From contig VMGY01000005.1 of assembly GCA_007378955.1 (NCBI GenBank), positions 1 through 56,302 of the forward strand: a DNA stretch of 56,302 nucleotides. Reading direction: 5' to 3'. The stretch comes from Parcubacteria group bacterium Athens0714_12. GTDB lineage: Bacteria; Patescibacteriota; Patescibacteriia; UBA2591; VMGY01. Positions 1 through 56,302 of the stretch are shown piece by piece. The notes beneath the pieces were generated by a model. That model saw nothing but the letters and a program-made list of their open reading frames with translations, ran no database searches and was not told the origin of the DNA. The position numbers and the translations under genes were made by a program. The number at the start of each line of letters is the position of its first letter. Positions within the stretch are counted from its first letter, which is position 1.

Positions 1-868
1 TTTAGGCGGGACTTTTGAAAGAATTGACGATTTAAACAAAGAAGGCGGGGGTTTAAGAGGATTATCCACCGGCTTTAATGATTTGGATAATATGCTGGCG
101 GGCTTTCAAAAGTCTGATTTGATTATTTTAGCCTCAAGGCCAAGCGCGGGAAAAACTTCTTTGGCGCTTAATTTCGCCCGCAATATCGCCGTAAAAAACA
201 AAAAAATAGTGGGTATTTTCAGCTTAGAAATGTCCAAAGAGCAATTAGTTGACCGATTAATCTGTTCTGAAGCGGGAATTGATTTATGGAAAATGAGGAC
301 TGGAAAATTATCGCACCGTGAAGACTCTAATGATTTTACTCATTTAGGCAAAGCTTTTGGCGTCTTGGGAGAAACATTAATCTATATTGACGACTCCCCT
401 TCAGCCACTATCTTGGAAATCAGCACCAAAGCTAGGCGCTTAAAATCAGAGCACGGCCTGGATTTTATTGTCATAGATTATCTTCAATTGATGCAGGGAA
501 GGGCATCAATAGAAAACAGAGTTTTAGAGGTGGCGGAAATCAGTCGCGGCTTAAAAGCGATTGCCCGTGAATTGGACATTCCTGTTTTAGCCCTTTCCCA
601 GCTTTCCCGCGCCGTAGAGTCGCGCCATCCGCCCATCCCGAAATTATCCGACCTTCGCGAAAGCGGAAGCATAGAACAGGATAGCGATGTGGTGATGTTT
701 ATTTACCGAGAAGCAATGTATAAAAAAGACACCCCCCGCCGCCACATCGCCGATATTCATATCGCCAAACACCGAAACGGCCCGACCGGCACAATAGAAT
801 TATATTTTGATGAAAACCAAGTTGCTTTTAAAAATTTGGAAAAGAAAGAAGACGAGATAGAATTTTAA
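1..868 (+). CDS. dnaB: Replicative DNA helicase DnaB, C-terminal RecA-like domain; the 5' end lies outside the window
   Basis: The frame is open from position 2 with no stop codons. It encodes ...GLSTGFNDLDNMLAG...DLIILASRPSAGKTSLALNF (Walker A) ...IVIDYLQLM... and ends at 868. Confidence 0.85.
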   Translation, partial: LGGTFERIDDLNKEGGGLRGLSTGFNDLDNMLAGFQKSDLIILASRPSAGKTSLALNFARNIAVKNKKIVGIFSLEMSKEQLVDRLICSEAGIDLWKMRTGKLSHREDSNDFTHLGKAFGVLGETLIYIDDSPSATILEISTKARRLKSEHGLDFIVIDYLQLMQGRASIENRVLEVAEISRGLKAIARELDIPVLALSQLSRAVESRHPPIPKLSDLRESGSIEQDSDVVMFIYREAMYKKDTPRRHIADIHIAKHRNGPTGTIELYFDENQVAFKNLEKKEDEIEF

Positions 869-877
869 AAAAATGGC

Positions 878-1477
878 ATGTACTCATCCCCTATTCAAAA
901 TTTAATTGATGAATTTAACAAGCTTCCCGGCATTGGCCCTAAAACCAGCGAACGGTTTGTTTTTTATTTATTAAAAAAACCAAAAGAAGAAGTGGAAAAA
1001 TTTATCTGGGCGATTAAATGCCTTCGAGAAAAAATTACTCTCTGTTCCCAATGTTTTAATTTCTCCGAAAAAAATCCTTGTTTCACCTGCGCCAATCCAA
1101 AAAGAAACCATTCGATGATTTGCGTCGTGGCCGAACCGCAGGATATCGCCGTCTTGGAAAAAACAAAAGAATACCAAGGCGTTTACTTTGTTTTAGGCGG
1201 ACTTTTAAATTCCATCAGAGGAATTACGCCGGAAAAATTAAGAATCAAACAATTAATAAAAAAAATTTCTTTGCGGCAACCGCCAGTCAAAGAAATCATT
1301 TTGGCTTTAAATCCAAATTTGGAAGGAGAAAGCACGGTTTTGTATTTAACCAAACTTTTAAAAACCCGCGAAATAAAAATAACCCGCTTAGCCCAAGGAT
1401 TGCCGATGGGCAGCGAGCTGGAATACGCCGACGAAGTAACTTTATCTAACGCTCTAAAAGGCAGAAGAGAAGTTTAA
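878..1477 (+). CDS. recR: Recombination protein RecR
   Basis: HhH motif LPGIGPKTSERFVFYLL; C4 zinc finger CSQCFNFSEKNPCFTC; Toprim motif ICVVAEPQDIAVLE. Confidence 0.85.
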   Translation: MYSSPIQNLIDEFNKLPGIGPKTSERFVFYLLKKPKEEVEKFIWAIKCLREKITLCSQCFNFSEKNPCFTCANPKRNHSMICVVAEPQDIAVLEKTKEYQGVYFVLGGLLNSIRGITPEKLRIKQLIKKISLRQPPVKEIILALNPNLEGESTVLYLTKLLKTREIKITRLAQGLPMGSELEYADEVTLSNALKGRREV

Positions 1478-1478
1478 T

Positions 1479-1499
1479 TATGGAGGTTGAACCTCCATA
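1479..1499. repeat. REP palindrome tatggaggttgaacctccata (5' REP of the REPtron)
   Basis: Perfect 21-nt palindrome immediately after the recR stop and 10 bp upstream of the RAYT start. Confidence 0.7.
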
Positions 1500-1508
1500 G
1501 ATTTATTT

Positions 1509-2192
1509 ATGAAAAAACCAATCTTTGCAAAAGACCAAATTTACCATATCTATAATAGAGGAGTGGAAAAAAGAAATATCTTTTTGGATAGTCAGGATTA
1601 TTTTCGTTTTATTCATAATCTTTTTGAATTTAACGATGAAAATCATTCTTTTAATTTCAACCATTATTTCAACTCTCAAACTATGGAGGTTGAACCTCAA
1701 TATTTGAAAAAACAAAAAAAACCACGGGAACTCTTAGTAGAAATTCTGATTTTTACTCTAATGCCAAACCATTTTCATCTACTTGTAAGACAAAAAAGAG
1801 AAAATGGTATCGTAAAATTTATGCAAAAGTTAGGAACTGGCTATGCTATGTATTTCAATCAAAAACACAATAGAGTTGGCGGGTTATTTCAGGGAAGGTT
1901 TAAAGCTGTAATTATAAAAGAAGATGCGCACTTCGCTCATCTTCCCTATTATATTCATGCAAATCCTTTAAAATTAATAATGCCTGATTGGAAAACAGAA
2001 GGCGTTAAAGACTATAAAAAAGCGATAAAATTTTTAGAAAATTATCGCTGGTCAAGTTTTTTAGATTATACCGGCAAAAAAAATTTTCCTTCAGTAACTC
2101 AAAGAGAGTTTTTTCTTGATATTTTTGAAGGATGTGAAAACTACAAAGAACAAACAAAAAAATGGCTGAAAGAAATGAGCCTGAAAAAATAA
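1509..2192 (+). CDS. IS200/IS605-like Y1 HUH transposase; a REP-associated tyrosine transposase (RAYT)
   Basis: HUH motif LMPNHFHLLV. Catalytic Tyr region GTGYAMYFNQKHNRVGGLFQGRFKA, typical of Transposase_17. It is flanked by inverted REP palindromes. A REP-like half site (ctatggaggttgaacctcaata, 1681-1702) lies inside its own coding sequence. Confidence 0.8.
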   Translation: MKKPIFAKDQIYHIYNRGVEKRNIFLDSQDYFRFIHNLFEFNDENHSFNFNHYFNSQTMEVEPQYLKKQKKPRELLVEILIFTLMPNHFHLLVRQKRENGIVKFMQKLGTGYAMYFNQKHNRVGGLFQGRFKAVIIKEDAHFAHLPYYIHANPLKLIMPDWKTEGVKDYKKAIKFLENYRWSSFLDYTGKKNFPSVTQREFFLDIFEGCENYKEQTKKWLKEMSLKK

Positions 2193-2212
2193 AAGATGTG
2201 GCTTTAGATTAA

Positions 2213-2235
2213 CTATGGAGGTTCAACCTCCATAG
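2213..2235. repeat. REP palindrome ctatggaggttcaacctccatag (3' REP, inverted relative to the 5' copy)
   Basis: Same palindrome with the centre flipped (ggttcaacc versus ggttgaacc); it lies 20 bp after the RAYT stop. Confidence 0.7.
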
Positions 2236-2257
2236 TTGAGATTTTCAACCTTTATTA

Positions 2258-5056
2258 TTATTCTTCCCAAATTTTCTCAAAAAATCCCAAAGGAATTAGT
2301 TTGATATTTTGATGGACTGGCTGGCCTTCAGCCACAAAAAATTCTTCAGATTTATAAATTTTATATCCTTTTGCTTTTGCTTCTAAATAATATTTGCCTT
2401 GTGGCGTTAAAAAAGAATATTGGCCTGTTTTATCCGTGATTTGCGGATTTTTTTGGTCATATTTTCCCGCTTGCCAAATTTCAAATTTTTCTGTTTGCGG
2501 ATTGAAAAAATAAATAGTGATTTCAGCCTGCGGAATCCTGGTTTCTTTATCTTTGACTTCCTCGCTAAAAACATATCCTTCCGGGTCAATTAAAATTTCT
2601 GTTTCTATTATTTTATCCTCGCCGTCCGCGTAATTAATCACTGTGGCAAGGGAAAATTGACCGGCAACGGGCGGCAATTGGATTTCCGCCTCATAAATTC
2701 CGTCTTTATCGGGGTCGCTGTAAATAAATTCGCCAATCAGCCATTCTTTCGCCTGCGCGGCGTCAAAAACCGCGTCAAAAATACCGGCTACTTCTTGGGC
2801 TTGCGCGAAGGGAATACTAAGTGTCATTGCGAGGAGCGAACGCAGGGATTTGCTTACATTGTCATTGCGAGGAGCGACTGAAGCGAAGCGGAAAGAGCGA
2901 CGAAGCAATCCCGTTGTCTGTTGCATTCCCATCGGGATTGCCGCGCTCAACTGCCTGCTGGCAGCCTCGCTCGCAATGACGTTATTATTAGCCCGCGCCG
3001 ACAAAGATTTAATAAAAATCAACTTTCCCTTAATCTCTTTTGCCGGTTTTATTGGTTTAATAAAAGACTTAAAATTACTGCCGGCTATTAAAACTGCTTG
3101 CTCTTTTCCCGCGCTCTTTATTTTAATATTGCCAAAAGACGAAACAAACAGCGGTTTTTCCTCTAAAATTTGTTCTGGCGCCAAAGACGACTCCTTAACA
3201 ATAATCGGCGGTTCTATTGGCTGAACTTCTGTCGGCGGACTTGGCGGCTGTTTTTTCTCGCGCGTCTTTACCTCGGGTTTCAAAACTAAAAATATTTTCT
3301 TGCCTGTCTTATTTAAAGCAATAGCCGTATTTTTAACTGCCGTGGCAATGCCGCGGACAATCTTTAAAGAAAAACTCTGAATATTTTGGCCGGTTCCTTT
3401 AATTATTCTAAAACTGGATTGAAAAATTCCGCGGACAATAATCACTCCGGATTTTCCCAAATCTTTGCCCGCTTCTTTAATTTCCAGAAATGGATTTTTA
3501 ATTACATCTTCAAAATCAGAGAAAGCCAATTCTTTGATTTCCTGATAACTATCTTTCAAATTCTGCCCAATCGCCTGCCAATTTTTTTTAATCTCTTGCC
3601 TAATAGAAATCTTTTCTTTGATTGGCGATTCCATTATTGGCTTTTCAATAATTGGCAATCCTTCTTTAGAAATAATTTCTTCAATCGGAGTGATTTTTTC
3701 CGGAATAATTTCTCCCGGGGGTTCTTTTGGAATAATCTTTTCCCATTCTTTAACCGGCCGCTCAATTTCTTCCCATTTTATTGGCAAAACCGCGGGAATC
3801 TCCGGCGTTGTTGTTATCTCTTTCTCTATTATTTCAAAATAAATAATTTCTTCGGGGCTGAAATTTCCCGCCGCGTCTTGAGATTTAATAATTAATTTAT
3901 GTTTGCCCAATTTTAACGGGGTAATAATTTTATATGACCACTTGCCTTGTAAATCCGTCAGTGTCTGATAAAAAACGAAATCATCAAGACTGATAAAAAT
4001 CTTACTGTCGGGTTCAGCCGTCCCGGAAATAATCGGCGTCTTTTCTAAAATTTGCTCGCCATCGGCGGGATAAACAATAATCAAACCATCCGGCGACAAA
4101 GTGTCTAAAATAATAGAATCTGAAATCACTTGCGAGGCAACGCCGCCCGGACTTCTGAATTTGGCGTAGACATTTTTCACGCCGTCGCCTATCTCCAAAT
4201 ACCAAATTCTATTCTCTTGATAATTTTCCCAGCTAATTCCCTCAAAACTTTCTTTATTGGAAACAGCCATTTGGCTGGCGTTTTCAGCCGACAAACTTAA
4301 AACAACTCTTCTGGAATAAGTATATAACGCGCCTTTATCAATCAGTAAAGAAGCTGGTTTCCGCTCTGTCGCCTGCTCCCCGGAAACCACTTGCGGCGGT
4401 GGCGGCAGGCCAGGTCCGCCACCTGCCGTCATACAAGCAGACGTATTAAAAGTACAATTAGAACTGCATCCTAATGTCCCAGCGGTAAAACCCCGGCTTA
4501 AACAAGTTGCTCCACCCAATAAAGAGCCGTCGCACTGCTCCCCTGTTTCTAAAAGTCCGTTGCCGCAAGTCAAAGTAACCCAATTTGTTTTTACTTTATA
4601 ATCCACGTCAACGCAAGAGCCGGTTTTAAGACAATTAAAAACAATCCAGCCGATGTTTTCACCCCAAGCGTATCCGTTAAAATTTCCCACTGAATCAATG
4701 GTTACGCCGCCGTAAGTTGGATTAAAATTTATCCAACCCGTATTCTCGCCCCAACCGTAGCCAGTCAAATTCCCGTTAACATCATTACTCACTCCGCCGT
4801 AGACAGGGCTTAAATCAATCCAGCCGGCATTTTCAGCCCAAACATAACCGGAAAGGCCGGTATCTGTTACTTGCACATTGCCTTCTGAACTGCCAAAATT
4901 AAGCCAGCCGATATTTTCACCCCAAGCGTATTTATAATTCGCGTCAATAGTTCCCGTAGTTTCCGCCGCAAACGCAAAATTAACAGTTATCAACTGCCCT
5001 ATTAAAGCAAAAAGTAATATGATAGTAATAAATTTATTTCGCCTCATTAATTTCAT
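2258..5056 (-). CDS. Large secreted or surface repeat protein. It has a signal peptide, four GYAWGENIGWINF-type repeats, a Myxococcus-type cysteine-rich repeat, a poly-Pro stretch, an Ig-like region, a PE-rich linker and a C-terminal prealbumin/CarboxypepD_reg-like domain.
   Basis: N-terminus MKLMRRNKFITIILLFALIGQLITVNFAFA (signal peptide). Repeats (GY[AV]W[GA]EN[IAT]GW[IL][NDV][FL]) occur four times. CGNGLLETGEQCDG...C matches the TIGR02232-like cysteine repeat. PGLPPPPQ follows. A MITE-like element (2825-2985) is carried in-frame. Confidence 0.6.
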   Translation of the reverse strand: MKLMRRNKFITIILLFALIGQLITVNFAFAAETTGTIDANYKYAWGENIGWLNFGSSEGNVQVTDTGLSGYVWAENAGWIDLSPVYGGVSNDVNGNLTGYGWGENTGWINFNPTYGGVTIDSVGNFNGYAWGENIGWIVFNCLKTGSCVDVDYKVKTNWVTLTCGNGLLETGEQCDGSLLGGATCLSRGFTAGTLGCSSNCTFNTSACMTAGGGPGLPPPPQVVSGEQATERKPASLLIDKGALYTYSRRVVLSLSAENASQMAVSNKESFEGISWENYQENRIWYLEIGDGVKNVYAKFRSPGGVASQVISDSIILDTLSPDGLIIVYPADGEQILEKTPIISGTAEPDSKIFISLDDFVFYQTLTDLQGKWSYKIITPLKLGKHKLIIKSQDAAGNFSPEEIIYFEIIEKEITTTPEIPAVLPIKWEEIERPVKEWEKIIPKEPPGEIIPEKITPIEEIISKEGLPIIEKPIMESPIKEKISIRQEIKKNWQAIGQNLKDSYQEIKELAFSDFEDVIKNPFLEIKEAGKDLGKSGVIIVRGIFQSSFRIIKGTGQNIQSFSLKIVRGIATAVKNTAIALNKTGKKIFLVLKPEVKTREKKQPPSPPTEVQPIEPPIIVKESSLAPEQILEEKPLFVSSFGNIKIKSAGKEQAVLIAGSNFKSFIKPIKPAKEIKGKLIFIKSLSARANNNVIASEAASRQLSAAIPMGMQQTTGLLRRSFRFASVAPRNDNVSKSLRSLLAMTLSIPFAQAQEVAGIFDAVFDAAQAKEWLIGEFIYSDPDKDGIYEAEIQLPPVAGQFSLATVINYADGEDKIIETEILIDPEGYVFSEEVKDKETRIPQAEITIYFFNPQTEKFEIWQAGKYDQKNPQITDKTGQYSFLTPQGKYYLEAKAKGYKIYKSEEFFVAEGQPVHQNIKLIPLGFFEKIWEE
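2825..2985. repeat. MITE-like palindromic element, family 1 (gtcattgcgagg...cctcgcaatgac), copy A, inside the surface-protein CDS
   Basis: One partial and one full unit: gtcattgcgaggagcga... then gtcattgcgaggagcgactgaagcgaagc...gcaatcccg...gggattgc...cctcgctcgcaatgac. The host ORF stays open across it. Confidence 0.7.
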
Positions 5057-5105
5057 TGAGATGGTTACAAAACTATTTCGCTACGCAACTTATTACGCAG
5101 TAGGT

Positions 5106-5789
5106 CTATTTCGCCTGTATAATAATCTTGTTCGCGATAGAAAAAATTTCTTTTTTAAAAAATTTTTTAACCTCCCGCCAGCCGGCTTTAAAATAAATTT
5201 CCGGCTCTGGATCGTCTTCGGCGTCTTCAAAATACGCCAAACTCTTTAAGATATGATGAAAATTATGAGCGACAGAGGGATATTGAGCGGGCAGTCTTTT
5301 GATTATATTCTCCAGAGATTCAATGTTTTTCGCGCACCAATACGCGTCAAAAAAATCTCTTTTTTTGCCTCGCTGGGATATGGCAATAATCTTCATCACG
5401 GCAATGTCAATCGGTTGAAGTATTTTGATTGAGCCATACCGAATAAATTCTTGTTTGGGAATAAAAAAGGGATAAGCGATAAAACTTGCCTTCGCGCCGA
5501 ATAATTCGCCATATATGGTATTATCTTCTTCAAAATTAATCTTCCAATTATCATTGCCAATGAAATGAGTTATAATCGCGCTTGATTTAAAATTAGCATT
5601 TTGATTAAAAAAATCTAAATCAACCGATTTGCGACAACCTGTTTGCAACGTTAATGCCGTGCCGCCGGCTAAATACCATTTAGATTTTAAAAGCCACTTT
5701 TGTTCAGACAAAAAAACAAACGCCTTTTTTGTTTCAGACGGCAAAATTTTTGAATTGATATCTATTTGTTTTTTAAAAGCAGTGTCCAC
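5106..5789 (-). CDS. Nucleotidyltransferase of the AbiEii/AbiGii (DUF1814) toxin family
   Basis: WYLAGGTALTLQTGCRKSVDLDFF matches the AbiEii NTase core (GG[TS]AL...R.S.D[IL]DF). Size is 227 aa. It overlaps the small upstream ORF by 28 bp. Confidence 0.6.
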   Translation of the reverse strand: MDTAFKKQIDINSKILPSETKKAFVFLSEQKWLLKSKWYLAGGTALTLQTGCRKSVDLDFFNQNANFKSSAIITHFIGNDNWKINFEEDNTIYGELFGAKASFIAYPFFIPKQEFIRYGSIKILQPIDIAVMKIIAISQRGKKRDFFDAYWCAKNIESLENIIKRLPAQYPSVAHNFHHILKSLAYFEDAEDDPEPEIYFKAGWREVKKFFKKEIFSIANKIIIQAK

Positions 5790-5989
5790 AAATTTTTAGT
5801 TCTAGGCCTTAATGACCTTGATTTTGCTACGACTTTTTTGAGTAGCGGCTTATCATAAAAATCATAAAGCCACTTAACTTCTTTGTCATTGCCAAAATCC
5901 AAAATACGCTCAATAACATATTGGGCATTTTTTTTCGCGTCTATTTTGCGCGGATTGACATCCCAGAATAATACTTGTCTAAATTTCAT
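5762..5989 (-). CDS. Small conserved partner protein upstream of the AbiEii-family NTase; putative antitoxin-like
   Basis: 75 aa (MKFRQVLFWDVNPRKID...YVIERILDFGNDKEVKWLYDFY). It is translationally coupled with and overlaps the NTase gene. The function is inferred from this arrangement only. Confidence 0.4.
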   Translation of the reverse strand: MKFRQVLFWDVNPRKIDAKKNAQYVIERILDFGNDKEVKWLYDFYDKPLLKKVVAKSRSLRPRTKNLWTLLLKNK

Positions 5990-6302
5990 ATGCTTATTTT
6001 ATCAAAATTTACCGCGACTTGCAATTTTTCAAATTGGTATATTATACATTGATAACATATAATATTTAACAAATATTTCAAAATATCCGTCTATGTAATT
6101 ATTATACTTTATCTTGCCCATTTTTGCCAACCGCCGATCATTCTGCCAATTTCGGCCATTTCTTTTTGGGCTATCGTAAATGCTGATTATACTGATTTTA
6201 TTATCAGTGATATCACGGATTAAACCTGCCTATGTTATAATAAAATATAATCGTTTTTCATTTCCTCTATGAATAATTATACCACAAAATCCGATATACC
6301 GC

Positions 6303-6340
6303 ATTACGAGAGAGAGAGAGAGAGAGAGAGAGTAAAACAC
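6303..6340. repeat. (GA)12.5 microsatellite inside a ~37-bp inverted repeat; left boundary of the DGR cassette
   Basis: cattacGAGAG...GAGtaaaac. It is the reverse complement of 9590-9630 (caatacGAG..GAGagtaaat). Both runs are exactly 25 nt. Confidence 0.8.
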
Positions 6341-7202
6341 ACGCTACCAATTTTTTCAACTTTCAAAATCTCCTCAAAGCGTATTATCAATGCCGAAAAC
6401 GGAAAAGAAAAACTGCCAATGCCGCTAAATTTGAATTAAATTTTGAAAAAGAACTTCTAAAACTGGAATGGGAACTGAAAAATCATACTTATCAGCCCGG
6501 CAGGTCAATCTGCTTTATTGTAACTGATCCCAAACCGCGCGAGGTTTTTGCCGCTGACTTCCGGGACAGGATTATCCACCATCTTTTAATAAATTTTTTG
6601 GAACCGATTTGGGAACCAAAATTTATCCATCATTCTTACTCCTGCCGCAAAAACAAATTCTGCAGCACATTAACAAGGGAATAAATTTCATCGGCTATAT
6701 TATCAAACCGCATTACACTCTTGTCAGAAGGCGGATTGTCAAAAATCTGAAAAGAAAATTATGGCAATTCAATCTTTCCTTGCGTTATTGCATTTTTCCC
6801 TGTCATTGCGAGCGAAGCGAAGCAATCCCGAGGCAAGACGCGACAAACCAACGGGATTGCCACAGTCGGTCGCCTGCTGGCGACCTCCTTCACAATGACA
6901 CTTCTAAGTTGTCATTGCGAGGAGCGACTGGAAGGAGCGACGAAGCAATCCCGTTCGCTAATCCTCGGGATTGCTTCGTCGCCTCTGCTGAGGCTCCTCG
7001 CAATGACAGCGATGAACAATTAAAACAAATCCTCTCTGTTATCAACTCTTATTACGGACAATTTAAGCATAGCAATACTTTTAATTTACGAAAACATCTT
7101 TATCAAAAACATTTTGGGATTTTAAAAAACTATCTTGAGCCGGCTGACCCCGTTAGATATGACTATTTCAAAATCAAAAATTTTAAAAAAATAAAAATCT
7201 AA
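6335..7202 (+). pseudogene. Remnant of a diversity-generating-retroelement reverse transcriptase. The N-terminus is cut by (GA)n, the catalytic domains 3-6 are deleted, there is a frameshift, and two MITE units are inserted.
   Basis: Frame 1 (6361-6681) reads NLLKAYYQCRKRKRKT...YQPGRSICFIVTDPKPREVFAADFRDRIIHHLLINFLEPIWEPKFIHHSYSCRKNK, which are RT domains 1-2 of DGR type. A stop follows. Frame 0 (6609-7202) reads GINFIGYIIKPHYTLVRRRIVKNLKRKL (thumb region) and ...SYYGQFKHSNTFNLRKHL (RT C-terminus). There is no YxDD region and no start codon. Confidence 0.75.
6801..7006. repeat. MITE-like element, family 1: two tandem units (6801-6900 and 6911-7006) inserted in the RT remnant
   Basis: Unit 2 is almost a perfect nested palindrome: gtcattgcgaggagc / gcgacgaagcaatcccg ... 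cgggattgcttcgtcgc / gctcctcgcaatgac. Confidence 0.75.
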
Positions 7203-7289
7203 CGGGGCTGATGAAAATTTCAGTCATTTTAAGAAACACGATATCCGCGATTCAAAAAAACTCAATGAAGCCAAAAGTTTTTTATGATT

Positions 7290-7436
7290 ATTGCCAAGAG
7301 AGCTAACGAACGCAACGCGAGTCATAAGTATTAGTCTTAAGATTGTTGTTCGTGTTGCCGTTGTTCAAGTTCACGTTCCACGCGTTGTGGGTATTGTTAG
7401 ATTTAGTAGTGGCTGACCAAAAGTTGTTACCGGCGT
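7290..7436 (-). repeat. DGR template repeat (TR); its sense is on the minus strand
   Basis: It is 147 bp with no indels relative to VR 8067-8213. Its AAC and AAT codons on the minus strand correspond to varied VR codons. The IMH*-like end is attgccaagagagctaacg. Confidence 0.8.
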
Positions 7437-7603
7437 AAATTTTTTTCCGCTATTTTTCCTTAACTGAATCAATCTTTGCCAAAGCAAAGTATAATTCAAT
7501 TGATACTTTATCCCGCAGTACTACGGGAAGCGGAATCGCAATAATTCTCAAACCCGCTTTTTGTTTGTCCTGCAGACGCGGGACTAAAACAAAAATTCTG
7601 GCT

Positions 7604-7969
7604 TCATTGAATTTTCCTTTTCAAATTATCAAAAAACCATTTTTCCCAACCAAATACCTGTTTAGAAATTTCCTCTAAAAAACGGCTTAAAAATTCTAAT
7701 TTTTTAACATTAATTACTTTCAAATCATAAGCCACTCTTAAATGAATTTTTAATCGTTCAATCCTCGCATTTATTTCCGAAAAATAAATCCCTTTATCTT
7801 CCTTGGAATTAGTTACAACAATCCAATCCAAAAGTTCGCCAACTATTTCTTTTAATTTTTGACCCAATGAATATTTATATTCTCTGGGAAAATTATGTGT
7901 CGTGCGATAAATTTCAAGATTTAAATCATATCCCTTTTGAAAAATTGGCAGATGAATATAACGCGACAT
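7604..7969 (-). CDS. avd: Four-helix-bundle protein (TIGR02436, the '23S rRNA IVS protein' family); Avd-like DGR accessory variability determinant
   Basis: LPIFQKGYDLNLEIYRTTHNFPREYKYSLGQKLKEIVGELL...RIERLKIHLRVAYDL fits the four-helix-bundle family. It lies between VR and TR, as in canonical DGRs. Confidence 0.65.
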   Translation of the reverse strand: MSRYIHLPIFQKGYDLNLEIYRTTHNFPREYKYSLGQKLKEIVGELLDWIVVTNSKEDKGIYFSEINARIERLKIHLRVAYDLKVINVKKLEFLSRFLEEISKQVFGWEKWFFDNLKRKIQ

Positions 7970-8066
7970 ATTCCTCCTTAAATATATACGCTAATAATGC
8001 CGAATCGATGTTTTATTAGTTTTATAAAAAAATAATTAAATTAAAAAAATCATAAAATTATAAAAT

Positions 8067-8213
8067 ATTGCCAAGGGGGCTAACGAACGCAACGCGAGTC
8101 ATAAGTATTAGTCTTAAGATTGGCGTTCGTGTAGCCGTGGTACAAGTACACGTCCCACGCGTTGTGGGTACCGTTAGATTTAGTAGTAGCCGACCAAAAG
8201 GAGTTACCGGCGT
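8067..8213 (-). repeat. DGR variable repeat (VR), covering the last 44 codons of the target gene plus 13 bp past its stop codon (the IMH-like end)
   Basis: It differs from TR at 12 TR-adenine positions: AAC>GCC, TAC x3, CAC, GAC, TCC; AAT>GGT; TCA>TCG. There is 1 silent non-A change and 2 changes in the GC-richer IMH end (ggggg versus gagag). Confidence 0.8.
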
Positions 8214-9540
8214 GGGGTATAACGGTTGAGGAGCTCCATGACCCGTCAATATACGCTTGCATCAATTCTTTTTGGTGGGGTAAACGCCAATTGCCATCTC
8301 CTAAGGCCTTACAACCGGTAATGTTCGGGGTGCTGGTTGCTGTAACACATCGGCAGGCATCATTACCGTCAGCAGTGCAGGTTCCTGGGTTTGCCCAACT
8401 TTCCGGCGCCCAGCAATTATTCGCCCACCACCAATTATGATCAGTTCCACTGTCTAAATAATCAGACCAAATTTGTCCTGTATTATTGTCTTGATAGCAA
8501 ACATCGCCCGCGCAAGCCGTAGAATCTCCTGTTTTGCAATAATTATTAGCCGCAGCGCATTGGGTCCAAGAAGCGGCAAAACTATCAGTCGGTCTTGCCC
8601 CGGCATCATTATAATCATCTACTCCGCCTAAGGCTTGAGTATAAAAAGCAAAATCTTCCACCGGACTGGTCGCCGAGCCATTTTTTATATTCACCACTGA
8701 AAACATATTTCTGTTATTCAAATATTCCAGCCGTTCTAAAATATTTCCGTCTATATTGGCGGAGATGGTGGTTGAACTATATCCGGACTTAGCGAGCGCG
8801 TCTAAATATTCGGCTCTGGTATAAGTCCAAGTGGTGGAGCTCGCCAAGGCGGTGGAAGCCGGCGCCGCATAATCATAGAGCGTTTTCTGCCAGCCGAAAA
8901 TATTAGCGGTGCTGGTGGCTGATGTGGAAGTGCCGATCGCGTCGTGCGTATACGCCTGCCCGGCGAATAAACTTGTTGAAGTGGCAGGGGTGGAAGTGTT
9001 CCAGCCGATTAAATAAGCGATACTGCCCCAAGCCCGAGTAGTTGAAGCGGTGGAGCTGGAAACAAGATATTTGAGGTCGGAATTGAGAAAATTTAAGTAT
9101 TCCGCTCGGCTGTTAGTCCATAAAGCAGTGGTTAACGCAGTGGAAGCCGGCGCGGTATAATCATAAAGAGTTTTCTGCCAGCCAAAAAGAGTTAAGGTGC
9201 TGGTGGCAACAGTGGAAGTGGCGATGGTGTCGCTAATCGCTTCCAAGCTGTCTGTGGTTCTGCTAAAAGTGTTATTGCTGTCTTTTGAAGCCATATCCAA
9301 TAAGGAATGCATGGTGGCGGCCGGGCTTGCCGAAGGCGTTAAACTGCCGGCGTAAGCGATCACCGTAATCACCAACACGGAAATAACCACAATCAACCCG
9401 TCAACAGCCAATTTATGGAGGTTCAACCTCCATATTGAGGTTGAACCTCCATATTCTTGTCCTTTTATCCTCTTGGATAATTTTTTTAGATAATCCTTTT
9501 TGTTTATTTGTTTCATAATTTTTCTCCAATAAAAAAACAC
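8080..9540 (-). CDS. DGR target (variable) protein. It has an N-terminal TM or signal segment, tandem ~85-aa Thr/Ser-rich repeats and a C-terminal DUF1566/C-type-lectin-like ligand-binding domain that holds the VR.
   Basis: C-terminus ...GDGNWRLPHQKELMQAYIDGS...FWSATTKSNGTHNAWDVYLYHGYTNANLKTNTYDSRCVR* (the DUF1566 hallmark ends in RCVR). The exact start is uncertain because a REP doublet (9412-9452) lies in-frame near the annotated N-terminus. Confidence 0.7.
   Translation of the reverse strand: MFFYWRKIMKQINKKDYLKKLSKRIKGQEYGGSTSIWRLNLHKLAVDGLIVVISVLVITVIAYAGSLTPSASPAATMHSLLDMASKDSNNTFSRTTDSLEAISDTIATSTVATSTLTLFGWQKTLYDYTAPASTALTTALWTNSRAEYLNFLNSDLKYLVSSSTASTTRAWGSIAYLIGWNTSTPATSTSLFAGQAYTHDAIGTSTSATSTANIFGWQKTLYDYAAPASTALASSTTWTYTRAEYLDALAKSGYSSTTISANIDGNILERLEYLNNRNMFSVVNIKNGSATSPVEDFAFYTQALGGVDDYNDAGARPTDSFAASWTQCAAANNYCKTGDSTACAGDVCYQDNNTGQIWSDYLDSGTDHNWWWANNCWAPESWANPGTCTADGNDACRCVTATSTPNITGCKALGDGNWRLPHQKELMQAYIDGSWSSSTVIPHAGNSFWSATTKSNGTHNAWDVYLYHGYTNANLKTNTYDSRCVR
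9412..9452. repeat. REP doublet: tatggaggttcaacctccata + ttg + aggttgaacctccatat (inverted pair)
   Basis: It has the same palindrome core as the RAYT-flanking REPs. It is translated in-frame (YGGSTSIWRLNLH) in the 5' extension of the DGR target ORF. Confidence 0.7.
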
Positions 9541-9589
9541 TATTAAAAACAGTGTTTTAAAAATATTTTAAAATTAAAAATTCGTAAGC

Positions 9590-9630
9590 GAAATTTACTC
9601 TCTCTCTCTCTCTCTCTCTCTCGTATTGGT
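9590..9630. repeat. (CT)12.5 microsatellite inside a ~37-bp inverted repeat; right boundary of the DGR cassette
   Basis: Reverse complement of 6303-6340. Confidence 0.8.
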
Positions 9631-9687
9631 TATTTTATTCCCTTTGCTCATATTTTAAATTCTACCACAAAATAAAAAGCAAAAAAA

Positions 9688-10092
9688 TTAACGAACAGTT
9701 GAGATAAATTCTTCAACATCTTTTAACCTATTTTGTAAAACATCATAGACAATATCATAATCTATTTTTTCGTAATCGTGAGCCATCACATTTCTAAAAC
9801 CTGTCATTCTCGCCATTTTTTCCGTCAATTCATTAGAAATCATTTTTTGTTCGTTTAAGATATAGAAACTTTCACTCATCGTGGATGGTTTGCGAAAATT
9901 TTTAGCGGAAACAATCGCCTCCGCCAAATCTATTACTGATTGGACGAGTAAATATAAGTATCTTTCCACCGCTCCTCTAATATTTATATCCCGCTCTATT
10001 TCTTTTCTTGAATAATTTTTATAATTCTCTAAAATTTTCAGGTATTTTTTAACAGCGCTGATTTTATTTTCAATGGCGGACAATTTTGTCAT
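9688..10092 (-). CDS. hepT: HepT-family toxin (HEPN domain; DUF86)
   Basis: R-x4-HxY HEPN motif FRNVMAHDY; 134 aa. It overlaps the upstream MNT gene in an ATGA overlap. Confidence 0.7.
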   Translation of the reverse strand: MTKLSAIENKISAVKKYLKILENYKNYSRKEIERDINIRGAVERYLYLLVQSVIDLAEAIVSAKNFRKPSTMSESFYILNEQKMISNELTEKMARMTGFRNVMAHDYEKIDYDIVYDVLQNRLKDVEEFISTVR

Positions 10093-10095
10093 ATT

Positions 10096-10500
10096 TTACG
10101 CTTTAGTTAAATTATGCCGCAAAAGCAAACTATGGAAATCAAAATATTCATTTAAAATTTTTGGCTCAATTAAAACCTTATACGGCTCCCGCTCAAAAAT
10201 TAATTTTCCTTCTTTAATTATATTGTATTTCAATTCAGGCCCTTCGGCAACATTCAAAACAACTAAATCCACTTTATCTGTCTTAAGCGTTCGGGATATT
10301 TTATCCATTAACTCGCACCTAAGATCAAAAATCTTTTTTTTATTTTTTTCGGCGAAATAAACGGCGAAATCGTAATCGCTCATTGGACCTTTTTTATTTT
10401 CCGCCGTTGAACCGAATAAATAAACCAAACCCACTTTTTTTAAAGAGCGAAAAACAGGAGATAAAATTTGAGAGATTTCTTTAATGCTTAAATCTTTCAT
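10096..10500 (-). CDS. mnt: MNT-family minimal nucleotidyltransferase antitoxin
   Basis: GS-x9-13-DxD motif LFGSTAENKKGPMSDYDFAV; 134 aa; it sits upstream of hepT. Confidence 0.7.
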   Translation of the reverse strand: MKDLSIKEISQILSPVFRSLKKVGLVYLFGSTAENKKGPMSDYDFAVYFAEKNKKKIFDLRCELMDKISRTLKTDKVDLVVLNVAEGPELKYNIIKEGKLIFEREPYKVLIEPKILNEYFDFHSLLLRHNLTKA

Positions 10501-10529
10501 TGCAAATTTTGAAAAAATGCCGAAAAAAT

Positions 10530-10546
10530 GTCAAGGTTGAACCTTG
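10530..10546. repeat. REP-related palindrome variant tcaaggttgaaccttga
   Basis: It has the same ggttgaacc core as the REPs but different outer arms. It lies between mnt and rplU. Confidence 0.5.
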
Positions 10547-10564
10547 ATATTTTCACCGAGTTGG

Positions 10565-10876
10565 TTAAATTTTTGTGATTTTGATTTTTGTATAAAGGGG
10601 ATGATAGCCTCTTTTTTTTCTATACCTGACTTTTGCTTTGAATTTAATGACCGTCACTTTTTCACTTCTTCCTTGTTCTAAAATTTCCGCTTCCACTTTC
10701 GCATTTTCCAAATAAGGCTGCCCTATTTTTACGCTTTCGTCATTTTCAGCCAATAATAAAACTTTATCAAAAACCGCCTTCTTTTGGTCGGAAGGTTCTA
10801 TTTTATCAATCTTAATAATATCTCCTTCTTTCACTTTATATTGTTTTCCTCCGGTTTCAATAACGGCAAAATTCAT
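10565..10876 (-). CDS. rplU: 50S ribosomal protein L21
   Basis: MNFAVIETGGKQYKVKEGDII... Confidence 0.85.
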   Translation of the reverse strand: MNFAVIETGGKQYKVKEGDIIKIDKIEPSDQKKAVFDKVLLLAENDESVKIGQPYLENAKVEAEILEQGRSEKVTVIKFKAKVRYRKKRGYHPLYTKIKITKI

Positions 10877-10928
10877 ATTTTTTAATTAATCTATTCAAAA
10901 ATTTAGTTTTTATGTTATTTTTTATATT

Positions 10929-12011
10929 CTACGCTTTATTTTTAATTTTGTAAACCCCCACCAAAAAAATAGCCAAAACAGCCATTAACCCCGATAAAAT
11001 CCCCATCGTGATTAACTTGCCTGAACTCTTAAGAAAAAAAGTTGATAAGCCGAAAATCAGAGATAAAAAATAAAGGAAAACCACTGCTTGGCGCGGTGAT
11101 AAGCCAATATCCAATAATCTGAAATGCAAATGTTTTTTATCGGCCAAAAAAGGAGAATGACGCTCCCAAAAAACGCGGCGGGCAATCACCCAAATCACAT
11201 CAATGACCGCGATGCCCATTACCAATAAAGTGGTGGCGAATTTTCCTCCGGAAATAATCGCTAAAACTCCCAGCATAAAACCGCAAAAAGTGCTCCCTCC
11301 TTCGCCTAAAAATATTTTAGCCGGATGCCAGTTGAAAATTAAAAAACCTAAACAAGCGCCGGCTAAAATTATCGCCAAAAGCCCGACTTCCGGCTGATAA
11401 AAAATAGTAAAAAGGCAAAGCCCGAAAATAATCAGGCCGCCGATGGCGGTGATACCGGAAACCAAGCCGTCCAAACCGTCTAAAAATTTAGTGGTGTAAA
11501 TCATTCCCAAAAGCCAAAAAAAAGTCAGTAAATCAGCTGGCCAAGAAAAATAATAAGGCGCTCCTTGAAAATTCAAAATAAAAAATTTATTTAATTCTAA
11601 ATTAATTATTCCGTTGAAAGGATTAGTGATGTATTTAACGCCGATGCCGCTGGCAATAATTGTCAAAACAGCCAGTAAAGGAAAAATAAATTGTTTCTTG
11701 GGCGGCAAATTATATTTATCATCCAAAAAACCCCCTGATATTAAAAACAAACCGGCGATAAAAATTCCTATCAATTGCTTTAAAGCGATTGACTTCCCTA
11801 AAATATAAGGCGTAAAAAAAGTGAAATAAGCCAAAACAATGAAAAAGCTTAAAAAAATAATTAAGCCGCCCAATAAAGGAATGGGGTGGCTGTGAATTTT
11901 TCGAGGGCTGGGATAATCAACGATTTTATTTTTTAAAGCAAATTTGCGGACAAAAGGAGTGAGAATCGCCGCCAATAAAAAAGTTGAAATAAAAGCTGAA
12001 AAATAATTCAT
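10929..12011 (-). CDS. Glycosyltransferase family 4 polyprenyl-phosphate sugar-1-phosphate transferase (MraY/WecA-like)
   Basis: Polytopic membrane protein. DYPSPRKIHSHPIPLLGG fits the D.P..RK.H..P.P..GG motif of the MraY/WecA family. Size is 360 aa. Confidence 0.6.
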   Translation of the reverse strand: MNYFSAFISTFLLAAILTPFVRKFALKNKIVDYPSPRKIHSHPIPLLGGLIIFLSFFIVLAYFTFFTPYILGKSIALKQLIGIFIAGLFLISGGFLDDKYNLPPKKQFIFPLLAVLTIIASGIGVKYITNPFNGIINLELNKFFILNFQGAPYYFSWPADLLTFFWLLGMIYTTKFLDGLDGLVSGITAIGGLIIFGLCLFTIFYQPEVGLLAIILAGACLGFLIFNWHPAKIFLGEGGSTFCGFMLGVLAIISGGKFATTLLVMGIAVIDVIWVIARRVFWERHSPFLADKKHLHFRLLDIGLSPRQAVVFLYFLSLIFGLSTFFLKSSGKLITMGILSGLMAVLAIFLVGVYKIKNKA

Positions 12012-12186
12012 ATATTGAGATGGTTACAAAACTCATTTCTGCTGCAATTTTATCTTTTCAGCTGCGACTTCGTCAGCCAGCGTAAAAAGATTTTCACCGT
12101 AGCTTTGCTACGTACCATCTCATTATACTTTAAAGAGGCTAAAACCTCTACTCCCATTTGTCATTCTCTTTTAGGGATTAAAGATT

Positions 12187-12570
12187 TTAGTCTCTTTCTA
12201 AATAACTCTCTAAAATAATCATTGCCGCTTTTTCATCTCTATTCTTGGCTGACAACTTATCCGCCATTTTGCTGGTTAATCTTTCATCTTCTTCAATAAT
12301 CGGTATCTCAAAATTTTCTTTTAATAATCCAGTAAATTCTCTCACTTCTTGAGTCTGGACAGTTTCTTGTGAATTTAAACTTAAAGGCAAGCCGATAATA
12401 ATTTTTTCAACCTTTTCTTTTTGGCAAATTTTTTTTAGATTTTTCAAAAAAAACTTATCATTAACTAAAGTAAGGTAAGGAAAAACTATTTTTTGTCTTT
12501 GGTCGGTAATCGCCAACCCGATTCTTTTTTCGCCGTAATCAATGGCTATAATTTTGGACATAAATATCAA
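12187..12570 (-). CDS. ruvX: RuvX/YqgF Holliday-junction-resolvase-like putative pre-16S rRNA nuclease
   Basis: IIAIDYGEKRIGLAITD (RNase H-like YqgF start) ...IIIGLPLSLNSQE. Confidence 0.7.
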   Translation of the reverse strand: MIFMSKIIAIDYGEKRIGLAITDQRQKIVFPYLTLVNDKFFLKNLKKICQKEKVEKIIIGLPLSLNSQETVQTQEVREFTGLLKENFEIPIIEEDERLTSKMADKLSAKNRDEKAAMIILESYLERD

Positions 12571-12744
12571 ACAAATTACAAATTCTAATGACCAAAATTT
12601 AAAACAAAATATTAAATGGTTTGGAGTTTATAATTTGGTCCTGAATTAAGTTCAGGATTGAATTTGTTTGTAACTTGGTGCTTGTAGTTTGTGATTTATT
12701 TTGTCAATATCTCGCATCCATTCTTAGTCACCGCGACCGTATGC

Positions 12745-13434
12745 TCAAAATGGGCGGATAAACTTCCGTCCGCGGTAGAAATTGTCCAGCCATTTTTTGA
12801 TATTATAATCTCCTTGATTAATCATCGGCTCTATGGCAAAAGTCATTCCTTGCCTTAAGATGATGCCGGTTTTTCCTGCGCCAAAATTAGGTATTAACGG
12901 ATCTTCATGCAGTTTTATGCCGATGCCATGGCCTGTTAAATCCCTCACCACCGAAAAGCCGTTCTTTTCCGCATAATTTTGAATAGCTGAAGAAATATCG
13001 CCTAAATAATTTCCATCTTTTACTTGCTGTAAACCTTTAATTAAAGCGTTTTTAGTTGATTTGATTAATTTTTTAGCTTGATTATTAATTTTTCCTATTC
13101 CCACGGTCACCGCCATATCCGAATAATACCCCCGATATTTTATGCCTAAATCCAAACCAATAATGTCGCCTGATTTTAAAATTTTTTTAGCCGAAGGAAA
13201 ACTATGCACCACCTCGTCATTCACCGAAGCGCAAAGAGCAAAAGGATAATTTCTATAATCTTTAAAAGCCGGCGCGGCTTTGAATTTTTTTATTTCTTCT
13301 TCGGCAATGCTATTCAATTCCAAAGTAGAAACTCCCGGCTTTGCCGCCTTAATAACTTTTTTTAAAATTAACGCCAAGATTTTCCCGCCTTGGCGCATTA
13401 TTTTTATTTCTTCTGAATTTTTGATTGTAACCAT
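12745..13434 (-). CDS. map: Methionine aminopeptidase type I
   Basis: ...[11 protein letters not shown]...GDIIGLDLG...[11 protein letters not shown]...FAIEPMI. The track ORF extends to 13497, but that extension is read-through into a MITE copy. The real start is probably MVTIKNSEE at 13434. Confidence 0.85.
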
Positions 13435-13452
13435 ATGCGCGTATTTAAAAAT

Positions 13453-13598
13453 ACGGGATTGCCGCGTCGCCCCGACTCGCGTCGAGACTCCTCGCAATGA
13501 CAGGGTAAAAGAGTGTCATTGCGAGGAGGCAGCAGGAAGATCCTTTCGCTTCACTCAGGACAGGCTCCGCAATCCCGTGGTTCCCCGCAATGATATTA
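13453..13598. repeat. MITE-like element, family 1, copy C (a half unit plus a full unit), intergenic between map and adk
   Basis: gggattgc...cctcgcaatgac, then gtcattgcgaggaggcagc...ccgcaatcccgtgg...ccccgcaatgat. Confidence 0.65.
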
Positions 13599-13599
13599 T

Positions 13600-14256
13600 T
13601 TAATTTTTAATATTCTTTAAAATATCCTCTTTTACTTTTTCAACACTCTGTTCGCCATTAATCTCAATTAATTGCTTTTTTTTCTTAAAATAATTAATAA
13701 CCGGCAAAGTCTCTTTTTTATAAATATTCAATCTCATCACAATCCTTTCCGGCGTATCGTCTTTTCTGACATAAAGCGGCCCACGACATAAAGGGCATTT
13801 TTTCTGTCCCTTTTTTACATTCTTGCCAATTATAAAAGGTTGGTTGCAGGCATTGCAAGTCATTCTAATCGCCAAACGTTTCAACGACTCTTTTTCATTT
13901 ATATTAACAATAAAAACATAATCAATCTTCCGACCCAAGTTATTCAACATTTTTTCCAGATTTTTCGCTTCCGGCAAACGTCTTGGGCTGCCGTCAAAAA
14001 TTATGCCTTGATTGGCGGAAAGCGATTGAACCCTCAATTTAAGCATTTTTATAATCCAGGCATAGGGCACTAATTTCCCTTGCTGATTGATGGTTTTATC
14101 CACTTTTTTAGAAAACTCGCTTGAACCGGCGGCAATTTCCCTTAACATATCGCCGATTTCAAAATGCTCTAAATTAAATTTTTCCGCCAGTAATCGAGCT
14201 TGAGTCCCTTTGCCCGACCCCTGCGGCCCTAAAATAATAATATTTAATCCTTTCAT
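13600..14256 (-). CDS. adk: Adenylate kinase with a Zn-binding lid
   Basis: P-loop ILGPQGSGKGTQ; lid CNACNQ...CPLCRG. Confidence 0.9.
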   Translation of the reverse strand: MKGLNIIILGPQGSGKGTQARLLAEKFNLEHFEIGDMLREIAAGSSEFSKKVDKTINQQGKLVPYAWIIKMLKLRVQSLSANQGIIFDGSPRRLPEAKNLEKMLNNLGRKIDYVFIVNINEKESLKRLAIRMTCNACNQPFIIGKNVKKGQKKCPLCRGPLYVRKDDTPERIVMRLNIYKKETLPVINYFKKKKQLIEINGEQSVEKVKEDILKNIKN

Positions 14257-14325
14257 ATTGCTTTTATCTTACTACATTAAACAAAAATAAAAAAGCTCCT
14301 TTAGGAAACTTTGCGAAATCTCCGT

Positions 14326-14443
14326 AAATTACGAAATTCAATTTTATAAACAAAATCTTATGGGTAGATTGGAGCCTCTGCTCCAATCATAATTGTAGCC
14401 CCGAGCAGAGGCTCGGAGCTACCCATTTCGTAATTCACGGAAC
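14326..14443. repeat. MITE-like element, family 2 variant (TIR aattacgaaat / atttcgtaatt with a different hairpin core)
   Basis: aaattacgaaattcaat...atgggtagattggagcctctgctc...gagcagaggctcggagctacccatttcgtaattcacgg; it lies between adk and secY. Confidence 0.5.
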
Positions 14444-14451
14444 AATCTATT

Positions 14452-15726
14452 CTACAACCCTTCATATTCCCGCATCGTCATCTGCGATTCAATCTGTTTG
14501 ATGGTTTCAATAACCACGCTGACAATAATAATTAAACTCGCGCCGCTAATGGCAATAGTAGTAATGCCTAAAATCGGCTGGATAATCAAAGGCAAAATCG
14601 CGATCGCGCCCAAAGAAAAAGCGCCGGCTAACATAATCCTGTTGCTGACATTAGTTAAATATTCTCCGGTGCTTTTGCCAGGGCGAATACCGGGAATAAA
14701 ACCGCCCTGCTTCTGCAGATTCTCGGCGATTTGTTGGGGATGAAAAACGATGGAAGTATAAAAATAAGTGAAAGCCACCACTAAAACAAAATAAATGCCC
14801 GCGTAAAAAACTTGGTTTTGAAATAATTGAATAATAAAATGGGCAAAATTTTGAATCCAAATGTATTTCACTCTGGTTAAAAATTGCGCCACCAAAGGCG
14901 GAAATAAAATAAACGAAATAGCGAAAATAATCGGAATCATTCCCACTTGATTAATCCTTAAAGGCAAATAAGTGTCTGTGCCGCCGTACATCCGCATTCC
15001 CCTGATTCTTTTGGCGTAAGAAACCGGAATATTTCTTTGCGCTTCGCCGACAAAAACAATCCCGATTACCGTGGCAATCATCAAAGCGATAAAAATAATC
15101 AAATTGATAATTTGCGAAGGGTCAAAAACCATAATTGTCCTTTGGACCATTGCCGGATAATCCACCACAATTCCCGCGAAAATCAATAAGGAAATTCCGT
15201 TGCCTACTTTTTTCTCGGAAATAAGCTCTCCCAGCCAAACTAAAAACATCGTGCCGGCAACCATTGTAATAATCATCGTGGCGATTCGGAAAAAATCCAA
15301 TGAAGGCAAGATTTGCTGTTGCGCCCGGGATAATAAAATTATCATCGCGTATCCTTGCAGTATCGCCAAGGGCACGGTCGCTATTCTGGTATATTGGTTT
15401 AATCTTTGCCGTCCGCTTTCCCCTTCTTTGGTAAGTTCTTCCAAAGCGGGAATAATCATCGTCAATAATTGAAAAATAATTGAAGCGGTAATATAGGGGC
15501 CGATTCCCAAAGCAACGACTGAAAATCTTTCCATCCCGCCGCCGGACAACATATTCAAAAGGCCCAAAATTTGATTAGACTGAAAAAATTCTTTCAAATT
15601 AGCGACATTTATTCCCGGCATGGGAATATGCGCGGCAATTCTAAAAATTACCAAAATAAACAAAACAAAAAAAATACTTTTTCTTAAGTCTTTGATTTTC
15701 CAAATTTTTAATAATCCTTCAAACAT
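14452..15726 (-). CDS. secY: Preprotein translocase SecY
   Basis: Polytopic membrane protein, 424 aa; ...GMGISLLIF-like motifs; it sits at the L15-secY-adk position. Confidence 0.9.
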   Translation of the reverse strand: MFEGLLKIWKIKDLRKSIFFVLFILVIFRIAAHIPMPGINVANLKEFFQSNQILGLLNMLSGGGMERFSVVALGIGPYITASIIFQLLTMIIPALEELTKEGESGRQRLNQYTRIATVPLAILQGYAMIILLSRAQQQILPSLDFFRIATMIITMVAGTMFLVWLGELISEKKVGNGISLLIFAGIVVDYPAMVQRTIMVFDPSQIINLIIFIALMIATVIGIVFVGEAQRNIPVSYAKRIRGMRMYGGTDTYLPLRINQVGMIPIIFAISFILFPPLVAQFLTRVKYIWIQNFAHFIIQLFQNQVFYAGIYFVLVVAFTYFYTSIVFHPQQIAENLQKQGGFIPGIRPGKSTGEYLTNVSNRIMLAGAFSLGAIAILPLIIQPILGITTIAISGASLIIIVSVVIETIKQIESQMTMREYEGL

Positions 15727-15728
15727 AA

Positions 15729-16178
15729 TTATATTTTTATCGCTTGTCCGCCTGCTTTTTCTATCGCTTCTTTCGCTGATTCAGAAAAATCATTTAATTT
15801 AACCGTCAACTTTTTAGTTAATTTTCCTTTTCCTAAAACTTTAATCTTCCTTTTGGAATTCATTATTAAACCTTTTTCCAGCAAGCTTTTCGCGTTAACT
15901 GTTTCATCGTCTTTAAATCTTTTTTCCAAATCAAGTAAATTAACAATCTGGGGTTTAGGATGAATGCTTCTAAACCCTTTAAGTTTAGGAATTCTATTAA
16001 GAGTGCTTTTAATTCCCAATAATTTCAACCCGCCTCTGCCGCCGCTCCTGGCTCTTTGCCCTTTCATGCCTCTGGTGGAATAATTTCCATGCCCGGAGCT
16101 ATTGCCTCTTCCCACTCGTTTCTTTCTTTTCTTTGACTTCGGAGTTGGTTTTAAATTATATAAAGATAATTCCATATT
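15729..16178 (-). CDS. rplO: 50S ribosomal protein L15
   Basis: KRVGRGNSSGHGNYSTRGMKGQ. The likely start is MELSLYNLKP; the track ORF has a 20-codon 5' extension to 16238. Confidence 0.85.
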   Translation of the reverse strand, partial: NMELSLYNLKPTPKSKKRKKRVGRGNSSGHGNYSTRGMKGQRARSGGRGGLKLLGIKSTLNRIPKLKGFRSIHPKPQIVNLLDLEKRFKDDETVNAKSLLEKGLIMNSKRKIKVLGKGKLTKKLTVKLNDFSESAKEAIEKAGGQAIKI

Positions 16179-16246
16179 ATTTATTGGACCCGCGGCGCAA
16201 AAATTTTTTCTATTGCAAGACAAAAAATTATTACGCAACGGATCTA

Positions 16247-16762
16247 TTAATTTTTAATTTTCTCGTCTTGTTTTTTGTTTTTATCGCTTTTTTTCTCTTT
16301 TTTCAACAAGCTTATTTTTTTTAAAGCATTGATCGTGGCCCTGACATTGCTAATCTTATTTCTTGACCCCAGCATCTTACTGACAACATTTTTTATTCCC
16401 GCTAATTCTAAAACTATTCTTATTGAACCGCCGGCTTTTACTCCGGTTCCCTTAGGCGCTGGTTTTAATAAAATTTCCGCGGCGCAGTATTTTTCTTTTA
16501 TCTGATAAGGAATAGTTTCTAAATCATCTAACGAAATTTTTATTAATTCTTTTTTCGCGTTGCGAGTGGCTTTTTCAATGGCAATCGCCACGTCCGCTCC
16601 TTTTTCCGTTCCCTCCCCTATTTTTCCTTTTCTATCGCCCATAACAATACAAGCTCTGAATGAGAGTTGTTTTCCTCCCTTAGTAACTCTGGTCACGCGC
16701 CTTAAATCTATTAATCGCGATTCTATTTCCTCTTTTGAATTATTTCTATTAAACCTTGGCAT
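16247..16762 (-). CDS. rpsE: 30S ribosomal protein S5 with a Lys-rich C-terminal extension
   Basis: RVTKGGKQLSFRACIVMGDRKGKIGEGTEKGADVAIAIEKA. Confidence 0.9.
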   Translation of the reverse strand: MPRFNRNNSKEEIESRLIDLRRVTRVTKGGKQLSFRACIVMGDRKGKIGEGTEKGADVAIAIEKATRNAKKELIKISLDDLETIPYQIKEKYCAAEILLKPAPKGTGVKAGGSIRIVLELAGIKNVVSKMLGSRNKISNVRATINALKKISLLKKEKKSDKNKKQDEKIKN

Positions 16763-16787
16763 AAATTAATTTATATATGAATAAAAA

Positions 16788-17153
16788 CTAAAATTTCAAG
16801 CCCCCTTCTCTGGCTCCTTCAGCTAAAGATTTTATTCTTCCGTGATATTTATAGCCGCCTTTATCAAAAACTACCTGGCTTATTTTCTTTTCTATCGCCT
16901 TTTTGGCTATTAACTTTCCCACTTCTTTGGAAATCTCCTCCTTTTTTTTCTTGCCTTTATCTTTTATATCATGATCGCTGGCTGCCGCCAAAGTTTCACC
17001 TTTTTCATCATTTATCAATTGGGCGTAAATATATTTTAAACTTCTAAATACTGAAAATCTTGGTTTTTCTTGAGTACCAAAAATCTTGGCTCTGATTCTT
17101 TTGCGCCTTTTATTCCTTTTATCTTGTTTTATTTTTTGTAAACTTTTTTTCAT
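16788..17153 (-). CDS. rplR: 50S ribosomal protein L18
   Basis: RKRIRAKIFGTQEKPRFSVFRSLKYIYAQLINDEKGETL. The start is taken at MKKSLQ; the track's 5' extension runs into a repeat. Confidence 0.85.
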   Translation of the reverse strand: MKKSLQKIKQDKRNKRRKRIRAKIFGTQEKPRFSVFRSLKYIYAQLINDEKGETLAAASDHDIKDKGKKKKEEISKEVGKLIAKKAIEKKISQVVFDKGGYKYHGRIKSLAEGAREGGLKF

Positions 17154-17164
17154 ATATTTCTTTG

Positions 17165-17275
17165 AATTAAAAAATAACGGTTTCAAGGGAGGTGGATATG
17201 TCTTTTTTGCAGACGCGGCGATTAGTCCGCAGCGCAAAAAAGATATGTCCACCTCCTGATTATTTATTTCATAAT
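17165..17275. repeat. MITE-like element, family 2, diverged copy, in the L18/L6 spacer
   Basis: ggaggtggatatgtcttttttgcagacgcggcgattagtccgcagcgcaaaaaagatatgtccacctcc: a stem of different sequence but the same structure as the other copies. Confidence 0.55.
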
Positions 17276-17309
17276 TCAGGGATATTTATAAAATTTTTAA
17301 GAAAGCCCT

Positions 17310-17861
17310 TTATTTCGCGCCGATCGCTTTAGCGGCCTTGCCCGCTTTTCTTCTAATCACTTCGTCGCTGTATTTTATTCCACTTCCCTTGTAAGGCTCC
17401 GGTTTTCTTAATTTCCTTATCCGCGCGGCGGTTTCTCCCACTAATTGTTTGTCTATGCCAAAAATACTGACAACATTTTTTTCCGCTTTAATCTCTATTC
17501 CTTGAGGAATTTTAAATTCAATGGAATGGGAAAATCCTATATTTAAAATTAATTCTTTATCTTTAACTTGGGCCTTAAAACCTACCCCTATAATTTCCAA
17601 CTTTTTTTCAAAACCATCTTTAACTCCTTTAAGCATATTGGTAATTAATCTATAAAAGGTTCCTTGCAAAGCTTTTTGTTTTTTTTCTTTTTTATCTTTT
17701 ATCTCAACCATCAAATTGTTCTTATCCTGCTTGACATCAACAAAAGGATGAATTTTTAGCTTTAATTCTCCTTTTGGCCCTTTAACGGATATTAATCCCT
17801 CTTCTATTTTTATATTTATATCTTCCGGAACAATAATTGGCTTTTTTGCTAATCTAGACAT
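17310..17861 (-). CDS. rplF: 50S ribosomal protein L6
   Basis: MSRLAKKPIIVPEDINIKIEEGLISVKGPKGEL... Confidence 0.9.
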   Translation of the reverse strand: MSRLAKKPIIVPEDINIKIEEGLISVKGPKGELKLKIHPFVDVKQDKNNLMVEIKDKKEKKQKALQGTFYRLITNMLKGVKDGFEKKLEIIGVGFKAQVKDKELILNIGFSHSIEFKIPQGIEIKAEKNVVSIFGIDKQLVGETAARIRKLRKPEPYKGSGIKYSDEVIRRKAGKAAKAIGAK

Positions 17862-17876
17862 ACAAAATTATTATAT

Positions 17877-18275
17877 TTATGAATATATCTTACAAACAAT
17901 TTCTCCCCCTAATTTTCTTTTTCGCGCGTCTTTTCCCGTCATCAAGCCGCGCGAAGTGGAAACTACCACTAAACCAGGCCCTTCCACTACTCTGGGAATT
18001 TCTTTTGTTCCTCTATAAATTCTTCTGCCTGATTTACTGATTCTTTTTAAGTCCTGAATAACTGATTTATGTTCTTTATCATACTTTAAAGATATTTTTA
18101 TTTGGCCGTAATTTTCTTCTTTTTTCTCTACTTTTCCGACAAAATTTTCTTTTTCTAAAATTTTAGCGATGGCAAATTTCGTTTTTGAAAAAGGAAAAAC
18201 CACTTCGCTTCTCTTTCGAGCGACCGCGTTTCTGATGATGGTTAACATCTCGGCGATTGGATCGGTTGTAGTCAT
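17877..18275 (-). CDS. rpsH: 30S ribosomal protein S8
   Basis: MTTTDPIAEMLTIIRNA...VVSTSRGLMTGKDARKRKLGGEIVCKIY. Confidence 0.9.
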   Translation of the reverse strand: MTTTDPIAEMLTIIRNAVARKRSEVVFPFSKTKFAIAKILEKENFVGKVEKKEENYGQIKISLKYDKEHKSVIQDLKRISKSGRRIYRGTKEIPRVVEGPGLVVVSTSRGLMTGKDARKRKLGGEIVCKIYS

Positions 18276-18296
18276 AAAATTATTAAAAATTCTTGA

Positions 18297-18416
18297 ATTA
18301 TTTTATATTAATTACTTTGAATTACGAAATAGGCTGAGTAGGAGGCGCGCTCATATCTTTTTTGCAGACGCCCGTCATTAGTCCAAAGGCTAAAAAAGAT
18401 AGGAGCGCGCCCTGAA
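18297..18416. repeat. MITE-like element, family 2, in the S8/S14 spacer
   Basis: TIRs ttgaattacgaaat / atttcgtaattcaa; core hairpin ggaggcgcgctcatatcttttttgcagacgcccgtcattagtccaaaggctaaaaaagataggagcgcgccc. Confidence 0.75.
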
Positions 18417-18452
18417 TAATGAATTTCGTAATTCAAGCTAATTATGAAATTT

Positions 18453-18656
18453 TTACCATGAGGCCTTTCTGACTCCAGGGATATCGCCTTTATCAGCCAA
18501 TTCTTTAAAGCAAATTCGACAAATTCCAAAATCGCGCATATAGGCGCGTTTTCTGCCGCAACGCCAACATCTTAAAACTATGCGTGATTTATATTTTGGT
18601 TTTTTTCTTGATTGCGCTTTTTGTGCTTCGGTAGCCATAAAATTATTATTCTCCAA
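18453..18656 (-). CDS. rpsZ: 30S ribosomal protein S14, zinc-binding type Z
   Basis: [38 protein letters not shown]. The start may be MATEAQ at 18638. Confidence 0.85.
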
Positions 18657-19194
18657 AAGGAAATCCTATTAATTTTAATAATCCGAAATTTTCTTCTTTA
18701 TTTTTGCCTTTTACCGTGATTACTATTCCCAAACCGCAAACTCTTTCTATTTCATTAATATTTACTTCCGGAAAAACAATATGTTCTTTAAAACCGATGC
18801 TTAAATTACCGCTCTTATCCAAACTTTTTTTATCCAAGCCTCTAAAATCTCTTACTCTGGGTAAAGTAATATTAATCAATTTTTCAATAAAATCATACAT
18901 TCTTTGGCCGCGTAAAGTAACCATTAAACCCACTAATTGGCCCTGTCTTAATTTAAAACCGGAAATTGATTTTTTGGCTATTCTTTTTGCCGGCTTTTGT
19001 CCCGTAATGCGAGTTAAAACATCTTCCGCCAATTCCTGTAATTTTGAATCCTTGCCTGCTTGGTTTATATTTAATCCAACATTAACTGTAACTTTTTGTA
19101 TCTTCGGCGCCGATAAATCATTTTTAAATCCAAACCTTTTCTTCATTTCCGGAATTATTTGTTTTATATATTTTTCTTTTAATCTCATCTTCAT
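18646..19194 (-). CDS. rplE: 50S ribosomal protein L5
   Basis: [41 protein letters not shown]... Confidence 0.9.
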
Positions 19195-19198
19195 ATAA

Positions 19199-19507
19199 TT
19201 AAATTACTTCTTCGCATTTCTTGCATATCCTTACTTTTTTGTCATTATTCAATTCTTTATATCCAAGTCTAACCAATTTCCCGCATTTAGGACAAACAAT
19301 CATTACATTGGAAATATTTAAAGAGGCGGGGAATTGCATTCTTTGCCCCTTTTCCCCTTCTTTTTTGGGCTTGGTGTTTTTTATTCTCAAATTCAAACCT
19401 TCAACTATTACTTTATTTTCTTTAGGCAATACTTTAAGGACTTTTCCTTTTTTTCCCGAATCTTTTCCGGTTATAATTTTTACATTGTCGCCTTTTTTTA
19501 TTTTCAT
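19199..19507 (-). CDS. rplX: 50S ribosomal protein L24 with a C-terminal CxxC...CxxC extension
   Basis: MKIKKGDNVKIITGKDSGKKGKVLKV... (KOW motif), then ...VCPKCGKLVRLGYKELNNDKKVRICKKCEEVI. Confidence 0.85.
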   Translation of the reverse strand: MKIKKGDNVKIITGKDSGKKGKVLKVLPKENKVIVEGLNLRIKNTKPKKEGEKGQRMQFPASLNISNVMIVCPKCGKLVRLGYKELNNDKKVRICKKCEEVI

Positions 19508-19550
19508 AAATTTTTATTCGTATATTCGCGCTAATTCGTAATTCGCAGAC

Positions 19551-19922
19551 CTAAAGCACTTCCGGCGCTAAAGAAATAATTTTATTAAAACCTTTTTCTT
19601 TTAATTCTCTGGCGATTGGCCCAAAAATTCTAGTGCCCCTTGGGTCTTTTGTTTTTGGGTCTATAATTACAGCGGCATTATCATCAAATCTGATATAAAT
19701 GCCATTTTTTCTTCTAACTTCTTTTCTTGTTCTTACGATAACTGCTTTCAAAACTTCGCTTTTTTTTACCATTCCGTGCGGCTCTGCTTTTTTAACTGAT
19801 ACAGTTATAATATCGCCTATCACGGCATATCTTTTTTTATAACCGCCAAGCACGCGGATGCACATTAGTCTTTTGGCTCCGGTATTATCGGCTAACTTTA
19901 AAATTGAACGATGCTGAATCAT
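19551..19922 (-). CDS. rplN: 50S ribosomal protein L14
   Basis: [27 protein letters not shown]... Confidence 0.9.
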
Positions 19923-19998
19923 AGTATTATATTGTTAAATTGTTATATTTGCTAAATTGTTAAATTGAAATTAATATAACAATGTAATAATTTAACAA

Positions 19999-20253
19999 TT
20001 AAATCTTGCTGATTGCTCGCCATCTCTTATCTTTACTCAATGGCCGGCATTCCTGAATGATTACTTTATCCCCTGTTTTGTATTCGTTTTTCTCATCATG
20101 CGCTTTATATCTTTTACTTATTTTGTATTGCTTTTCGTATTTTTTGTGCCATTTCAATCTATCCACTTTAACAATTATGGTTTTGTCCATCTTATCAGAA
20201 ACAACCGCGCCTTGTAAAGTCCTTTTATTTTTATTTTTATCTGGCTTTTCCAT
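19999..20253 (-). CDS. rpsQ: 30S ribosomal protein S17
   Basis: [31 protein letters not shown]... Confidence 0.85.
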
Positions 20254-20257
20254 AAAT

Positions 20258-20440
20258 TTATTTTTCTTTTAAAATAGTTAATATTTGGGCGATTGACTTT
20301 TTATTTTTTCTTATTTCCATAACATTTTTCAATTGCTTGGAAGCAATTCCAAATTTCAAATCTACGAGCTTTTCTTTACTTTCAGAAAGCATTTTTTTCA
20401 ATTCTTCTTTAGTTTTTTTTCTTAATTCTTTAGTTTTCAT
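20258..20440 (-). CDS. rpmC: 50S ribosomal protein L29
   Basis: [30 protein letters not shown]; it is at the L16-L29-S17 position. Confidence 0.8.
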
Positions 20441-20453
20441 AAATTCGCGATTG

Positions 20454-20858
20454 TCATTTTTTAATAAATCTTGTTTTTACGGGCAATTTATGAGAAGCCA
20501 GCCTTAAGGCTTCCTTGGCTACTTTTTCCTCCACGCCGTCTATTTCAAAAAGAACCATTCCCGGCTTCACTACAGCGACATAATGGTCTACCGCGCCTTT
20601 ACCTCCGCCCATTCCGGTTTCCGAGCCCTTCGTTGTAATCGGCTTATCGGGAAAAATTCTAATCCAAATCTTGCCTCCTTTTTGAAGATAATGAGTAATT
20701 GCTTTTCTCGCCGCTTCAATCTGTCTGGAGGTTACCCATAATCCTTCCATGCTTTTTAAAGCAAAACTTCCAAAACTTATATCTGTTTTGCGGGTGGCAA
20801 CATTAGACCCTCTTCCTTTATGCATTTTTTTATGTTTTGTCTTGGCTGGTGATAACAT
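20454..20858 (-). CDS. rplP: 50S ribosomal protein L16
   Basis: MLSPAKTKHKKMHKGRGSNVATRKTDISFGSFALKSMEGLWVTSRQIEAARKA... Confidence 0.9.
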   Translation of the reverse strand: MLSPAKTKHKKMHKGRGSNVATRKTDISFGSFALKSMEGLWVTSRQIEAARKAITHYLQKGGKIWIRIFPDKPITTKGSETGMGGGKGAVDHYVAVVKPGMVLFEIDGVEEKVAKEALRLASHKLPVKTRFIKK

Positions 20859-20867
20859 AATTTTAAA

Positions 20868-21500
20868 TTAAAATTTCAAACCCTTATAAATCCATACTTT
20901 AGCCCCGATTGTTCCGTAAGTAGTATGGGCTGTGCCTCTGGCGTAATCGATGTCCGCTCTTAAAGTGTGTAAAGGAATTTTTCCCCAAAATAAATTTTCT
21001 CTTCTGGCTATTTCCACCCCATCCAAACGGCCGGACAATATTACCTTTACTCCCTGCGCTCCCGCTTTTTTAACTTGTTCAATTGTCTGCTTCATGGTCT
21101 TTCTGTAAGGCATCCTCTTTTCAATATTTTCTATTAAATTTTGCAAAACTATCTGGCTGCAAAGATTTGGGTTCTTAATTTCTTGAATTGTTATTTCTAA
21201 TTTTAATTTTTTATCTAAAAACTTTTTTTGGAGCTTATTCTTTAATTCTTCCGCACCCTGGCCTCCTCTGCCGATAATCAAACCTGGTTTTGCCGCGTGA
21301 ATAATCAGCTTTATATTATCAACCAATCTTTCAATCTCAATTTTTCCCACAGAAGACTTTTTAAAATATTCAAATAAAAATTTTCTTATTCTTGCGTCTT
21401 GTTGTAAATATTCAGCAAAGTTTCTCTTGGAGAACCATTTTGAATTCCATTGCTGGGTGCCTAAAATGCGAAATATTTTTGGATGTACTTTTTTACCCAT
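20868..21500 (-). CDS. rpsC: 30S ribosomal protein S3
   Basis: MGKKVHPKIFRILGTQQWNSKWF...KH domain...GRLDGVEIAR. Confidence 0.9.
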   Translation of the reverse strand: MGKKVHPKIFRILGTQQWNSKWFSKRNFAEYLQQDARIRKFLFEYFKKSSVGKIEIERLVDNIKLIIHAAKPGLIIGRGGQGAEELKNKLQKKFLDKKLKLEITIQEIKNPNLCSQIVLQNLIENIEKRMPYRKTMKQTIEQVKKAGAQGVKVILSGRLDGVEIARRENLFWGKIPLHTLRADIDYARGTAHTTYGTIGAKVWIYKGLKF

Positions 21501-21508
21501 AAAATTTA

Positions 21509-22138
21509 TTAATTAACTTTTCTGTTAAAAAATTTTTTCAAAAATCCTTTTTCGTTTTTTCTTCTGATTATATTCGTATGATCCTTCTGCTTATACTTCC
21601 CTTCTCGGCTATCGTCAAAAACTTTTGCTTTATGCTCTCCTGTCGCTGAAGATAATTCTTCTTTTTTATCGCCTTTGGAAATCACTTGCTTTTCTTTCAT
21701 TTCTTCTTTAAGAATGATTGGTTTTTCTATCGCTTCTTTTTTAACTTTTTTTTCTTCCTGCTTGCTCTTAACCTTTTCATCCAGAACAATATTTATATGA
21801 GAACTTCTTTTTCTTATGACTGTCGCCCGGCCCAATGCTTTTGGCATCCATCTTTTTAAAGTCGGGCCTTCGTCAACGGTAATTTTTTTTATATATAAAT
21901 TATCTTTTTTAAAATTAAAATTATGCTCGGCATTAGCAATGGCTGAATTAAGAAGCTTTAAAGTATATTTAGAAGCTTTTTTAGGAATAAACTTTAATTG
22001 ATTTTGAGCTTCTTCCGCGGACATTCCCCTGACCAAATCCAAAACATACTTAACTTTTTTAGGTGAAATTTTTAAGTATTTTGCTTTGGCAAAAACTTCG
22101 CTTGATTTAGATTTTTTTTCTTCTTTTGGCATAATCAA
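21509..22138 (-). CDS. rplV: 50S ribosomal protein L22 with a ~90-aa Lys/Glu-rich C-terminal extension
   Basis: AKAKYLKISPKKVKYVLDLVRGMSAEEAQNQLKFIPKKASKYTLKLLNSAIANAEHN... plus a C-terminal tail. Confidence 0.85.
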   Translation of the reverse strand: MIMPKEEKKSKSSEVFAKAKYLKISPKKVKYVLDLVRGMSAEEAQNQLKFIPKKASKYTLKLLNSAIANAEHNFNFKKDNLYIKKITVDEGPTLKRWMPKALGRATVIRKRSSHINIVLDEKVKSKQEEKKVKKEAIEKPIILKEEMKEKQVISKGDKKEELSSATGEHKAKVFDDSREGKYKQKDHTNIIRRKNEKGFLKKFFNRKVN

Positions 22139-22147
22139 TCTTTAAAA

Positions 22148-22441
22148 TTATTTTTCTGCTTGTTTCTGTTCTATATCTCTCTGCATTTTTCCGCCATGTT
22201 TTACAAACTTTCTTGTCGGAGAAAATTCTCCCAAGCAATGGCCAACCATATTTTCTACTATAAATACCGGAACATGCGTTTTTCCGTTATGGACTCCAAT
22301 TGTAAGACCAACCATTTCCGGAGTGATCCGACTGCTTCTTGACCAGGTTTTTATAATGGTTTTATCGCCTTGCTTTAAATCGGAAACTTTCTTCAACAAT
22401 TTTGGATCCACAAAAGGGCCTTTTTTTAAACTTCTCGTCAT
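22148..22441 (-). CDS. rpsS: 30S ribosomal protein S19
   Basis: [19 protein letters not shown]...[32 protein letters not shown]. Confidence 0.9.
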
Positions 22442-22445
22442 ATAT

Positions 22446-23270
22446 TTATTTTCTTCTTTTAATTATAAATTTATTGCTCCATTTATTTTTCTTTCTTGTT
22501 TTTACTCCCAAAGCCGTCTTGCCCCATTTTGTTTTTGGATGCTTTAAGCCGATTGGGTTATGACCCTCTCCTCCTCCGTGAGGATGGTCAATGGGATTCA
22601 TCGCTTTTCCTCTGACGCTTGGTCTGATGCCCAATAAGCGCTTTCTTCCCGCTTTGCCATATCTGACTATTCTGTGTTCTATTTTACTGACCTGGCCGAT
22701 AGTAGCTAAACAATTAATAGGAACTATGCGTATTTCTTTAGAAGGAAGTTTTAATTGGGCGTATTTTCCCTCTACCGACATTAATGCCGCCTGGCCACCC
22801 GCTGACCTTACGATTTCTCCGCCTTTACCGATAGCCAATTCCACATTATGAACCATTGTTCCAATGGGAATATATTTTAAAGGCATGGTATTGCCAATTT
22901 TTAATTCCGCCTTATTTTTTGAAGAAATAATTTCATCGCCCGCCTTCAAACCATCAGGCGCGATTATATATCTCTTCTCATTATCAGAATATTTAACCAA
23001 AGCAATCAAAGCGCTTCGGTTCGGGTCATATTCAATCGCTTCTACTTTAGCCGGTAAATCAAATTTATCTCTCTTAAAATCAATTATTCTGTAATAACGT
23101 TTAACACCGCCGCCTTGATGGCGAACTGTTATCTTCCCCCTGCTTCTTCCCGCTTTTTGCTTCTTAATCCTGATTAATTTTTTTTCCGGCTCTTTCTTGG
23201 CAATATCAGATTTTACGACTGAAGCTTTTCTTAATCCGGGTGTAATTGGTTTGTAAAATTTTATTGGCAT
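22446..23270 (-). CDS. rplB: 50S ribosomal protein L2
   Basis: ...[16 protein letters not shown]... and [10 protein letters not shown] motifs. Confidence 0.9.
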
Positions 23271-23281
23271 AATTAATTTCT

Positions 23282-23401
23282 TTGAATTACGAAATAGGTT
23301 GAGTAGGGGGCGCGCTCATATCTTTTTTGCAGACGCCCGTCATTAGTCCAAAGGCTAAAAAAGATATGAGCGCACCCTGAATAATGAATTTCGTAATTCA
23401 A
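23282..23401. repeat. MITE-like element, family 2, in the L2/L23 spacer
   Basis: About 95% identical to 18297-18416, with the same TIRs and core hairpin. Confidence 0.75.
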
Positions 23402-23402
23402 G

Positions 23403-23810
23403 CTAATTTTTAAATATCTCTATTTTATCTTCTTTCTTTAAAGTAATAATTGCTTTTTTTAAATTTTTAGTTTTTCCCTGGACTTTGCCGTATCTTGTAT
23501 TTTTGCCCCTTGTCTTGATTATATTCATCTTGATCGGGCTAACATTATAAAGCCCTTCAATGGCTTTTTTAATTTCAATCTTATTCGCGTCTTTTGAAAC
23601 TTCAAAAACATATTTATTCTTTGCCGCTAAATCAGTTGTTTTTTCCGTAATCAAGGGTTTTATTAAAATTTTGGAAATTAACCCTTGATCTTTTTTAAAT
23701 ATTTTATTTTTATCTCGCGCAATCTTAACATTAGAAGGTTCTTTTTTGATTTCTTTTTTTACCTCTTTTTTTTCTGTTTCTTTCTTTTGTTTAAATCCAA
23801 ATAAAGCCAT
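23403..23810 (-). CDS. rplW: 50S ribosomal protein L23 with an N-terminal Lys-rich extension
   Basis: ...ILIKPLITEKTTDLAAKNKYVFEVSKDANKIEIKKAIEGLYNV... Confidence 0.85.
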   Translation of the reverse strand: MALFGFKQKKETEKKEVKKEIKKEPSNVKIARDKNKIFKKDQGLISKILIKPLITEKTTDLAAKNKYVFEVSKDANKIEIKKAIEGLYNVSPIKMNIIKTRGKNTRYGKVQGKTKNLKKAIITLKKEDKIEIFKN

Positions 23811-23823
23811 ATTATTTTTTAAC

Positions 23824-24459
23824 TTATTTCTTAGGCAAATAAGTTTTTTCTAATAATTCCAATCCTTTTAAGGGAAGTAAAACATATTTATAATTCAATA
23901 AATCCATGATATTTAAATTATTGGCAAAGACGGATTTTACGAATGGAATATTCTTGCTGGATTGAATGACATTTTTATTGTCTTTATTTAAAATAATCAG
24001 TGTTTTATTTTTTTTAGACGGCAATTTTTCTAAAATTTCCGCCATCTTTTTTGTTTTAATTTCTGGCAATTCCAATTTATCCACCAGAATCAATTTGTGA
24101 GTATTCACTTTATCAGATAAACACATCAGTAACGCTTGCTTTCTTACTTTTTTATTAACTTTTTGCTTATAATTTTTTTCTTTTCTCGGCCCAAAAATCG
24201 CGCCTCCCCCGCGCCAAAGCGGAGATCTGATTGAACCAGCTCTTGCTCGGCCTGTTCCTTTTTGCTTCCATGGTTTTTTTCCGCCGCCGCTTACTTCGCC
24301 TTTTGTCTTCACATGAGCCCATGGCTGCCTAAGATTGGCTAATTGCGCGACCATTGCCTGATGAATTAATTCCGATTTTACTTTTAAACCAAAAATATCA
24401 GGGTTTAATTCCTGTTCGCCCGTTTCTTTTCCTTCTTGATTGTAAATCTTTGCTTTCAT
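23824..24459 (-). CDS. rplD: 50S ribosomal protein L4
   Basis: ...GGGKKPWKQKGTGRARAGSIRSPLWRGGG... Confidence 0.9.
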   Translation of the reverse strand: MKAKIYNQEGKETGEQELNPDIFGLKVKSELIHQAMVAQLANLRQPWAHVKTKGEVSGGGKKPWKQKGTGRARAGSIRSPLWRGGGAIFGPRKEKNYKQKVNKKVRKQALLMCLSDKVNTHKLILVDKLELPEIKTKKMAEILEKLPSKKNKTLIILNKDNKNVIQSSKNIPFVKSVFANNLNIMDLLNYKYVLLPLKGLELLEKTYLPKK

Positions 24460-24529
24460 AATTTCTATTATTAATTGCTGATTGTTAATGGTGATTTATT
24501 TTTTTCTATTAACAATTGACAATTAGTAA

Positions 24530-25135
24530 TTATTTTATGCTTCTTATTTCCAATAATGAATTTCTTGCTCCTGGCACCGCGCCTTTGAGCAAGATTATAT
24601 TTTCTTCCGGCAGGACTTCAATAATTTCTAAATTTTTTATTGTCACCCTGTCTCCACCCATTCTGCCTCCCATTCTAACGCCCTTAAAAACTCTTTGCGG
24701 ACCAGTAGAACCTATTGAACCGGGCATTCTTAACTGGTCCTTATGGCCGTGAGTTTTAGGGCTTCCATGAAAACCATGCCTTTTCACCACGCCTTGGAAT
24801 CCTTTTCCCTTTGAAGTTCCCGAGACGATGACTTTATCGCCAGGCTGGAAAGTGGAAACATCTATCTTATCGCCTTTTTTAAATTCTGAATTATCAACTT
24901 CAAATTCTTTTAAATATTGAAAATTTCCCAAATCGCTCAAATGCCCTTTTAAAGCTTTGTTTATTTTTTTCTTTTCCCCAAAGCCAATTTGAACTGATTG
25001 GTAACCGTCTTTATCTTTAGTTTTGACTTGAACAATAACGCAAGGACCGGCTTTAACCAATGTTAAAGGGACCACTTCCCCGTTTTCCCTGAATCTCTGC
25101 GTCATTTCAATTTTTTTTCCTAAAATAAACTTCAT
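24530..25135 (-). CDS. rplC: 50S ribosomal protein L3
   Basis: MKFILGKKIEMTQRF...GTSKGKGFQGVVKRHGF... Confidence 0.9.
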   Translation of the reverse strand: MKFILGKKIEMTQRFRENGEVVPLTLVKAGPCVIVQVKTKDKDGYQSVQIGFGEKKKINKALKGHLSDLGNFQYLKEFEVDNSEFKKGDKIDVSTFQPGDKVIVSGTSKGKGFQGVVKRHGFHGSPKTHGHKDQLRMPGSIGSTGPQRVFKGVRMGGRMGGDRVTIKNLEIIEVLPEENIILLKGAVPGARNSLLEIRSIK

Positions 25136-25289
25136 AATAATATAATAAAAGCCGGATATTCTTTAGCCAAATTTCTCTGGCCTCAAATAATATCCGGCCT
25201 TAAATTTATATAAATCTGGCAAATTGTAAAAATTTATTCCATATTATTTATAATTGTCAATCAATTATGTAAAAATTTTAACGCCGGGC

Positions 25290-25640
25290 TTACATTTTTA
25301 TTTCTACATCTACCCCTGCCGGCAAACTCAAAGTAGTTAAACTTTCAATGGTTTTCGGGGTAGGTTCAAGAATGTCCAAAAGTCTTTTATGAACCCTTAT
25401 TTCATACTGATTACGGGTATCTTTCTTTACAAAAGTTGAACTAAGCACGGTATAAATTTTTTTTTCTATAGGTAAAGGCACTGGCCCTATTATTTTTACT
25501 CCCGTGTCTTGCACTACATCCATTATTTTTTTCGTCGCCTGATCAATAATCTTATGGTCGTACGCCTTAATCTTAATTCTAATTTTGGATTTAGTTTCCG
25601 CTTGTTCCGCTTCTTTAACTTTAACTTTTCTTTCTGGCAT
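25290..25640 (-). CDS. rpsJ: 30S ribosomal protein S10
   Basis: IRIKIKAYDHKIIDQATKKI...GPVPLP...LDILEPT. Confidence 0.9.
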   Translation of the reverse strand: MPERKVKVKEAEQAETKSKIRIKIKAYDHKIIDQATKKIMDVVQDTGVKIIGPVPLPIEKKIYTVLSSTFVKKDTRNQYEIRVHKRLLDILEPTPKTIESLTTLSLPAGVDVEIKM

Positions 25641-25709
25641 GGTTTTTTAATTTCTTATTCAAAGGGTCTATTGCCGAATACGTTAAATGGCAATCTCTCT
25701 AAAAACTTA

Positions 25710-26909
25710 TTAATTAATAATTTTTATCACCACGCCCGCTCCCACTGTATGGCTTCCTTCTCTAATAGCAAATCTTTGTTGTTCTTCTAAAGCTATCGGC
25801 GCGATTAACTTAACTTTTAATTTAACCGTGTCCCCCGGCATAACCATTTCCGTTCCTTCGGGCAGTTCCACATTGCCAGTTACATCAGTGGTTCTGATAT
25901 AAAATTGCGGTTTATATCCTTTAAAGAAAGGGGTGTGTCTTCCGCCTTCTTCTTTAGTTAAAACATAAATCTCGCCTTCAAATTCAGTATGAGGGGTGAC
26001 ACTGCCTGGCTTAACGATTACCTGGCCTCTTTCAATATCTTCCTTTTTCACGCTTCGCAATAAAATACCCGCGTTGTCTCCCGCTCTTCCTTCATCCAAG
26101 GATTTATTAAACATTTCAATTCCAGTAACGACGGTTTTAACTGTTGGCTTAATACCGACAATCTCAACTTCTTCATTGACTTTTATTAATCCTCTTTCAA
26201 TTCTGCCGGTAGCCACCGTGCCTCTGCCTGAAATAGAGAAAATATCTTCAACACCCATTAAAAATGGTTTATCAATTTCTCTTGCTGGTTCAGGAATATA
26301 TTCGTCAATCGTGCTGATTAATTTTAAAATCGGACCGCAGTGCGGGCAATCTTCTTTGCCGCAGCCGCAAGCTAAAGCTTTGGTGGCAGAACCCTGAATT
26401 ATCGGGGTTTCATCGCCGGGAAATTTATATTTCTTTAATAAATCCCTTATTTCTTCTTGAACCAAATCTACCAATTCCTTATCTTCAACCATATCAATTT
26501 TATTCAAGAAAACCACGATATGAGGAACGCCCACTTGGCGGGCCAATAAAATATGCTCCCTGGTTTGAGGCATCGGGCCGTCTGGAGCGGAAACAACTAA
26601 AATCGCGCCATCCATTTGAGCGGCGCCGGTAATCATATTTTTTACGTAATCGGCATGTCCCGGACAATCAATATGAGCATAATGTCTTTTTGCTGATTCA
26701 TATTCAACATGGGCAATAGCAATGGTAATGCCTCTCTCTTTTTCTTCAGGAGCGTTATCAATTTGGTCTACTCCTTTGGCCTGCGCTTTAAAACCAGCCG
26801 CGCCTAAACATTTTAAAATAGCGGCGGTTAAAGTGGTTTTACCATGATCAACATGGCCAATAGTTCCAATATTGATATGAGGTTTAGTTCTTTCAAATTT
26901 TTCTGCCAT
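25710..26909 (-). CDS. tuf: Elongation factor Tu
   Basis: [14 protein letters not shown]...[25 protein letters not shown]...NKID. An AAGGAG Shine-Dalgarno sequence lies upstream. Confidence 0.95.
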
Positions 26910-27057
26910 ATAATTTAACTCCTTTTGATATAATGCAAATCTACAAATTTATTCGAATGCTACGAATGAATTAAATAAATTTTCTTAATTCAATGTCATT
27001 CGTGGCATTCGGATACTTATTTATAGTATTCGAATTATATTTATATTTATTTTATTT

Positions 27058-27366
27058 TTATTTTATCGGCTCAATTTCATAATCTTGTCTTACTTCTTCT
27101 TTTTCTATTTCTTCTAAATTTTTAAAGTTGTTTGCTTCTATCTTTTTTTCTTCCTGCTCTTCTTTATAAAAAGCAATTTCTTTATTTATTTTATCTATTA
27201 ATTCTTCTTTTGTCAAGTCCTTGAAGCTATCTTTACTAAAAGCCAATTTTTCGTATTCTTTGAAGCCCATCATTACCAAACAAGGCTCGCCTTCATTTAC
27301 GACAATAATTTTATCCCCTGTTCTTTGAATTAACTTTATTATCTTATCCAAACTATTTTTATTCAT
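27058..27366 (-). CDS. Hypothetical acidic 102-aa protein inserted between fusA and tuf
   Basis: ORF only, with no recognisable motif. It has coding-like periodicity and sits in an otherwise conserved fusA-tuf junction. Confidence 0.35.
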   Translation of the reverse strand: MNKNSLDKIIKLIQRTGDKIIVVNEGEPCLVMMGFKEYEKLAFSKDSFKDLTKEELIDKINKEIAFYKEEQEEKKIEANNFKNLEEIEKEEVRQDYEIEPIK

Positions 27367-27415
27367 AAATTTTATAATATTATAAAACGCTCAAAAAAGC
27401 AAGATTCTATTACTT

Positions 27416-29488
27416 CTACTTCTTTTTCCCCTCGGCAATCTCTTTTTCTATATTTTTTGGCACTTCTTGATAATGGGCAAATTCCATGCTATAACTGCCT
27501 CTTCCTTGAGTCATTGACCTTAATTGAGTCGCGTAGCCAAACATTCCCGACAAAGGAACAAAAGCGTCAATAATTTTCATTTGTCCTCTTTCGCGAAATT
27601 CTTGAATTTGAGCTCTTTTGGATTGCAAGTCTCCCATTGTTTCGCCCATAAATTGCTCGGGTATAACCACTTCTATTTTCATCATCGGCTCTAAGAGAAT
27701 CGGCTTGGCATTTCTTGCCGCTTCTTGAAATGCTCTGTTAGCGGCAATTTTAAAAGCAAGCTCGGATGAATCCACGTCATGATAACTGCCATGGTAAACC
27801 GCTACTTTTATATCAATCATCGGGTAGCCGGCAATAACCCCATTATTCATTGATTCTTTTGCCCCTTTCATAATCGCGGAAATAAATTCTTGGGGGATGA
27901 TGCCTCCCTTGATCTCATTGACAAATTCAAAATTTTTCCCTCTTTCCAATGGTTCAAGTCTAAGCCAACAATCTCCATATTGCCCATGCCCGCCGCTCTG
28001 ATGGACATATTTTCCTTGAGCGCTGGCAGTGCCCTTAATTGTTTCTTTATAAGCCACTTGCGGCACGCCGACATTGGCTTCTACTTTAAATTCTCTTTTC
28101 ATTCTTTCCACTAATATTTCCAAATGCAATTCTCCCATTCCTGAAATAATAGTCTGTTGGGTTTCTTCATTGGTTTTTACTTTAAAAGTGGGGTCTTCAG
28201 CCATTAATTTACTTAAAGCCGTCCCCATTTTTTCTTGGTCGGCTTTAGTCTTTGGTTCAATAGCAACGGAAATAACCGGGTCGGGAAAATCAATGGACTC
28301 CAAAATAACCGGGTGTTCGGGATCGCATAAAGTGTGGCCGGTAAAAGTATTTTTTAATCCCACGGCGGCGGCGATTTCTCCGGCATAAACTTCCTTTACT
28401 TCTTCTCTTTTATTGGCGTGCATTCTTACTATTCTTCCTATTCTTTCCCTTTCGCCGGTTCTTGTGTTTAGAACATAACTGCCCGCGGACAATGCGCCTG
28501 AATAAGCTCTAAAATAACAAAGATTGCCGATAAAAGGGTCGGAAGCGATTTTAAAAGCTAAAGCGGCGAATGAATCTTCGTCATTTGTTTTTATAATTAT
28601 TTTTTCTTTAGTTTTAAAATCAAGCCCTTCCAAAGGAGGAACTTCTATAGGGGAAGGCAAATAATCACAAACAGAATCTAATAAATATTGGACTCCTTTA
28701 TTTTTTAAAGCAGAACCGCAAAGCACCGGCACTAATTTCGTTTCTATTGTCGCTTTTCTTAAAGCTCTTTTCAAATCTTCTACTTTTATTTCTTTTCCTT
28801 CTAAATATTGGTGCATTAATTCGTCATTGTGCTCTACAATCGCCTCAACTAACTTGTGGCGATATTCTTCCACTTGCTCTTTCATTTCTTCCGGAGGATC
28901 TTCTTCTCTTATTTCTTTGCCCATTTCGTCCAAATATATTCTTGCTTTTCTATTGAATAAATCTATGACTCCTTTGAAATTTTCTTCCTTGCCGATTGGC
29001 AATTGGACGGGAATGGCGTTTTTTGTCAGTCTCTCGTGAATCGCTTTTAGAGAATTATAAAAATCTGCCCCCAAACGGTCCATTTTATTTATAAAAGCAA
29101 TTAAAGGAACATGAAATTTTTCCGCTTGATGCCAAACAGTTTCACTTTGAGGCTCAACGCCAGCCACGCCGTCAAAAACCACCACGCCGCCATCTAAAAC
29201 CCTTAAGCTTCTTTGCACTTCAGCGGTAAAATCTATATGGCCGGGAGTATCAATAAGATTAATCCGGCAATCCTTCCAAAAACAAGTTGTCGCGGCTGCT
29301 GTAATGGTAATTCCTCTTTCCCTTTCTTGTTCCATCCAATCCATTTCCGCCGCGCCTTCATGAACTTCGCCGATTTTATGCTTTTTTCCGGTATAATACA
29401 AAATACGCTCGGAAACAGTAGTTTTTCCGGCGTCAATATGGGCGATAATGCCGATGTTTCTAATTTTTTCTAAAGCGTAATCTCTCAT
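27416..29488 (-). CDS. fusA: Elongation factor G
   Basis: [20 protein letters not shown]...[12 protein letters not shown]...; 690 aa. Confidence 0.95.
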
Positions 29489-29590
29489 AATAGTGTCATT
29501 GCGAGGAGCGACTGGAAGGAGCGACGCGGCAATCCCGTGGGATTAACACGGGATCCTTCGGTCGTCCGCCAGCTGGCAGACTCCTTCAGG
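29489..29590. repeat. MITE-like element, family 1, copy D, in the fusA/rpsG spacer
   Basis: gtcattgcgaggagcgactggaaggagcgacgcggcaatcccgtgggatt...cttcaggatgac. The left arm is identical to the unit at 6911. Confidence 0.65.
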
Positions 29591-29605
29591 ATGACAGCCT
29601 TACTG

Positions 29606-30073
29606 TCATCTGGCGAAATGGGCAAACGCGCGATTAGCTTGGGCCATTCGGTAAATATCCTCTTTCTTTTTAATAGCCGCTCCTTGTTTATTAAATGCTT
29701 CCATTAATTCTTCGGCTAATTTTTCTTTCATCGGTTTCCCTTTTTTTGACCTCGCCGCTTGAATAAGCCAACGGAAAGACAAAGCCAATCCTCTTTCTCT
29801 AAGAACAGGAAAAGGAATTTGATAATTAGCGCCGCCGATTCTTTTTGATTTAATTTCTACTTCCGGGGTAACATTTTTCAACGCTTGCTCAAAAACTTCC
29901 AAAGGGTCTTGCTTAGTTTTTTGCCTGATTATATCAAAAGCGCCATAAACTATTTTTTGCGCGATAGTTTTTTTGCCTCTTTCCATTATATGGTTAATTA
30001 ATTTAGCGATAACCAAACTATTAAATTTCGGATCGGCTAAAATTTTTCTTTTTGTCGCCTGTTTTCCTCTCAT
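29606..30073 (-). CDS. rpsG: 30S ribosomal protein S7
   Basis: MRGKQATKRKILADPKFNS... Confidence 0.9.
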   Translation of the reverse strand: MRGKQATKRKILADPKFNSLVIAKLINHIMERGKKTIAQKIVYGAFDIIRQKTKQDPLEVFEQALKNVTPEVEIKSKRIGGANYQIPFPVLRERGLALSFRWLIQAARSKKGKPMKEKLAEELMEAFNKQGAAIKKKEDIYRMAQANRAFAHFAR

Positions 30074-30156
30074 ACCAAATTTTTTTAAATTTTAGAAATA
30101 ATTTTGTCTAAATTTTCTTCGTTACTAAAGCAACTTTGAAAATTTAAACAAAATCG

Positions 30157-30573
30157 TTATTTTTCTTTCTTGGCTCCATAGATAGACCTGCCCTGTTTTC
30201 TATTCGCCACGCCGGCGCTATCATAAACTCCTCTAATGATGTGGTATTTCACGCCTGGCAAATCCTTAACCCTGCCGCCTCTTATTAAAACAATTGAATG
30301 CTCCTGAAGGTTATGGCCAATCCCGGGAATATAAGCAGTTACTTCTTCGCCGGAAGAAAGCCTGACCCTGGCAATCTTTCTTAAAGCGGAATTTGGTTTT
30401 TTGGGTGTGGTTGTCGTCACCTTTAAGCAAACGCCTCTTTTAAAAGGACTGCCTTTGGGAAGTTGATGTTTTCTTCTTTTTAAAACATTTAAAATCGGCT
30501 GCAATGCAGGCGACTTGGATTTCTTTTTTTTTGTCTTTCTTCCATTTCTAATTAATTGGTTGATTGTAGACAT
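30157..30573 (-). CDS. rpsL: 30S ribosomal protein S12
   Basis: [13 protein letters not shown]...[15 protein letters not shown]. Confidence 0.9.
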
Positions 30574-30677
30574 ATTTTATTAATATTAACCATTTTAAAA
30601 ATTAAGTCAAGAGTTTTATTCTCTATTTATCTTAAAAAACAACAAGCTTGTATAATTAAAAAGCATTTTGATTATTT

Positions 30678-30717
30678 TTTCAAAAAAAACCTGCGACTAC
30701 TTTTTCAGCGCGGGTTT
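30678..30717 (-). terminator. Putative Rho-independent terminator downstream of tRNA-Ala on the minus strand
   Basis: Minus-strand hairpin cccgcg-ctgaaaaagtagt-cgcagg followed by an eight-T run. Confidence 0.45.
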
Positions 30718-30895
30718 TAATAATTAAAGTAATTAAAATTTTAAATATCGCGAGTAAAGCTTGCCATTGCTTGCCATTAAAATTCCCGAAACAACAATTC
30801 TCAAATTCTCTTTCTTTTAATTTATTTAATTATTTTATTTAAATCTCAAAAAATAAAATTTATTATTTTTTGATTTATTTATTATTAATTGTATT

Positions 30896-30972
30896 TGGTG
30901 GACCCAGTGGGACTTGAACCCACGACCTTCTCGATGCCATCGAGACACTCTGGCCAACTGAGCTATGGGCCC
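30896..30972 (-). tRNA. tRNA-Ala (anticodon GGC)
   Basis: The minus-strand sequence gggcccatagctcagttggccagagtgtctcgatggcatcgagaaggtcgtgggttcaagtcccactgggtccacca folds as a cloverleaf. It has the G3:U70 Ala identity pair, a GGC anticodon in the loop aUGGCau, a GTTCAAGT T-loop and an encoded CCA. Confidence 0.85.
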
Positions 30973-31070
30973 TTTAACTATTTTTATTTTATTAAAAAAC
31001 AAACTTCATTGCAAATAAAAATAGTATGGTTTTTAAACCAATTTTATCAATAAACCTTTTAAAAAATGAT

Positions 31071-31232
31071 TTACTTTTTTGAAGGCAAAATTCTGAACAT
31101 TTTAGTGCCGCAATCAGGACAAACGCCGCTTAAGGCTCTTCCTTTTTTGCCGCCTTTTCTATTCATAACTACTTCTTTGGCATCCTTCATTTCTTTTTTA
31201 GCTTTGCATTTTACGCAGTAAGCTTCTGACAT
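31071..31232 (-). CDS. Small (53-aa) C4 zinc-ribbon protein
   Basis: MSEAYCVKCKAKKEMKDAKEVVMNRKGGKKGRALSGVCPDCGTKMFRILPSKK. It is below the 60-aa ORF-track cutoff. It has two CxxC pairs and is tightly packed between tRNA-Ala and ruvB. Confidence 0.45.
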   Translation of the reverse strand: MSEAYCVKCKAKKEMKDAKEVVMNRKGGKKGRALSGVCPDCGTKMFRILPSKK

Positions 31233-31259
31233 AATTTTTTTATTAATTTAATAAATTAT

Positions 31260-32279
31260 TTATAATAACGACTTTTGTAATTTTTTGGGATATTGGCAAT
31301 TAAAATGCTGATAAGCTGATTCTGTTGCTACTCTTCCTTTCGGGGTTCTGCTTAAAAAACCTATTTGAATTAAAAATGGTTCGCTTACTTCTTCAACCGT
31401 GTCCTGTTCCTCGGAAATTGCGGCGGCAATCGTGCTTAACCCCACCGGGCCTCCTTTAAATTTTTTTATCATTACTTCCATGACTTTTTTATCCAAATTA
31501 TCCAAACCGATTTCATCAATCTCTAATAAATTTAAAGTTTCCGCGATTAATTTTTTATTTATTATTTCTGATTTTTTAACTTGCGCGTAATCCCGAACTC
31601 TTTTTAAAAGCCGATTGGCCACTCGCGGCGTTCTTCTCGCTCTTTTCGCCAATTCCGCTATCGCCTCTTCTTCTATTTGAATGTCTAAAATTTTTGCCGA
31701 ACGTTCTATAATTTTTCCAATGTCTTCATTTTCATAAAAATTCAAACAATAAACCATTCCGAATCGGTCTCTTAACGGCGAAGAAATGCGGCTCACTCTT
31801 GTCGTCGCACCGATTAAAGTAAAGCGCGGCAAATTTATTCTCACGCTTTGCGCCATCGGCCCCTTGCCAATCACCAAATCTAAAACATATTCTTCCAAGG
31901 CCGGATAAAGAACTTCTTCAACCGCCTTATTCAAGCGATGCATTTCATCAATAAACAAAACATCTCCTTCTTGCAAATTAGTCAAAATAGCGGCTAAGTC
32001 GCCAGCTCTTTCTATCGCCGGGCCAGAGGTAACTTTAATTTTAACACCCATTTCCTGCGCGATAATGTAAGAAAGCGTTGTTTTGCCTAATCCGGGCGAA
32101 CCATGTAAAAGAACATGCTCTAAAGATTCTTTTCTTTCTAATGCCGCCTGCATAAAAATTTTCAAACTCTTTCTGATTTTTTCTTGGCCTATATACTCAG
32201 ATAAAACTCTCGGCCTAAGAGTCCTGTCTAAAAATTCATCTTCTGTTTTTTGTTGCTTAAAAGCAACTTTTTTTTCCAT
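31260..32279 (-). CDS. ruvB: Holliday junction branch-migration ATPase RuvB
   Basis: [19 protein letters not shown]...[18 protein letters not shown]...[11 protein letters not shown]. Confidence 0.9.
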
Positions 32280-32394
32280 ACCCGGTAGTACAACCCTGAG
32301 ATTAATATGCTAAATCCCAAAATTGTCAATTAAATATTAATTTTGTATTAGCCCTGACAACACAACTTTTTAATGTTGTACTACCGGGCGTATT

Positions 32395-33090
32395 TTAAAT
32401 TTTAATCCTGATTCCCGGACCCATGGTGGAGCAAATAGTAACTGATTTAATGAAAATTCCTTTAGCGGAACTTGGTTTTGATTTTCTGACTATTTCTAAA
32501 AAAGCTTGAAAATTTTCTTTTATTTTATCAGCTTCCCATGAAACTTTTCCTATCACTTGATGAAGATTTCCGGTGTCATCATTTTTAAAAATAATTTTTC
32601 CTTTTTGTAAAATATTAATTATGCCTTTTATGTCCGTACCCACTGTTTCATTTTTAGGAGAAGGCATTAGGCCGCGAGGGCCTAAAATTTTAGCGATTTG
32701 CGCTAATTTAGGCATCATTTTCGGTTCCGCGACCGCGATATCAAAATCCGCTTTTTTCGCTTCTTTGATTTGATTGATTAAATCTTCGCCGCCGCTCAAA
32801 AAAGCTCCGGCTTCTTTTGCTTCATTAATTTTTTCCGGACTAACAAAAGCGGCAATTCTTAATTTTTTTCCGACATTATGAGGAAAAATAATACTGCTCC
32901 TTGTTTGTTGTTCGGTTTTTTTAGGGTCAATGCCTAACTTGATGTGCGCTTCCACGCTTCCCTCAAATTTGGTATGAGAATTTTCTTTGACAAGCTTAAT
33001 CGCCTCATCTATGTCGTAGATTTTTGTTTTGTCTGTCTTTGATTTGATTGTCTGATTTTTTTTTGAATGTTTCATAATTTTTATTATCAA
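32395..33090 (-). CDS. rplA: 50S ribosomal protein L1
   Basis: ...FDIAVAEPKMMPKLAQIAKILGPRGLMPSPK... The start is probably MKHSKK at 33075. Confidence 0.85.
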   Translation of the reverse strand: MIIKIMKHSKKNQTIKSKTDKTKIYDIDEAIKLVKENSHTKFEGSVEAHIKLGIDPKKTEQQTRSSIIFPHNVGKKLRIAAFVSPEKINEAKEAGAFLSGGEDLINQIKEAKKADFDIAVAEPKMMPKLAQIAKILGPRGLMPSPKNETVGTDIKGIINILQKGKIIFKNDDTGNLHQVIGKVSWEADKIKENFQAFLEIVRKSKPSSAKGIFIKSVTICSTMGPGIRIKI

Positions 33091-33153
33091 GCGAGCGAGC
33101 GTAGATAATACAAGGTTAATATCTCATCAGCTTGCTCCGAGATTTAATACCCT

Positions 33154-33582
33154 TTATTTATCCGATATTTCTATCCCCATCTGCCTTGCCGTCCCTTCTA
33201 TTATTTTAATAGCCTGATTTATATCATCCGTATTTAAATCGGATATTTTTCTCTCGGCTATTTCTCTTAACTGGGCCTTAGTTACTTTGCCTACTTTTTG
33301 CTTAAGAGCATTGCCTGATCCTTTTTCAATGCTAGCCGCTTTTTTTAATAATACGGAAGCAGGAGGCGTTTTGCAAATAAAGGCATAAGTGCGATCTTCA
33401 AAGACCGTAATCTCTACCGGAATAGTATCATTTCCTTTTTCTTTGGTCGCTTCATTAAATTTAAGGCAAAATTCCTGAATATTTAAACCATGCTGCCCCA
33501 AAGCAGGGCCAACTGGCGGCGCTGGATTTGCTTTGCCGGCAGTAATTTGAAGCTTAATCATTGTTTTTATTTTTTTAGCCAT
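33154..33582 (-). CDS. rplK: 50S ribosomal protein L11
   Basis: [43 protein letters not shown]-like. Confidence 0.9.
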
Positions 33583-33687
33583 ATTTTTTTATTAGTATCA
33601 TTAGTATTCACTTTGTTAAATAATTTGCGAAGCAAATTAAAATTAAAAATTTTATTTAACAGGGTAAATTAGTATATTAGCATCGAT

Positions 33688-34233
33688 TTAAATTTTCTTT
33701 ACCTGTAAAAAGTCCAACTCTACCGGCGTTTCTCTGCCAAACATTGAAACTAAAATTTTTACTTTCCCTCTCGCTTCATCAATCTCGCTCACTTTGCCTT
33801 CAAAGGTCTTGAACGGACCATCGATAATTTTTACCGGCATGCCAAGATTAACGTTAATTTTATATTTTGGCTCTTCAACTCCCATTCTCTTTTGAATCGC
33901 TTTAATTTCTTCCTCTGAAATAGGGGTGGGGGTAATGCCGGAACCAATAAAACCGGTCACATTAGGCGTGTTCCTAACCACATACCATGAATCATCGGTC
34001 ACAATCATTTCCACTAAAACATATCCTGAAAAAATTTTCTCTTCCACTATTTTTCTTTTGCCATTTTTGATTTTAATTTTCTTTTCCGTGGGAATAAGAA
34101 CGTTAAAAATCTTATCCTGCATATCTATTGATTCAATCCTTTGATTCAAATTATGGACCACATTTTCTTCATAACCAGAATAAGTATGTATCGCGTACCA
34201 TCTTTTTCCTTGTTGTAAAACTTGCTTAGGCAT
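33688..34233 (-). CDS. nusG: Transcription termination/antitermination factor NusG
   Basis: KRWYAIHTYSGYEENV (NGN domain) ... C-terminal KOW motif GMPVKIIDGPFKTFEGKVSEID. Confidence 0.85.
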   Translation of the reverse strand: MPKQVLQQGKRWYAIHTYSGYEENVVHNLNQRIESIDMQDKIFNVLIPTEKKIKIKNGKRKIVEEKIFSGYVLVEMIVTDDSWYVVRNTPNVTGFIGSGITPTPISEEEIKAIQKRMGVEEPKYKINVNLGMPVKIIDGPFKTFEGKVSEIDEARGKVKILVSMFGRETPVELDFLQVKKI

Positions 34234-34251
34234 TTTTAATAATAAAAATTA

Positions 34252-34440
34252 TTATTTAATAATCGCTTTCTCTATTCCAAAAGTCAAGATAAAATCTATT
34301 AAACCCAAAAAAACGGCCATTGCCAAACTAACGCCTATCACCAATAAAGTATAGTTTGTGATTGTTTTTTTATTAGGCCAATTAACTTTCTTTAATTCTA
34401 TTTTTGAATTTTTTACGTAATTAATGATTTTATTAAACAT
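34252..34440 (-). CDS. secE: Preprotein translocase subunit SecE
   Basis: 62 aa with a single TM segment; ELKKVNWPNKKTITNYTLLVIGVSLAMAVFLGLIDFIL; it sits immediately upstream of nusG. Confidence 0.75.
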   Translation of the reverse strand: MFNKIINYVKNSKIELKKVNWPNKKTITNYTLLVIGVSLAMAVFLGLIDFILTFGIEKAIIK

Positions 34441-34602
34441 CTTGGTTTTTAAAAAGACCCTTAAGAGGCCTTATTCTTATGGTATATTTTATACTAAAAA
34501 AAGTCAAGATACCCCCACCTATCCCAAAGAACGATATTTTCAATTCTTTATTTTTATCGCGGAAACGCCTTCGGCTTTGTCTTATTTTAAATTACTGTCT
34601 TT

Positions 34603-37600
34603 TTAAATATCTAAATTTTTGACACTCTTGGCGTGCGTTTGGATGAATTTTTTTCTTGGCCCGACTTCCGAACCCATCAAGATTTCAAAGATTTCATCCG
34701 CTTTTTCAGCATCTTCAATGCCTACTTGCCTCATTGTTCTTGTTTCCGGATTCATGGTAGTCTCCCAAAGCTGGTCTGGGTTCATTTCTCCCAATCCTTT
34801 ATATCTTTGGATATTTGGCTGATCTTTCGTTTCTTTTAATATTTCGTCCTTCTCTTCATCCGAGTAAGCGTATTTTGATTTTTTATTTATTTGTATCTTG
34901 TAAAGAGGCGGCCGGGCGATATAAAGATAGCCATTTTTTATAATATCCGGAAAATATCTATAAAAAAGTGTTAAAAGCAAGGTTCTGATATGGGCGCCGT
35001 CAACATCAGCATCTGTCATTATAACAATCCGCTGATAACGCAATCCGCTGATATCAAATTGTTCGCCGATATTAGTGCCTAAAGCGACAATGAGCGCTTT
35101 TATTTCATTATTAGCCAGCATTTTATCCAGCCGCGCCTTTTCCACGTTTAAAATTTTTCCTCTTAAAGGAAGAATTGCTTGATTCCTTCTATCCCTTCCC
35201 TGTTTGCAACTATTATGAACAAAAACTCCCGAAGCTAACGCAAAATTGTGGGTATTCTCAACTTCTAAATCATAAACGTCTATTTTTTTATTTATTATTT
35301 CTAATTTTTTAATTTTGTGATTATAATTAAAAACTGCTTCTTTTAATTCTTTCTCATTGCCATTAAAGAAACGTTGACAAATTGTTTCATACCTTAAAAG
35401 ACTCTTGTCATTTTTTTGCAATCTTTCTTTTTGATATTTTTCCTTATTAAGTTCTCCATATTTTTCAAAAATCTCTTTCATTAATTTAAAAGATTTCTCT
35501 TGATAAGTCTGATTATAGGTTTCTCTTCTCTTGGCTCTAAATTTTGAAGTCCACTGCTCTTTCGTTTTTTGCCTCCGCCATCTTAAAAGCTCTTCATTCT
35601 GCCATTGCCTCTTTGCTTCTTCGGAAAGTTCCTTCTTTTTTTCAGGATGTTTGCAAAAATATTCCTTCACCCTTTCAGCTTGTTTTATTCTATTATTAGA
35701 ATTACTCCAATATCTTTTTTGACTTTCAAATAAAAGTTCATTGTTTTTTTCTTGATATTGCGGATTTTTTTTATAAAATTCAAGGGATTTTTGAATCATA
35801 TATTGCTTATACTCTTTATTCTCCCATTGTTTTTTTGCTCTCTCGCTCAACATCCTTCTCATTTTAGGAGTAGTCATAAATCTTCTTATCTTCTCCCTGT
35901 ATTCTTGCGATTGACGCGTCTTCCTGGATTTTTCCTTAACATCTTCCCGATGAAGACCAAATTTAATCATTTGACGATGGTATTCCCAATGATCTTCTTT
36001 TGGCATTCGCTTTATATTCTCTGGATTATTATTCAATTTATTAAAATCAATATGGTGTTTATCTGAATCGTTTATCTCTGAATAAATCCCGTTTTTGAGA
36101 TTATAATCATCAGCCAAAAGATGGGTGAAAATCCATTTTCTTTTTTCTGGATCAAAAATCATTTCATATCCTTCTATGGTAATCCTTCCTTCTTTTTTAG
36201 AATATTTTTTTCGCAAAGGCATTAAGGAATCTTTTACGGTTAAATCTTTCGCCATTTTATATGTCCCGTCTCTTAACATAAATTTGTGGTCTAAGGTACA
36301 TATTATTTCCTTATTATTATCAAGCGCCACTTTAATAACTTCAGTATCAATCTTTGTTCTCCTCGGATTCTCAATTAATCCGATTCCAATAGTTCCGTCA
36401 TTTCTGATTGTATAACAATAATTCTTTTTTCCTTCACCATATTCCTGAACTAATTGCTTAAAGGATAAATTTCGCCCGTCAGTTAAAGCTACTTCGGTAT
36501 CTTCTCCAAAACAGCCGCCGGCGCTGTCGCCTTCAACGATAAATAACTCGCTTTCCTCGGGACTTTTGGAACTGCAATCTGATAATTTGCCCGGCAAAGT
36601 CAAACCGTCCAAAACTCCTTTTCTTAAAACGGTTTCTCTGGCGGCTCTGGCCGCCTGCCTCGCCCGGGAAGCTAAAATCGCCTTGCCGATAATCGCCTCC
36701 CCTGTTTTCGGATTTTCTTCTAAAAAATTAGAAAAATATTCATTAAATAAAGTGTCAACTATTTGCCTGACTTCTGGATTGCCTAATTTAGTTTTTGTCT
36801 GGCCTTCAAATTGAGGGTCGCTTGCTTTAACGCTGATTACCGCGGTTAACCCCTCTCTGATGTCATCACCGCTCAAATTTTCGTCTTTTTCTTTTAAATA
36901 ACTTTTTTGGCGAGCATAACTGTTCAGCGCTCTTGTTAAAGCGGTCCTAAAACCGACTAAATGGGAGCCTCCTTCGTGCGTATTAATATTATTGGCGAAA
37001 CTGAAAACAGTTTCTTTGTATTCATTGGTATATTGCAAAGCAATTTCTACTTTTACGCCATTAAGTTCTCTTTCCAAATAAAAAATGTCTTCGTGCTTCG
37101 CCGAATTAGTTCTGTTTAAGTGGCGGACATAAGAGCTGATTCCGCCTTCAAAATAAAATTGATAAATATAATTGGATTCTTGGCGATTATCAATGATTGT
37201 AAATTTAACTCCTTTTGTCAAATATGCTTGTTGCCTCAAATGATTTATAACCAAATCCCAATTATACTCTATTTTAGGAAAAATTTCCGGGTCGGGCTGA
37301 AAAATAATTGTTGTTCCCCTTTCTTTTGTTTTGCCTATTGCTTTCACCTTTTTTAATGGGTCGCCCTGGCGATACTCCTGCGCATAAATATCGCCGTCTC
37401 TTTTTACTTCCGCTCTTAGATAAATAGATAAAGCGTTAACCACGCTCACGCCCACGCCATGCAAACCGCCGGAAACTTTATAAGCCTGATTTTCAAATTT
37501 GCCGCCAGCATGCAGTTTGGTTAATACCACTTCTAAAGCCGATTTGCCTGTTGGCTTATGGATATCAACCGGAATTCCTCTGCCATTATCAGAAACTCTG

Positions 37601-37872
37601 ACTATATTTTTCGGCAAAAGTTCAATCACGACTTCATTGCAAAAACCGGCCAACGCCTCATCAACCGCATTATCCAAACATTCCCAAATCAAATGATGCA
37701 ATCCTTGGCTGCCTGTATTGCCGATATACATCGCCGGCCTTTTTCTGACTGGCGCCAAACCTTCTAAAACAGTGATATGCTTCGCTTTATAATCATCAGA
37801 TGTTTTGCTCATTTTTTCTTTTAAGGTAGATTCATCTTCGCCTGAATTAGAATTTTTTATTTTATTTGCCAT
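34603..37872 (-). CDS. gyrB: DNA gyrase subunit B interrupted by a 434-aa intein
   Basis: GHKL ATPase N-terminus ([15 protein letters not shown]). Toprim EGDSAGG | intein | [24 protein letters not shown]. Without the intein the protein would be ~655 aa. Confidence 0.9.
   Translation of the reverse strand: [1089 protein letters not shown]
35212..36513 (-). mobile_element. Intein within gyrB (HINT domain with splicing blocks A, B, F and G; no LAGLIDADG or HNH endonuclease module)
   Basis: It begins [13 protein letters not shown] (Cys1), has block B ...CTLDHKF, and ends ...[22 protein letters not shown] followed by Ser+1. The ~300-aa central insert is a Lys/Glu/Gln-rich repeat ([12 protein letters not shown] / [12 protein letters not shown] / [12 protein letters not shown]). 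Confidence 0.8.
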
Positions 37873-38015
37873 ATTCTATATTTTACTAAAAAATTGGGAT
37901 TTGGTCAATAATAAAAAAAACGGGGTTGTTTTCCGCTGGTTTAAAATTTATCATTTATTATTCTTCCTATCTTATTTTCAATATTATTCTTGCTCTTCTT
38001 AATTTTTGTAAAAAA

Positions 38016-40817
38016 TCATCCTCTTAATTTTGCTTTAAACTCTTCATCTAAACTATTTAAAATTTTCTTGATTTCTTGCTCCGCTTCTTCGGCTTTTAAT
38101 GTCTTTTCCCGAGATTGAAAAACCAAATGAAAGGCCAGGCTTTTTTTATCTTTTCCCAATTTTTCGCTTTCAAAAATATCAAAAAGCTCTATTTCTTGAA
38201 TTAAGGGCGATTGCCTTTTTATTGTTTTTAAAACCTCTTGATAAGGAATATTTTTATCTAAAACAAAAGCCAAATCCCTGATTACGGATGGATAATGCGC
38301 TATTTTTTGATAAATCTTTTTTTCTTGGCTTAATTCAATTAATTTTTCAAAATCCAATTCAAAAACAGCGCTGTTTTGATTGATTTCCATGTCGCCGATT
38401 TTTTTCCCGCTTATTTTTATTTCTATCAATTTTTTATTTTTTTTACAATCCAAACTTTCTGCCGCGATGGATATTTTTTCCATTAAATTTTCCAAAACGC
38501 CTTTTAAATATCTGAATATTTTCTCCGGCGGAAAATTATTTTCCTTAAAAGCGATCGCAACGGCGATCTTTTTTCTTTCTTCCGGCAATTCTTTATTGCT
38601 TGGCAAAAAAATATTTCCGATTTCAAAAACTTTGACTTTTTTAAAAAATTTCAAATTTTTCTCTAAATTTTCTTTTATTCTCGCTTTCAAGCTGGTTCTT
38701 AAAAATTCTTGTTCGGGATTTAAAGGATTGATAATCCGCAAATGCTTTTCCATATTTTCAGAGTTTTTTAAGCCATAAAAAGAATAATTATAAACTTCAT
38801 CAAAGCCAAAAGCAACTAAACTGTCTTTTATTTTATTTTCCAAAGCCAAACGTTTCGGCAATACAGACGGTCTCAATTCCGCCTTTAAAAAAGTGGGGCT
38901 CATTTTGTTATAGCCATAAATTCTGCCTATTTCTTCCACTAAATCTTCTTTGATTTTTATATCCTCCCGCCAAGAAGGGATAACCGCTAAAAAATAATCA
39001 TCTTCAATCCCGATGATTCTTTTCGCGATAACCCATTTCCTTTCCTTTAAAAAATCATTTATTTTTTCTTCTACCACTTTGCCCTCTTTTTTGCCGGCAT
39101 AAATCACTTTATTTTTTCCCGCGCATAAAGCCACGTGGTCAAGTCCTTGGGGAAAATTAAAACTATAATGAACATTGCCCTTTCCTTTAACAAAAATTAA
39201 ATCGCATTTTTGCAAATCAGCTCTTTTTATTTCTTTGCCGATTTCAGCTTGAGCTTCCGAACAGCGAGGAATAATAATGCCTGTTTTTTTATAAAGATAT
39301 TGGACAAAAGAAGAGCAGTCAAAATATTTCGGCGCTTCATTTTCTTTGGCGCCCAATTTATACGGCCTGCCGATTAATTTTTTCGCCTCTTCCGTTATTT
39401 GCTCCTGAATTTCAAATTTTTCCTTATCTGCCTGATAATTATATTCGCCGACTTTCAAGCCCAATGACAAAAATATTTTTTTGATTTTTTCTTTGCTGAT
39501 TTCTACGCCCAATAAATTACTGATAAAATTCGATTTTATTTTAATCGTTTTTCTTAAATAGATTGGATTTTTTGTGATTCTGATTATTTCTTTAACTTCC
39601 TTGCCTTGAGCTAATTTTTTAATTAACTCTATCGCTCTTTCTAAAGCTATTTCCGTAATATTCCAATCAATTCCTCTTTCAAATCTGATTGAACTCTCGG
39701 AACGAAGGCCTAATTTTTTAGAAGTTCGGCGGATGGAAGCCGGATTAAATTGGGCTGATTCTAAAATAATTTCTGTCGTCTTATCAGAAATCTCGCTTTC
39801 TTTTCCGCCCATCACTCCCGCCACGGCAACCGGTTTTTCAGCATTGGCAATCACCAGCATTTCTTTGTCTAATTCTCTTTCTTTATCATCAATAGTGATA
39901 ATTTTTTCTTCCTTTTTAGCCGGTCTAATAATTATAATTTTTTTATTTGTATTATTTGTATTATTTGTATTAATTCGTATATTAGCATCGATTTTTCCAA
40001 AATCAAAAGCGTGAAGCGGCTGGCCTAATTCCAATAAAATATAATTGGTAATATCTACGATATTATTAATCGCCTTAATGCCGCTATTTCTCAATCGCGA
40101 TTTTATCCATTCCGGCGATTCTTTGACTTTTACCCCTTTTATTACCGCGGCCGTATATTTAGGGCATAATTTAAAATCTTTTACTTTCACTTCCAATTCT
40201 TCTATTTTAGAATTTAAAAAATTCTTATTTTCTTCTTTTAGTTGTAAGTTGTGAGTTGTAAGTTGTGAGTTATTCATCGCCGCCACTTCCCTCGCTAATC
40301 CTAAAACAGAAAGACAATCCCCTCGGTTGGGCGTAATATCAATGTTAAAAATTACATCGTCCAAACCCAAGATTTTTTTTATATCATCGGTAATTTTTGT
40401 TTCCGGATTTAAAATATAAATACCGGCATGGCCTTCGCCAATGCCTAATTCATCTTCAGCGCAAAGCATTCCTTCTGAAATCACTTCTCTGATTTTACTT
40501 TTTTTAATAATCATCCCATTGGGCAAAACCGCGCCCGCCAAAGCCAAAGGAACTTTCTGGCCTTTCTTAATATTATCCGCGCCGCAAACTACTTTTTTTA
40601 TTCCTTCTTTGGTCTTTACTTTAACTAATCGCAATCTATCGGCGTGGGGATGTTTTTCAATTTCTAAAATTTCGCCGATTAAAATATTATTTATTTTTTC
40701 GCCCATTTTTTCTATTTTTTCCACCTCAAAGCCGGCCAACGTTAATTTTTCCGCCAATTCCTCCGGCGAAATATTGATTTTTACAAATTCTCTCAACCAA
40801 TTAAAAGATAATTTCAT
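38016..40817 (-). CDS. pheT: Phenylalanine--tRNA ligase beta subunit carrying an inserted NlpC/P60-like domain
   Basis: N-terminal tRNA-binding domain (HPHADRLRLVKVK...VVCGA); B3/4 and B5 regions; C-terminal FDX-ACB. An insert of about residues 462-608 lies between ...LGLKVGEYNY and LAVIPSWREDI. Confidence 0.9.
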   Translation of the reverse strand: MKLSFNWLREFVKINISPEELAEKLTLAGFEVEKIEKMGEKINNILIGEILEIEKHPHADRLRLVKVKTKEGIKKVVCGADNIKKGQKVPLALAGAVLPNGMIIKKSKIREVISEGMLCAEDELGIGEGHAGIYILNPETKITDDIKKILGLDDVIFNIDITPNRGDCLSVLGLAREVAAMNNSQLTTHNLQLKEENKNFLNSKIEELEVKVKDFKLCPKYTAAVIKGVKVKESPEWIKSRLRNSGIKAINNIVDITNYILLELGQPLHAFDFGKIDANIRINTNNTNNTNKKIIIIRPAKKEEKIITIDDKERELDKEMLVIANAEKPVAVAGVMGGKESEISDKTTEIILESAQFNPASIRRTSKKLGLRSESSIRFERGIDWNITEIALERAIELIKKLAQGKEVKEIIRITKNPIYLRKTIKIKSNFISNLLGVEISKEKIKKIFLSLGLKVGEYNYQADKEKFEIQEQITEEAKKLIGRPYKLGAKENEAPKYFDCSSFVQYLYKKTGIIIPRCSEAQAEIGKEIKRADLQKCDLIFVKGKGNVHYSFNFPQGLDHVALCAGKNKVIYAGKKEGKVVEEKINDFLKERKWVIAKRIIGIEDDYFLAVIPSWREDIKIKEDLVEEIGRIYGYNKMSPTFLKAELRPSVLPKRLALENKIKDSLVAFGFDEVYNYSFYGLKNSENMEKHLRIINPLNPEQEFLRTSLKARIKENLEKNLKFFKKVKVFEIGNIFLPSNKELPEERKKIAVAIAFKENNFPPEKIFRYLKGVLENLMEKISIAAESLDCKKNKKLIEIKISGKKIGDMEINQNSAVFELDFEKLIELSQEKKIYQKIAHYPSVIRDLAFVLDKNIPYQEVLKTIKRQSPLIQEIELFDIFESEKLGKDKKSLAFHLVFQSREKTLKAEEAEQEIKKILNSLDEEFKAKLRG
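38994..39434 (-). other. NlpC/P60-like cysteine peptidase/amidase domain embedded in PheT
   Basis: GRPYKLGAKENEAPKYFDCSSFVQYLYKKTGIIIPRCSEAQ...DLIFV...LDHVALCAG matches the NlpC/P60 consensus (G.PY.wGG....FDCSG.V.Y......LPR.s..Q; catalytic Cys then His). Confidence 0.6.
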
Positions 40818-40836
40818 ATAAATTTAAACAAATAAA

Positions 40837-41919
40837 TCAAAACTGCTTAATAAATCTTAAATCGCCTGAATATGACAATCTAATATCATTAACTCCATAA
40901 TATAGCATCATTAATCTGTCCACGCCCATGCCAAAAGCAAAACCGGAATATTTATTCGGGTCAATTTTCATATTTTTTAAAACCGCGGGATGAACCATTC
41001 CCGCCCCCAAAGTTTCTATCCAGCCATCGCCGCCGCAAAAACCGCAACCCTTGCCGCAACATATCAAGCAGGTCATATCCACTTCAATGCTTGGCTCGGT
41101 AAAAGGAAAAAAATTTGGCCTGACTCTGATTTTAGCGCTTTCTCCAAAAATTGTTTTAACAAAATATTGTAAGGTACCGATTAAATCAGTCATTTTTATA
41201 TTTTCGCCGATAACCAATCCTTCTAATTGGTGAAAGGTTGTTTCATGGCCGGCGTCTGTCGCTTCATGCCTGAAAACTCTGCCCGGCATTATCAGCCTTA
41301 CCGGCGGCTTCCTTTTTTCCATTGCCCTTAATTGCACGGGCGATGTATGGGTTCTCAATAAAAGTTTATTTTTTGAATTTTGTTCCGAATCCCCTGACCC
41401 TAAATCAAGTTCAGGGGATTCAGGGCTATTGCCGGACTTTATATAAAATGTATCCCATAAATCGCGCGAGGGATGTTCTTTGGGAATATTTAACAAGTCA
41501 AAATTATATTCTTCGGTTTCTGCTTCCGGACCATCAACTATTTCAAATCCCATGGAAACAAAAACATCTGTTATTTTGCGCGTAAATTGAGTCAGGGGAT
41601 GCAAATGGCCGATTTCTATTTTCTCCCCCGGCAAAGTAATGTCAAAATTTTCTTCCAAGGCCTCTGCTTTTATTTTTAATTCCTGAATCTTTTTTTTTGC
41701 TTCTGATTCTATTCTTAATTTTACTTCATTGGCCAGCTTGCCGATTATTTTTTTTTCTTCCAATGATAAATTTTTTAAATTTTTTAAAATTTTGGTCAGC
41801 TCCCCTTCTTTCCTGCCTAAATATTTTTTCTGAATTTTTTCCAATAAATCAAAATTAGAAACATTTTTGATTTCTTCCATGGCTTTGTCTTTAATTTTAT
41901 TTAAAGAATCTTTAATCAT
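40837..41919 (-). CDS. pheS: Phenylalanine--tRNA ligase alpha subunit
   Basis: ...HPSRDLWDTFYI...LLRTHTSPVQLRAME...FRHEATDAGHETTFHQLEGLVIG...GWIETLGAGMVHP. Confidence 0.9.
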   Translation of the reverse strand: MIKDSLNKIKDKAMEEIKNVSNFDLLEKIQKKYLGRKEGELTKILKNLKNLSLEEKKIIGKLANEVKLRIESEAKKKIQELKIKAEALEENFDITLPGEKIEIGHLHPLTQFTRKITDVFVSMGFEIVDGPEAETEEYNFDLLNIPKEHPSRDLWDTFYIKSGNSPESPELDLGSGDSEQNSKNKLLLRTHTSPVQLRAMEKRKPPVRLIMPGRVFRHEATDAGHETTFHQLEGLVIGENIKMTDLIGTLQYFVKTIFGESAKIRVRPNFFPFTEPSIEVDMTCLICCGKGCGFCGGDGWIETLGAGMVHPAVLKNMKIDPNKYSGFAFGMGVDRLMMLYYGVNDIRLSYSGDLRFIKQF

Positions 41920-42317
41920 TTTTCATCCTCGTTCTTTTTTACTTTCTTCCTTCTTTCTATTAGAAAGAAAAATTCTAAAAAAGCTAAAAATAAAATAAAA
42001 AAAGTGATATTCCACCATCTAAGCAAGCGCAAGCTCTGCAAAACAAGGAAAAAAATAATTAAAGAAGAAAGCCAAATGGCTTGGCGAAAGCACACGATAA
42101 CTTGCTTAAAAATCAAATCTTTGGAAAAACGGGCTCTGATAATAAAACCGGCTAAAGATAAAATTCCCAATAAAGCAAGAAAAAAACCAAAATAAAACAA
42201 TAAAAATCCGTAAAAATTCGTTATTTCCGGGTCAAGGTTATAAATAATAACGCCAAAACAAACCCAGCAAACCAAAGTGATTAAACTAATTAAAGAAAGA
42301 TATTTTTTTAGAGTCAT
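41916..42317 (-). CDS. Hypothetical small membrane protein with 4 predicted TM segments
   Basis: Hydrophobic segments; it overlaps the pheS start by 4 nt. Confidence 0.4.
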   Translation of the reverse strand: MTLKKYLSLISLITLVCWVCFGVIIYNLDPEITNFYGFLLFYFGFFLALLGILSLAGFIIRARFSKDLIFKQVIVCFRQAIWLSSLIIFFLVLQSLRLLRWWNITFFILFLAFLEFFFLIERRKKVKKNEDEK

Positions 42318-42406
42318 TTTTATAATATTTTATTTCTATTTCATTATATCCAATGAACTTCTTTTTATCAACCTTATTTTCTATTTTACGGCTATTTGTC
42401 CTTATT

Positions 42407-45400
42407 CTACATCGCTCGATATTCGCAAATTTCTTTAAAATCGCAAAATTTGCATTTTTGAATATTCGGCGCCGCGTGAAAATCGCTTTTCTGGATTTCT
42501 TCTATTATTTTCATAATCTTATTTTTTATCTCTGCCAATTCCCCGCCAGTTCCCAGAAAAGAAAATGGCTTATTCGCTTCCAGATAATAAAAAGTTAATT
42601 TCCCCACTTTTTCCCTGAAAATTTCTTGCCCGGCCAATTGATAAATCAAAAGCTGCTCTTTATTTTCTAAAGTCAAATTTGTTTTAGGGGCGCTGCCGGT
42701 TTTATAATCAATAATTTCCAATTTATTATTTTCTATTTCATCAACTCTGTCCATCGCGCCTTTGATTGTATATTGCCCCAATTTAAAACTAAAAGGAATT
42801 TCCAAAAATCTTGGCTTGGGCATTTTTTTCTCCAGTTCCTTATAAAAATTTTTTAATATCTCTTTGCCTTTATTTTTATAATCCTCTTGATGTTTTTTAT
42901 TGTCATACCAATCATCTATCCAGCGCCTTTCATAAATTTCCAAAAGTTCCTTTAAGGAAGGTAATTTTATTTCATCGCCTTTTTTATTTAAAGGCGTGTC
43001 TTTGGCGAAAGAAGGCATCAGCTCCTGCTGGACGCCTTTGGTTAATAGCTTTTGGAAAAAATTTGACAAAGCGCTATGCATCGCCTTGCCAAAACTAAAA
43101 GTAAATCTGCCTTTCACGGGCACGCGTAAAATATGAGCGAATTTATATTGCAAAGGGCAGGTTTCAAAAGCTTTAATCTGGGTGAAGCTGAATCTTTTTG
43201 GCAAGGGATATTGGAAAGCAAAAGATATTTTATCTTTTGCCCTGAATTTTTCCGCGAAATCCAATGCTTTGGAATTTTTCTTATCTTCTGCCGCAAATCC
43301 CAATTCCTGCAAAAATCTGGAAATTTTCTTTTTTCTTAATCCTCCATAATCCTCGGCTGAAGTAAAAAATAATCCCTCCTTGGCTCTGGTCATCGCCACA
43401 TAAAACAACCTTCTCTCTTCTTGAAGATGGATGTCGCCGCTCGGCGCAATTTCTTTCACTAAAGCGTCAGGCAGTTCAATCACTTCTTTTCTTTCCGTGG
43501 TAGGAAATTTTCTATCCACTAAATTAACAATAAAAACATATTTGAATTCCAATCCTTTGGCGCTATGCACGGTCATTATTTTTATGCTTTCCGGGCCCGT
43601 TTCTTCAAAATCTTTCTGCAAGCTTCCCTGGTCCCCCATTTCCATCGCCAAGTCTAAACTCTCCCTGAAATCTTTAAGCGACTTGTCTTTATTCAGCCTT
43701 TCATATTCTTCAACTTTTTTAAAAAATTGATTTAAAAAATTAAGATTTTCTAAATTTTCCAAATCTTTTTTCCGTGAAATTATTTTTAAATATCCCGTAT
43801 CTTCCAAAAAAGCGAAAATTACATTAGTGATGTTTTTTTCTTTAGCCAACAGGGTATGTTTTTCAATCCAAAACAAAAGCTTATTAATCTCTTTCAGCGC
43901 CTCCGCTGAAATATCTTTTAAGGCGGAGGAATTCTTTAAAGTTTCATAAAGCGACCAGTTTTTGCGGTTTGCCCAATAATTTAAAAGGGAGATATTTTCT
44001 TGGTTTAAATTTAAAATGGGCGAATTTAAAATTCGGTATAAGGCGGAAGATTCGTGGTAATTATCCAATAATCTTAAATAAGCCGTAATATCTAAAATTA
44101 CCGGCTTGCCGTATAATCCACGCGAAGCTAAAAATTGGTAAGGAGCGCCGATTTTGTCCAAAACTTGGCAAAAAATATCAGCTTGATTATTGGCCCTAAC
44201 TAAAATAGCGAAATCATTCCAGCTCGCCGAAGAGCTGTCTTTCAACTCTTCTGGCAGTCTTTCTTTAACCGGCTTGGAGCCAATTTTTTTTACTCCTTGT
44301 TTTTTTAATTCTAAAATTTTTTCCGCTATCTTTCTGGCTTCTTCTTCCTGCGTTTGGCAATGCAGATGCGCGATCACGCCCACGCCTTTATTTTGGGCGT
44401 TTAACTTTTTTGTTACTTTGCCGGCCAATTGAACTTCCAAACGATTGGGATTATTGAGCTGGATAAATTTATAGCTCAAATCCAAAATATCCTGGAATGA
44501 GCGGTAATTTTTATTAATCACAATATCCTTGCTTTGAGGAAAGTCTTTTTTGAATTGCAAAACATTACTTACCGAAGCGCCCCTGAATTTATAAATGCTT
44601 TGGTCATCGTCAAAGCAGACGGCTAAATTATTTTTCGGACTGGCTAAAAGTTTAATTAATTCATACTGGGCGTAATTAGTGTCCTGAAATTCATCCACTA
44701 AAATATACTTGAATTGTTTTCTGAATTTTTCCAAAACCAAAGGCCTTTTTTTAAATAATTGCAAGGTGTAATTTATTAAATCGCCGAAATCCAAGGCGTT
44801 GTTTTCTAAAAGTATCTGCTGATAAGTATGATAAGCATTAGCGATTTCTTCTAATCGCCTTACTTCTTCATTGAGAAGCTCATCGCTTTGCTTGCTGTCC
44901 AAGTCAAGTTTCCTGCTCTTGGCGTAATTCAAATATTCTTCAGGAGAAATCACCTCATCTTTCGCGCGGCTGAAATGCTTGACTAAAGCTTGAATAAATT
45001 TATCGGGATTGCCTAATGGCCGATAATAATCCAAATTAAATTTTTCAAAATTCTCCCTAATTAATAATGACTGTTCGGTCTGGCTTAATAATTTAAAATC
45101 GCCGGGCAAACCGATTTCCAAAGCGTAATCTTTTAAAACTCTTTCACAAAAAGAATGGAAAGTGGAAATCCATAAATCCGCGTAGCCATAAGGCAAAAGC
45201 TGGTCTATCCTTATTTCCATTTCTTCAGCCGCCTTGTCGGTAAAAGTGACTGCCAAAATTTCTTCCGGCTTGGCCTTTTCGTTTAAAATCAGCCAAGCGA
45301 TTCTTCTGGTAATGACGGTTGTTTTTCCCGTGCCGGCGCCAGCGACAATTAAAAACGGCCCTTCGTCAAAACAAACCGCTTCTCTCTGCTCTTGATTCAA

Positions 45401-45457
45401 ATCTTTTAAAATTTCTTCTTTCACCCCATTATTAGAAATTTCCTGTTTTTGTTGCAT
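42407..45457 (-). CDS. UvrD/PcrA-family SF1 helicase fused to a C-terminal RecB/Cas4-like PD-(D/E)xK nuclease with a 4-Cys cluster
   Basis: N-terminus LNQEQREAVCFDEGPFLIVAGAGTGKTTVITRRIAWLI (UvrD motif I). C-terminus ...CPLQYKF...IIDYKTGS...LLIYQLA...CKFCDFKEIC. Confidence 0.7.
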   Translation of the reverse strand: MQQKQEISNNGVKEEILKDLNQEQREAVCFDEGPFLIVAGAGTGKTTVITRRIAWLILNEKAKPEEILAVTFTDKAAEEMEIRIDQLLPYGYADLWISTFHSFCERVLKDYALEIGLPGDFKLLSQTEQSLLIRENFEKFNLDYYRPLGNPDKFIQALVKHFSRAKDEVISPEEYLNYAKSRKLDLDSKQSDELLNEEVRRLEEIANAYHTYQQILLENNALDFGDLINYTLQLFKKRPLVLEKFRKQFKYILVDEFQDTNYAQYELIKLLASPKNNLAVCFDDDQSIYKFRGASVSNVLQFKKDFPQSKDIVINKNYRSFQDILDLSYKFIQLNNPNRLEVQLAGKVTKKLNAQNKGVGVIAHLHCQTQEEEARKIAEKILELKKQGVKKIGSKPVKERLPEELKDSSSASWNDFAILVRANNQADIFCQVLDKIGAPYQFLASRGLYGKPVILDITAYLRLLDNYHESSALYRILNSPILNLNQENISLLNYWANRKNWSLYETLKNSSALKDISAEALKEINKLLFWIEKHTLLAKEKNITNVIFAFLEDTGYLKIISRKKDLENLENLNFLNQFFKKVEEYERLNKDKSLKDFRESLDLAMEMGDQGSLQKDFEETGPESIKIMTVHSAKGLEFKYVFIVNLVDRKFPTTERKEVIELPDALVKEIAPSGDIHLQEERRLFYVAMTRAKEGLFFTSAEDYGGLRKKKISRFLQELGFAAEDKKNSKALDFAEKFRAKDKISFAFQYPLPKRFSFTQIKAFETCPLQYKFAHILRVPVKGRFTFSFGKAMHSALSNFFQKLLTKGVQQELMPSFAKDTPLNKKGDEIKLPSLKELLEIYERRWIDDWYDNKKHQEDYKNKGKEILKNFYKELEKKMPKPRFLEIPFSFKLGQYTIKGAMDRVDEIENNKLEIIDYKTGSAPKTNLTLENKEQLLIYQLAGQEIFREKVGKLTFYYLEANKPFSFLGTGGELAEIKNKIMKIIEEIQKSDFHAAPNIQKCKFCDFKEICEYRAM

Positions 45458-45612
45458 AATAATTAATTTTATTAATCCCGATAAAAATAATTTAATTTCT
45501 AACGGGGTTCATTTAAAATTATCTTAACACAAAAAAGGATGAGCTGAAAGATTGACAAAAAACGATAATTTTGTTATTCTTTGTATAAATTTAAATGATT
45601 GCTGTTTGAAAA

Positions 45613-46044
45613 ATGAAACCAAAAAAGGAGGGGGAAATGAGCCGAAGTGATACTCTTGATTTATTGAAAAAAGGAAAGATTTCAATGGACCGGCTTCTTG
45701 AAATCGGCGAACGAGACGACAGTGATTGCATAACTTGGGACGTAATTATTGGAAGATTAAAAACACGGCTCCATAAGCTTTCGCTTATCCAAGCGCTAAA
45801 AATCGTCGGCCGAGTTATAGACGCTGACGATTTAAGAATAGTCGTCTACCGGCTTTTGGAAATCGGCAGACGAATTAATGATTCTTGCGCTTGGCAAATA
45901 ATCAAGGGGGCAATAATCCCGCAACTTCCCAATGTTTCATCCGAGCAACTTTTTGAAATTATCGCCGAGCCGATTGATATTTGCGATGAAATTTTAGAAG
46001 AATTAACAAGGAGGAAAAAAAATAAAGAAAAAACGCGGAAATAA
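45613..46044 (+). CDS. Hypothetical protein (143 aa)
   Basis: ORF with an internal duplication (LLEIGERDD / LLEIGRRIND); it is followed by a clear terminator. Confidence 0.4.
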   Translation: MKPKKEGEMSRSDTLDLLKKGKISMDRLLEIGERDDSDCITWDVIIGRLKTRLHKLSLIQALKIVGRVIDADDLRIVVYRLLEIGRRINDSCAWQIIKGAIIPQLPNVSSEQLFEIIAEPIDICDEILEELTRRKKNKEKTRK

Positions 46045-46061
46045 TTCCGCGCTTTTTTATT
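46030..46061 (+). terminator. Rho-independent terminator
   Basis: gcggaaataattccgcgc hairpin followed by ttttttattttt. Confidence 0.65.
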
Positions 46062-46395
46062 TTTAATTCAATTCTAAAATTTAACTTTTGAATCATTAAA
46101 TTTCTTTGAATTACAAAATATAAATGAAGTATGGCAAAACACAAAGTATAGCTGGCGCTATCGGGTAGAAAAAGCGCAAATGCAAGCCAATGAGAGAAAA
46201 AAGAAAGATTTGTTTTAAATCCTTCTCACCCCCAGCCAACCACCTCGCGTTAATTTTTGAAAAAATAAAAAAGGCCTACTCATGCTAAAAAGCATTTTCG
46301 GCCTTGTAATTTTGGGCTGGCGGATAATATTTAATTATCCGCCAGCTTTTTTCTCTTTTTTAGAGGAGTCCTTTCCGGCTTGCCTCCAGAAAAAA

Positions 46396-48120
46396 CTATT
46401 TTTGTTTAACTGGATTCATAGACGGGAGGATATTCGAAATGTTGCTTGCGCCGAGAATAGCGGCCGCTCCTTCAAAACCGGCTGTTGAGCCTTGAACTAA
46501 AACGCTTGGAATCTTTACAATCTCGGGGTTTTTTGTTGCCGCCTCAAGAATTTCCTTGAGCATTGCCAATTGCATAACCCTGTCTTGCCCAAGAATAGCT
46601 GTCTGCGCTTTTTGTCCTTCGGCAATTTCCATTAAACGCAATTTTTCGCCTTCACCTAAAAGCTTAGCTGCGTCTTTCTGAAAATCAGCTGCCTGTTTCG
46701 CAATTTGAGCTGCGATAAGAGTTGGCTGTTGGTCGGCTTGCGCTCTTGCCTTTTCTGTCTCAATCCTCTGATCTTGAGCGTTTTTTTCTTCCTGGAATGT
46801 TTTTTTTAATTGCTGAGCGAGTTGCTCTCGTAATCTTGCGACCATAAGCTCTGGTGGATAAGCCGGTTCTCCAAAACGAATTTCTTTGATACTAATATAG
46901 GCCTTATCCCCTTCCGGTTTTACCAGCTCTTCAACCGCATTCTCCAAATCCGTTCTGTTGTAGATTAATTCAAGAGCTTTCCTATCTTGTGCTCCGCAAA
47001 CATTTCTTAGGATGCTTCTGTATGTTGGGGTAATGATATCATTTTCTACCTCTTCAATATTGCCTACAGAAGCAACAACATAAGGAGCTTTTTCGGGATC
47101 AACCTGGATAAGAATTCTGGAGTCAAGAGGAATTTCCCAGCCTTCCATTCTAACCGTTATAGCTCTATCAGCAGCACCGACAGGGACAGGAATTTGTTCT
47201 TGTCTCTCGGTCTGGGCTATACTCCCATTCTGGTCTACTTTTAAATCTATATATCTCCTTAAAAATCCCCCAGAATATTCCCATGTTTGCACTCTTGTGT
47301 CTATCGGGACAACCTTAAAGGCGTCGCTATTCAAGTAATACTGCCCGGGAGTTAGAACTTTTTCCCAAATACCCCTGCAACCTTCTGGAACAACTTGGGC
47401 TTTCAAGCCAAAAAGACTTAATACGACAACCTCCTTGCGGGTCTCCGTCTTGATTTGAACATTAGATTTGACTACTCCAACATAACCTTCTACTACAACT
47501 GTCGCGGGCATATTTTCATTAACATCAAAGAGGTATCTGTTGATTTTATACGTCCCGGGGTTCAAAACAGAAACTTGCGGCCCTTTTTGTCCCCCATGCG
47601 TAAGGAAATACTCCGCATCAAGCATCTTTTGGAATTCCTCATCTTGCCACTCGTCAGCAAAAGCCTCACCTTCACGAAGAGGCATGCCGTCTTTGGCAAT
47701 CAATTTCCCACAGAAACCTGCCAGAATTGTAATATCCTTTTTCATCTCAACTTTATTTAAAACTCTAATTAAAAAGCTGGGATGAAAACCAGGTGACAGT
47801 GTTTTAGCTTGAGACCCCTTCTCTCCTTCTAAGGCAACGATTTGGCCTGACTTCATTGGCTTCCCAAGGTAAATTCTATTGAGATGACCAAGTTCGTCTG
47901 GACCAACAATTACAAAAGATGTTGAGAGGAGCAAAAAAATTCCTACAAGTGTCAAGACAATTGAACCGACTATAAATGGTATGCCAAACATTCTACAAAA
48001 AGACACTTCTTCGCTCCGCTTACTTTCTGTTTCTCCGTTTTTTCCTTTGAGTCTCTGACTGACAACCCAAAGAACAATTGCGATCATAATAAAAATCACG
48101 CCGAAGATAAATCTAATCAT
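46396..48120 (-). CDS. SPFH/band-7 flotillin-like membrane protein (YqiK-like)
   Basis: Two N-terminal TM segments; a central SPFH-like region; C-terminal Ala/Glu/Gln-rich coiled coil (EKARAQADQQPTLIAAQIAKQAADFQKDAAKLLGEGEKLRLMEIAEGQKAQTAILGQD...); 574 aa. Confidence 0.5.
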   Translation of the reverse strand: MIRFIFGVIFIMIAIVLWVVSQRLKGKNGETESKRSEEVSFCRMFGIPFIVGSIVLTLVGIFLLLSTSFVIVGPDELGHLNRIYLGKPMKSGQIVALEGEKGSQAKTLSPGFHPSFLIRVLNKVEMKKDITILAGFCGKLIAKDGMPLREGEAFADEWQDEEFQKMLDAEYFLTHGGQKGPQVSVLNPGTYKINRYLFDVNENMPATVVVEGYVGVVKSNVQIKTETRKEVVVLSLFGLKAQVVPEGCRGIWEKVLTPGQYYLNSDAFKVVPIDTRVQTWEYSGGFLRRYIDLKVDQNGSIAQTERQEQIPVPVGAADRAITVRMEGWEIPLDSRILIQVDPEKAPYVVASVGNIEEVENDIITPTYRSILRNVCGAQDRKALELIYNRTDLENAVEELVKPEGDKAYISIKEIRFGEPAYPPELMVARLREQLAQQLKKTFQEEKNAQDQRIETEKARAQADQQPTLIAAQIAKQAADFQKDAAKLLGEGEKLRLMEIAEGQKAQTAILGQDRVMQLAMLKEILEAATKNPEIVKIPSVLVQGSTAGFEGAAAILGASNISNILPSMNPVKQK

Positions 48121-48490
48121 AAAACACCCCCCTTTTTTCTTCCTTTACCTTTTTAAACAATCTTTCCGCTTCTCTTTGTTCGCTTATTATTTACTAAGGC
48201 ATGGTATATCCATTTCCTCCCTTCCTTTTTGATTTGAATTTATTGTTAAAGTGCAAAATTACACCATTTCAAACAAGATTATTATTTCTGAATTTTGTAA
48301 AAAGTATAGCAAATAACAACATAAATGTCAATAGTTCAAGTTCAATAAACCAATGCAACAGCGGAAAATAATATACTATTGCTATGCTATGAATAACCCC
48401 TTTTTTAAAGGTGCCAGACACCTCAAAGAGGAGGATGGAAACCCTTAACGCTGTAAGAGCCGTGTTAGCTAAAGAGATAGAGGATTACAA

Positions 48491-48793
48491 ATGGAGCAGT
48501 CATTCCATTTATTGTCAAAAAATTATGATAGAGATTTAATAGACCGTGAAAGATTTTTGAAATTTGTAGGAGAGAATTTAGAAAAAACAAGAATTGATTA
48601 TTTAAAATTTGTGGAAGAAGGATTAAAAAAAGAGGAAACGCCTTCTTTCCCTCTTAATAATAAAATGTTTTGGATTAACTTTTTTATTGGATTAATTCTA
48701 GTCAAAATCGTGGTAAATTTTAAAAATCGTCGTTTTTACCTTTATGCACAAGGATTATTAGTCACTTCTTTTTGGTGCCTGGCACCGGTTTAA
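48491..48793 (+). CDS. Hypothetical protein with one TM segment
   Basis: ORF ending at a ggtgcctggcacc palindrome. Confidence 0.3.
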   Translation: MEQSFHLLSKNYDRDLIDRERFLKFVGENLEKTRIDYLKFVEEGLKKEETPSFPLNNKMFWINFFIGLILVKIVVNFKNRRFYLYAQGLLVTSFWCLAPV

Positions 48794-48930
48794 ATAACGG
48801 CTTGAAAATTGTTGATAAAAACGCCTTGCTGATAAACGGCTTGGAAATAAAAAAATGTTTAAGCTATTATTTTAACGAAAATATAATAAATGAGATTTAT
48901 AGTGGTTGCATTTTAAATCCACCTTTTGTC

Positions 48931-49014
48931 ATTTTAAGCCAGTAGGCGAAGAATCCCGTAGGGAATCAGTAAAAAAAGTGGGATTCTTCGGACTATCGTC
49001 CTCAGAATGACACC
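48931..49014. repeat. Degenerate MITE-like element, family 1, copy E
   Basis: gtcatt...gcgaagaatcccgtagggaat...gggattcttcg...cctcagaatgac. Confidence 0.5.
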
Positions 49015-49081
49015 ATTGATATTTGGCTGGATTTAAAATGCGAAATGACATATTATAGGCATTTCGTAATTCACGGTAATT

Positions 49082-49861
49082 TTAAATTTTTAGTTTAAAA
49101 AGATTAATCGCGTTTTTTTCCGTCTGCTCTTCTGTTTCAACAAAAGATAAATTTTTTATTTGCGCGATTTTCTCTATCACGAATTTGACATGCCATGACT
49201 CGCAACGTTCGCCGCGATAAAGCGCCGGCGCGAGATAAGGGCAATCAGTTTCCGTTAAAATTTTATCCGAAGGAAGTTCTTTTATTATTTCATCAAAGCC
49301 CTTGGCAAAGGTTATAACGCCCGTAAAACCGATATAAAATCCAAGTTCTAAAAAATTTTTGGCGATTTCCAAATCAGCGGAAAAACAATGAATTACCCCT
49401 TTTATTTCTTTTTCTTTTTTTAATATTTCCAACATTTTATAATAAGGTTTATATGGTTCTTGTTTGTTCCCTCGGCAATGCAGAATCAAGGGCAAATCCA
49501 ATTCCCGCGCCAATTTTATATGACTTAAAAAAACCTCTTTCTGTAAAACGATTAACTTCGGGTCGCTAACATGAAAATAATCCAGTCCGGTTTCGCCAAT
49601 GGCGACCGCTTTTTTATTGCCTGCCATTTTTTTATAAATTTCAAAATCAAAAACTTCTCTGCCTGTGTCAACCGGATGCAAACCAATCGCGGCGTATAAA
49701 TTTTCAAATTCATCAGCCAATTCAATCGCTCTTTTACTGGTTTCTAAATCAGAGCCGACATTAATTATCGCCTTGATGCCATTACTAAAACTGCGCCCTA
49801 TCACCTGAGCGCAATCTTTTTTAAAAGCGTTAAAATTCAAATGCGAATGAGTATCAATCAT
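49082..49861 (-). CDS. tatD: TatD-family metal-dependent deoxyribonuclease
   Basis: MIDTHSHLNF...GETGLDY...HCR... Confidence 0.85.
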   Translation of the reverse strand: MIDTHSHLNFNAFKKDCAQVIGRSFSNGIKAIINVGSDLETSKRAIELADEFENLYAAIGLHPVDTGREVFDFEIYKKMAGNKKAVAIGETGLDYFHVSDPKLIVLQKEVFLSHIKLARELDLPLILHCRGNKQEPYKPYYKMLEILKKEKEIKGVIHCFSADLEIAKNFLELGFYIGFTGVITFAKGFDEIIKELPSDKILTETDCPYLAPALYRGERCESWHVKFVIEKIAQIKNLSFVETEEQTEKNAINLFKLKI

Positions 49862-49865
49862 TGAA

Positions 49866-50411
49866 TTACCATGAAAAATTAAATTTAAATTTCAAAATTG
49901 TTTCCATTTGTTTTAAAACTTCGGGCAAAAGAGGCATCAAAACTTTGGCAAATTGGAGAAAATAAGGGACAATTTGCGATTGCGTGATTAAATCATTTAA
50001 GGGATTTAAGGGAGAAAAAAATGGATATTTGCCGTAAAAATAAAAAATCAAGCCCAAAACTATCATTCCCTCTATAAATCCTAAAAGCGCGCCCAATAAG
50101 CGGTTAATGCTTTTTAAGAAAGGAACGATTGAAATAAATTTAAATGTTTTATCCAATAAATAAAAAATAAAACTGATTAATTTGGAAACGATAATAAAAA
50201 TGACTAAAAAACAGAGAACTTTTGACAAATTGATATTGCCAAAAAAAACCGGCAAAGCTATTTCAGCCAATTCCGCGTAATATAATCCGCCCACCCAAGT
50301 GCCGATTATTATCCCCAAAACTGAACCAATGGTATAAATTAAGCCATAAAAAAATCCAAACCAAATAAAAGCGAATAAAATGAAGAGTAAAATGAGGTCA
50401 AAGACAATCAT
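49866..50411 (-). CDS. CvpA-family membrane protein
   Basis: Small polytopic membrane protein with the MIVFDLILLFILFAFIWFGFFYG N-terminus typical of the CvpA family. Confidence 0.4.
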   Translation of the reverse strand: MIVFDLILLFILFAFIWFGFFYGLIYTIGSVLGIIIGTWVGGLYYAELAEIALPVFFGNINLSKVLCFLVIFIIVSKLISFIFYLLDKTFKFISIVPFLKSINRLLGALLGFIEGMIVLGLIFYFYGKYPFFSPLNPLNDLITQSQIVPYFLQFAKVLMPLLPEVLKQMETILKFKFNFSW

Positions 50412-50430
50412 AAATTTTTATTTTATTAAA

Positions 50431-51894
50431 TTAAGAAATACGGGGAAATAATGGCGAAATTGATTTGATTTTGCGCCCTTCAAAAACTTCTTTAATTGAT
50501 TTTGCCGTTTCAGGCATAAAAGGCGTTAAAAACCAGGCAATGTCCAACAAATAATTTCTTAAATTGCTTAAAACTTTTTCCAATTTTTTCGGATTTTCTT
50601 TAACTAACAGCCATGGCTTATTTTCATTAATATAAATATCAGCCGAAGCGATTAATTGCCAAATTTCTTTTAACGCTTCGTCAAATTTTAATTCATCAAT
50701 TTTCTTTCCAATTTTGGAAATATTTTTTAAAGGTTTTTTTGATTCTTTTTTTGCTTTCGCGCTCTTTTTTAATTCTATATCCAACCAAGGCATTTGTCCA
50801 GAAAAATATTTATCAATCATTCCTATCGTCCTTTGGACTAAATTGCCCAAACCATTGGCCAAATCAGCGTTGTAGCGCGCTTCAAATTTTTCATAAGTAA
50901 AGTCGCCGTCTTCCACGGATGAAAATTCGCGCAAAAGAAAATATCTCACGGCGTCCACGCCATATTTTTTAACTAACTCGCGAGGGTCAATAACATTTCC
51001 CAAGCTCTTTGACATTTTCTGACCGCCGGCAGTTATAAATCCATGCGCGAATATTTTTTTTGGCAATGGCAGTTCCAATGACAATAAAAGGCTCACCCAA
51101 ATTACGGCGTGATGCCAAAGGATGTCCTTTCCGATTATATGGATATCCGCCGGCCAAAATTTTTTAAACTCTTTATGAGGATAATTAATCGTGCTTAAAT
51201 AATTTGTCAAAGCATCAACCCAAACGAAAAATGTAAACTTTTTATCTATCGGCAAAGGAATCCCCCATTCTACGGCTTCCCTGGAAATGCTCAAATCCTG
51301 CAATGGTTCTTTTAATCTGTTTAAAATTTCGTTTCTTCTGCCCTTTGGAACAATAAAATTTTCATTATTTTTTATATGCTTTAAAAGCTGTTTTTGATAT
51401 TTGCCCATTTTAAAAAAATACGTGTCTTCTTCCAGCGCTTTCACCGGCTGATGATGCACGGGACACAAATCGCCTTTCAAATCTTTTGCTAAATAGTAAG
51501 TTTCGCAATCCACGCAATATAATCCTTTGTATTTGCCTTTATAAATATCGCTCTTTTCGTATATTTTTTTAAAAACATTAATCACGGTTTTTTCATGCCT
51601 TTTTTCCGTTGTTCTGATAAAATCATCGTTTGAAATATTAAATATTTTCCATAAATCTTTAAAATACTTGCTCATTTCATCAACAAATTCTTGCGGGAGT
51701 TTTCCTTTTTCTTGGGCGCGTTTTTGTATTTTTAATCCATGCTCATCCGTCCCAATGCTAAAATGAACCTCAAATCTTTGAATCCTTTTATGTCTGGCCA
51801 AAACATCCGCTTGTATTTTTTCCAAAGCATGCCCTAAGTGCGGTTTTTCCGAAGGATAGTCAATGGCCGTGGAAATAAAAAAAGTTTTTTTCAT
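50431..51894 (-). CDS. metG: Methionine--tRNA ligase (short form)
   Basis: Class I HIGH-type motif PHLGHA; Zn knuckle CVDCETYY...CPVHH; KMSKS. Confidence 0.9.
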   Translation of the reverse strand: MKKTFFISTAIDYPSEKPHLGHALEKIQADVLARHKRIQRFEVHFSIGTDEHGLKIQKRAQEKGKLPQEFVDEMSKYFKDLWKIFNISNDDFIRTTEKRHEKTVINVFKKIYEKSDIYKGKYKGLYCVDCETYYLAKDLKGDLCPVHHQPVKALEEDTYFFKMGKYQKQLLKHIKNNENFIVPKGRRNEILNRLKEPLQDLSISREAVEWGIPLPIDKKFTFFVWVDALTNYLSTINYPHKEFKKFWPADIHIIGKDILWHHAVIWVSLLLSLELPLPKKIFAHGFITAGGQKMSKSLGNVIDPRELVKKYGVDAVRYFLLREFSSVEDGDFTYEKFEARYNADLANGLGNLVQRTIGMIDKYFSGQMPWLDIELKKSAKAKKESKKPLKNISKIGKKIDELKFDEALKEIWQLIASADIYINENKPWLLVKENPKKLEKVLSNLRNYLLDIAWFLTPFMPETAKSIKEVFEGRKIKSISPLFPRIS

Positions 51895-51923
51895 ATTTTT
51901 AGAAATAGTTTTATAACTATCTC

Positions 51924-52607
51924 TTAATCAATCTTATCTATAATCACCGCGAATTCCCCTTTTATTTTTTCGCCGGCGGACGGATTTTTTAATTTTTCTA
52001 TTATCTCCGAAACATTTCCCCGATAAATTGTTTCAAACTTTTTACTCAATTCGCGGCAAACCGCCAGCCGCCTTTCCGGCGACAACAAAATTTTTAATTC
52101 TTCCAAAGTTTTTAAAACGCGGTATGGGGATTCGTAAAAAATCACCGCGTATCTTGATTCAGAAATTTCTTTTAAAATTTTTTGCCGATGTTTTTTGCGC
52201 GGCAAAAACCCTAAAAATAAAAAACGCTCCATGGAAAAACCTGAAATTGAAGCGGCGGCAATTAAAGCTGCTGGCCCGGGAATGGGAATAATTTTTAAAT
52301 TTTCTATTTGATTAAGCGCTAAATCAATTAATTTTGAACCCGGGTCGGAAACGCAAGGAGTGCCCGCGTCGCTTACTAAAGCTAAACTCTTGTCTTGATT
52401 TAAAAGTTCGGCAATATAATTTATTCTGTTTAATTTTGAATGATGATGATAACTTAGGCAAGGAGTTTTAATCTGATAATGCTCCAGTAATTTTTTAGTT
52501 TGCCGCGTATCCTCGCAAAGAATTAAATCCGCTTCTTTCAAAACCTTCAACGCCCGCAAGGTAATATCTTTTAAATTCCCTATCGGCGTCGCCACGATGT
52601 ATAACAT
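51924..52607 (-). CDS. rsmI: 16S rRNA (cytidine1402-2'-O)-methyltransferase RsmI
   Basis: MLYIVATPIGNLKDITLRALKVLKEADLILCEDTR. Confidence 0.85.
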   Translation of the reverse strand: MLYIVATPIGNLKDITLRALKVLKEADLILCEDTRQTKKLLEHYQIKTPCLSYHHHSKLNRINYIAELLNQDKSLALVSDAGTPCVSDPGSKLIDLALNQIENLKIIPIPGPAALIAAASISGFSMERFLFLGFLPRKKHRQKILKEISESRYAVIFYESPYRVLKTLEELKILLSPERRLAVCRELSKKFETIYRGNVSEIIEKLKNPSAGEKIKGEFAVIIDKID

Positions 52608-52623
52608 AATTACTCTTCTATTT

Positions 52624-53643
52624 TTAATTTATTTTTTTAAATTCTATGTAATCTTTCACGATAACGCTTAAGATGCCCGCGACTGGGACCGCAATCAGCA
52701 TTCCCAAAATGCCACTAATTCTCCCCCCTACCCATAAACTGCAAATAATAATTATAGGATTTAAGCCAACCGCTTTGCTCATTACCCGCGGAACAATAAT
52801 AACATTTTCTAATTGCTGGACAAGCAGATAAAAAACCGCCACCACCAAAGCCTTAATCGGCGCTTGAAAAAAGGCAATCAAAACCGCGGGAACAGCGCCA
52901 ATCCAAGGCCCCAAATAAGGAATAATTTCCGTTAATCCGGCAAATAAACCCAAAACTAAGGCATATCTTACCCCTATAACCAACAAGCCTAAATAAGAAA
53001 CCAAACCGATAATAAATGAGAGCGTTAATTGTCCTTTAAACCATAGGCCGATTTTTTCTTGCGCTTTTTTAAGATAAGGGATGAAATAATTTTGATATTT
53101 TAACGGCGTAAGCGAATAAAAAAGATTTCTGATGCTTTTTTTATCCAAAACTAAATAAAAAGTAATAATTAAAATGAAAATAAAAGTTCCAAAACCGCCG
53201 AACAAATTAATAATATTAGAAAACACTCCAGCATTTTTTCCTATAAAAATATTATTCAAAGAATCCAAAAAACCTTGCAAATCTCCCTTCAGTTCCATTC
53301 CTTGGTTTGGCAAAGGTTCTGAAGCCTGCTGAAAATAAGGGGAAAAATTTTGAATTATTTCTTTAAACTGGTTGATAATTTCCGGCAAAAAACTGCTTAT
53401 GATCAAGGCTAAAATCAAAAAAAGAACGAGATATATCAAAACTAAAGAAAGCGCGCGCGAAACTCCTTTTTCTTCCCATTTGTTGACGATCGGACTCAAA
53501 GCGGCGGCAAAAACAAAAGAAACAAACAATATAATAATGAGGTCCTTTATTAAAAATAAAAAAAATAAAGCCAATAAAACAGCGACTACTTTAATTACTC
53601 CTATCGTAGTAATTTGAAAGTTAATTTCTTTTTGGATAGGCAT
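52624..53643 (-). CDS. AI-2E family transporter (PerM/YhhT, UPF0118)
   Basis: Eight-TM protein; the ...LIYLVLFLILALIISSFLPEIINQ... architecture is typical of AI-2E. Confidence 0.65.
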   Translation of the reverse strand: MPIQKEINFQITTIGVIKVVAVLLALFFLFLIKDLIIILFVSFVFAAALSPIVNKWEEKGVSRALSLVLIYLVLFLILALIISSFLPEIINQFKEIIQNFSPYFQQASEPLPNQGMELKGDLQGFLDSLNNIFIGKNAGVFSNIINLFGGFGTFIFILIITFYLVLDKKSIRNLFYSLTPLKYQNYFIPYLKKAQEKIGLWFKGQLTLSFIIGLVSYLGLLVIGVRYALVLGLFAGLTEIIPYLGPWIGAVPAVLIAFFQAPIKALVVAVFYLLVQQLENVIIVPRVMSKAVGLNPIIIICSLWVGGRISGILGMLIAVPVAGILSVIVKDYIEFKKIN

Positions 53644-53657
53644 AATTTAATTATACC

Positions 53658-54923
53658 TTATATTTTTAGAAGCTTCAAGAACGGCTTTTCATCTTTAAAC
53701 GGTCCGATTAAAGCTAAGTTCATTTTATTCTGGATAAAAAGTTTTTGGCTTAATTTTTGAATCTGTTCCGCCGTCACTTTCTCTATTTCTTTTATTTTTT
53801 CCTCCGGCGTTTTAATTTTTTTTTCAAAAAGCGCCTGTGTTCCAAACCACGATGACACCTCTTCAGTATCATCCATATCTAATAATAAATTCCCTTTTAA
53901 ATATTCTTTAGCTTTTTTTAATTCTTTTAAGCTCACTTTTTTTTCTTTCAGTTCTTTAAATTCTTTTATAATTAATTTTATCGCTTCTTCTATTTTTTCC
54001 GAATTTAATCCGGCATGGACATAAAAACAACCGATATCCATAAAATTATGTTCGTAAGCCCTGACATAATAAGCTAAACCCTTTTTCACCCTGATGTCTA
54101 TAAACAGACGCGAACTCATTCCTCCACTTAAAATCATATTAATCATATCAAGAACCGGTTTTTGTGGATCATATTTGGACAGAGCCTTAAAACCCAAAAT
54201 CAAATGACTCTGATTGGTATCTTTAAAATTTATTAAAACAGCCGGTTTATTTTGCTCGTCAATCACGCTTTGGTATTTTCTCGTCTCCCTTTTTTCAATT
54301 TTATCAAATCGTTTTTTTATTTCTTCCACTATTTTTGAATGCTTGATGTCGCCGGCGACGCTGATGGCTATATTTTGCGGCTGATACAAAGACTTTAAAT
54401 AAACCATAAAATCTTCTCTTTTCATCGCTGAAACACTTTTTTTTGTTCCTATAATATTTTGTCCTAAAGGCGTATTTTGAAAGATTAATTCATAAAAAAG
54501 GTCCACCACATGGCGCATCGGCGTATCTTTTCCCATATTTATCTCTTCCATAATCACGCCTTTTTCTTTTTCTATTTCCTTTTCTTTAAACAAAGAATTT
54601 AAAAATGTGTCTGAGACGACATCTATTCCCAAAGAAAAATATTTTTTAGGCACTTTATTCCAAAAGCAAGTATGGTCATGGGCGGTAAAAGCGTTCATAA
54701 TGCCGCCCACGCCGTCAATAATTTTAGAAATTTCCAAAGTTGAAGGGCGTTTTTTCGTACCCTTAAAAAACATATGCTCGGCAAAATGGGAAATGCCGCT
54801 TTCTTTTTTTGTTTCATACCTTGAGCCGGCGCCGACAAAAATATTCGTGGAAACGCCTGAAGTATGGGGCATTTCAGAAGTGATGATTTTTAAACCGTTT
54901 TTTAGAGTGGTGAGTTTGTGCAT
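53658..54923 (-). CDS. M16-family (insulinase-like) zinc peptidase
   Basis: Inverted zinc motif HFAEHMFFKGT (HxxEH). The start is probably MHKLTTLKNGL; the track ORF extends to 54992. Confidence 0.8.
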   Translation of the reverse strand: MHKLTTLKNGLKIITSEMPHTSGVSTNIFVGAGSRYETKKESGISHFAEHMFFKGTKKRPSTLEISKIIDGVGGIMNAFTAHDHTCFWNKVPKKYFSLGIDVVSDTFLNSLFKEKEIEKEKGVIMEEINMGKDTPMRHVVDLFYELIFQNTPLGQNIIGTKKSVSAMKREDFMVYLKSLYQPQNIAISVAGDIKHSKIVEEIKKRFDKIEKRETRKYQSVIDEQNKPAVLINFKDTNQSHLILGFKALSKYDPQKPVLDMINMILSGGMSSRLFIDIRVKKGLAYYVRAYEHNFMDIGCFYVHAGLNSEKIEEAIKLIIKEFKELKEKKVSLKELKKAKEYLKGNLLLDMDDTEEVSSWFGTQALFEKKIKTPEEKIKEIEKVTAEQIQKLSQKLFIQNKMNLALIGPFKDEKPFLKLLKI

Positions 54924-55039
54924 AAATGATGAAATTGTTAATTGCTGATTGTTAATTGTTAATTGCCCACATTTTTCATTTCTATCCAACAATTAATAAT
55001 TGACAATTAACAATTCATTTTAAATATTAAAATTTGGTA

Positions 55040-56302
55040 TTAAAAATTTTTAAATTTATCTTTCAAATAATCCTTTATCTCTTCCATCTTTATCCTCTCT
55101 TGCTTCATCGTGTCCCTGTCTCTGACAGTCACGGCTTTATCTTCCAAACTGTCAAAATCAACTGTCAAACAATAAGGCGTGCCGATTTCATCCTGCCTTC
55201 GGTAGCGGCGGCCGATACTTCCCTGTTCATCGTACTGGCACATAAAATACGGCTGCAAAGAATGGAAAATATTTTTAGCGATTTTAGTTAATTTATCTTT
55301 TTTAGCTAATGGCAGAATCGCTATTTTAATCGGCGCTAAATCTTTATGCAACCTTAAAACAATTTCCGTTTCTTTGTTTGACTCCGTAGTGGTTGTTCTC
55401 CCGCCCTTTACTTCATCATAAGCATCAGCCAAAAAAGCTAAAACCGAACGATCAACGCCCGCCGAAGGCTCAATCACATAAGGGATATATTTTTCTTTGG
55501 TTTCCTCGTCAAAATAATTCAAATCTTTTCCGGAAAATTGGCTGTGCTGTTTTAAATCATAATCCTGCCGATTGGCAATTCCTTCCAACTCGCTCCAGCC
55601 AATGGGAAAATTATATTCTATATCAGAGCAAGAAGCGGCATAATGGGCTAATTCATTCTGCTGGTGCTCTCTTAATCTTAAATTTTTTTTCTTAATGCCT
55701 AATTTTTTATACCAATTCAATCTTTCTTTCTGCCAAAAGTTATAAGCTTTTCCCGCTTCTTTCGGCCTGACAAAATATTCCATTTCCATCTGTTCAAATT
55801 CCCTTGTCCTGAAAGTAAAATTGCCCGGCGTGATTTCATTTCTGAACGCTTTGCCGATTTGGGCAATGCCAAAAGGAATTTTTTTTCTCATTGTTGAACG
55901 GACATTTTCATAATTGACAAAAATTCCCTGGGCGGTTTCAGGCCGCAAATAAATTGTCGCGCTTGTCTCTTCCACTGGCCCCATAAAAGTTTTAAACATT
56001 AAATTAAACTGGCGCGGCGGCGTAAGCTCGCTTTCGCATTCCGGACATTTTATTTTTTTTATCGCCTTATCCAAATCTTTCAATTCTTCTTCCGTGAAAA
56101 AGCCGTGTTCGTTTAATTTAGTTGAATCTTTTAATTTTTCTATCAAATGGTCGGCCCTGTATCTTTTATGACAATTTTTGCATTCCACCAAGGGGTCGGA
56201 AAAATTAGACAAGTGACCTGAAGCCTGCCAAACTTCCGGCCGCATTAGAATAGCCGCGTCAAGGCCGACGACATCGTCTCTTTTCTGGACCATCTCTTGC
56301 CA
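55040..56302 (-). CDS. glyQS: Glycine--tRNA ligase (class II, alpha2 type); the 5' end lies outside the window
   Basis: ...AILMRPEVWQASGHLSNFSDPLVECKNCHKRYRAD...RPETAQGIFVNYENV.... The frame stays open to the window edge. Confidence 0.85.
   Translation of the reverse strand, partial: WQEMVQKRDDVVGLDAAILMRPEVWQASGHLSNFSDPLVECKNCHKRYRADHLIEKLKDSTKLNEHGFFTEEELKDLDKAIKKIKCPECESELTPPRQFNLMFKTFMGPVEETSATIYLRPETAQGIFVNYENVRSTMRKKIPFGIAQIGKAFRNEITPGNFTFRTREFEQMEMEYFVRPKEAGKAYNFWQKERLNWYKKLGIKKKNLRLREHQQNELAHYAASCSDIEYNFPIGWSELEGIANRQDYDLKQHSQFSGKDLNYFDEETKEKYIPYVIEPSAGVDRSVLAFLADAYDEVKGGRTTTTESNKETEIVLRLHKDLAPIKIAILPLAKKDKLTKIAKNIFHSLQPYFMCQYDEQGSIGRRYRRQDEIGTPYCLTVDFDSLEDKAVTVRDRDTMKQERIKMEEIKDYLKDKFKNF

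Follow-up and report, generated by a model that had tools for sequence, protein, structure and literature searches.

The locus described here raises the question of whether a REP/RAYT-type system, i.e., a single-copy HUH/Y1 gene bracketed by its cognate hairpins (a REPtron) and accompanied by a small dispersed hairpin population, operates in a bacterium of the CPR. REP/RAYT systems have been characterized almost entirely in Proteobacteria, Cyanobacteria and Bacteroidetes, and a full-text literature search returned no paper tying them to CPR/Patescibacteria and none with the palindrome found here. An earlier note on this DNA had taken the host for a member of the CPR, and the protein records agree, being named Parcubacteria group bacterium Athens1014_10 / Athens0714_12. 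We consider that a system of this type is the probable explanation of what is seen in the window, i.e., the whole stretch of 56,302 nt that was analyzed. The features on which the argument depends are the following:

1479-1499, no strand: upstream REP, a perfect 21-nt palindrome with G centre (exact match to TATGGAGGTTSAACCTCCATA)
1509-2192, plus strand: HUH/Y1 tyrosine-transposase-like gene, RAYT-like, 227 aa (Pfam Y1_Tnp, NCBIfam, AlphaFold2/Foldseek)
1682-1702, no strand: in-ORF REP (site 1), full 21-mer with G centre and 1 mismatch (match to TATGGAGGTTSAACCTCCATA)
2214-2234, no strand: downstream REP, exact 21-mer with C centre, within a perfect 27-nt palindrome at 2211-2237 (match to TATGGAGGTTSAACCTCCATA and hairpin scan)
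8080-9516, minus strand: gene of a membrane-anchored Lcl_C-domain protein that carries the doublet (Pfam Lcl_C; called CDS, start at 9516)
9414-9453, no strand: REP doublet, made of 9414-9434 (C centre, exact) and 9433-9453 (G centre, 1 mismatch)
10531-10547, no strand: variant REP TCAAGGTTGAACCTTGA of a sister subfamily (perfect-hairpin scan)

The repeat unit is a 21-nt palindrome, TATGGAGGTT[G/C]AACCTCCATA, of which the window holds five copies. A search for TATGGAGGTTSAACCTCCATA with up to three mismatches gave five matches, against a mean of 0.00 and a maximum of 0 in 100 dinucleotide-preserving shuffles, and the 15-nt core alone retrieved the same five sites (0.03 expected). The window was covered by a perfect-hairpin scan, a short-distance inverted-repeat search having given mostly AT-rich noise, and an Rfam search of positions 1-11000 returned nothing relevant. 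The upstream copy lies between recR and the Y1 gene, its first nucleotide being 1 nt past the stop codon of recR and its last 9 nt ahead of the Y1 start codon; it folds as ssDNA with -7.7 kcal/mol (z -4.3) and also scores as terminator-like, 3' of recR. Its reverse complement, the downstream 21-mer at 2214-2234, follows 21 nt past the Y1 gene; the full palindrome at 2211-2237 (AAC-TATGGAGGTTCAACCTCCATA-GTT; -11.4 kcal/mol, z -6.9) sits in the gap that separates the Y1 stop codon from the convergent gene 2258-5056. The doublet joins two copies of opposite centre with a 2-nt overlap, which could form a single 17-bp, REPIN-like hairpin (-18.1 kcal/mol, z -7.6). In the variant TCAAGGTTGAACCTTGA, two stem pairs are changed relative to the main type, each with compensation. 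It is intergenic, with rplU (L21) on one side and an MNT/HepT toxin-antitoxin pair on the other; it folds with -8.8 kcal/mol, is terminator-like on the minus strand and is identical to the palindrome found on both sides of the closest Y1 homolog, P0002, in locus L172 of another genome.

The central claim of the earlier note, a RAYT-like gene with inverted REP flanks and dispersed copies, including one inside a gene, is borne out. All the elements it named are present, some at slightly shifted positions (2214-2234, 9414-9453 and 10531-10547). The supposed half site within the Y1 ORF is in fact a complete 21-mer with a single mismatch (1682-1702), translated as (T)MEVEPQY at Y1 residues 58-65. 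The doublet does occupy the 5' part of a gene, as it had proposed, but in frame within the called CDS 8080-9516 (minus strand), where it encodes EYGGSTSIWRLNLH (residues 21-34), ahead of the membrane anchor. The doublet is consistent with an insertion, yet unproven as one, because every member of the 90%-identity cluster to which the Lcl_C protein belongs contains the REP, and the N-terminal 200 aa of this protein matched only two distant fragments when used as a query. Two distant homologs have different, shorter N-terminal tails that are followed by the same membrane anchor and an AGSLTPS motif. A TR/VR repeat with adenine-specific differences further marks this gene as the target of a DGR (diversity-generating retroelement), the variable region occupying the 3' end of the gene.

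As to the enzyme, Y1_Tnp is the sole Pfam domain in the protein (E up to 0.1) and scores 36.2 bits against a cut-off of 23, so that the HUH/Y1 ORF read at 1509-2192 in the earlier note stands. The best NCBIfam match is REP_Tyr_transpos (42.6 bits, E 5e-11), below the equivalog cut-off of 80, and transpos_IS200 reaches 14.6 bits against a cut-off of 55. The HUH motif is PNHFHLL (residues 86-92), whose H88 and H90 are invariant in alignments of 19 and 48 sequences, and the catalytic Tyr motif is Y148-I-H-A-N152-P153, in which Y148 and N152 never vary, and P153 is kept in at least 90% of sequences, in the same two alignments. The earlier note was right about HFHLL and wrong in taking Y...FNQKH..GG.FQGRF for the catalytic Tyr motif. 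At the position of the W-motif the protein has F127-Q128 (FQ, in LFQGRF), not WQ, and its tail reads YRWSS (residues 179-183). The Y-x-x-x-N-P signature marks class 2 TnpAY1 proteins, and Y-x-x-x-Q those of class 1 (PMC6006769).

The AlphaFold2 model of the protein has a pLDDT of 78, with residues 50-66 below 50; in it, site 1 is a disordered loop, preceded by helix 28-40 and followed by the strand that leads into the HUH motif. Foldseek against the PDB placed 4ER8_A on top (E 2.2e-5, TM (target) 0.59), which is the E. coli TnpA-REP with a bound REP hairpin, and the next matches, the TnpA proteins of IS608 and ISDra2, came about 100-fold behind with E 2e-3 or weaker. Sequence-only PDB searches, run with the single sequence and with a 19-sequence profile, fell short of TnpA-REP and gave just a weak match of the HUH strand to ISDra2, and the fold search was therefore needed for this link. 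No tnpB neighbor occurs in any of the gene contexts listed (window, P0002, P0032 and P0057 loci). A protein that groups with ordinary IS200 TnpA would, by the earlier note's own test, have counted against it; the two NCBIfam scores (42.6 versus 14.6 bits), Y-x-x-x-N-P, 4ER8 as the nearest fold and the missing tnpB all speak for the opposite outcome. By its motifs, the protein classifies as a TnpAY1 of class 2 with a subclass 2.1-like motif set, RAYT-like but not a canonical RAYT, since it falls below the NCBIfam equivalog cut-off, has FQ for WQ, and is accompanied by a REP without a GTAG foot.

Is the association of hairpin and gene particular to this window? The family is large: grouping at 50% identity gives 381 clusters with E<1e-30, and grouping at 90% more than 7000. 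Its members are 227-240 aa long and in many cases read YIHLNP. We surveyed 80 homologous metagenome loci, the flanking palindromes being counted over 76 of them. An upstream palindrome, centred about 30 nt before the start codon, was present in 58 of the 76, and a downstream one, about 50 nt past the gene, in 59; in about 77% of homologous loci the flanking palindromes are perfect. Inside the gene, site 1 (residues ~54-74, before the HUH strand) bears the locus's own palindrome in 36 of the 80 loci and site 2 (residues ~153-165, just past the Tyr helix) in 16, and 23 of the 120 closest proteins carry MEVEP or MEVQP at the equivalent position, usually residue 59. The palindrome thus has four fixed positions, upstream, in two permissive in-ORF loops and downstream. 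When set against homologs that lack them, the in-ORF sites are not clean insertions, and site 2 takes the place of a longer segment.

The palindrome differs from locus to locus, yet is the same at all sites of one locus: pairs that are at most 1 of 14 arm nucleotides apart make up 80% of comparisons within loci versus 5% between loci. Arm divergence tracks protein divergence (Mantel rho 0.29, 0 of 999 permutations), 12 of 13 stem pairs have changed on both sides in variant palindromes, and two pairs hardly change at all, the G-C at +/-6 being invariant (66 of 66) and the A-T at +/-5 kept in 63 of 66. The hairpin-gene association therefore holds family-wide, with a hairpin that is locus-specific and co-diverges with the protein.

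The Y1 gene is present once in the 56-kb window, and its gene context is invariant within each population, i.e., on 8 contigs for the window protein, on 7 for P0032 and on 21 for P0057. Between relatives, P0002, the closest homolog (79-81% identity), adjoins a NUDIX gene and not recR, the P0032 gene lies antisense within a type IV pilus operon, and neither recR nor dnaB nor the 932-aa neighbor stands beside a homologous Y1 gene among the other fetched loci. As gene context is not conserved even for the 81%-identical relative, the Y1 gene itself may move.

Beyond the window, the exact 21-mer occurs in 84 stretches from about 38 genomes of 31-53% GC, which belong to CPR lineages, Nitrospirota, Deferribacterota, Elusimicrobiota and others. 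Exact 21-mers number at least 15 in a Portnoybacteria genome and at least 12 in one of Sungbacteria, and both genomes have one homologous Y1 gene flanked by the 21-mer; such flanked homologs were also seen in Saccharibacteria and Nitrospiraceae. The presence of the palindrome elsewhere in genomes, which the earlier note had proposed to check, is thus confirmed by these counts and by the 5-6 copies in the window. Some small contigs with the 21-mer, e.g., a 'Methanosarcinales' one, could be mis-binned. Mis-binning as the sole source of the cross-phylum matches was considered and is contradicted by a closed 3.17-Mb Nitrospiraceae chromosome with 3 copies in a 45% GC context. The consensus of flank and stem, AAAN-TATNGA...TCNATA-NTTT, lacks a GTAG foot, and the extension of the outer stem is genome-specific (AAC..GTT in Portnoybacteria, ATAATA..TATTAT in Sungbacteria), as expected if a lineage master sequence is copied within a genome. 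With 5-6 copies in the 56 kb of the window and tens in a genome, the repeat is sparse; REP copies in Pseudomonas or E. coli number in the hundreds.

Avoidance of genes is only partial: 34% of 114 copies fall in stop-free ORFs of at least 150 aa, against 79% in a random control. In-frame copies with Pfam domains on both sides were found in a transketolase, a GT4 glycosyltransferase, an ATP synthase gamma subunit, a Pyr_redox_2 enzyme and a methylpurine glycosylase, in line with insertion as minimal units, and intragenic copies are read nearly always as YGGSTSI. This persistence of in-frame copies almost exclusively in the phase that encodes a flexible peptide points to selection filtering the insertions. 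A scan of 2.9 million viral contigs gave 0 matches to the 21-mer, so that a phage vector is unsupported. Empty sites were sought by BLAST of the joined 60+60-nt flanks of 306 palindromes against 183 loci and the window, and no clean filled/empty pair was recovered; the only junction-spanning match, between the Y1 genes of L022 and L029, is not a clean indel. The active or recent dissemination suggested earlier is plausible, as the copies are near-identical.

An autonomous IS200/IS605-like insertion sequence, with the flanking palindromes as its ends, a transposing gene and solo palindromes as MITE-like derivatives of it, not as clients of a domesticated, immobile RAYT, is an unlikely alternative. 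In its favor are the flanking copies, which form exact 21-bp terminal inverted repeats, a neighborhood that varies among relatives (a NUDIX gene next to P0002, the pilus operon around P0032, no recR or dnaB elsewhere), and a distribution across phyla that is patchy while the repeat is identical. Against it, one copy is found per window or contig set and three populations each keep a single context over 7-21 contigs. Both ends are the same palindrome with no distinct left and right hairpins, tnpB is missing, and the Tyr motif, HMM scores and fold all favor class 2 (RAYT) over class 1 (IS200). Moreover, in-frame copies of 21-27 nt in housekeeping genes cannot be the footprints of a 0.75-kb element, and the 21-mer is absent from the 2.9 million viral contigs.

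The terminator-like character of the copy directly 3' of recR and of the 10531 variant after rplU, the AAA-N / N-TTT flanks of the consensus and the location of the downstream copy (2214-2234) between convergent genes would all suit host cis-regulatory elements (bidirectional intrinsic terminators, mRNA-stabilizing hairpins or a protein operator) that lie near the Y1 gene incidentally. We regard this as very improbable, given that the Y1 association is family-wide and the palindrome sequence changes along with the gene, that copies reside within ORFs, the Y1 ORF among them, in which a terminator would do damage, and that the T-tracts are only ~3 nt long. Readings of the palindrome as primarily a tRNA T-arm mimic, a -35 box in a loop or a device for SD/anti-SD sequestration were rejected by inspection, because unrelated stems occupy the same positions in other family members. 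A DNA uptake or recognition sequence common to naturally competent CPR bacteria and their neighbors could account for an exact 21-mer in several phyla of 31-53% GC and for in-frame copies strongly biased to one peptide phase, a behavior shared by USS/DUS elements. Against it, the density is far too low (~10-20 per ~1-Mb genome, 3 in a 3.2-Mb chromosome), the four positions are occupied by quite different palindromes in other family members, and tight linkage to a Y1 gene is unexpected for uptake sequences, all of which makes this reading extremely improbable.

For the REP/RAYT-type system that we favor, mobilization by the Y1 enzyme, the cleavage site and the target are what we infer by analogy, as none of the copies yielded a filled/empty site pair. 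The palindrome would extrude as a ssDNA hairpin, e.g., on the lagging-strand template, as for IS608/ISDra2 TnpA and E. coli TnpA-REP, and would be bound by a Y1 dimer, with the family-invariant G-A...T-C stem pairs and the loop as likely specificity determinants. Tyr148 may then cut at the hairpin foot, become linked to the strand by a 5'-phosphotyrosine bond and allow the strand to be rejoined elsewhere, by which units of 21-33 nt would be copied or exchanged in trans. In a secondary role, those copies between genes that have A-tract/T-tract feet could act as terminator-like hairpins.

Compared with the REPtrons of E. coli and Pseudomonas (TnpAY1 subclasses 2.2 and 2.5, i.e., Bertels groups 2 and 3), the system shares an apparently single-copy Y-x-x-x-N-P gene, inverted hairpins on both flanks that are also dispersed in the genome, a gene-specific co-diverging repeat, doublets that give a longer hairpin, and a fold nearest to 4ER8. 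It departs from them in its CPR host, in tens rather than hundreds of copies, of which about one third are intragenic, and in a repeat core that several phyla have in common, classical REPs being confined to a species or genus. Canonical REPs have a 5' GT[AG]G foot that is read by the W-Q residues of the protein (PMC6006769); here, this foot is replaced by a perfect, almost loop-less palindrome, WQ by FQ, and the NCBIfam equivalog score stays below its cut-off. The motif set (NH[YF]H, FQ, Y[IV]H(L)NP and an 'SS' tail) and the length of ~230-240 aa, close to the ~238 aa given for that group, are instead those of TnpAY1 subclass 2.1, the TIRYTs of 'TIRtrons' (PMC3733652, PMC6006769), as matched by eye against Table 1 of PMC6006769, and TIRtrons likewise have terminal inverted repeats around the gene that are sometimes self-complementary or form small repeat families. 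Subclass 2.1 was, however, reported without REP-like hairpins and with a TIR consensus GGGG[AT][CG]A[CG] (PMC6006769); in our case this consensus is absent, the flanks are perfect hairpins, two in-ORF sites are added, and the distal DnaA_C/HTH-like C-terminal domain is missing from the Pfam matches.

Some resemblance also extends to TnpAY1 subclass 2.4 (Bertels group 4, from Cyanobacteria and Bacteroidetes), in which REPs likewise occur in frame and surface-exposed within the transposase gene and the hairpin is of a symmetric 'double foot' type, but those insertions are variable and lie between HUH and Tyr, whereas ours occupy two fixed sites outside that interval, and subclass 2.4 has the motifs WQ and YIxNNP and REPs with GT[AG]G/C[TC]AC feet. 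A further parallel is with intragenic REPs such as the Rickettsia palindromic elements (RPEs), which likewise are inserted in frame into conserved protein-coding genes, tolerated in loops or linkers and found in streamlined genomes; RPE-1 is 100-150 bp long, whereas the units here measure 21-33 bp (7-11 codons), keep near-exclusively to the YGGSTSI phase and have an identifiable cognate Y1 gene. The IS200/IS605 TnpA proteins (IS608, ISDra2) share the HUH/Y1 fold and the expected recognition of ssDNA hairpins, and serve as the mechanistic template for our proposal, but have Y-x-x-x-Q, distinct left and right ends, multiple copies and often tnpB.

In a further reading, quite unlikely in our estimate, the locus is no classical REP/RAYT but the hairpin-exchange system of a mainly CPR-borne, subclass-2.1-like clade. 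Enzyme-driven replacement would then keep the four 'docking' hairpins identical, and the two in-ORF hairpins, which bracket the catalytic core, might permit self-excision or act as a self-limiting switch. Housekeeping genes of minimal genomes would receive in-frame hairpin cassettes of 7-11 codons (YGGSTSI linkers) from the same enzyme, and the 21-nt core shared across phyla would reflect recent inter-phylum transfer, possibly between epibiont and host.

If the REP/RAYT-type interpretation is true, a very large Y1 clade with the motifs of a subclass reported as REP-less has cognate hairpins, and the description of that subclass would have to be revised. Dozens of co-varying enzyme/hairpin pairs with an invariant G-A...T-C would then make an unusually clean data set on hairpin recognition, and the YGGSTSI phase bias one on in-frame peptide insertion under selection. 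For those who work with CPR MAGs, perfect palindromes mean broken assemblies and misled gene callers. For the bacteria themselves, it would mean that an intragenomic replicator persists even in streamlined genomes of ~1 Mb.

Five copies of the 21-nt palindrome TATGGAGGTT[G/C]AACCTCCATA (REP) are present in the window and no match was seen in any of 100 dinucleotide-preserving shuffles of it, which bears out the repeat described in the earlier note. The 15-nt core retrieves the same five sites, and a perfect-hairpin scan of the entire window (stem of at least 8) yields these copies, one REP variant and just a handful of unrelated palindromes.

REP copies in the window
1479-1499, upstream REP, exact, G centre
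1682-1702, in-ORF REP, one mismatch, within the Y1 ORF (1509-2192, +), encodes (T)MEVEPQY
2214-2234, downstream REP, exact, C centre
9414-9434 / 9433-9453, REP doublet, overlapping copies
10531-10547, REP variant TCAAGGTTGAACCTTGA, from the perfect-hairpin scan

The upstream copy starts 1 nt past the recR stop and ends 9 nt short of the start codon of the Y1 (HUH/Y1 tyrosine-transposase-like) gene, the downstream one is part of a perfect 27-nt palindrome (2211-2237) between the Y1 stop codon and a convergent gene, and what had been read as a half site within the ORF is actually a full 21-nt copy. As single-stranded DNA, REP copies fold much better than shuffled controls (z-scores -4 to -7.6), with energies of -7.7 (upstream), -11.4 (downstream) and -18.1 kcal/mol (doublet, a single 17-bp hairpin). 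Intergenic copies with short A/T tracts also score terminator-like, plausibly a secondary use. All copies lie within one 10-kb stretch and none in the other 46 kb (ribosomal-protein and other core operons). The same stretch holds two toxin-antitoxin-like pairs, i.e., AbiEii with DUF6922 (5106-5789, -, and a small ORF upstream) and HepT with an MNT nucleotidyltransferase (9688-10092 / 10096-10500, -). The longest non-REP hairpin of the window (46316-46346, GCTGGCGGATAATATTTAATTATCCGCCAGC, perfect, 13-bp stem) is unrelated to REP.

The Y1 ORF encodes a 227-aa protein that matches Pfam Y1_Tnp (36 bits); its best NCBIfam match is REP_Tyr_transpos (42.6 bits, below the curated cut-off of 80), and the NCBIfam IS200 model scores 14.6 bits. 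In alignments of 19 and 48 homologues, the invariant or near-invariant residues are H88 and H90 of the HUH motif (PNHFHLL), F127-Q128 (LFQGRF), Y148, N152 and P153 (YIHANP) and the YRWSS motif (residues 179-183). The TnpAY1 classification assigns Y-x-x-x-N-P to class 2 (the RAYT side, i.e., REP-associated Y1 tyrosine transposases) and Y-x-x-x-Q to class 1 (IS200) (Quentin et al. 2018, PMC6006769); it is Y148-IHANP that carries the class 2 motif, and not the 'Y...FNQKH' stretch previously proposed as catalytic. Judged by sequence motifs, the family (NH[YF]H, FQ, Y[IV]H(L)NP, 'SS' tail, length ~230-240 aa) matches subclass 2.1 (Bertels group 1, 'TIRYT' proteins), whereas that subclass is described as REP-less, neither automatic nor manual searches having found REPs (PMC6006769), and the present family has hairpins. 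The closest solved structure to the AlphaFold2 model (pLDDT 78) is 4ER8, the E. coli TnpA-REP with bound REP hairpin (E 2.2e-5), with IS608 and ISDra2 TnpA giving ~100-fold weaker matches; sequence-only PDB searches with the protein did not reach 4ER8. The family is large, comprising 7118 90%-identity clusters at E <=1e-5 (50%-identity representatives: 381 at E<1e-30, 6327 at E<1e-10), and nearly all its named members are Patescibacteria. The guess that the genome belonged to the CPR was right, as the sources name Parcubacteria group bacterium Athens1014_10 / Athens0714_12.

The link between gene and hairpin extends across the family. A de novo perfect-hairpin scan around the Y1 homologues (46-70% identity) of 80 metagenome loci recovered a palindrome centred ~30 nt upstream of the gene in 58 of 76 loci and another ~50 nt downstream in 59 of 76, together with in-ORF palindromes at two fixed positions, site 1 (residues ~54-74, 36/80 loci) and site 2 (residues ~153-165, 16/80). 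Palindromes vary widely among loci (e.g., TATCGAGGTTGAACCTCGATA, TATTGACGTCCGACGTCAATA, TTACGAGGCTAAGCCTCGTAA, TGGGAAGATCATCTTCCCA, CCTGTGGATAACCGACTTGCGAAGTCGGTTATCCACAGG) and a single sequence occupies all two to four sites of any given locus: 80% of within-locus pairs differ at no more than 1 of 14 arm positions, versus 5% of between-locus pairs. More divergent proteins also have more divergent arms (Mantel rho 0.29, reached by 0/999 permutations). Changes on both sides are seen in 12 of 13 stem pairs among the 66 distinct variants, whose G-C at +/-6 never varies and whose A-T at +/-5 hardly does; given that variants were selected for being palindromes, the never-varying positions are informative and the pairing itself is not. 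Over the family, the consensus reads TAT-N-GA-R-G-T-Y-G-R-A-C-Y-TC-N-ATA. P0002, the nearest relative of the window protein (79-81% identity), has TCAAGGTTSAACCTTGA on both flanks, exactly the variant at 10531, and thus this orphan copy belongs to a sister REP subfamily. The inverted flanking REPs, the co-varying hairpins across 80 loci, the class 2 motif and the 4ER8 fold all support the original reading of a REPtron, i.e., a RAYT gene bracketed by inverted REP copies.

Close-set doublets recur in other genomes (loci L033 5931/5959, L035 7489/7519, L087 4010/4031, L046 809/832 and L064 4861/4938; start-to-start spacing 21-30 nt in four and 77 nt in one), frequently with opposite centres and resembling the window doublet, and are candidate REPIN-like units. 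On a 585-kb contig (L173, Ga0315285_10000001), a Y1 homologue (10001-10702) with its own variant TATGGGAGTTSAACTCCCATA upstream, at site 2 and downstream lies antisense mid type IV pilus gene cluster, with prepilin peptidase and pilin genes on either side.

The in-ORF copies flank the catalytic core, both outside the HUH-Tyr interval. In the structural model, site 1 falls in a predicted disordered loop (pLDDT <50 at residues 50-66) leading from helix 28-40 to the strand entering the HUH motif, and site 2 is placed immediately after the Y148-bearing helix. Among the 120 closest proteins, 23 have MEVEP or MEVQP at the site 1 position (usually residue 59) and 18 have YGGST at residue 158-159 (site 2). 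Copies of either centre orientation are found at site 1, and those matched by pattern search at site 2 (13/13) all have the C centre; the G centre would bring a TGA stop into that phase. Compared with homologues lacking them, the copies are not clean insertions, and the site 2 palindrome substitutes a longer PEW...YKK segment. Their sequence follows that of the flanking copies, so they are being homogenised or replaced, through enzyme-mediated exchange, gene conversion or selection, and not simply left to decay. Subclass 2.4 is the only one for which REPs within a tnpA-REP gene are on record, and there they lie between the HUH and Tyr motifs (PMC6006769), a precedent that does not extend to the present clade or to sites 1 and 2.

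An active insertion sequence is a less likely alternative to a RAYT. The absence of recR or dnaB synteny next to any Y1 homologue in the loci examined, the different neighbourhood of the 81%-identical P0002 and the antisense placement of the gene for another homologue (P0032) within a type IV pilus operon suggest relocation or transfer of the gene over long time-scales. In each of three populations, the gene has a single invariant context (window protein, 8 contigs; P0032, 7; a third homologue, P0057, 21), and the window has one copy, without tnpB; this pattern fits a RAYT better than an active insertion sequence.

Scanning 185,579 species-representative genomes recovered the exact 21-mer in 84 stretches of ~38 genomes. 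These include CPR lineages (Portnoy-, Sung-, Wolfe-, Niyogi- and Jorgensenbacteria, Saccharibacteria), Nitrospiraceae (three copies on a closed 3.17-Mb chromosome), Thermodesulfovibrionia, a Deferribacteres MAG and an Elusimicrobiota MAG, with 31% to 53% GC around the copies; 2.9 million viral contigs had none. The exact 21-mer is also present on a short, AT-rich contig labelled Methanosarcinales archaeon (L057, CAYWLA010000091.1, 5.3 kb, 31% GC); mis-binning of CPR or DPANN DNA could explain this apparent archaeal case. Five genomes (Portnoybacteria, Sungbacteria, two Saccharibacteria and one Nitrospiraceae) carry 21-mer-flanked Y1 homologues (40-68% identity). Complementary flanks outside the core are genome-specific (e.g., AAC..GTT in Portnoybacteria, ATAATA..TATTAT in Sungbacteria, AAAG..CTTT in one Saccharibacteria genome), the outcome expected of a separate master copy being amplified in each genome. 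In Sungbacteria MHQW01 the 21-mer is central in a larger ~100-nt repeat (L008 ~4780-4880, L014 ~10-115, L070 ~6505-6610) bounded by terminal inverted repeats of its own, AAGGCGGG...CCCGCCTT, hence a MITE-like composite built on the REP. Longer shared flanks in Portnoybacteria MHMZ01 (...GGACAGTCCTCGTAGGGATTGACTAC-REP-GTTTAATCTTTCCGCT...; L043 ~740-810, L085 ~5285-5355, L086 ~380-450 and ~1015-1085) indicate a second, larger REP-containing unit.

Copies are depleted in genes, although far from excluded: 34% of 114 lie in stop-free ORFs of at least 150 aa, compared to 79% of random positions. The intragenic ones occupy real genes, with Pfam domains either side or around, e.g., linkers (transketolase inter-domain, GT4 glycosyltransferase), ATP synthase gamma, a Pyr_redox_2 oxidoreductase, methylpurine-DNA glycosylase, a Wzy_C ligase and a PMT mannosyltransferase. 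Five stop-free phase/orientation combinations exist, and 12 of 14 copies at least 77 residues into an ORF use the phase read as (N)YGGSTSI(V), likely owing to selection for a flexible Gly/Ser/Thr linker.

The window doublet reported earlier is present at 9414-9453; its coding status is corrected, as it lies in frame within the gene 8080-9516 (-), encoding residues 21-34 ahead of a membrane anchor. An independent gene call also starts this CDS at 9516, with GGAG 7 nt upstream. The same gene, coding for an Lcl_C-domain protein, is the target of a diversity-generating retroelement (DGR) signature, i.e., a template/variable repeat pair (7289-7436 and 8066-8213, 148 nt, 90% identical, 12 of 15 differences at template adenines) with a bAvd gene (7604-7969, -) in between. 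No reverse-transcriptase ORF was found in the adjacent 1.5 kb, where stops occur throughout all three minus-strand frames. A (GA)12 run (9598-9622, plus-strand TC) precedes the start of the target gene by ~80 nt and could be a slippage-prone tract in its promoter or 5' UTR.

On the model of IS608/ISDra2 TnpA and E. coli TnpA-REP, we propose that the Y1 enzyme would bind the REP hairpin on single-stranded DNA, that Tyr148 would cut the hairpin foot, and that religation would then copy or exchange hairpin units in trans. The WQ motif reads GTAG in E. coli (PMC6006769), and the lack of a GTAG foot on the present REP fits FQ in place of WQ. Joined palindrome flanks, searched against the fetched loci and the window, gave no filled/empty allele pair for any copy. 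As proposed, the system would work like a REP/RAYT pair, yet it departs from canonical RAYTs in several defining features. Single ingredients have precedents, i.e., REPtrons, TIRtrons, REPs inside tnpA-REP genes and, for in-frame palindromic insertions, the Rickettsia RPEs. The full combination was not found in the literature searched, and what appears to be new is a CPR host with a tag-less perfect palindrome at four fixed sites that evolve in concert, a core identical between phyla and the YGGSTSI phase bias.

Follow-up and report, generated by a model that had tools for sequence, protein, structure and literature searches.

A TGTC-tagged REP-type repeat, probably of the CGTC superfamily, carried in-frame by a surface-protein gene of a CPR genome

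Results

The window analysed here, a stretch of 56,302 nt from a CPR genome, holds a RAYT-like transposase gene, a long surface-protein gene and a family of palindromic repeats at five loci, labelled A to E:

1509–2192, + strand: RAYT-like gene for a 227-aa Y1 (HUH) transposase, HUH and Tyr motifs present; 630 bp separate it from copy A
2258–5056, − strand: surface-protein gene hosting copy A, one open frame of 932 aa by translation
2822–2859: copy A, truncated extra copy of one TGTC head and about 34 nt, abutting the full pair
2860–2981: copy A, full inverted pair, tags outward; + head TGTCATTGCGAGG at 2860, − head CGTCATTGCGAGC at 2981
6801–6900: copy B1, heterodimer within ORF 6609–7202; fold z −3.9
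6910–7008: copy B2, near-perfect inverted pair, reference copy of an earlier sequence-only reading; fold z −11.6
13453–13502 and 13514–13594: copy C, tags inward, filling the adk–map spacer; fold z −4.95
29494–29596: copy D, one ATTGC/GCAAT unit paired with one ATCCT/AGGAT unit as a heterodimer, filling the rpsG–fusA spacer
48927–49012: copy E, degenerate and AT-richer (43% G+C), with ATTCT/AGAAT basal stems; intergenic, adjoining a tatD-like gene

The sequence-only reading had proposed a dispersed family of palindromic repeats, and counting bears this out. Using YGTCATNNNGA as the head pattern, we found 12 TGTC/CGTC-tagged heads at the five loci, where 1.18 are expected in the window (0 of 100 shuffles reach 12); 11 carry the tag TGTC and one carries CGTC. 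The 12-mer GTCATTGCGAGG, allowing at most one mismatch, occurs nine times in the window where 0.09 would be expected, a count that none of 100 shuffles attains. The inverted pairs are 57–67% G+C, compared with 36% for the genome, and whole pairs fold as single strands better than shuffled sequence (z −2.6 to −11.6; 0 of 200 shuffles fold as well). Tags point outward in A, B1, B2, D and E, and inward in C. The copies first reported are real and the arm sequences given for B2 are exact, while the positions were off by a few bases. A flank, TTTTACCC, that is shared by three units showed no enrichment in the window.

The host gene is read through copy A in a single open frame, and the peptide quoted in the sequence-only reading is present. 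The full pair (fold −34.7 kcal/mol as a single strand, z −4.9) codes for ...VIASEAASRQLSAAIPMGMQQTTGLLRRSFRFASVAPRND... and the truncated copy for ...NVSKSLRSLLAMT in the frame of the host gene; copy A as a whole (2822–2981) corresponds to about residues 689–747 of the 932-aa product, a secreted repeat protein that has GWxNF repeats in its N-terminal region, Big_13 and, at the C terminus, a CarboxypepD_reg domain. The alternative that this frame is really two genes meeting at the element is answered by homologues of 750–860 aa that run across the junction, most homologues having an unchanged end-to-end architecture. Copy A is carried in-frame by one real gene, not two. Comparison of homologues with and without the insertion places 15–19 residues at this site in 51 of 70, versus 59 in the window protein. 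In the AlphaFold (AF2) model, pLDDT falls below 50 at residues 687–769 and is 77–96 in the flanking beta strands; the place of insertion is thus predicted to be a low-confidence loop or linker ahead of the C-terminal beta domain. At the identical site the closest homologue (73% identity) has a different tagged unit, made of an 8-bp stem ATGCTGAA and a 5-nt loop and ending in ...GGATGACA, and in other lineages unrelated AT-rich palindromes occupy the surface-protein insertion site.

Since short-read assemblies end at the repeat (two independent Logan assemblies do so within copy D), we considered whether the arrangement might be an assembly artefact or chimera, or the open frame a pseudogene joined by chance. 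The region of copy A, however, is identical in seven independent contigs (NCBI, ENA and Logan), and the C-terminal domain remains in-frame, is conserved at 89% identity to L001 on the nucleotide level and is modelled with confidence by AF2, which makes such an origin extremely improbable.

Other copies also lie in or next to open frames. ORF 6609–7202 has no stop through either B1 or B2, and was examined and rejected as a second in-frame case: it is what is left of the C-terminal part of a truncated DGR-type reverse transcriptase, so that an open frame there is no proof of functional in-frame insertion. Copy C gives rise to a spurious 22-codon N-terminal extension of map; both it and the CHCEER-type peptides are products of spurious read-through, as the sequence-only reading had held. 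Outside the window, in-frame copies occur in uvrA and guaA of other bacteria.

The building block of the family is a unit of about 30–50 nt with a YGTC tag, a stem starting with AT and a CCA/CCC tail. In the proposed anatomy, the 4-nt tag (TGTC here, CGTC in most other phyla) is unpaired; the basal stem, AT first, is ATTGC/GCAAT, ATCCT/AGGAT or ATTCT/AGAAT; the interior is G.A-rich, with a GNA triloop or short apical hairpin as its cap; the CCA/CCC tail closes the unit; and two inverted units also fold into one long joint hairpin. In copy B1 the short unit is canonical (TGTC-ATTGC-GAGCGAAGCGAA-GCAAT-CCC) and its long partner bears the apical hairpin GTCGCC-AGCA-GGCGAC, and the 13514–13594 part of copy C has an ATCCT-type fragment nested inside it. 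Basal stems vary on both sides among the window units. B2 and D share a left unit at 96% identity but are unrelated to each other in loop and right unit, so that the conserved thing is the single unit rather than the pair; units recombine independently into heterodimers.

A collection of 250 copies from elsewhere shows a GCAAT-CCA consensus at the 3′ tail, where the window has GCAAT-CCC, a C ahead of GTCAT in about 60%, and the inner motif GCAATC/GATTGC in 229 and 216 of the 250, respectively, with offsets of 20 or 26 nt. The interiors of the arms come in three length classes, 7, 9 and 15 nt, that differ by symmetric additions around the GNA loop; the middle base of this loop varies freely (A 50, C 38, T 14, G 9), and the arm-length combinations (15,9), (9,9) and (9,15) occur 27, 26 and 22 times. 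Because the scans of the wider collection favoured dimers, the count of dimers and their orientation is unbiased for the window only. The centre of the pair is unconserved, pairs 4–10 inside the inner motif being only 29–47% complementary.

Single units fold weakly under nearest-neighbour rules (z −2.4 to +2.1). The Watson–Crick basal stem is only 5 bp, with an interior of 7–26 nt, and 4–5 of 13 single units do not adopt the proposed local fold; in the single-unit folds that do form, the tag is unpaired. The pattern of variation suggests that the short unit may amount to about nine stacked pairs when tandem G.A pairs and the GNA loop are counted, a deduction to which energy models lend weak support.

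The sequence-only reading had termed the element MITE-like. A classical MITE descends by deletion from an insertion sequence with a DDE transposase and is copied whole via its terminal inverted repeats, and the dispersed copies of 80–120 bp, with TG...CA termini perfectly inverted over 11–16 nt, have that appearance. Target-site duplications of 2–9 bp, however, are at chance level in the 250 copies and absent from the window, and copies that share a 96% identical arm differ entirely in loop and partner arm. Half copies and tags-inward pairs occur as well. ORF clustering within 1 kb of 240 loci recovered no specific recurrent gene family, only phage and GTA-like genes of the viral sample and spurious high-GC ORFs, and the published CGTC class, discussed below, is described as having no parent insertion sequence (PMC3733652). 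Bacterial MITEs such as Correia/NEMIS, RUP, ERIC and Nezha are likewise small, have inverted termini and make occasional in-frame fusions; unlike them, the tagged repeat lacks target-site duplications, has no recurrent gene of a candidate parent insertion sequence within 1 kb of 240 loci, and consists of modular, independently assorting units. We regard a classical MITE as very unlikely and do not retain the label.

What the repeat resembles most is the CGTC-tagged REP superfamily, with families CGTC-1 to CGTC-4, described by Di Nocera, De Gregorio & Rocco (2013, BMC Genomics 14:522, PMC3733652). In that report, the class has an unpaired terminal tag, CGTC and often TGTC (variant CCTC), as in the window heads; a stem whose first positions are A and T, as in every stem type of the window; a short 3′ tail of 3 nt near CCA, found here too; and mainly tags-outward inverted dimers, commonly heterodimers, as in the window. 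Copies are mostly intergenic with some in-frame intragenic ones, the range spans several phyla, and there is no dedicated flanking transposase gene, which also holds here. One feature departs from this description: the published stem is 8–9 bp with a loop of 4–5 nt, whereas the Watson–Crick stem of the window units is 5 bp. The same source attributes atypical loops to the CGTC-1 repeats of Bradyrhizobium. By the published description and the intragenic table, the ATTGCGAG type could not be matched to a named CGTC family, and the VIASEAKQS and LAMT peptides are absent from that table. We conclude with good confidence that the element is a CGTC/TGTC-tagged REP-type repeat carried in-frame, mostly as inverted pairs with tags outward.

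The sequence-only reading had taken the element to be undescribed. A catalogue of the class covering five phyla, however, dates from 2013 and includes in-frame intragenic copies, uvrA among them (PMC3733652). Literature searches by the DNA string of the element and by its encoded peptides returned nothing relevant, and searches on MITE with Patescibacteria and on REP/RAYT with CPR returned nothing. Searching proteins with the peptide of the insert yielded no candidates either.

The repeat is, by sequence matches, neither CPR-specific nor confined to this contig, a restriction that would have undercut the earlier proposal. Its termini were matched in at least 240 stretches (at least 120 viral, at least 120 genomic) spread over many phyla, with Proteobacteria, Bacteroidota, Chloroflexi, Planctomycetota, Cyanobacteria, Patescibacteria and phage contigs as sources; among these, Patescibacteria, Chloroflexi, Planctomycetota and Cyanobacteria lie outside the five phyla for which PMC3733652 reports CGTC repeats. 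Short-unit arms are nearly identical (26 of 30 nt) from Patescibacteria to Bradyrhizobium and phage contigs. Canonical dimers of CGTC-1 and CGTC-3 type are present on other CPR contigs, and a BLAST search against plasmids matched six records, none annotated.

The nearby RAYT gene raises the question of whether the repeat is a REPIN proper, mobilised as the cognate repeat of the transposase at 1509–2192. The two lie 630 bp apart, CPR contigs hold the repeat and a RAYT together, and, like the GTAG REPs, the element is built of hairpins that bear a conserved 4-nt tag and lacks duplications. In REPIN/REPtron systems (Bertels & Rainey 2011; Nunvar et al. 2010), too, two inverted REP hairpins form one long hairpin, target duplications are lacking and singlets occur as remnants. 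The window tag is nevertheless YGTC instead of GTAG, and a different palindrome, TATGGAGGTTSAACCTCCATAG, flanks the window RAYT at 1475–1502 and 2210–2237. Most of 52 homologous CPR RAYT loci have lineage-specific palindromes at their flanks, and TGTC/ATTGCGAG units flank the RAYT in none of the 52. A tblastn search with the window RAYT as query detected no homologue in the 240 loci around copies of the family, and CGTC repeats have no association with a transposase in Di Nocera et al. (PMC3733652). A REPIN proper is therefore an unlikely identity for this element.

Copies C and D fill the adk–map and rpsG–fusA spacers exactly, 5–9 nt past the upstream stops, and fold strongly; copy D leaves 9 nt to the rpsG stop and 5 nt to the fusA ATG. 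This would suit a selected cis-acting RNA element acting as mRNA stabiliser, processing site or translational attenuator, and REPs of E. coli affect expression in such ways. Rfam, however, yields no family match, either at the gathering threshold or at E up to 10, where only chance hairpins appear; the identical type of DNA also sits within coding sequence, and a pseudogene holds it too; the pair has an unconserved centre; the palindrome has no strand preference; and presence varies between strains that are 99.8% identical. A selected RNA function is distinctly improbable, and a side effect of the repeat on expression is possible.

At two spacers, presence of the element differs between strains that are 99.8–99.9% identical. 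The entire spacer differs at both polymorphic sites, not the element alone, so no clean insertion event is seen, and further strain contigs added no polymorphism at copies A, B, D and E. Within this CPR population the units, which are non-coding and non-autonomous DNA, are gained, lost or swapped at spacers.

Discussion

Returning to the tagged REP-type repeat as the preferred reading, we propose that units probably spread via a folded single-stranded form and a trans-acting enzyme. The leading candidate mobiliser, as yet unproven, would be an HUH/Y1 enzyme such as the resident RAYT, and whole-spacer homologous recombination between strains may contribute. Taken on its own, this mobilisation step is tentative and rather doubtful. 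Two of the three phases across the termini are stop-free (VIA...PRND and SLR...LAMT), and a frame-keeping copy could thus persist where the protein tolerates extra residues. The stronger claim, that TGTC units are currently mobile in a streamlined CPR lineage and repeatedly remodel one exposed surface-protein loop and the spacers of core operons, we hold to be improbable.

The comparison with Rickettsia palindromic elements made in the sequence-only reading was apt. These too are palindromes in-frame within functional genes, as are the copies in the surface protein, uvrA and guaA, and PMC3733652 assigns RPE-6 to CGTC-1 and RPE-4 to CGTC-4, a statement that provides the link to the tagged repeat. 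RPE-1, of about 150 bp and with a conserved encoded peptide, belongs to one genus only (Ogata et al. 2000, as related in PMC10969869 and PMC3733652). Integron attC sites, compared by anatomy only, are similarly imperfect palindromes with two nested inverted pairs of conserved boxes and a variable centre that work as a folded single strand; in contrast to them, the tagged repeat has no RYYYAAC/GTTRRRY core, no cassette arrays and no nearby integrase.

The finding reveals no new kind of system, and only the presence and turnover of the repeat in CPR may be new. What it does is extend to a phylum of minimal genomes a class of repeats for which no mobilising enzyme is known, and the strain-level differences in presence seen there narrow the search for that enzyme. 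The near-identical arms across phyla could reflect a widely shared candidate factor that mobilises or recognises the unit; if so, a genome of about 1 Mb with a single RAYT would offer a tractable system for finding the mover of CGTC repeats, a question that the 2013 paper left open. For the annotation of CPR genomes, the repeats mean false N-terminal extensions, small false ORFs, about 40 extra residues in real proteins and broken short-read assemblies.

As a separate observation, 39 pairs of outward-facing units have a gene-sized interval between them.

Family-1 copies in the window

Family 1, a set of TGTC/CGTC-tagged palindromic units lying mostly as inverted pairs with tags outward, had been picked out in a sequence-only reading. 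The copies reported there are present; their positions were off by a few bases and have been corrected by direct reading of the sequence.

Corrected coordinates of family-1 copies in the window
2822-2981: copy A
6801-6900: copy B1
6910-7008: copy B2
13453-13594: copy C
29494-29596: copy D
48927-49012: copy E, degenerate

In the window, the terminal 12-mer GTCATTGCGAGG (at most one mismatch) was found 9 times against 0.09 expected, and the head pattern YGTCATNNNGA 12 times against 1.18 expected; all 12 heads fall within the five loci of the sequence-only reading. The G+C content of the copies is 57–67% (43% in degenerate copy E), compared with 35.8% for the window. Their single strands also beat dinucleotide shuffles in the folding test that had been proposed (z = -2.6 to -11.6; 0 of 200 shuffles equal). 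Seven independent contigs agree, which excludes the possibility that the element is an artefact of assembly.

Anatomy of the repeat unit

We analysed 250 distinct full pairs from public collections, selected by their outer 11-mers only. The building block of family 1 is a unit of ~30–50 nt, not the 100-bp palindrome, and consists in order of a YGTC tag, a basal stem ATTGC...GCAAT and a CCC/CCA tail. The inner motif GCAATC/GATTGC, which lies outside the selecting pattern, is present in 229/250 and 216/250 copies, offset from the ends by 20 or 26 nt. The arm interior falls into three classes of 7, 9 and 15 nt (GAG-GNA-CGAA, GAGC-GNA-GCGAA and GAGGAGC-GNA-GCGACGAA) that vary by symmetric additions to either side of a three-base loop, free at its middle position (A 50, C 38, T 14, G 9). 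Judged from sequence, a local hairpin built of a GNA triloop and tandem G.A pairs would be expected to vary in this symmetric way; the DNA mini-hairpin d(GCGAAGC) is known to be very stable. Standard energy models back the local unit fold weakly (z -2.4 to +2.1), with the basal stem, free tag and free tail appearing as expected in 8 of 13 units. Among window units the basal stem varies on both sides: ATTGC/GCAAT, ATCCT/AGGAT (at 29596) and ATTCT/AGAAT (at 49012). The termini are stop-free in two of three phases, the sole stopping phase reading ...CAA TGA C.

B2 and D agree closely in their left units (96% identity) but not in their loops or right units, which are unrelated. Past three pairs inside the tails, the pair centre is 29–47% complementary and different in each copy. 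Heterodimers with unequal arm lengths are as frequent as homodimers, and across the 250 pairs no direct duplications of 2–9 bp were seen at the ends above chance. The modularity of the units, the free centre, the heterodimers and the lack of duplications argue against a classical MITE copied as a whole, for which no parent IS was found either within 1 kb of 240 loci; the earlier label 'MITE-like' is accordingly dropped, and this origin is unlikely.

Relationship to known repeat classes

No Rfam family was matched by the family-1 element. In anatomy it agrees with the CGTC-tagged REP superfamily (Di Nocera et al. 2013, PMC3733652), a class reported there from five phyla and said to include Neisseria dRS3 (CGTC-1) as well as R. 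conorii RPE-6 (CGTC-1) and RPE-4 (CGTC-4). The shared features are a CGTC, often TGTC, tag, AT-starting stems and a CCA tail; dimers mostly with tags outward, many of them heterodimers; intragenic copies in frame, conspicuously in uvrA and other repair genes; and the lack of an associated transposase. However, family-1 units miss the published stem and loop dimensions, and ATTGCGAG-type peptides are absent from the paper's intragenic table (PMC3733652). Canonical, TGTC-tagged dimers of CGTC-1 and CGTC-3 type occur on CPR contigs other than the window, and our search found no literature linking REPs or RAYTs with CPR. The element noticed in the sequence-only reading is real and its interpretation was reasonable, but it is not a new kind: it belongs, and adds, to the already described CGTC-tagged REP-type class.

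Distribution beyond the window

Exact scans for GTCATTGCGAG-N50-80-CTCGCAATGAC pairs returned at least 120 stretches in viral contigs and at least 120 in species-representative genomes. Family-1 pairs therefore occur in at least 240 stretches elsewhere, and the earlier proviso that copies might be confined to the window contig does not hold. Hosts among the matches listed include Bradyrhizobium, sphingomonads, Mucilaginibacter, Pedobacter, Flavobacterium, Chloroflexi, Planctomycetota, Microcoleus, Desulfomonilaceae, Gammaproteobacteria, Patescibacteria and Berkelbacteria. Of 30 positions in the short unit at 6801-6830, 26 match the commonest arm outside the window. Where the genome is below 45% G+C, copies are mostly intergenic or at gene ends, with 2 of 44 deep inside long ORFs. 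These two lie in uvrA and guaA of uncultured Gammaproteobacteria, where profile matches break exactly at the inserts VIASKAKQS...APRNDN and VIARPRSGAAIS...APRNDD.

An insert in a predicted surface-protein loop or linker

2258-5056, - strand: surface-protein gene, 932 aa, hosting copy A in frame

The translation is stop-free and contains the peptide quoted in the sequence-only reading. Hundreds of homologues of 750–860 aa have the same architecture, an N-terminal repeat region followed by Big_13 and a C-terminal CarboxypepD_reg domain; this end-to-end conservation and the open frame indicate one gene rather than two. In an alignment of 70 homologues, the insert site was counted from the ...IKGxLxF... 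strand to the ...PF.xA...AQAKxW... segment, giving 15–19 residues in 51 of the 70 and 59 in the 932-aa protein. The AlphaFold2 model from this alignment has pLDDT below 50 at residues 687-769, between flanking strands (636-683 and 772-920) at 77–96, which places copy A, according to the model, in a loop or linker.

In the closest homologue (contig L001, 73% identity), the same site carries a 57-residue insert made from a different tagged unit, whose 8-bp stem is ATGCTGAA, whose loop is 5 nt and which ends ...GGATGACA, with two 21-nt end repeats after it. More lineages have AT-rich palindromes at that site, where inserts have landed repeatedly or are at least tolerated. At loci L333 and L334 (homologues P0056 and P0073), the AT-rich palindromic inserts in this loop derive from GAATCATGAATC-like repeats and encode, for example, ...ESRIMNQES...IRDSKFMIQ...

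The neighbouring Y1 transposase

1509-2192, + strand: Y1 (HUH) transposase, 227 aa, 66 nt from the surface-protein gene stop

This ORF matches Pfam Y1_Tnp (E = 7e-9) and, below the model's cut-off, the NCBIfam 'REP-associated tyrosine transposase'; it carries PNHFHLL and YYIHANP motifs and has more than 7000 relatives at 60–79% identity across Patescibacteria. A different palindrome, TATGGAGGTTSAACCTCCATAG, brackets the gene in inverted copies. Of 52 related metagenome loci examined, most have lineage-specific palindromes 20–100 nt to the left and right of the gene; TGTC units are present in none, and no relatives of this transposase were found around family-1 copies in 240 loci. These flanking-palindrome and co-location surveys indicate that family 1 is not its cognate repeat; a putative action in trans on family 1 is possible.

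The RAYT-like genes of CPR (1475-2237 in the window; loci L253-L332) have a lineage-specific flanking palindrome, and 16 of 23 loci examined hold a third copy in frame within the coding sequence, located between the YHIxNRG and HUH motifs (+147 to +211 nt). The window copies lie at about 1482, 1685 (encoding MEVEP) and 2217. Internal and flanking palindromes co-vary across lineages (GGAGGTTGAACCTCC, GACATCCGATGTC, GGAAGATGATCTTCC, TAGGAGCCTCGCTCCTA and others). The internal palindrome, of which we know no description, might serve autoregulation or act in cis. More dispersed copies of this palindrome family lie at 9410-9456, 10525-10552 and 12115-12156. The window contains a 42-nt segment, with an AGAGG...CCTCT hairpin, that a 99.8% identical strain lacks; at this point a further strain is 70 nt longer.

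Turnover between strains

Copies A, B, D and E are unchanged across all assemblies of other samples that are 99.8–100% identical to the window; the interior of copy D is the end point of two Logan assemblies. The ruvX-map spacer holds a 118-nt family-1 pair in GCA_007376655.1 and one ENA contig, and an unrelated AT-rich sequence in the window (12568-12703). Upstream of rplU, TGTCATTGCGAACGAAGTGAAGCAATCCCGCGGCTTTTCGTAATGACA is present in GCA_007376655.1 and the same ENA contig, and missing from the window (10877-10928) and another contig. In both cases the entire spacer differs, and the differences may be allele swaps through recombination rather than clean insertions. This strain polymorphism and the genic copies are difficult to reconcile with a selected RNA element, which the data do not require; even so, a strong hairpin lying 5–9 nt from stop codons, and 5 nt from the start of fusA, could plausibly have side effects.

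Other features of the window

Between copy D and the fusA ATG (29489-29493), 5 nt apart, no Shine-Dalgarno sequence is recognisable. The gene collection has no record of the exact 690-aa fusA product; a different start may therefore have been chosen in gene calling. A decayed diversity-generating retroelement occupies ~6340-9540.

7604-7969, - strand: bAvd gene (PF22296, E = 7e-16)
7289-7436 and 8066-8213: 148-nt repeat pair, 90%, resembling a template/variable repeat pair

The repeat at 8066-8213 lies at the 3' end of a 486-aa ORF, 8080-9540(-), whose called product has a recorded Lcl_C. The reverse transcriptase remnant comprises an N-terminal piece and a frameshifted C-terminal ORF (6609-7202) in which the catalytic core is missing. 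Runs of (GA)n and (CT)n, ~27 nt (6302-6336 and 9594-9628), form an inverted pair, 97% complementary and 3.26 kb apart, that brackets the cassette. In the ribosomal-protein gene cluster, a 144-nt direct repeat (18307-18450 and 23272-23415; 95% identical), with one copy in the L23-L2 spacer, had no Rfam match. GyrB (34603-37872(-), 1089 aa) contains an intein according to a precomputed Pfam Intein_splicing hit on the identical contig L335. Toxin-antitoxin style pairs lie at 5106-5989 (AbiEii and DUF6922) and 9688-10500 (nucleotidyltransferase and HepT).

Follow-up and report, generated by a model that had tools for sequence, protein, structure and literature searches.

Within the window (the whole stretch of 56,302 nt that was analysed), the region 6303-9630 carries the parts of a diversity-generating retroelement (DGR), in which a reverse transcriptase (RT) gene is convergent on a target-avd-TR unit (Table 1). 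The identification as a DGR, proposed in a sequence-only reading, is confirmed, as every component named there passes an independent test.

Table 1. Features of the DGR locus, with positions in the window
Feature	Position	Strand	Basis or detail
Extended -10-like box TGTTATAAT, 28 nt upstream of RT leader ATG	6233-6241	+	Motif scan and relatives
RT leader MNNYTTKSDIPHY, ancestral RT start codon and first 13 codons	6269-6307	+	Relatives with leader joined in frame
Left (GA)12.5 tract, inside RT 5′ coding region	6308-6332	+	Repeat search, shuffles; core of left arm 6302-6336
RT remnant, N-terminal part (frame of 6271), ...SKTHATNFFNFQNLLKAYYQCRKRKRKT...FAADFRDR...HHSYSCRKNK, then out of frame	6333-6660	+	tblastn, NCBIfam
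Junction of internal deletion of ~0.51 kb (~170 codons, not a multiple of 3), RT finger/palm core gone	6648-6677	+	blastn against L006
RT remnant, post-palm part (frame of 6270), ILQHINKGINFIGYIIKPHYTLVRRRIVKNLKRKLWQFN	6663-6774	+	tblastn, blastn against L006, alignment A1
MITE-like palindromic insertion in RT 3′ part, net ~0.2 kb, stop-free, in frame	6775-7010		Comparison with L006
RT remnant, C-terminal part (…INSYYGQFKHSNTFNLRKHLY…), stop 7200-7202	7011-7202	+	P0005 residues 291-354 at 6987-7166
Hairpin between convergent RT and TR units	7148-7207		Arms 7148-7173 and 7182-7207; inverted-repeat search
TR-bracketing long-range helix, 3′ arm, in presumed TR RNA	7254-7276	-	Pairs with 7596-7618, 23 bp
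TR (template repeat), intact, 14 AAY codons in target frame	7289-7436	-	Repeat search, alignment, codon comparison
TR-bracketing helix, 5′ arm, overlapping avd stop codon	7596-7618	-	Conserved core in relatives
avd, 121 aa, intact	7604-7969	-	Pfam bAvd PF22296 and NCBIfam DivGenRetAVD profile searches
VR (variable repeat)	8066-8213	-	Coding 8083-8213, stop 8080-8082, IMH-like tail 8066-8079
Target gene, 478 aa from ATG 9516	8080-9516	-	ORF open to GTG 9540; public gene calls start at ATG 9516
Two tandem REP-like palindromes (TATGGAGGTTCAACCTCCATA), in-frame insert in target 5′ coding region	9406-9454		Repeat searches
Terminator-like hairpin and U-run, between right (GA)n tract and target start codon	9534-9558	-	Conserved in L208, L015
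Right (GA)12.5 tract, leader of target-avd-TR unit	9598-9622	-	Repeat search, relatives; core of right arm 9594-9628
Extended -10-like box TGGTAGAAT, upstream of right tract	9659-9667	-	Counterparts in L208, L015

A repeat search and our own alignment gave TR and VR as a single direct repeat of 148 nt with 90% identity and a spacing of 777; the repeat is gap-free, as had been claimed, and one base longer than the 147 bp first given. On the coding (-) strand there are 15 mismatches, of which 12 are at TR adenines (5 A>G, 4 A>T, 3 A>C), and with a TR adenine content of 48/148 the hypergeometric probability of at least 12 of 15 is 9e-5, i.e. tabulation by TR base is adenine-specific. The other three are one silent C>T (GCC>GCT) and two T>C. 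TR translates as AGNNFWSATTKSNNTHNAWNVNLNNGNTNNNLKTNTYDSRCVR, and VR as AGNSFWSATTKSNGTHNAWDVYLYHGYTNANLKTNTYDSRCVR with eight AAY codons altered relative to TR; the list of AAC and AAT codon changes drawn up before was correct by codon comparison. VR spans the final 43-44 codons of the 8080-9540 ORF, its stop codon and 14 nt past it, in agreement with the earlier description except for a tail given as 13 bp. Both T>C changes lie in these 14 nt, where TR has CTCTC and VR CCCCC. Thus the VR 3′ end is GC-richer as stated, by 2 nt only, and an IMH/IMH* interpretation is plausible on the basis of these two bases; no GC-rich hairpin was found 3′ of VR. Across the target family, variability is concentrated at the AAY positions, with a column entropy of 2.96 bits versus 1.00 bits at the remaining VR positions.

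The target protein begins with a membrane anchor, contains duplicated repeats and ends in an Lcl_C/C-type-lectin-like domain bearing VR. The predicted DUF1566/C-type-lectin-like scaffold was borne out in two ways: the C-terminus reached 36.2 bits against Pfam Lcl_C (PF07603, formerly DUF1566; cut-off 34.9), which is present in 80/80 target homologues found, and its AlphaFold model (pLDDT 85) had the C-terminal domain of Legionella Lcl as top PDB match, followed by C-type-lectin-like domains (Foldseek against 8q4e: E 7e-4, probability 1.0, TM 0.40/0.56, sequence identity 19%). Further copies of the REP-like palindrome occur at 1471, 1674 and 2206 and flank a Y1_Tnp gene. Upstream of the target, the terminator-like hairpin is found at the equivalent place in the related loci L208 and L015 with compensatory changes (ACACUG:CAGUGU versus ACGCCG:CGGCGU), and the -10-like box, a putative promoter, has the counterparts TGGTACAAT in L208 and TGCTATAAT in L015.

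The Avd-like gene expected between VR and TR passed Pfam bAvd with 59.1 bits (cut-off 40; model positions 3-105 of 107), and reached 68.5 bits against DivGenRetAVD, under that model's cut-off of 80. The helix bracketing TR has a duplex energy of -42.6 kcal/mol versus -26.5 ± 3.1 for shuffles, and its core GAAGCC(A/G)G : C(U/C)GGCUUC is kept in L003, L007, L008, L087 and L205, with compensatory changes in the flanking pairs. The hairpin between the convergent units may act as a bidirectional terminator.

The RT is represented by remnants. With the intact RT P0005 as query, tblastn recovered only residues 2-81 (at 6418-6657, 74% identity), 236-293 and 291-354, and the N-terminal remnant matches NCBIfam group_II_RT_mat at positions 3-108 (E 2.8e-8). 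In blastn against L006, window 6308-6647 corresponds to L006 5873-6212 and window 6678-6774 to L006 6757-6853, i.e. 544 nt in L006 are replaced by 30 nt in the window, and the junction falls in an A-rich run, CGCAAAAACAAATTC. Columns 106-276 of alignment A1 are missing from the remnant, including the QGLPIGNLTSQFFAN (IGNLTSQ) and YLRYVDD (YVDD) motifs. The cis RT is dead, having lost its catalytic core, and hence the retroelement does not function in cis. Between window 6774 and 7011 there are 236 nt versus 32 nt in L006, and units of this MITE-like insert (TGTCATTGCGAGG...CCTCGCAATGACA) are also found at 2822-2914 and 29494-29538. The remnant is 70-81% identical to full-length PF00078 RTs, the loci of which share the convergent arrangement and also carry TR/VR pairs with adenine-specific differences; the segment F.FQNLLKAYYQCRK is conserved in the RTs of active relatives.

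Upstream of the RT, TGNTATAAT is found at the equivalent place of the -10-like box in L205, L206 and L208; this motif is not enriched window-wide (15 found versus 16 expected), and the box would serve as the RT promoter. In relatives with no tract at this place, the same leader runs in frame into an intact RT, as in P0026 (MNNYTTKSIYPTN...FSFQSLLKAYYQCRK), L015/L093 (M(L)MNNYTIESSRNK...) and L096/L098 (MSNYSTKLEKGDK...). In the window the leader ATG is in frame +1 relative to the RT body.

The left tract lies between this conserved start and leader and the first RT motif, and the right tract is in the leader of the target operon, close to the promoter and before the conserved terminator-like hairpin; they are the only (GA)n tracts of at least six units in the window, versus 0 expected from shuffles. 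On its downstream side, the right tract is followed by sequence similar to the 5′ flank of the RT (local alignment score 23 versus 15.1 ± 2.4; 16/2000 shuffles reach 23). An orthologous RT-side tract of 5-27 units was found in 13/31 relatives with an RT N-terminal identity of 60% or more, versus 1/126 more distant ones (8/14 at ≥70% identity, 4/17 at 60-70%, 1/111 at 50-60% and 0/15 lower). Relatives lacking the tract have an MNNY-type leader joined to the RT in frame, and most tract-bearing relatives lack any ATG, GTG or TTG codon in frame with the RT. In L208, the RT is intact, both tracts are present in inverted orientation (the right-type tract at 5875-5899) and a HepT neighbour is found as in the window; L015 has a target-side tract at 7993-8011. 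The papers searched make no mention of a (GA)n tract in the 5′ part of the RT coding region and in the target leader.

Our joint reading, which we consider quite probable, is that of a chromosomal CPR-type DGR in a Parcubacteria MAG that diversified its target in the past and lost its own RT, production of which would have been gated by slippage. In the intact state, by the established DGR mechanism, the target-avd-TR unit would be transcribed from the - strand, and the convergently encoded RT together with Avd would copy the TR RNA into cDNA, misincorporating opposite template adenines. This cDNA would replace VR at the 3′ end of the target gene, so that up to 14 Asn (AAY) codons could be randomised in the ligand-binding face of a membrane-anchored Lcl_C C-type-lectin-like protein. 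Because in this clade the tract between start codon and RT body usually puts the two out of frame, RT synthesis would require a slip of one GA unit, whether in the DNA, in the RNA or on the ribosome. The offsets between start codon and RT are mixed, +1 and +2, and therefore a single programmed frameshift is unsupported.

It is unlikely that the tracts are neutral microsatellites or assembly artefacts, with the RT starting at an unrecognised codon downstream of the tract. Gene callers do place GTG, TTG or ATG starts downstream, but such starts leave out 20-25 residues after the tract that the whole DGR RT family conserves at the protein level and that are therefore translated. RT-side length was invariant in near-identical contigs (no polymorphism in three window-type assemblies, nor in five contigs of the active sister element, although tract lengths in short-read assemblies may be wrong), and (GA)nGTAAA was found in unrelated viral contigs too; nevertheless, one clade has the tract at the orthologous position in 13 or more loci that were assembled independently, the rest of the 1.03 Mb of DNA retrieved is almost free of it, and neutral microsatellites of 10-27 units are not expected to last at about 50-80% protein divergence.

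With the RT gene wrecked, the variable protein has probably become frozen, barring action in trans by an RT encoded elsewhere in the genome. VR is identical across three near-identical assemblies (99.9% over 9.2 kb), whose differences are at 3302, 9461 and the right tract (six units shorter in assembly L002). For the sister element, whose RT P0005 is intact, a 2.7-kb stretch agrees between contigs from different samples save for 9-22 VR differences, with 25 of 27 variable VR columns at TR adenines. The dead cis RT, the VR invariant in three assemblies and a sister varying in VR thus argue for a fossil DGR; the three assemblies are possibly from related samples and consensus contigs mask within-sample VR heterogeneity, so 'frozen' here draws on limited data. 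The undecayed avd, TR and target ORF also fit a recent RT loss. We regard as distinctly unlikely that the DGR is still active, a closely related RT elsewhere in the genome copying the TR RNA and the local pseudogene being immaterial: the intact avd, target ORF and TR with all its AAY codons would suit such service in trans, and about 10% of DGR-bearing genomes have several DGRs (Wu et al. 2018, PMC5758913), but tblastn found no second RT in the 56-kb window, and VR does not vary whereas that of the intact sister is the only part to vary between samples.

The two tracts are also the arms of a 35-nt inverted repeat (6302-6336/9594-9628, 97% complementary) that exactly brackets the DGR, at the edges of 6303-9630, and L208 is likewise bracketed. 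Hence the tracts could be terminal inverted repeats of a mobile or invertible 3.3-kb cassette, in which recombination between them would flip the DGR and exchange promoters and leaders of RT and target. Arm lengths are near-equal within a locus (12.5/12.5 in the window, 13.5/12.5 in L208) despite 5-27 units across loci. At the right tract there is a mini-ORF, MSKGNKITNT(RE)n, which ends at the TAA of GTAAA, and its leader would read in frame with the RT body across the 25-nt tract, but one in three such readings would be in frame by chance. We nonetheless judge a cassette very unlikely, since most relatives have the RT-side tract only and L015 the target-side tract only, no recombinase or transposase was found inside and no target-site duplication, and orientation is identical in all three assemblies. 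An ordinary partial gene duplication with random divergence has practically no probability: beyond the existence of a 148-nt repeat nothing favours it, it is refuted by a mismatch spectrum in which 12/15 changes hit adenines of a single copy, read on the coding strand (P about 1e-4), and avd and a DGR-clade RT remnant flank the repeat pair, the pattern of which is matched in relatives.

The locus resembles known systems. DGRs of CPR and DPANN were reportedly first surveyed by Paul et al. in 2017. The architecture is B3 of Wu et al. 2018 (PMC5758913), and the statement that DGRs are known in CPR holds, as this layout is the usual one in CPR genomes according to the same paper. Shared with them are avd, TR, RT and a single adjacent target, an RT strand opposite to target-avd-TR, a groundwater Patescibacteria host, adenine-specific mutagenesis and a C-terminal VR; the RT pseudogene and the (GA)n tracts in the RT 5′ coding region and target leader set the window apart. 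The prototype DGR of Bordetella phage BPP-1 (mtd-avd-TR-brt) has in common adenine-only TR/VR changes at AAY codons, a four-helix-bundle Avd accessory protein, a C-type-lectin-fold variable protein and a GC-richer VR 3′ end as IMH versus IMH* (2 nt only here). In contrast to BPP-1, our locus is chromosomal rather than phage-borne, its RT is convergent rather than downstream on the same strand, its target domain is of the Lcl_C/DUF1566 type rather than Mtd, and its VR lacks a following GC-rich hairpin. Legionella pneumophila Lcl (8q4e), the closest structure with PF07603 in common, differs from the window's domain, which contains additional Cys-rich insertions, serves as a DGR target and presents a hypervariable face.

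Phase-variable dinucleotide tracts are known as (AG)n in Mycoplasma type III mod genes (PMC3498834; bioRxiv 10.64898/2026.04.01.715767) and as (CT)n in H. pylori oipA (PMC10564699), and work on M. bovis found OFF frames leaky via frameshift suppression. As in mod and oipA, a long dinucleotide tract lies a few codons past the start codon, unit number sets the frame, and either out-of-frame state is one unit from the in-frame one. Unlike in those genes, gating would here affect the RT that serves a hypermutation machine, in a CPR bacterium with a free-living or episymbiotic life, no switching was observed here (the RT-side tract is constant in near-identical contigs), and a second tract lies in a 5′ leader outside the coding region. 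The unexpected feature is the (GA)n repeat at the start of the RT gene, common to related, still-active elements; its distribution, together with L208, points to, but does not prove, a slippage-dependent switch, which would act as a low-level or stochastic gate on mutagenesis.

A repeat scan returned a single, gap-free direct repeat of 148 nt at 90% identity, formed by the template repeat (TR) and the variable repeat (VR) of the diversity-generating retroelement (DGR), and the sequence-only reading had described this pair correctly to within one base. When mismatches were tabulated by TR base on the coding (−) strand, 12 of the 15 fell at TR adenines (5 A>G, 4 A>T and 3 A>C), confirming the adenine-specific divergence claimed there; the rest were one silent C>T and two T>C, both T>C changes lying within 14 nt 3′ of the stop codon. 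Given that 48 of the 148 nt are A, 12 or more of the 15 mismatches would fall at A with a hypergeometric probability of 9e-5. TR translates as AGNNFWSATTKSNNTHNAWNVNLNNGNTNNNLKTNTYDSRCVR, which has 14 AAY codons, 8 of them altered in VR, and VR makes up the final 43–44 codons of the target (ORF 8080–9540, − strand). At the putative IMH position, immediately 3′ of the stop codon, VR reads CCCCC and TR reads CTCTC. No IMH-like TR/VR difference was found within the repeat of the sister element, the closest DGR with an intact reverse transcriptase (RT P0005, contig L003). By reading of the sequence, no GC-rich inverted repeat lies in the AT-rich 8000–8065 downstream of VR, and no further VR copies or remote targets were found in the window.

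Coordinates of the DGR-derived locus and of associated features
Feature	Position	Strand	Remarks
RT pieces	6269–7202	+	two reading frames
Left tract	6308–6332	+	(GA)12.5, RT side
Deletion in RT	6648–6677		544 nt -> 30 nt
Insertion in RT	6775–7010		236 nt in place of 32 nt
Other MITE-like copies	2822–2914; 29494–29538		
TR	7289–7436	−	
Helix arms	7596–7618 with 7254–7276	−	23 bp; bracket TR and ~160 nt upstream of TR
avd	7604–7969	−	121-aa ORF, bAvd match over whole model
VR	8066–8213	−	3′ end of target gene
Target gene	8080–9516	−	
99-nt duplication in target	8846–8944; 9134–9232		81% identity
Tandem REP-like palindromes in target	9406–9454		two in-frame copies, 5′ coding region
Hairpin and U-run	9534–9558		~40 nt downstream of right tract; target start codon then follows
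Right tract	9598–9622	−	(GA)12.5, target's strand; 36 nt downstream of extended -10-like box TGGTAGAAT
35-nt inverted repeat	6302–6336; complement 9594–9628		CATTAC(GA)12GTAAA; ends of DGR coordinates
REP-like palindromes TATGGAGGTTCAACCTCCATA	1471–1500; 1674–1703; 2206–2235		
Y1_Tnp gene	~1510–2193	+	RAYT/REPtron-like arrangement with REP-like palindromes
Toxin-antitoxin-like pairs	5106–5989; 9688–10500	−	on either side of the DGR
144-nt direct copies	18307–18450; 23272–23415		95% identical, 4,965 nt apart

The Avd-like gene (accessory variability determinant) of the earlier reading was borne out by a profile search (Pfam PF22296 bAvd, 59.1 bits against a cut-off of 40), and with NCBIfam DivGenRetAVD it scored 68.5 bits, under the equivalog cut-off of 80. 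The DUF1566/CLec-fold target likewise stood, on the evidence of an Lcl_C match (PF07603, former DUF1566) at residues 350–486, which with 36.2 bits is barely over the cut-off of 34.9, and of an AlphaFold2 model. The 193 C-terminal residues of the target have 80 database homologues, every one of which carries PF07603, and 45 of these were the alignment input of the model (mean pLDDT 85). Its top PDB match was the Legionella Lcl C-terminal domain (8q4e, E 7e-4), with snake-venom C-type-lectin-like proteins, langerin and dectin-1 ranking next, and the VR-bearing domain is predicted on this basis to have a variation-tolerant C-type-lectin-like fold. Column entropy in the target alignment was 2.96 bits at the 14 AAY positions, against 1.00 elsewhere in VR and 1.34 over the remainder of the domain, and the high value at AAY positions indicates that the whole target family is diversified where a DGR would act. 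Due to an internal 99-nt duplication in its N-terminal half, the target has 478 aa, about twice the length of most homologues (~250 aa).

The two arms of a helix bracket TR on the − strand, and the energy of this duplex is −42.6 kcal/mol, compared with −26.5 ± 3.1 for shuffles. The helix core GAAGCC(A/G)G:C(U/C)GGCUUC is found with co-varying flanking pairs in at least five related DGRs (L003, L007, L008, L087 and L205). The helix is probably part of an RNA scaffold recognised by the RT–Avd complex.

A database search with the joined RT pieces as query gave 317 relatives, of which the full-length ones have 345–365 aa with PF00078; the window's own 197-aa ORF carries the database annotation ‘Retron-type reverse transcriptase’. 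The remnant is homologous to DGR RTs, being 70–81% identical to P0001–P0013, and against seven full-length relatives (60–71% identity) columns 106–276 are missing, including QGLPIGNLTSQFFAN and YLRYVDD. In tblastn searches with P0005, only residues 2–81, 236–293 and 291–354 were recovered, and no second RT was detected in the 56-kb window. Compared with the DNA of the related locus L006, the deletion is a net loss of ~514 nt, which is not a multiple of three, and the insertion (~0.2 kb net) is a palindromic MITE-like element. The core deletion, frameshift and insertion together leave the cis RT non-functional, and since the catalytic core of a DGR-clade RT (I/LGxxxSQ, YxDD) is missing, the locus is DGR-derived rather than a complete DGR. 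The MITE-like units TGTCATTGCGAGG...CCTCGCAATGACA form a stop-free, in-frame insertion in the RT remnant, and the element is also present inside ORF 2258–5056, which encodes a 932-aa surface protein.

In the window, RT is convergent on target-avd-TR. The same layout with an adenine-specific TR/VR pair was found at 15 related loci (L003, L007, L008, L014, L015, L017, L023, L041, L064, L087, L091, L092, L094, L100 and L106), and in more distant relatives the order is the canonical VR-avd-TR-RT, all on a single strand. According to Wu et al. (PMC5758913), 90% of CPR DGRs share one architecture (B3), so the layout is ordinary for the group. The earlier interpretation of the locus as a DGR holds, in that it is of known kind and layout with an RT that is now non-functional; as a DGR it adds little, being another CPR element of common layout, decayed. 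The related DGR in L207 (2503–3239, RT P0011) has two tandem avd genes between TR and target.

The REP-like palindromes flank the IS200/IS605-type Y1 transposase gene, and such a gene adjoins the DGR in L003 and L005 too, L005 having its own palindrome CGGAAGTCCGACTTCCG in 9 copies. The toxin-antitoxin-like pairs consist of HepT with an MNT-type nucleotidyltransferase and, across the DGR from it, AbiEii with DUF6922; HepT adjoins the DGR target in L208 also. A weaker, partial third copy of the 144-nt sequence lies near 17221 and 49061.

The exact window Avd protein occurs on four contigs, two of which were readable, L001 (GCA_007376655.1) and L002 (ERZ27284377), both 99.9% identical to the window. 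Differences among the three over 9.2 kb are limited to positions 3302 and 9461 and to the right tract, which varies by six GA units, and VR, TR and all three RT lesions are identical among them; no ongoing diversification between otherwise identical genomes is therefore seen in these three assemblies, which are consensus sequences that hide minor alleles and which may not be independent samples. The sister element, with the same gene order, was used as positive control. Its contigs from four samples (VR at 8024–8171 of L003; same region in L004/L167, L169 and L170) are identical over 2.7 kb outside VR, and their VRs show 9–22 differences and 27 variable columns, 25 of the 27 at TR adenines. 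Thus, the sister DGR is actively diversifying in nature, and the same comparison that detected activity where RT is intact found none in the window, a locus with no functional RT and no sign of current activity. Window and sister form a natural contrast: VR is the sole difference between samples where RT is present, and stays constant where RT is missing.

The ends of the DGR coordinates are a 35-nt inverted repeat. Apart from its two GA tracts, the window contains no (GA)≥6 tract, and shuffles give none. The left tract is preceded by an RT leader with ATG at 6269, MNNYTTKSDIPHY. In tract-free relatives the leader is joined in frame with RT (MNNYTTKSIYPTN...FSFQSLLKAYYQCRK in P0026, M(L)MNNYTIESSRNK... 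in L015/L093 and MSNYSTKLEKGDK... in L096/L098), which places the left tract inside the RT 5′ coding region, 13 codons past the conserved start and before the first conserved RT motif. As at a simple-sequence repeat (SSR) contingency, or phase-variable, locus, left and right tracts are in a 5′ coding region or promoter-proximal leader. All eight close relatives whose DNA was obtained by exact look-up have a tract at the orthologous RT spot (GA units: L003 15, L005 27, L006 15, L205 9, L206 5, L207 8, L208 13, L209 9), and unbiased genome and metagenome scans gave further cases (L007 22, L013 10, L009 5, L014 15, L092 19, L099 at least 19). When loci were grouped by how closely their RT N-terminus matches that of the window, the tract occurred in 8/14 loci at ≥70% identity, 4/17 at 60–70%, 1/111 at 50–60% and 0/15 below. 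A scan of IMG/VR for (GA)8GTAAA gave 34 matches, 0 of them adjoining a DGR RT; the GTAAA suffix is no specific signature, and this route revealed no member of the clade among viral contigs. In the papers covered by literature searches that paired DGRs with SSRs, phase variation, frameshifting or GA repeats, nothing on this feature turned up.

In most tract-bearing loci, the stretch of the RT frame that runs from the last upstream stop to the conserved F.FQNLLKAYYQCRK segment contains no ATG, GTG or TTG, and the closest ATG upstream is offset by +1 or +2. A clear in-frame arrangement is seen at just one of the loci, L092, and also in the short-tract proteins P0030, P0034 and P0055. In the window the leader is offset by +1 from the RT body, and in the sister element all five contigs have (GA)15 with the leader ATG at +1, which shows that an ‘out-of-frame’ DGR is yet active in nature. 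(GA)n is stop-free in all three frames, each alternating Glu and Arg, and a change of one unit brings either out-of-frame state into frame. The simplest interpretation of these frames is that RT synthesis in the tract clade would depend on one-unit slippage. Such slippage might occur in DNA, as classical phase variation, in RNA or on the ribosome. Tract length varies from 5 to 27 units across diverged orthologues, with variable frame. The constant RT-side length in 3/3 window-type and 5/5 sister contigs speaks against switching at the DNA level. A fixed-direction programmed frameshift (−1 or +2) is rejected by the mixed offsets, +1 in the window, L003, L006, L014 and L209 and +2 in L007, L011 and L208.

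The right tract lies within a mini-ORF, MSKGNKITNT(RE)n, whose stop is the TAA of GTAAA; two assemblies have 12 units in this tract, and L002 has 6. The same leader module stands upstream of the target in L208 and L015, and its hairpin is maintained by compensatory changes. L208 has an intact RT, the HepT neighbour as in the window and both tracts inverted (13.5 and 12.5 units); L015 has the target-side tract only. The right tract could be read as an attenuator, as an invertible segment or as what is left of the RT 5′ end. Independent SSR control is ranked first, because most relatives have just one of the two tracts. Downstream of the right tract, the sequence is similar to the RT 5′ flank (16 of 2000 shuffles attain the score), and upstream the flanks of the two tracts show no similarity (score 13, compared with 13.6 for shuffles). 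Given this one-sided resemblance, the right arm may have originated as an inverted, partial duplicate of the RT 5′ end. A transposon reading of the inverted repeat was rejected, as there is no target-site duplication and no internal recombinase, and most relatives have a single tract.

A generic scan for sigma-70 promoters and terminators gave counts not above shuffles, and TGNTANAAT showed no enrichment across the window, so that the putative promoter assignments are supported only by their recurring at the same positions in relatives. Rfam gave no match in 6000–9800 at E≤1. The RT leader DNA AATTATACCA reads on the opposite strand (6276–6284, −) as a perfect extended -10 box TGGTATAAT. The leader's DNA sequence is maintained in L015, L205 and L207, including where the reading frame or the ATG is lost, which suggests a role at the nucleic-acid level, possibly as a divergent promoter.

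We tentatively propose, giving it somewhat less than an even chance, that the clade has no in-frame RT start, that RT would be made only through slippage by one GA unit, and that the second tract would gate target-avd-TR likewise. Slippage at replication, transcription or translation would yield RT and, in turn, hypermutation of the target. At the loci with a second tract (window, L208 and L015), the tract would lie in a leader of promoter, mini-ORF and terminator hairpin and gate the target-avd-TR operon, and the result would be a stochastic switch atop a mutagenic retroelement. Leaky expression from out-of-frame (AG)n tracts has a precedent in Mycoplasma mod genes (bioRxiv 10.64898/2026.04.01.715767), and two-nucleotide transcriptional deletions in Escherichia coli are concentrated in dinucleotide repeats (PMC5574713).

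The (GA)n tract between RT start codon and body is conserved through the clade, including a demonstrably diversifying element. It is this conserved tract, which breaks the RT frame in a clade that is otherwise active and has a counterpart in the target leader of three loci, that is worth pursuing. A slippage gate on RT synthesis would, if true, offer a simple answer to the question of how DGR mutagenesis is restrained.

What the first reader, a model, noticed from the sequence alone, without database searches (positions are those of the whole stretch)
6335..7202. The DGR reverse transcriptase is a decayed remnant: a frozen DGR
RT domains 1-2 (…YQPGRSICFIVTDPKPREVFAADFRDRIIHHLLINFLEPIWEPKFIHHSYSCRKNK) are in frame 1 and have no start codon; the reading frame runs straight out of the (GA)n tract. 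After SYSCRKNK the sequence jumps, with a frame shift, to the thumb region (GINFIGYIIKPHYTLVRRRIVKNLKRKL). About 170 aa containing the YxDD catalytic core are therefore missing. Two MITE units sit between the thumb and the C-terminal SYYGQFKHSN segment. The RT remnant is also on the opposite strand to TR, avd and the target, which is an unusual arrangement. The locus looks like a DGR that diversified in the past, as the A-to-N mismatches show, and is now fixed unless an RT acts in trans.
Basis: partly seen in the sequence, partly recalled or inferred. Interest (0 to 1): 0.6.

Follow-up and report, generated by a model that had tools for sequence, protein, structure and literature searches.

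The report
Deleted, repeat-gated DGR reverse transcriptase
A targeted-mutation retroelement (DGR) in a groundwater Parcubacteria genome lost the catalytic half of its reverse transcriptase in one clean deletion and its target gene has not changed since. That part is ordinary, but the gene's "missing start codon" is really the OFF setting of a (GA)n repeat that intact, active relatives also carry, which looks like an undescribed on/off switch for DGRs.

Summary
Window 6269-7202 (+) holds a DGR reverse transcriptase (RT) that keeps its N-terminal part (6334-6657), thumb (6639-6773) and C-terminus (6996-7199). It lacks about 167 residues, including motifs 3, 4 (GNLTSQ) and 5 (YVDD). The junction is a 13-nt microhomology, CCGCAAAAACAAA, that reads in both frames. 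Two in-frame MITE units sit in a variable linker.

Three distinguishable haplotypes from independent assemblies share this deletion and have identical TR and VR. They differ by SNPs, repeat length and a MITE insertion. So the deletion is real, and "frozen DGR" is supported.

- The opposite-strand RT is the normal layout of this RT clade, with intact RTs.
- The "absent start codon" is an ATG at 6269 put out of frame by (GA)12.

Ten of 15 close relatives carry a (GA)5-17 tract at the same place. Intact RTs occur in both ON and OFF frames. Two loci differ between metagenomes only in tract length (15 vs 17 units; 16 vs 15), which flips the frame. One locus that is OFF in most assemblies is still diversifying its VR. 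Every long dinucleotide repeat in 1.25 Mb of related loci lies inside a DGR cassette.

The dead RT is ordinary. The repeat-gated RT appears new.

The parts
6233..6241 (+). Extended -10-like box TGTTATAAT upstream of the RT leader (putative RT promoter)
   Evidence: Read from the sequence. Similar boxes precede the leader ATG in relatives. Function is inferred only; the consensus scan requires a -35 box and did not list it.
6269..6307 (+). RT leader: ATG 6269 and 13 codons (MNNYTTKSDIPHY), in the +1 frame relative to the RT body
   Evidence: Homologous to the leaders of P0033 (MNNYTTKS...) and L081 (...YITKSDIPH...).
6308..6331 (+). (GA)12 simple sequence repeat between the leader ATG and the RT body. 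The present length puts the RT out of frame (OFF); 11 or 14 units would be in frame.
   Evidence: The same position holds (GA)5-17 in 10 of 15 close relatives.
6334..6657 (+). RT N-terminal fragment (N-terminal motif FxFQNLL, fingers motifs 1-2, ending ...SYSCRKNK)
   Evidence: tblastn to intact RTs, 72-86% identity, E to 1e-58. Alignment.
6645..6657 (+). Deletion junction CCGCAAAAACAAA. It reads as (S)CRKNK in the upstream frame and as PQKQ(I) in the thumb frame, a 13-nt microhomology. About 0.5 kb (about 167 codons plus 1 nt) is missing here.
   Evidence: Overlapping tblastn matches at 6639-6657. DNA and protein alignments with intact relatives. Identical junction in L172/L206 and L207.
6639..6773 (+). 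RT motif 7/thumb fragment (PQKQILQHINKGINFIGYIIKPHYTLVRRRIVKNLKRKLWQFN), frame of 6609
6801..6900 (.). MITE-like palindromic unit 1, read through in frame
   Evidence: ORF 6609-7202 stays open.
6910..7008 (.). MITE-like palindromic unit 2 (perfect 16-nt terminal inverted repeats TGTCATTGCGAGGAGC / GCTCCTCGCAATGACA), read through in frame
6996..7202 (+). RT C-terminal fragment (DEQLKQILSVINSYYGQFKHSN...) and stop codon
7254..7276 (-). 3' arm of a 23-bp helix that encloses the TR-containing RNA
   Evidence: (I4). Equivalent helices with different sequences occur in L081, L091, L001, L004 and L005.
7289..7436 (-). Template repeat (TR), including IMH* (GCTCTC...) at its 3' end
   Evidence: (D1).
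7596..7618 (-). 5' arm of the TR-enclosing helix; overlaps the end of avd
7604..7969 (-). avd (121 aa), intact
   Evidence: Pfam bAvd 7e-16. NCBIfam DivGenRetAVD 5e-19, 68.5 bits, below the 80-bit cutoff.
8066..8213 (-). Variable repeat (VR) plus IMH (GCCCCC...) at the 3' end of the target gene
   Evidence: Identical in three haplotypes.
8080..9540 (-). Target gene (486 aa from GTG 9540; more likely 478 aa from ATG 9516, which has a GGAG ribosome-binding site), with a C-terminal Lcl_C / C-type-lectin-like domain
   Evidence: (Lcl_C 8e-9).
9594..9628 (-). Second (GA)12 tract on the minus strand (9621->9598) with the same flanks, TACG(AG)nTAAA. It forms a 35-nt, 97% inverted repeat with 6302-6336 and so brackets the cassette. 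It is preceded by TGTGGTAGAAT and a short ORF, MSKGNKITNTRERERERE*. Its length is polymorphic (6 units in L207).
   Evidence: (I2).

Best explanation
The region is the reverse transcriptase gene of a diversity-generating retroelement (DGR) that belongs to a Parcubacteria/CPR-specific RT clade. In that clade the normal layout is RT on one strand, converging on TR, avd and a C-type-lectin-like target on the other.

Shown:
- One deletion of about 0.5 kb between two copies of a 13-nt microhomology removed motifs 3-5 (GNLTSQ, YVDD) and shifted the frame. This copy therefore cannot make cDNA.
- The deletion predates the split of at least three present-day haplotypes.
- Since that split the VR has not changed, although SNPs, a repeat length and a MITE insertion have.

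Inferred:
- The deletion arose by replication slippage or microhomology-mediated repair.
- It is evolutionarily recent, because the surviving fragments are undegraded.
- Avd, TR, IMH/IMH* and the helix enclosing the TR RNA are intact, so the locus could still be served by a cognate RT in trans, if one exists.

A second layer lies on top of this. The RT's apparent lack of a start codon comes from a (GA)12 tract between the real ATG (6269) and the RT body. In this clade that tract most likely acts as a slipped-strand phase-variation switch. Gain or loss of GA units moves the RT in and out of frame with its ATG, so only part of a population expresses the mutagenic RT at any time. In the window the switch reads OFF, but this no longer matters because of the deletion. 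The two in-frame MITE units sit in a length-variable linker and may have been tolerated before the deletion.
For: Deletion and missing motifs. The closest solved structure to a full-length relative is the Bordetella DGR RT (8ub7_A, E 1.4e-38).

Real, not an artefact: the junction is identical in GCA_007376655.1 and ERZ27284377, which differ from the window at 3302, 9461, the (CT)n length and a MITE at about 10889.

Frozen: VR and TR are identical in all three haplotypes. In the active P0008 locus, all differences across up to 11 kb fall in the VR, and 21 of 23 lie opposite TR adenines.

Past activity: 12 of 13 coding TR-VR mismatches are at TR adenines, in AAY codons.

Normal architecture: the TR lies on the opposite strand just after the RT 3' end in L001, L004, L005, L063, L081, L083/L091 and L084, all with intact RTs.

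Intact cis parts: bAvd; a 23-bp enclosing helix that covaries in relatives, fold z = -5.5.

Repeat switch:
- The tract is at a conserved position in 10 of 15 clade members, with 5-17 units.
- No canonical in-frame start exists upstream of the conserved N-terminal motif in the OFF loci.
- The OFF loci (window, L081, L083, L084, L004) and the ON loci (L091, L168, L093, L095, L098, L063) all have otherwise intact RTs, except the window.
- L083 (GA)15 OFF versus L091 (GA)17 ON: 99.8% identical over 6.2 kb, and the tract is the only difference across RT/TR/avd.
- L084-87 and L169-171 (AG)16 OFF versus L168 (AG)15 ON: 0 mismatches in 1.5 kb.
- All 27 dinucleotide repeats of 8 or more units in 1.25 Mb of related loci are inside DGR cassettes. 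None is found in 190 kb of phage DGR loci. The window's only long repeats are the two flanking its DGR.
Against: - The rest of the genome could not be searched, so a trans-acting RT is not excluded.
- VR invariance rests on only three haplotypes.
- No intact allele of this exact locus was found, so the ancestral spacing and the 13-nt downstream repeat copy are inferred from relatives at about 80% identity.
- For the switch, the window's RT-side tract has 12 units in every assembly that spans it, so no polymorphism is seen there.
- The P0008 locus has 16 units in 7 of 8 contigs.
- Assembly or PCR stutter could contribute to length differences.
- Among 9 OFF cases, 7 need a -1 and 2 a +1 correction. 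This is not significant, but it is compatible with expression by transcriptional slippage or ribosomal frameshifting rather than DNA-level switching.
- There are no expression data.
Confidence: 0.8

Rival explanations
1. The frameshifts and the missing 0.5 kb are assembly or sequencing artefacts. The real genome carries an intact RT.
For: The contig is a metagenome-assembled sequence. Logan contigs for this locus break exactly at the (GA) tract, so the region is hard to assemble.
Against: Three assemblies made with different pipelines and representing distinguishable haplotypes share the identical junction, MITEs and (GA)12. The 13-nt microhomology is shorter than usual assembly k-mers, so reads must span the junction.
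Confidence: 0.03
2. The DGR is not frozen. A second, intact, cognate RT elsewhere in the genome (or on a phage or a co-resident element) still diversifies this VR through the intact TR, Avd and IMH.
For: All cis parts and Avd are intact. Genomes with several DGRs exist; L001 carries two.
Against: There is no RT in the 56-kb window. The VR is identical in three haplotypes that have diverged elsewhere. Among the top 120 RT homologues, the only one named for this MAG is the remnant itself, which is weak evidence.
Confidence: 0.1
3. The (GA)n tract has no switching role. It merely encodes a tolerated Glu-Arg linker or is a mutational accident, and the OFF-frame loci are simply early pseudogenes, like this one.
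For: Surveys discard more than half of candidate DGRs as inactivated (Wu et al. 2018, PMC5758913). Several homologues carry other frameshifts. The window's RT is truly dead.
Against: The OFF-frame loci have otherwise full-length, conserved RTs. The OFF-consensus P0008 locus is actively diversifying. In two loci the tract is the only difference between ON and OFF alleles. Long dinucleotide repeats are confined to DGR cassettes, at three different positions in RT genes of unrelated clades.
Confidence: 0.2
4. RT expression across the tract is achieved at the RNA or translation level (RNA-polymerase slippage on (GA)n, or programmed -1 ribosomal frameshifting). The "OFF" DNA state would then be the normal, constitutively low-expression state rather than one phase of a DNA switch.
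For: Seven of 9 out-of-frame cases need the same -1 correction. Seven of 8 contigs of the actively diversifying P0008 locus are in that state.
Against: The 7:2 split is not significant. In-frame alleles exist in nature at the same loci. No slippery heptamer or downstream stimulatory structure was identified; this was not searched systematically.
Confidence: 0.15
5. The truncated RT is retained because its N-terminal and thumb fragments have acquired a non-catalytic role, for example binding Avd or the TR RNA.
For: Both fragments are free of stop codons. A 197-codon ORF stays open through two MITEs. Sequence divergence is not elevated.
Against: The N-terminal fragment has no start codon in frame, and the 197-aa ORF starts at an internal TTG. 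A recent deletion explains the preservation more simply.
Confidence: 0.04

Closest known systems
Bordetella phage BPP-1 DGR (mtd-VR, avd, TR, brt)
   Same: Same parts: a TR/VR pair with adenine-specific differences in AAY codons, an IMH richer in G+C than IMH*, a four-helix Avd, and a C-terminal variable lectin-like target. A full-length relative of the window's RT hits the bRT structure 8ub7_A at E 1.4e-38.
   Different: The RT is convergent with TR, avd and the target instead of downstream on the same strand. There is no long spacer between TR and RT; instead a 23-bp helix encloses TR plus about 160 nt upstream. The RT has a leader with a (GA)n tract. In the window the catalytic core is deleted.
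CPR/DPANN DGRs as catalogued by Wu et al. 2018 (PMC5758913; the Paul et al. 2017 set)
   Same: A groundwater CPR host, with genes on the reverse strand inside the cassette. The B3 architecture with a reversed gene makes up 90% of their CPR set. Occasional non-A substitutions occur.
   Different: The exact order here is RT followed by TR, avd and target on the opposite strand. Wu et al. kept only "putatively functional" DGRs and discarded those with premature stops or truncations. That filter would have removed repeat-OFF RTs such as L081, L083, L084 and L004.
Inactivated or degenerate DGRs
   Same: The RT is disrupted while the TR/VR signature persists. Wu et al. report that over half of candidate DGRs are inactivated.
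   Different: Here the lesion can be described precisely (one microhomology deletion) and the standstill of the VR is shown by comparing haplotypes.
Simple-sequence-repeat contingency loci (Haemophilus, Neisseria, Campylobacter phase variation)
   Same: A long repeat tract in the 5' coding region between the ATG and the conserved body. Natural length polymorphism shifts the frame ON or OFF. Tract length is far above the genome background. The general mechanism is taken from established knowledge and from the reviews listed.
   Different: The gated gene is not a surface antigen or a restriction-modification gene. It is the mutagenic enzyme of a second diversification system. The hosts are CPR/DPANN, and the unit is a GA dinucleotide. 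No paper linking repeats or phase variation to a DGR RT was found.
Rickettsia palindromic elements (in-frame MITE insertions in coding genes; recalled from memory, not tested)
   Same: Palindromic elements of about 100 nt with terminal inverted repeats are inserted in frame in ORFs: the RT linker, and the 932-aa gene at 2822-2915.
   Different: The sequence family is unrelated, and no evidence was sought that the inserted peptide is tolerated.

Membership tests
Diversity-generating retroelement (DGR) | RT of the DGR clade with catalytic YxDD (motif 5) and the DGR-typical motif 4 (I/L)GxxxSQ | tested here: not met
   The window's RT lacks residues 128-294 of P0125, which include GNLTSQ and YVDD. 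The flanking fragments are clearly of this clade (E to 1e-58), and a full-length relative best matches bRT 8ub7_A. The locus is therefore a DGR by descent but not a functional one.
Diversity-generating retroelement (DGR) | TR/VR repeat pair whose differences fall at TR adenines | tested here: met
   148-nt repeat, 90% identical. Twelve of 13 coding differences are at TR adenines, in 8 AAY codons plus TCA.
Diversity-generating retroelement (DGR) | Accessory protein Avd | tested here: met
   Pfam bAvd 7.1e-16, 59 bits, above the 40-bit cutoff. NCBIfam DivGenRetAVD 5e-19, but 68.5 bits is below the 80-bit cutoff.
Diversity-generating retroelement (DGR) | IMH at the VR 3' end that differs from IMH* in the TR | tested here: met
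   VR has TAGCCCCCTTGGCAATA and TR has TAGCTCTCTTGGCAATA; homology ends just after. Its function is inferred.
Diversity-generating retroelement (DGR) | VR at the C-terminus of a target with a C-type-lectin-type fold | tested here: inconclusive
   The VR covers the last 45 codons. Pfam Lcl_C gives 8e-9 and 36.2 bits, just above the 34.9-bit cutoff. No structure was predicted.
Diversity-generating retroelement (DGR) | Ongoing VR diversification in the population | tested here: not met
   VR is identical in three haplotypes that differ elsewhere. This contrasts with the VR-only differences at the P0008 locus. Read-level data were not available.
Simple-sequence-repeat phase-variable (contingency) gene | Long repeat tract in the 5' coding region, or between the start codon and the conserved body, whose length sets the reading frame | tested here: met
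   (GA)12 at 6308-6331 lies between ATG 6269 and the RT body, and 11 or 14 units would be in frame. The same position holds a tract in 10 of 15 clade members.
Simple-sequence-repeat phase-variable (contingency) gene | Tract-length polymorphism among otherwise identical genomes, producing ON and OFF alleles | tested here: met
   Met in relatives: L083 (15, OFF) versus L091 (17, ON); L084 group (16, OFF) versus L168 (15, ON). In the window's own lineage the target-side tract varies (12 versus 6 units), but the RT-side tract has 12 units in all assemblies.
Simple-sequence-repeat phase-variable (contingency) gene | Reversible, high-frequency switching of expression within a clonal population | not testable with these tools
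   Needs read-level tract-length spectra, cultures or reporter constructs.
MITE (miniature inverted-repeat transposable element) | Short non-coding unit with terminal inverted repeats, present in several copies, with presence/absence polymorphism | tested here: met
   Units of about 100 nt with a 16-nt perfect terminal inverted repeat; 5 or more copies or fragments in the window. An extra copy is present at about 10889 in GCA_007376655.1 but absent from the window. Target-site duplications were not examined.

The most novel reading that the evidence does not exclude
DGR reverse transcriptases of a CPR clade are gated by hypermutable dinucleotide repeats. The same appears to have arisen independently, at other positions in the gene, in a second bacterial clade and in DPANN archaea. 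Slipped-strand changes in (GA)n length switch the mutagenic RT ON and OFF. A population therefore keeps most cells genetically stable while a minority diversifies the target: a stochastic switch placed on top of a targeted hypermutation system. The same kind of module (-10 box, short ORF, (GA)n, GTAA) also occurs upstream of DGR target or accessory genes (window 9594-9628, L028, L115), which suggests that the whole cassette may be phase-controlled.
Probability: 0.6. Interest if true: 0.75.

Novelty: new variant of a known kind. Interest (0 to 1): 0.55.

Why it matters
The dead RT on its own is a routine case of DGR inactivation. Its value is as a clean natural control: same lineage, TR and Avd intact, RT core gone, VR static.

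The repeat finding matters more.
- How cellular DGRs limit the cost of continuous mutagenesis is largely unknown. The major surveys and reviews searched do not mention frameshifts, repeats or phase variation of the RT.
- A repeat-gated RT would be a simple, heritable and reversible answer.
- It would also mean that DGR surveys which discard RTs with "premature stops or truncations" undercount functional DGRs in CPR/DPANN, and that gene callers mis-start these RTs at internal codons.
- The idea can be tested directly with existing metagenomic reads.

Tried and rejected
- Pfam on the two RT fragments gave no RVT_1 hit, because they are too short or lack the core. Identification therefore rests on homologues.
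- I first considered that the N-terminal frameshift might be a 2-nt "AC" insertion near 6359, since the ATG frame reads ...ERVKHTLPIFS. I rejected this. The RT-frame reading ESKTHATNFFNFQNLL matches the RT frames of L084 and L095 (ESKTHFTFQNLL, ESKTYFTFKNLL). Both "ERV" and "ESK" readings of (GA)nGTAAA occur in relatives.
- I considered that the cassette had been inverted between the two 35-nt inverted repeats, or that the RT orientation reflects a rearrangement. I rejected this because the leader at 6269 is homologous to RT leaders of relatives and the convergent layout is clade-wide. Neither upstream ATG would be in frame after an inversion.
- Homology between the two (GA)12 regions beyond the 35-nt core is about 47% in AT-rich sequence, which is not significant.
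- The -1 versus +1 bias among OFF loci (7:2) is not significant.
- The window's own MAG is not among the GTDB representative genomes, so the rest of the genome could not be searched for another RT.
- IMG/VR holds no relative above 59% identity.
- Exact-protein look-ups for P0025 and for the 478-aa target found nothing.
- Rfam gave no hit in 5000-11000.
- Paul et al. 2017 could not be read. No paper mentions "Athens1014".
Full report
**What is there.** The window is a 56,302-nt contig of the MAG "Parcubacteria group bacterium Athens1014_10". Its ORF 6609-7202 is protein P0025, annotated "Retron-type reverse transcriptase".

A DGR occupies about 6230-9630. These parts lie on the minus strand:
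- a 486-aa target, 9540->8080, with a C-terminal Lcl_C domain (8e-9);
- an intact bAvd gene, 7969->7604 (Pfam 7e-16; NCBIfam DivGenRetAVD 5e-19);
- a 148-nt template repeat, 7436->7289, that is 90% identical to the variable repeat at 8213->8066.

Twelve of the 13 coding TR-VR differences lie at TR adenines, in eight AAY codons and one TCA. One is a synonymous C>T. Two T>C differences just after the stop codon distinguish a GC-richer IMH from IMH*. The DGR signature is therefore real.

**The RT remnant.** On the plus strand, tblastn with intact relatives gives three collinear pieces:
- residues 24-127 of the full-length relative P0125 at 6346-6657, in one frame;
- the motif-7/thumb segment at 6639-6773;
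- the C-terminus at 6996-7148, in another frame.

Nothing else in the window resembles an RT. About 167 residues are missing, including YYLQxD, GNLTSQ (the DGR-typical motif 4) and YVDD.

The two matches overlap. The 13 nt CCGCAAAAACAAA (6645-6657) read as (S)CRKNK in the upstream frame and as PQKQ(I) in the thumb frame. Intact relatives have both sequence contexts about 514 nt apart. A deletion of that length between direct microhomologies explains both the loss and the +1 frame change. The mechanism is inferred.

Two palindromic MITE-like units of about 100 nt (6801-6900, 6910-7008) lie in a linker whose length varies among relatives. Both are read through in frame.

The surviving pieces have no stop codons. 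They are as similar to intact RTs (N-terminus 0.70-0.82, thumb 0.60-0.72, C-terminus 0.55-0.75) as intact RTs are to each other. The lesion is therefore recent, not the end of a long decay.

**Artefact or real, and frozen or not.** The same locus was recovered from other assemblies:

| Assembly | 3302 | 9461 | Target-side tract | MITE at about 10889 |
|---|---|---|---|---|
| Window | G | C | (CT)12 | absent |
| GCA_007376655.1 (L172/L206) | A | T | (CT)12 | present |
| ERZ27284377 (L207) | A | C | (CT)6 | contig ends before this site |

All three are identical across the RT remnant (same junction, (GA)12 and MITEs), the TR and the VR. The deletion is therefore real and older than the haplotype split. 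The VR has not moved while other kinds of mutation accumulated.

The contrast is the locus of relative P0008. Contigs from five samples are identical over up to 11 kb except inside the VR. There, 21 of 23 variable sites lie opposite TR adenines. The MAG is not among the GTDB representatives.

**Orientation.** The convergent RT is not a peculiarity of this locus. In every close relative examined, the TR lies on the opposite strand directly after the RT stop, followed by avd and an Lcl_C target, and the RT is full-length. These relatives are L001, L004, L005, L063, L081/82/89, L083/91, L084-87 and L169-171. More distant relatives have the canonical TR-upstream layout. Reversed genes are typical of CPR DGRs in the survey of Wu et al. 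(PMC5758913).

**The "missing start codon".** An ATG at 6269 follows a TGTTATAAT box. It opens MNNYTTKSDIPHY, which is homologous to RT leaders of relatives. It runs into (GA)12 at 6308-6331 and comes out one frame away from the RT body. Eleven or 14 units would fuse it to ...ESKTHATNFFNFQNLL.

This is a family trait. Among 15 distinct loci whose RT N-terminus is at least 70% identical to the window's, 10 carry (GA)5-17 at this position. It is usually followed by GTAAA. A more distant relative has (CA)14.

Frame states are mixed:
- OFF: window, L081 group (8 units), L083 (15), L084 group (16), L004 (8).
- ON: L091 (17), L168 (15), L093 (16), L095 (10), L098 (12), L063.
- Ambiguous: L088.

The OFF loci have no canonical start in the RT frame upstream of the strongly conserved FxFQNLLxAYxxCRKxKR motif. 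Gene callers therefore start these RTs at internal codons, and longer ON versions sit in the same 90% clusters.

Two loci give direct evidence:
- L083 and L091 come from different metagenomes and are 99.8% identical over 6.2 kb. Their only difference across RT, TR and avd is (GA)15 versus (GA)17, OFF versus ON.
- L168 differs from L084 by a single GA unit, (AG)15 ON versus (AG)16 OFF, with no mismatch in 1.5 kb.

That locus is (AG)16, OFF, in 7 of 8 contigs, yet it is the one whose VR is turning over.

**Wider pattern.** All 27 dinucleotide repeats of 8 or more units in 1.25 Mb of fetched loci lie inside DGR cassettes. They are found:
- in the RT leader (this clade);
- inside the RT after motif 2 (L101 (GA)17 and L114 (GA)11);
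- between motifs 3 and 4 in DPANN archaea (L072, L077), exactly where the tblastn frames switch;
- upstream of target genes (window; L028);
- in a short ORF after a target gene (L115).

In 190 kb of phage DGR loci there is none longer than 6 units. In the window itself the only long repeats are the two that flank the DGR.

The most economical reading is slipped-strand phase variation of RT expression. RNA-level slippage or programmed frameshifting is a live alternative: 7 of 9 OFF cases need a -1 correction, which is not significant. I found no report of repeat or phase-variation control of a DGR RT in the searchable literature. Wu et al. state that they discarded candidates with premature stops or truncations, which would hide such loci.

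**The second tract.** On the minus strand, 58-82 nt upstream of the target start, lies another (GA)12 with the same flanks, TACG(AG)12TAAA. It forms a 35-nt, 97% inverted repeat with the RT-side tract and so brackets the cassette. It is preceded by TGTGGTAGAAT and a short ORF, MSKGNKITNTRERERERE*. It has 6 units in L207, so it is length-variable in this lineage. Close relatives lack it. Its role is unexplained; it could be a transcriptional or uORF-type switch, a recent duplication, or coincidence.

**Other cis features.** A 23-bp helix (7618->7596 with 7276->7254) encloses the TR and about 160 nt of hairpins upstream of it. The fold has z = -5.5. Relatives have an equivalent helix with different, compensating sequences: L081 24 bp, L091 23 bp, L001 14, L004 13, L005 12. 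This is presumably the boundary of the DGR RNA, and it is intact in the window.

**Verdict.**
- It is wrong on two supporting arguments, the start codon and the orientation.
- It overstates the decay.

The dead RT is an ordinary event. The repeat-gated RT that it led to is, as far as I could find, a new variant of DGR organisation. It is supported by comparative and population evidence but not yet by expression data.

Noticed in passing
window 9594-9628 (with 6302-6336): A second (GA)12 tract with identical flanks lies upstream of the target gene. It forms a 35-nt, 97% inverted repeat with the RT-side tract, so the pair brackets the whole DGR cassette. It has 6 units instead of 12 in assembly L207. 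Close relatives lack it. Its function is unexplained.
   Followed up: partly
window 7254-7276 and 7596-7618 (minus strand); L081, L091, L001, L004, L005: A long-range helix of up to 24 bp encloses the TR plus about 160 nt of upstream hairpins. The arms differ in sequence between loci but stay complementary. This is probably the structural boundary of the DGR RNA in this convergent-RT clade.
   Followed up: partly
L084-L087, L169, L170 (P0008 locus), VR at L084 7024-7171: Contigs from different samples are identical over up to 11 kb except inside the VR, where 21 of 23 variable sites lie opposite TR adenines. This is a clear case of ongoing DGR diversification in nature, even though the consensus RT frame is repeat-OFF.
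   Followed up: yes
L072 1383-1398, L077 4951-4966 (DPANN archaea); L101 793-826, L114 1785-1806: Dinucleotide repeats of 8-17 units lie inside RT coding regions of unrelated clades, exactly at frame breaks. L101 and L114 are related and have 17 and 11 units in the same (OFF) phase.
   Followed up: partly
L028 3911-3942; L115 177-230: (TC)16 lies about 140 nt upstream of a Gracilibacteria DGR target gene. (AG)27 lies in a short ORF (MNIIETQRPSETLDFVERER...) just after a target gene. These are further repeats in DGR cassettes outside the RT.
   Followed up: no
window 2822-2915: A copy of the same MITE family sits in frame inside the 932-aa surface-protein-like gene (2258-5056, minus strand), giving the peptide ...SVAPRNDNVSKSLRSLLAMTLS...
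   Followed up: no
window ~10889 versus L172/L206: MITE insertion polymorphism. GCA_007376655.1 has an extra MITE copy between the L21 gene and the glycosyltransferase gene that the window lacks, so the element has been mobile recently.
   Followed up: partly
window 5106-5989 and 9688-10500; L081 5077-5995: The DGR is flanked by two toxin-antitoxin pairs: AbiEii + DUF6922, and HepT + MNT nucleotidyltransferase. In relative L081 the AbiEii/DUF6922 pair sits on the other side of the cassette. The large surface-protein gene upstream of the RT is syntenic in several relatives.
   Followed up: no
window 9414-9453 (also 10527-10549): A near-perfect 40-nt palindrome (TATGGAGGTTCAACCTCCATATTGAGGTTGAACCTCCATA) lies inside the 5' coding region of the target gene. 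A related 23-nt sequence occurs 1.1 kb away.
   Followed up: no
window 8846-8944 and 9134-9232: A 99-nt direct repeat, 81% identical, inside the target gene: an internal duplication of an N-terminal segment (GWQKTLYDY...).
   Followed up: no
L208-L210 (Logan contigs): Three independent short-read assemblies of this locus break exactly at the RT-side (GA) tract (window 6330-6334). This is consistent with the 35-nt inverted repeat or with length heterogeneity confusing k=31 assembly.
   Followed up: no
proteins P0044, P0077, P0036, P0027: Several RT homologues of this clade are truncated by frameshifts or deletions inside the RT body. RT inactivation therefore seems frequent in the clade.
   Followed up: no
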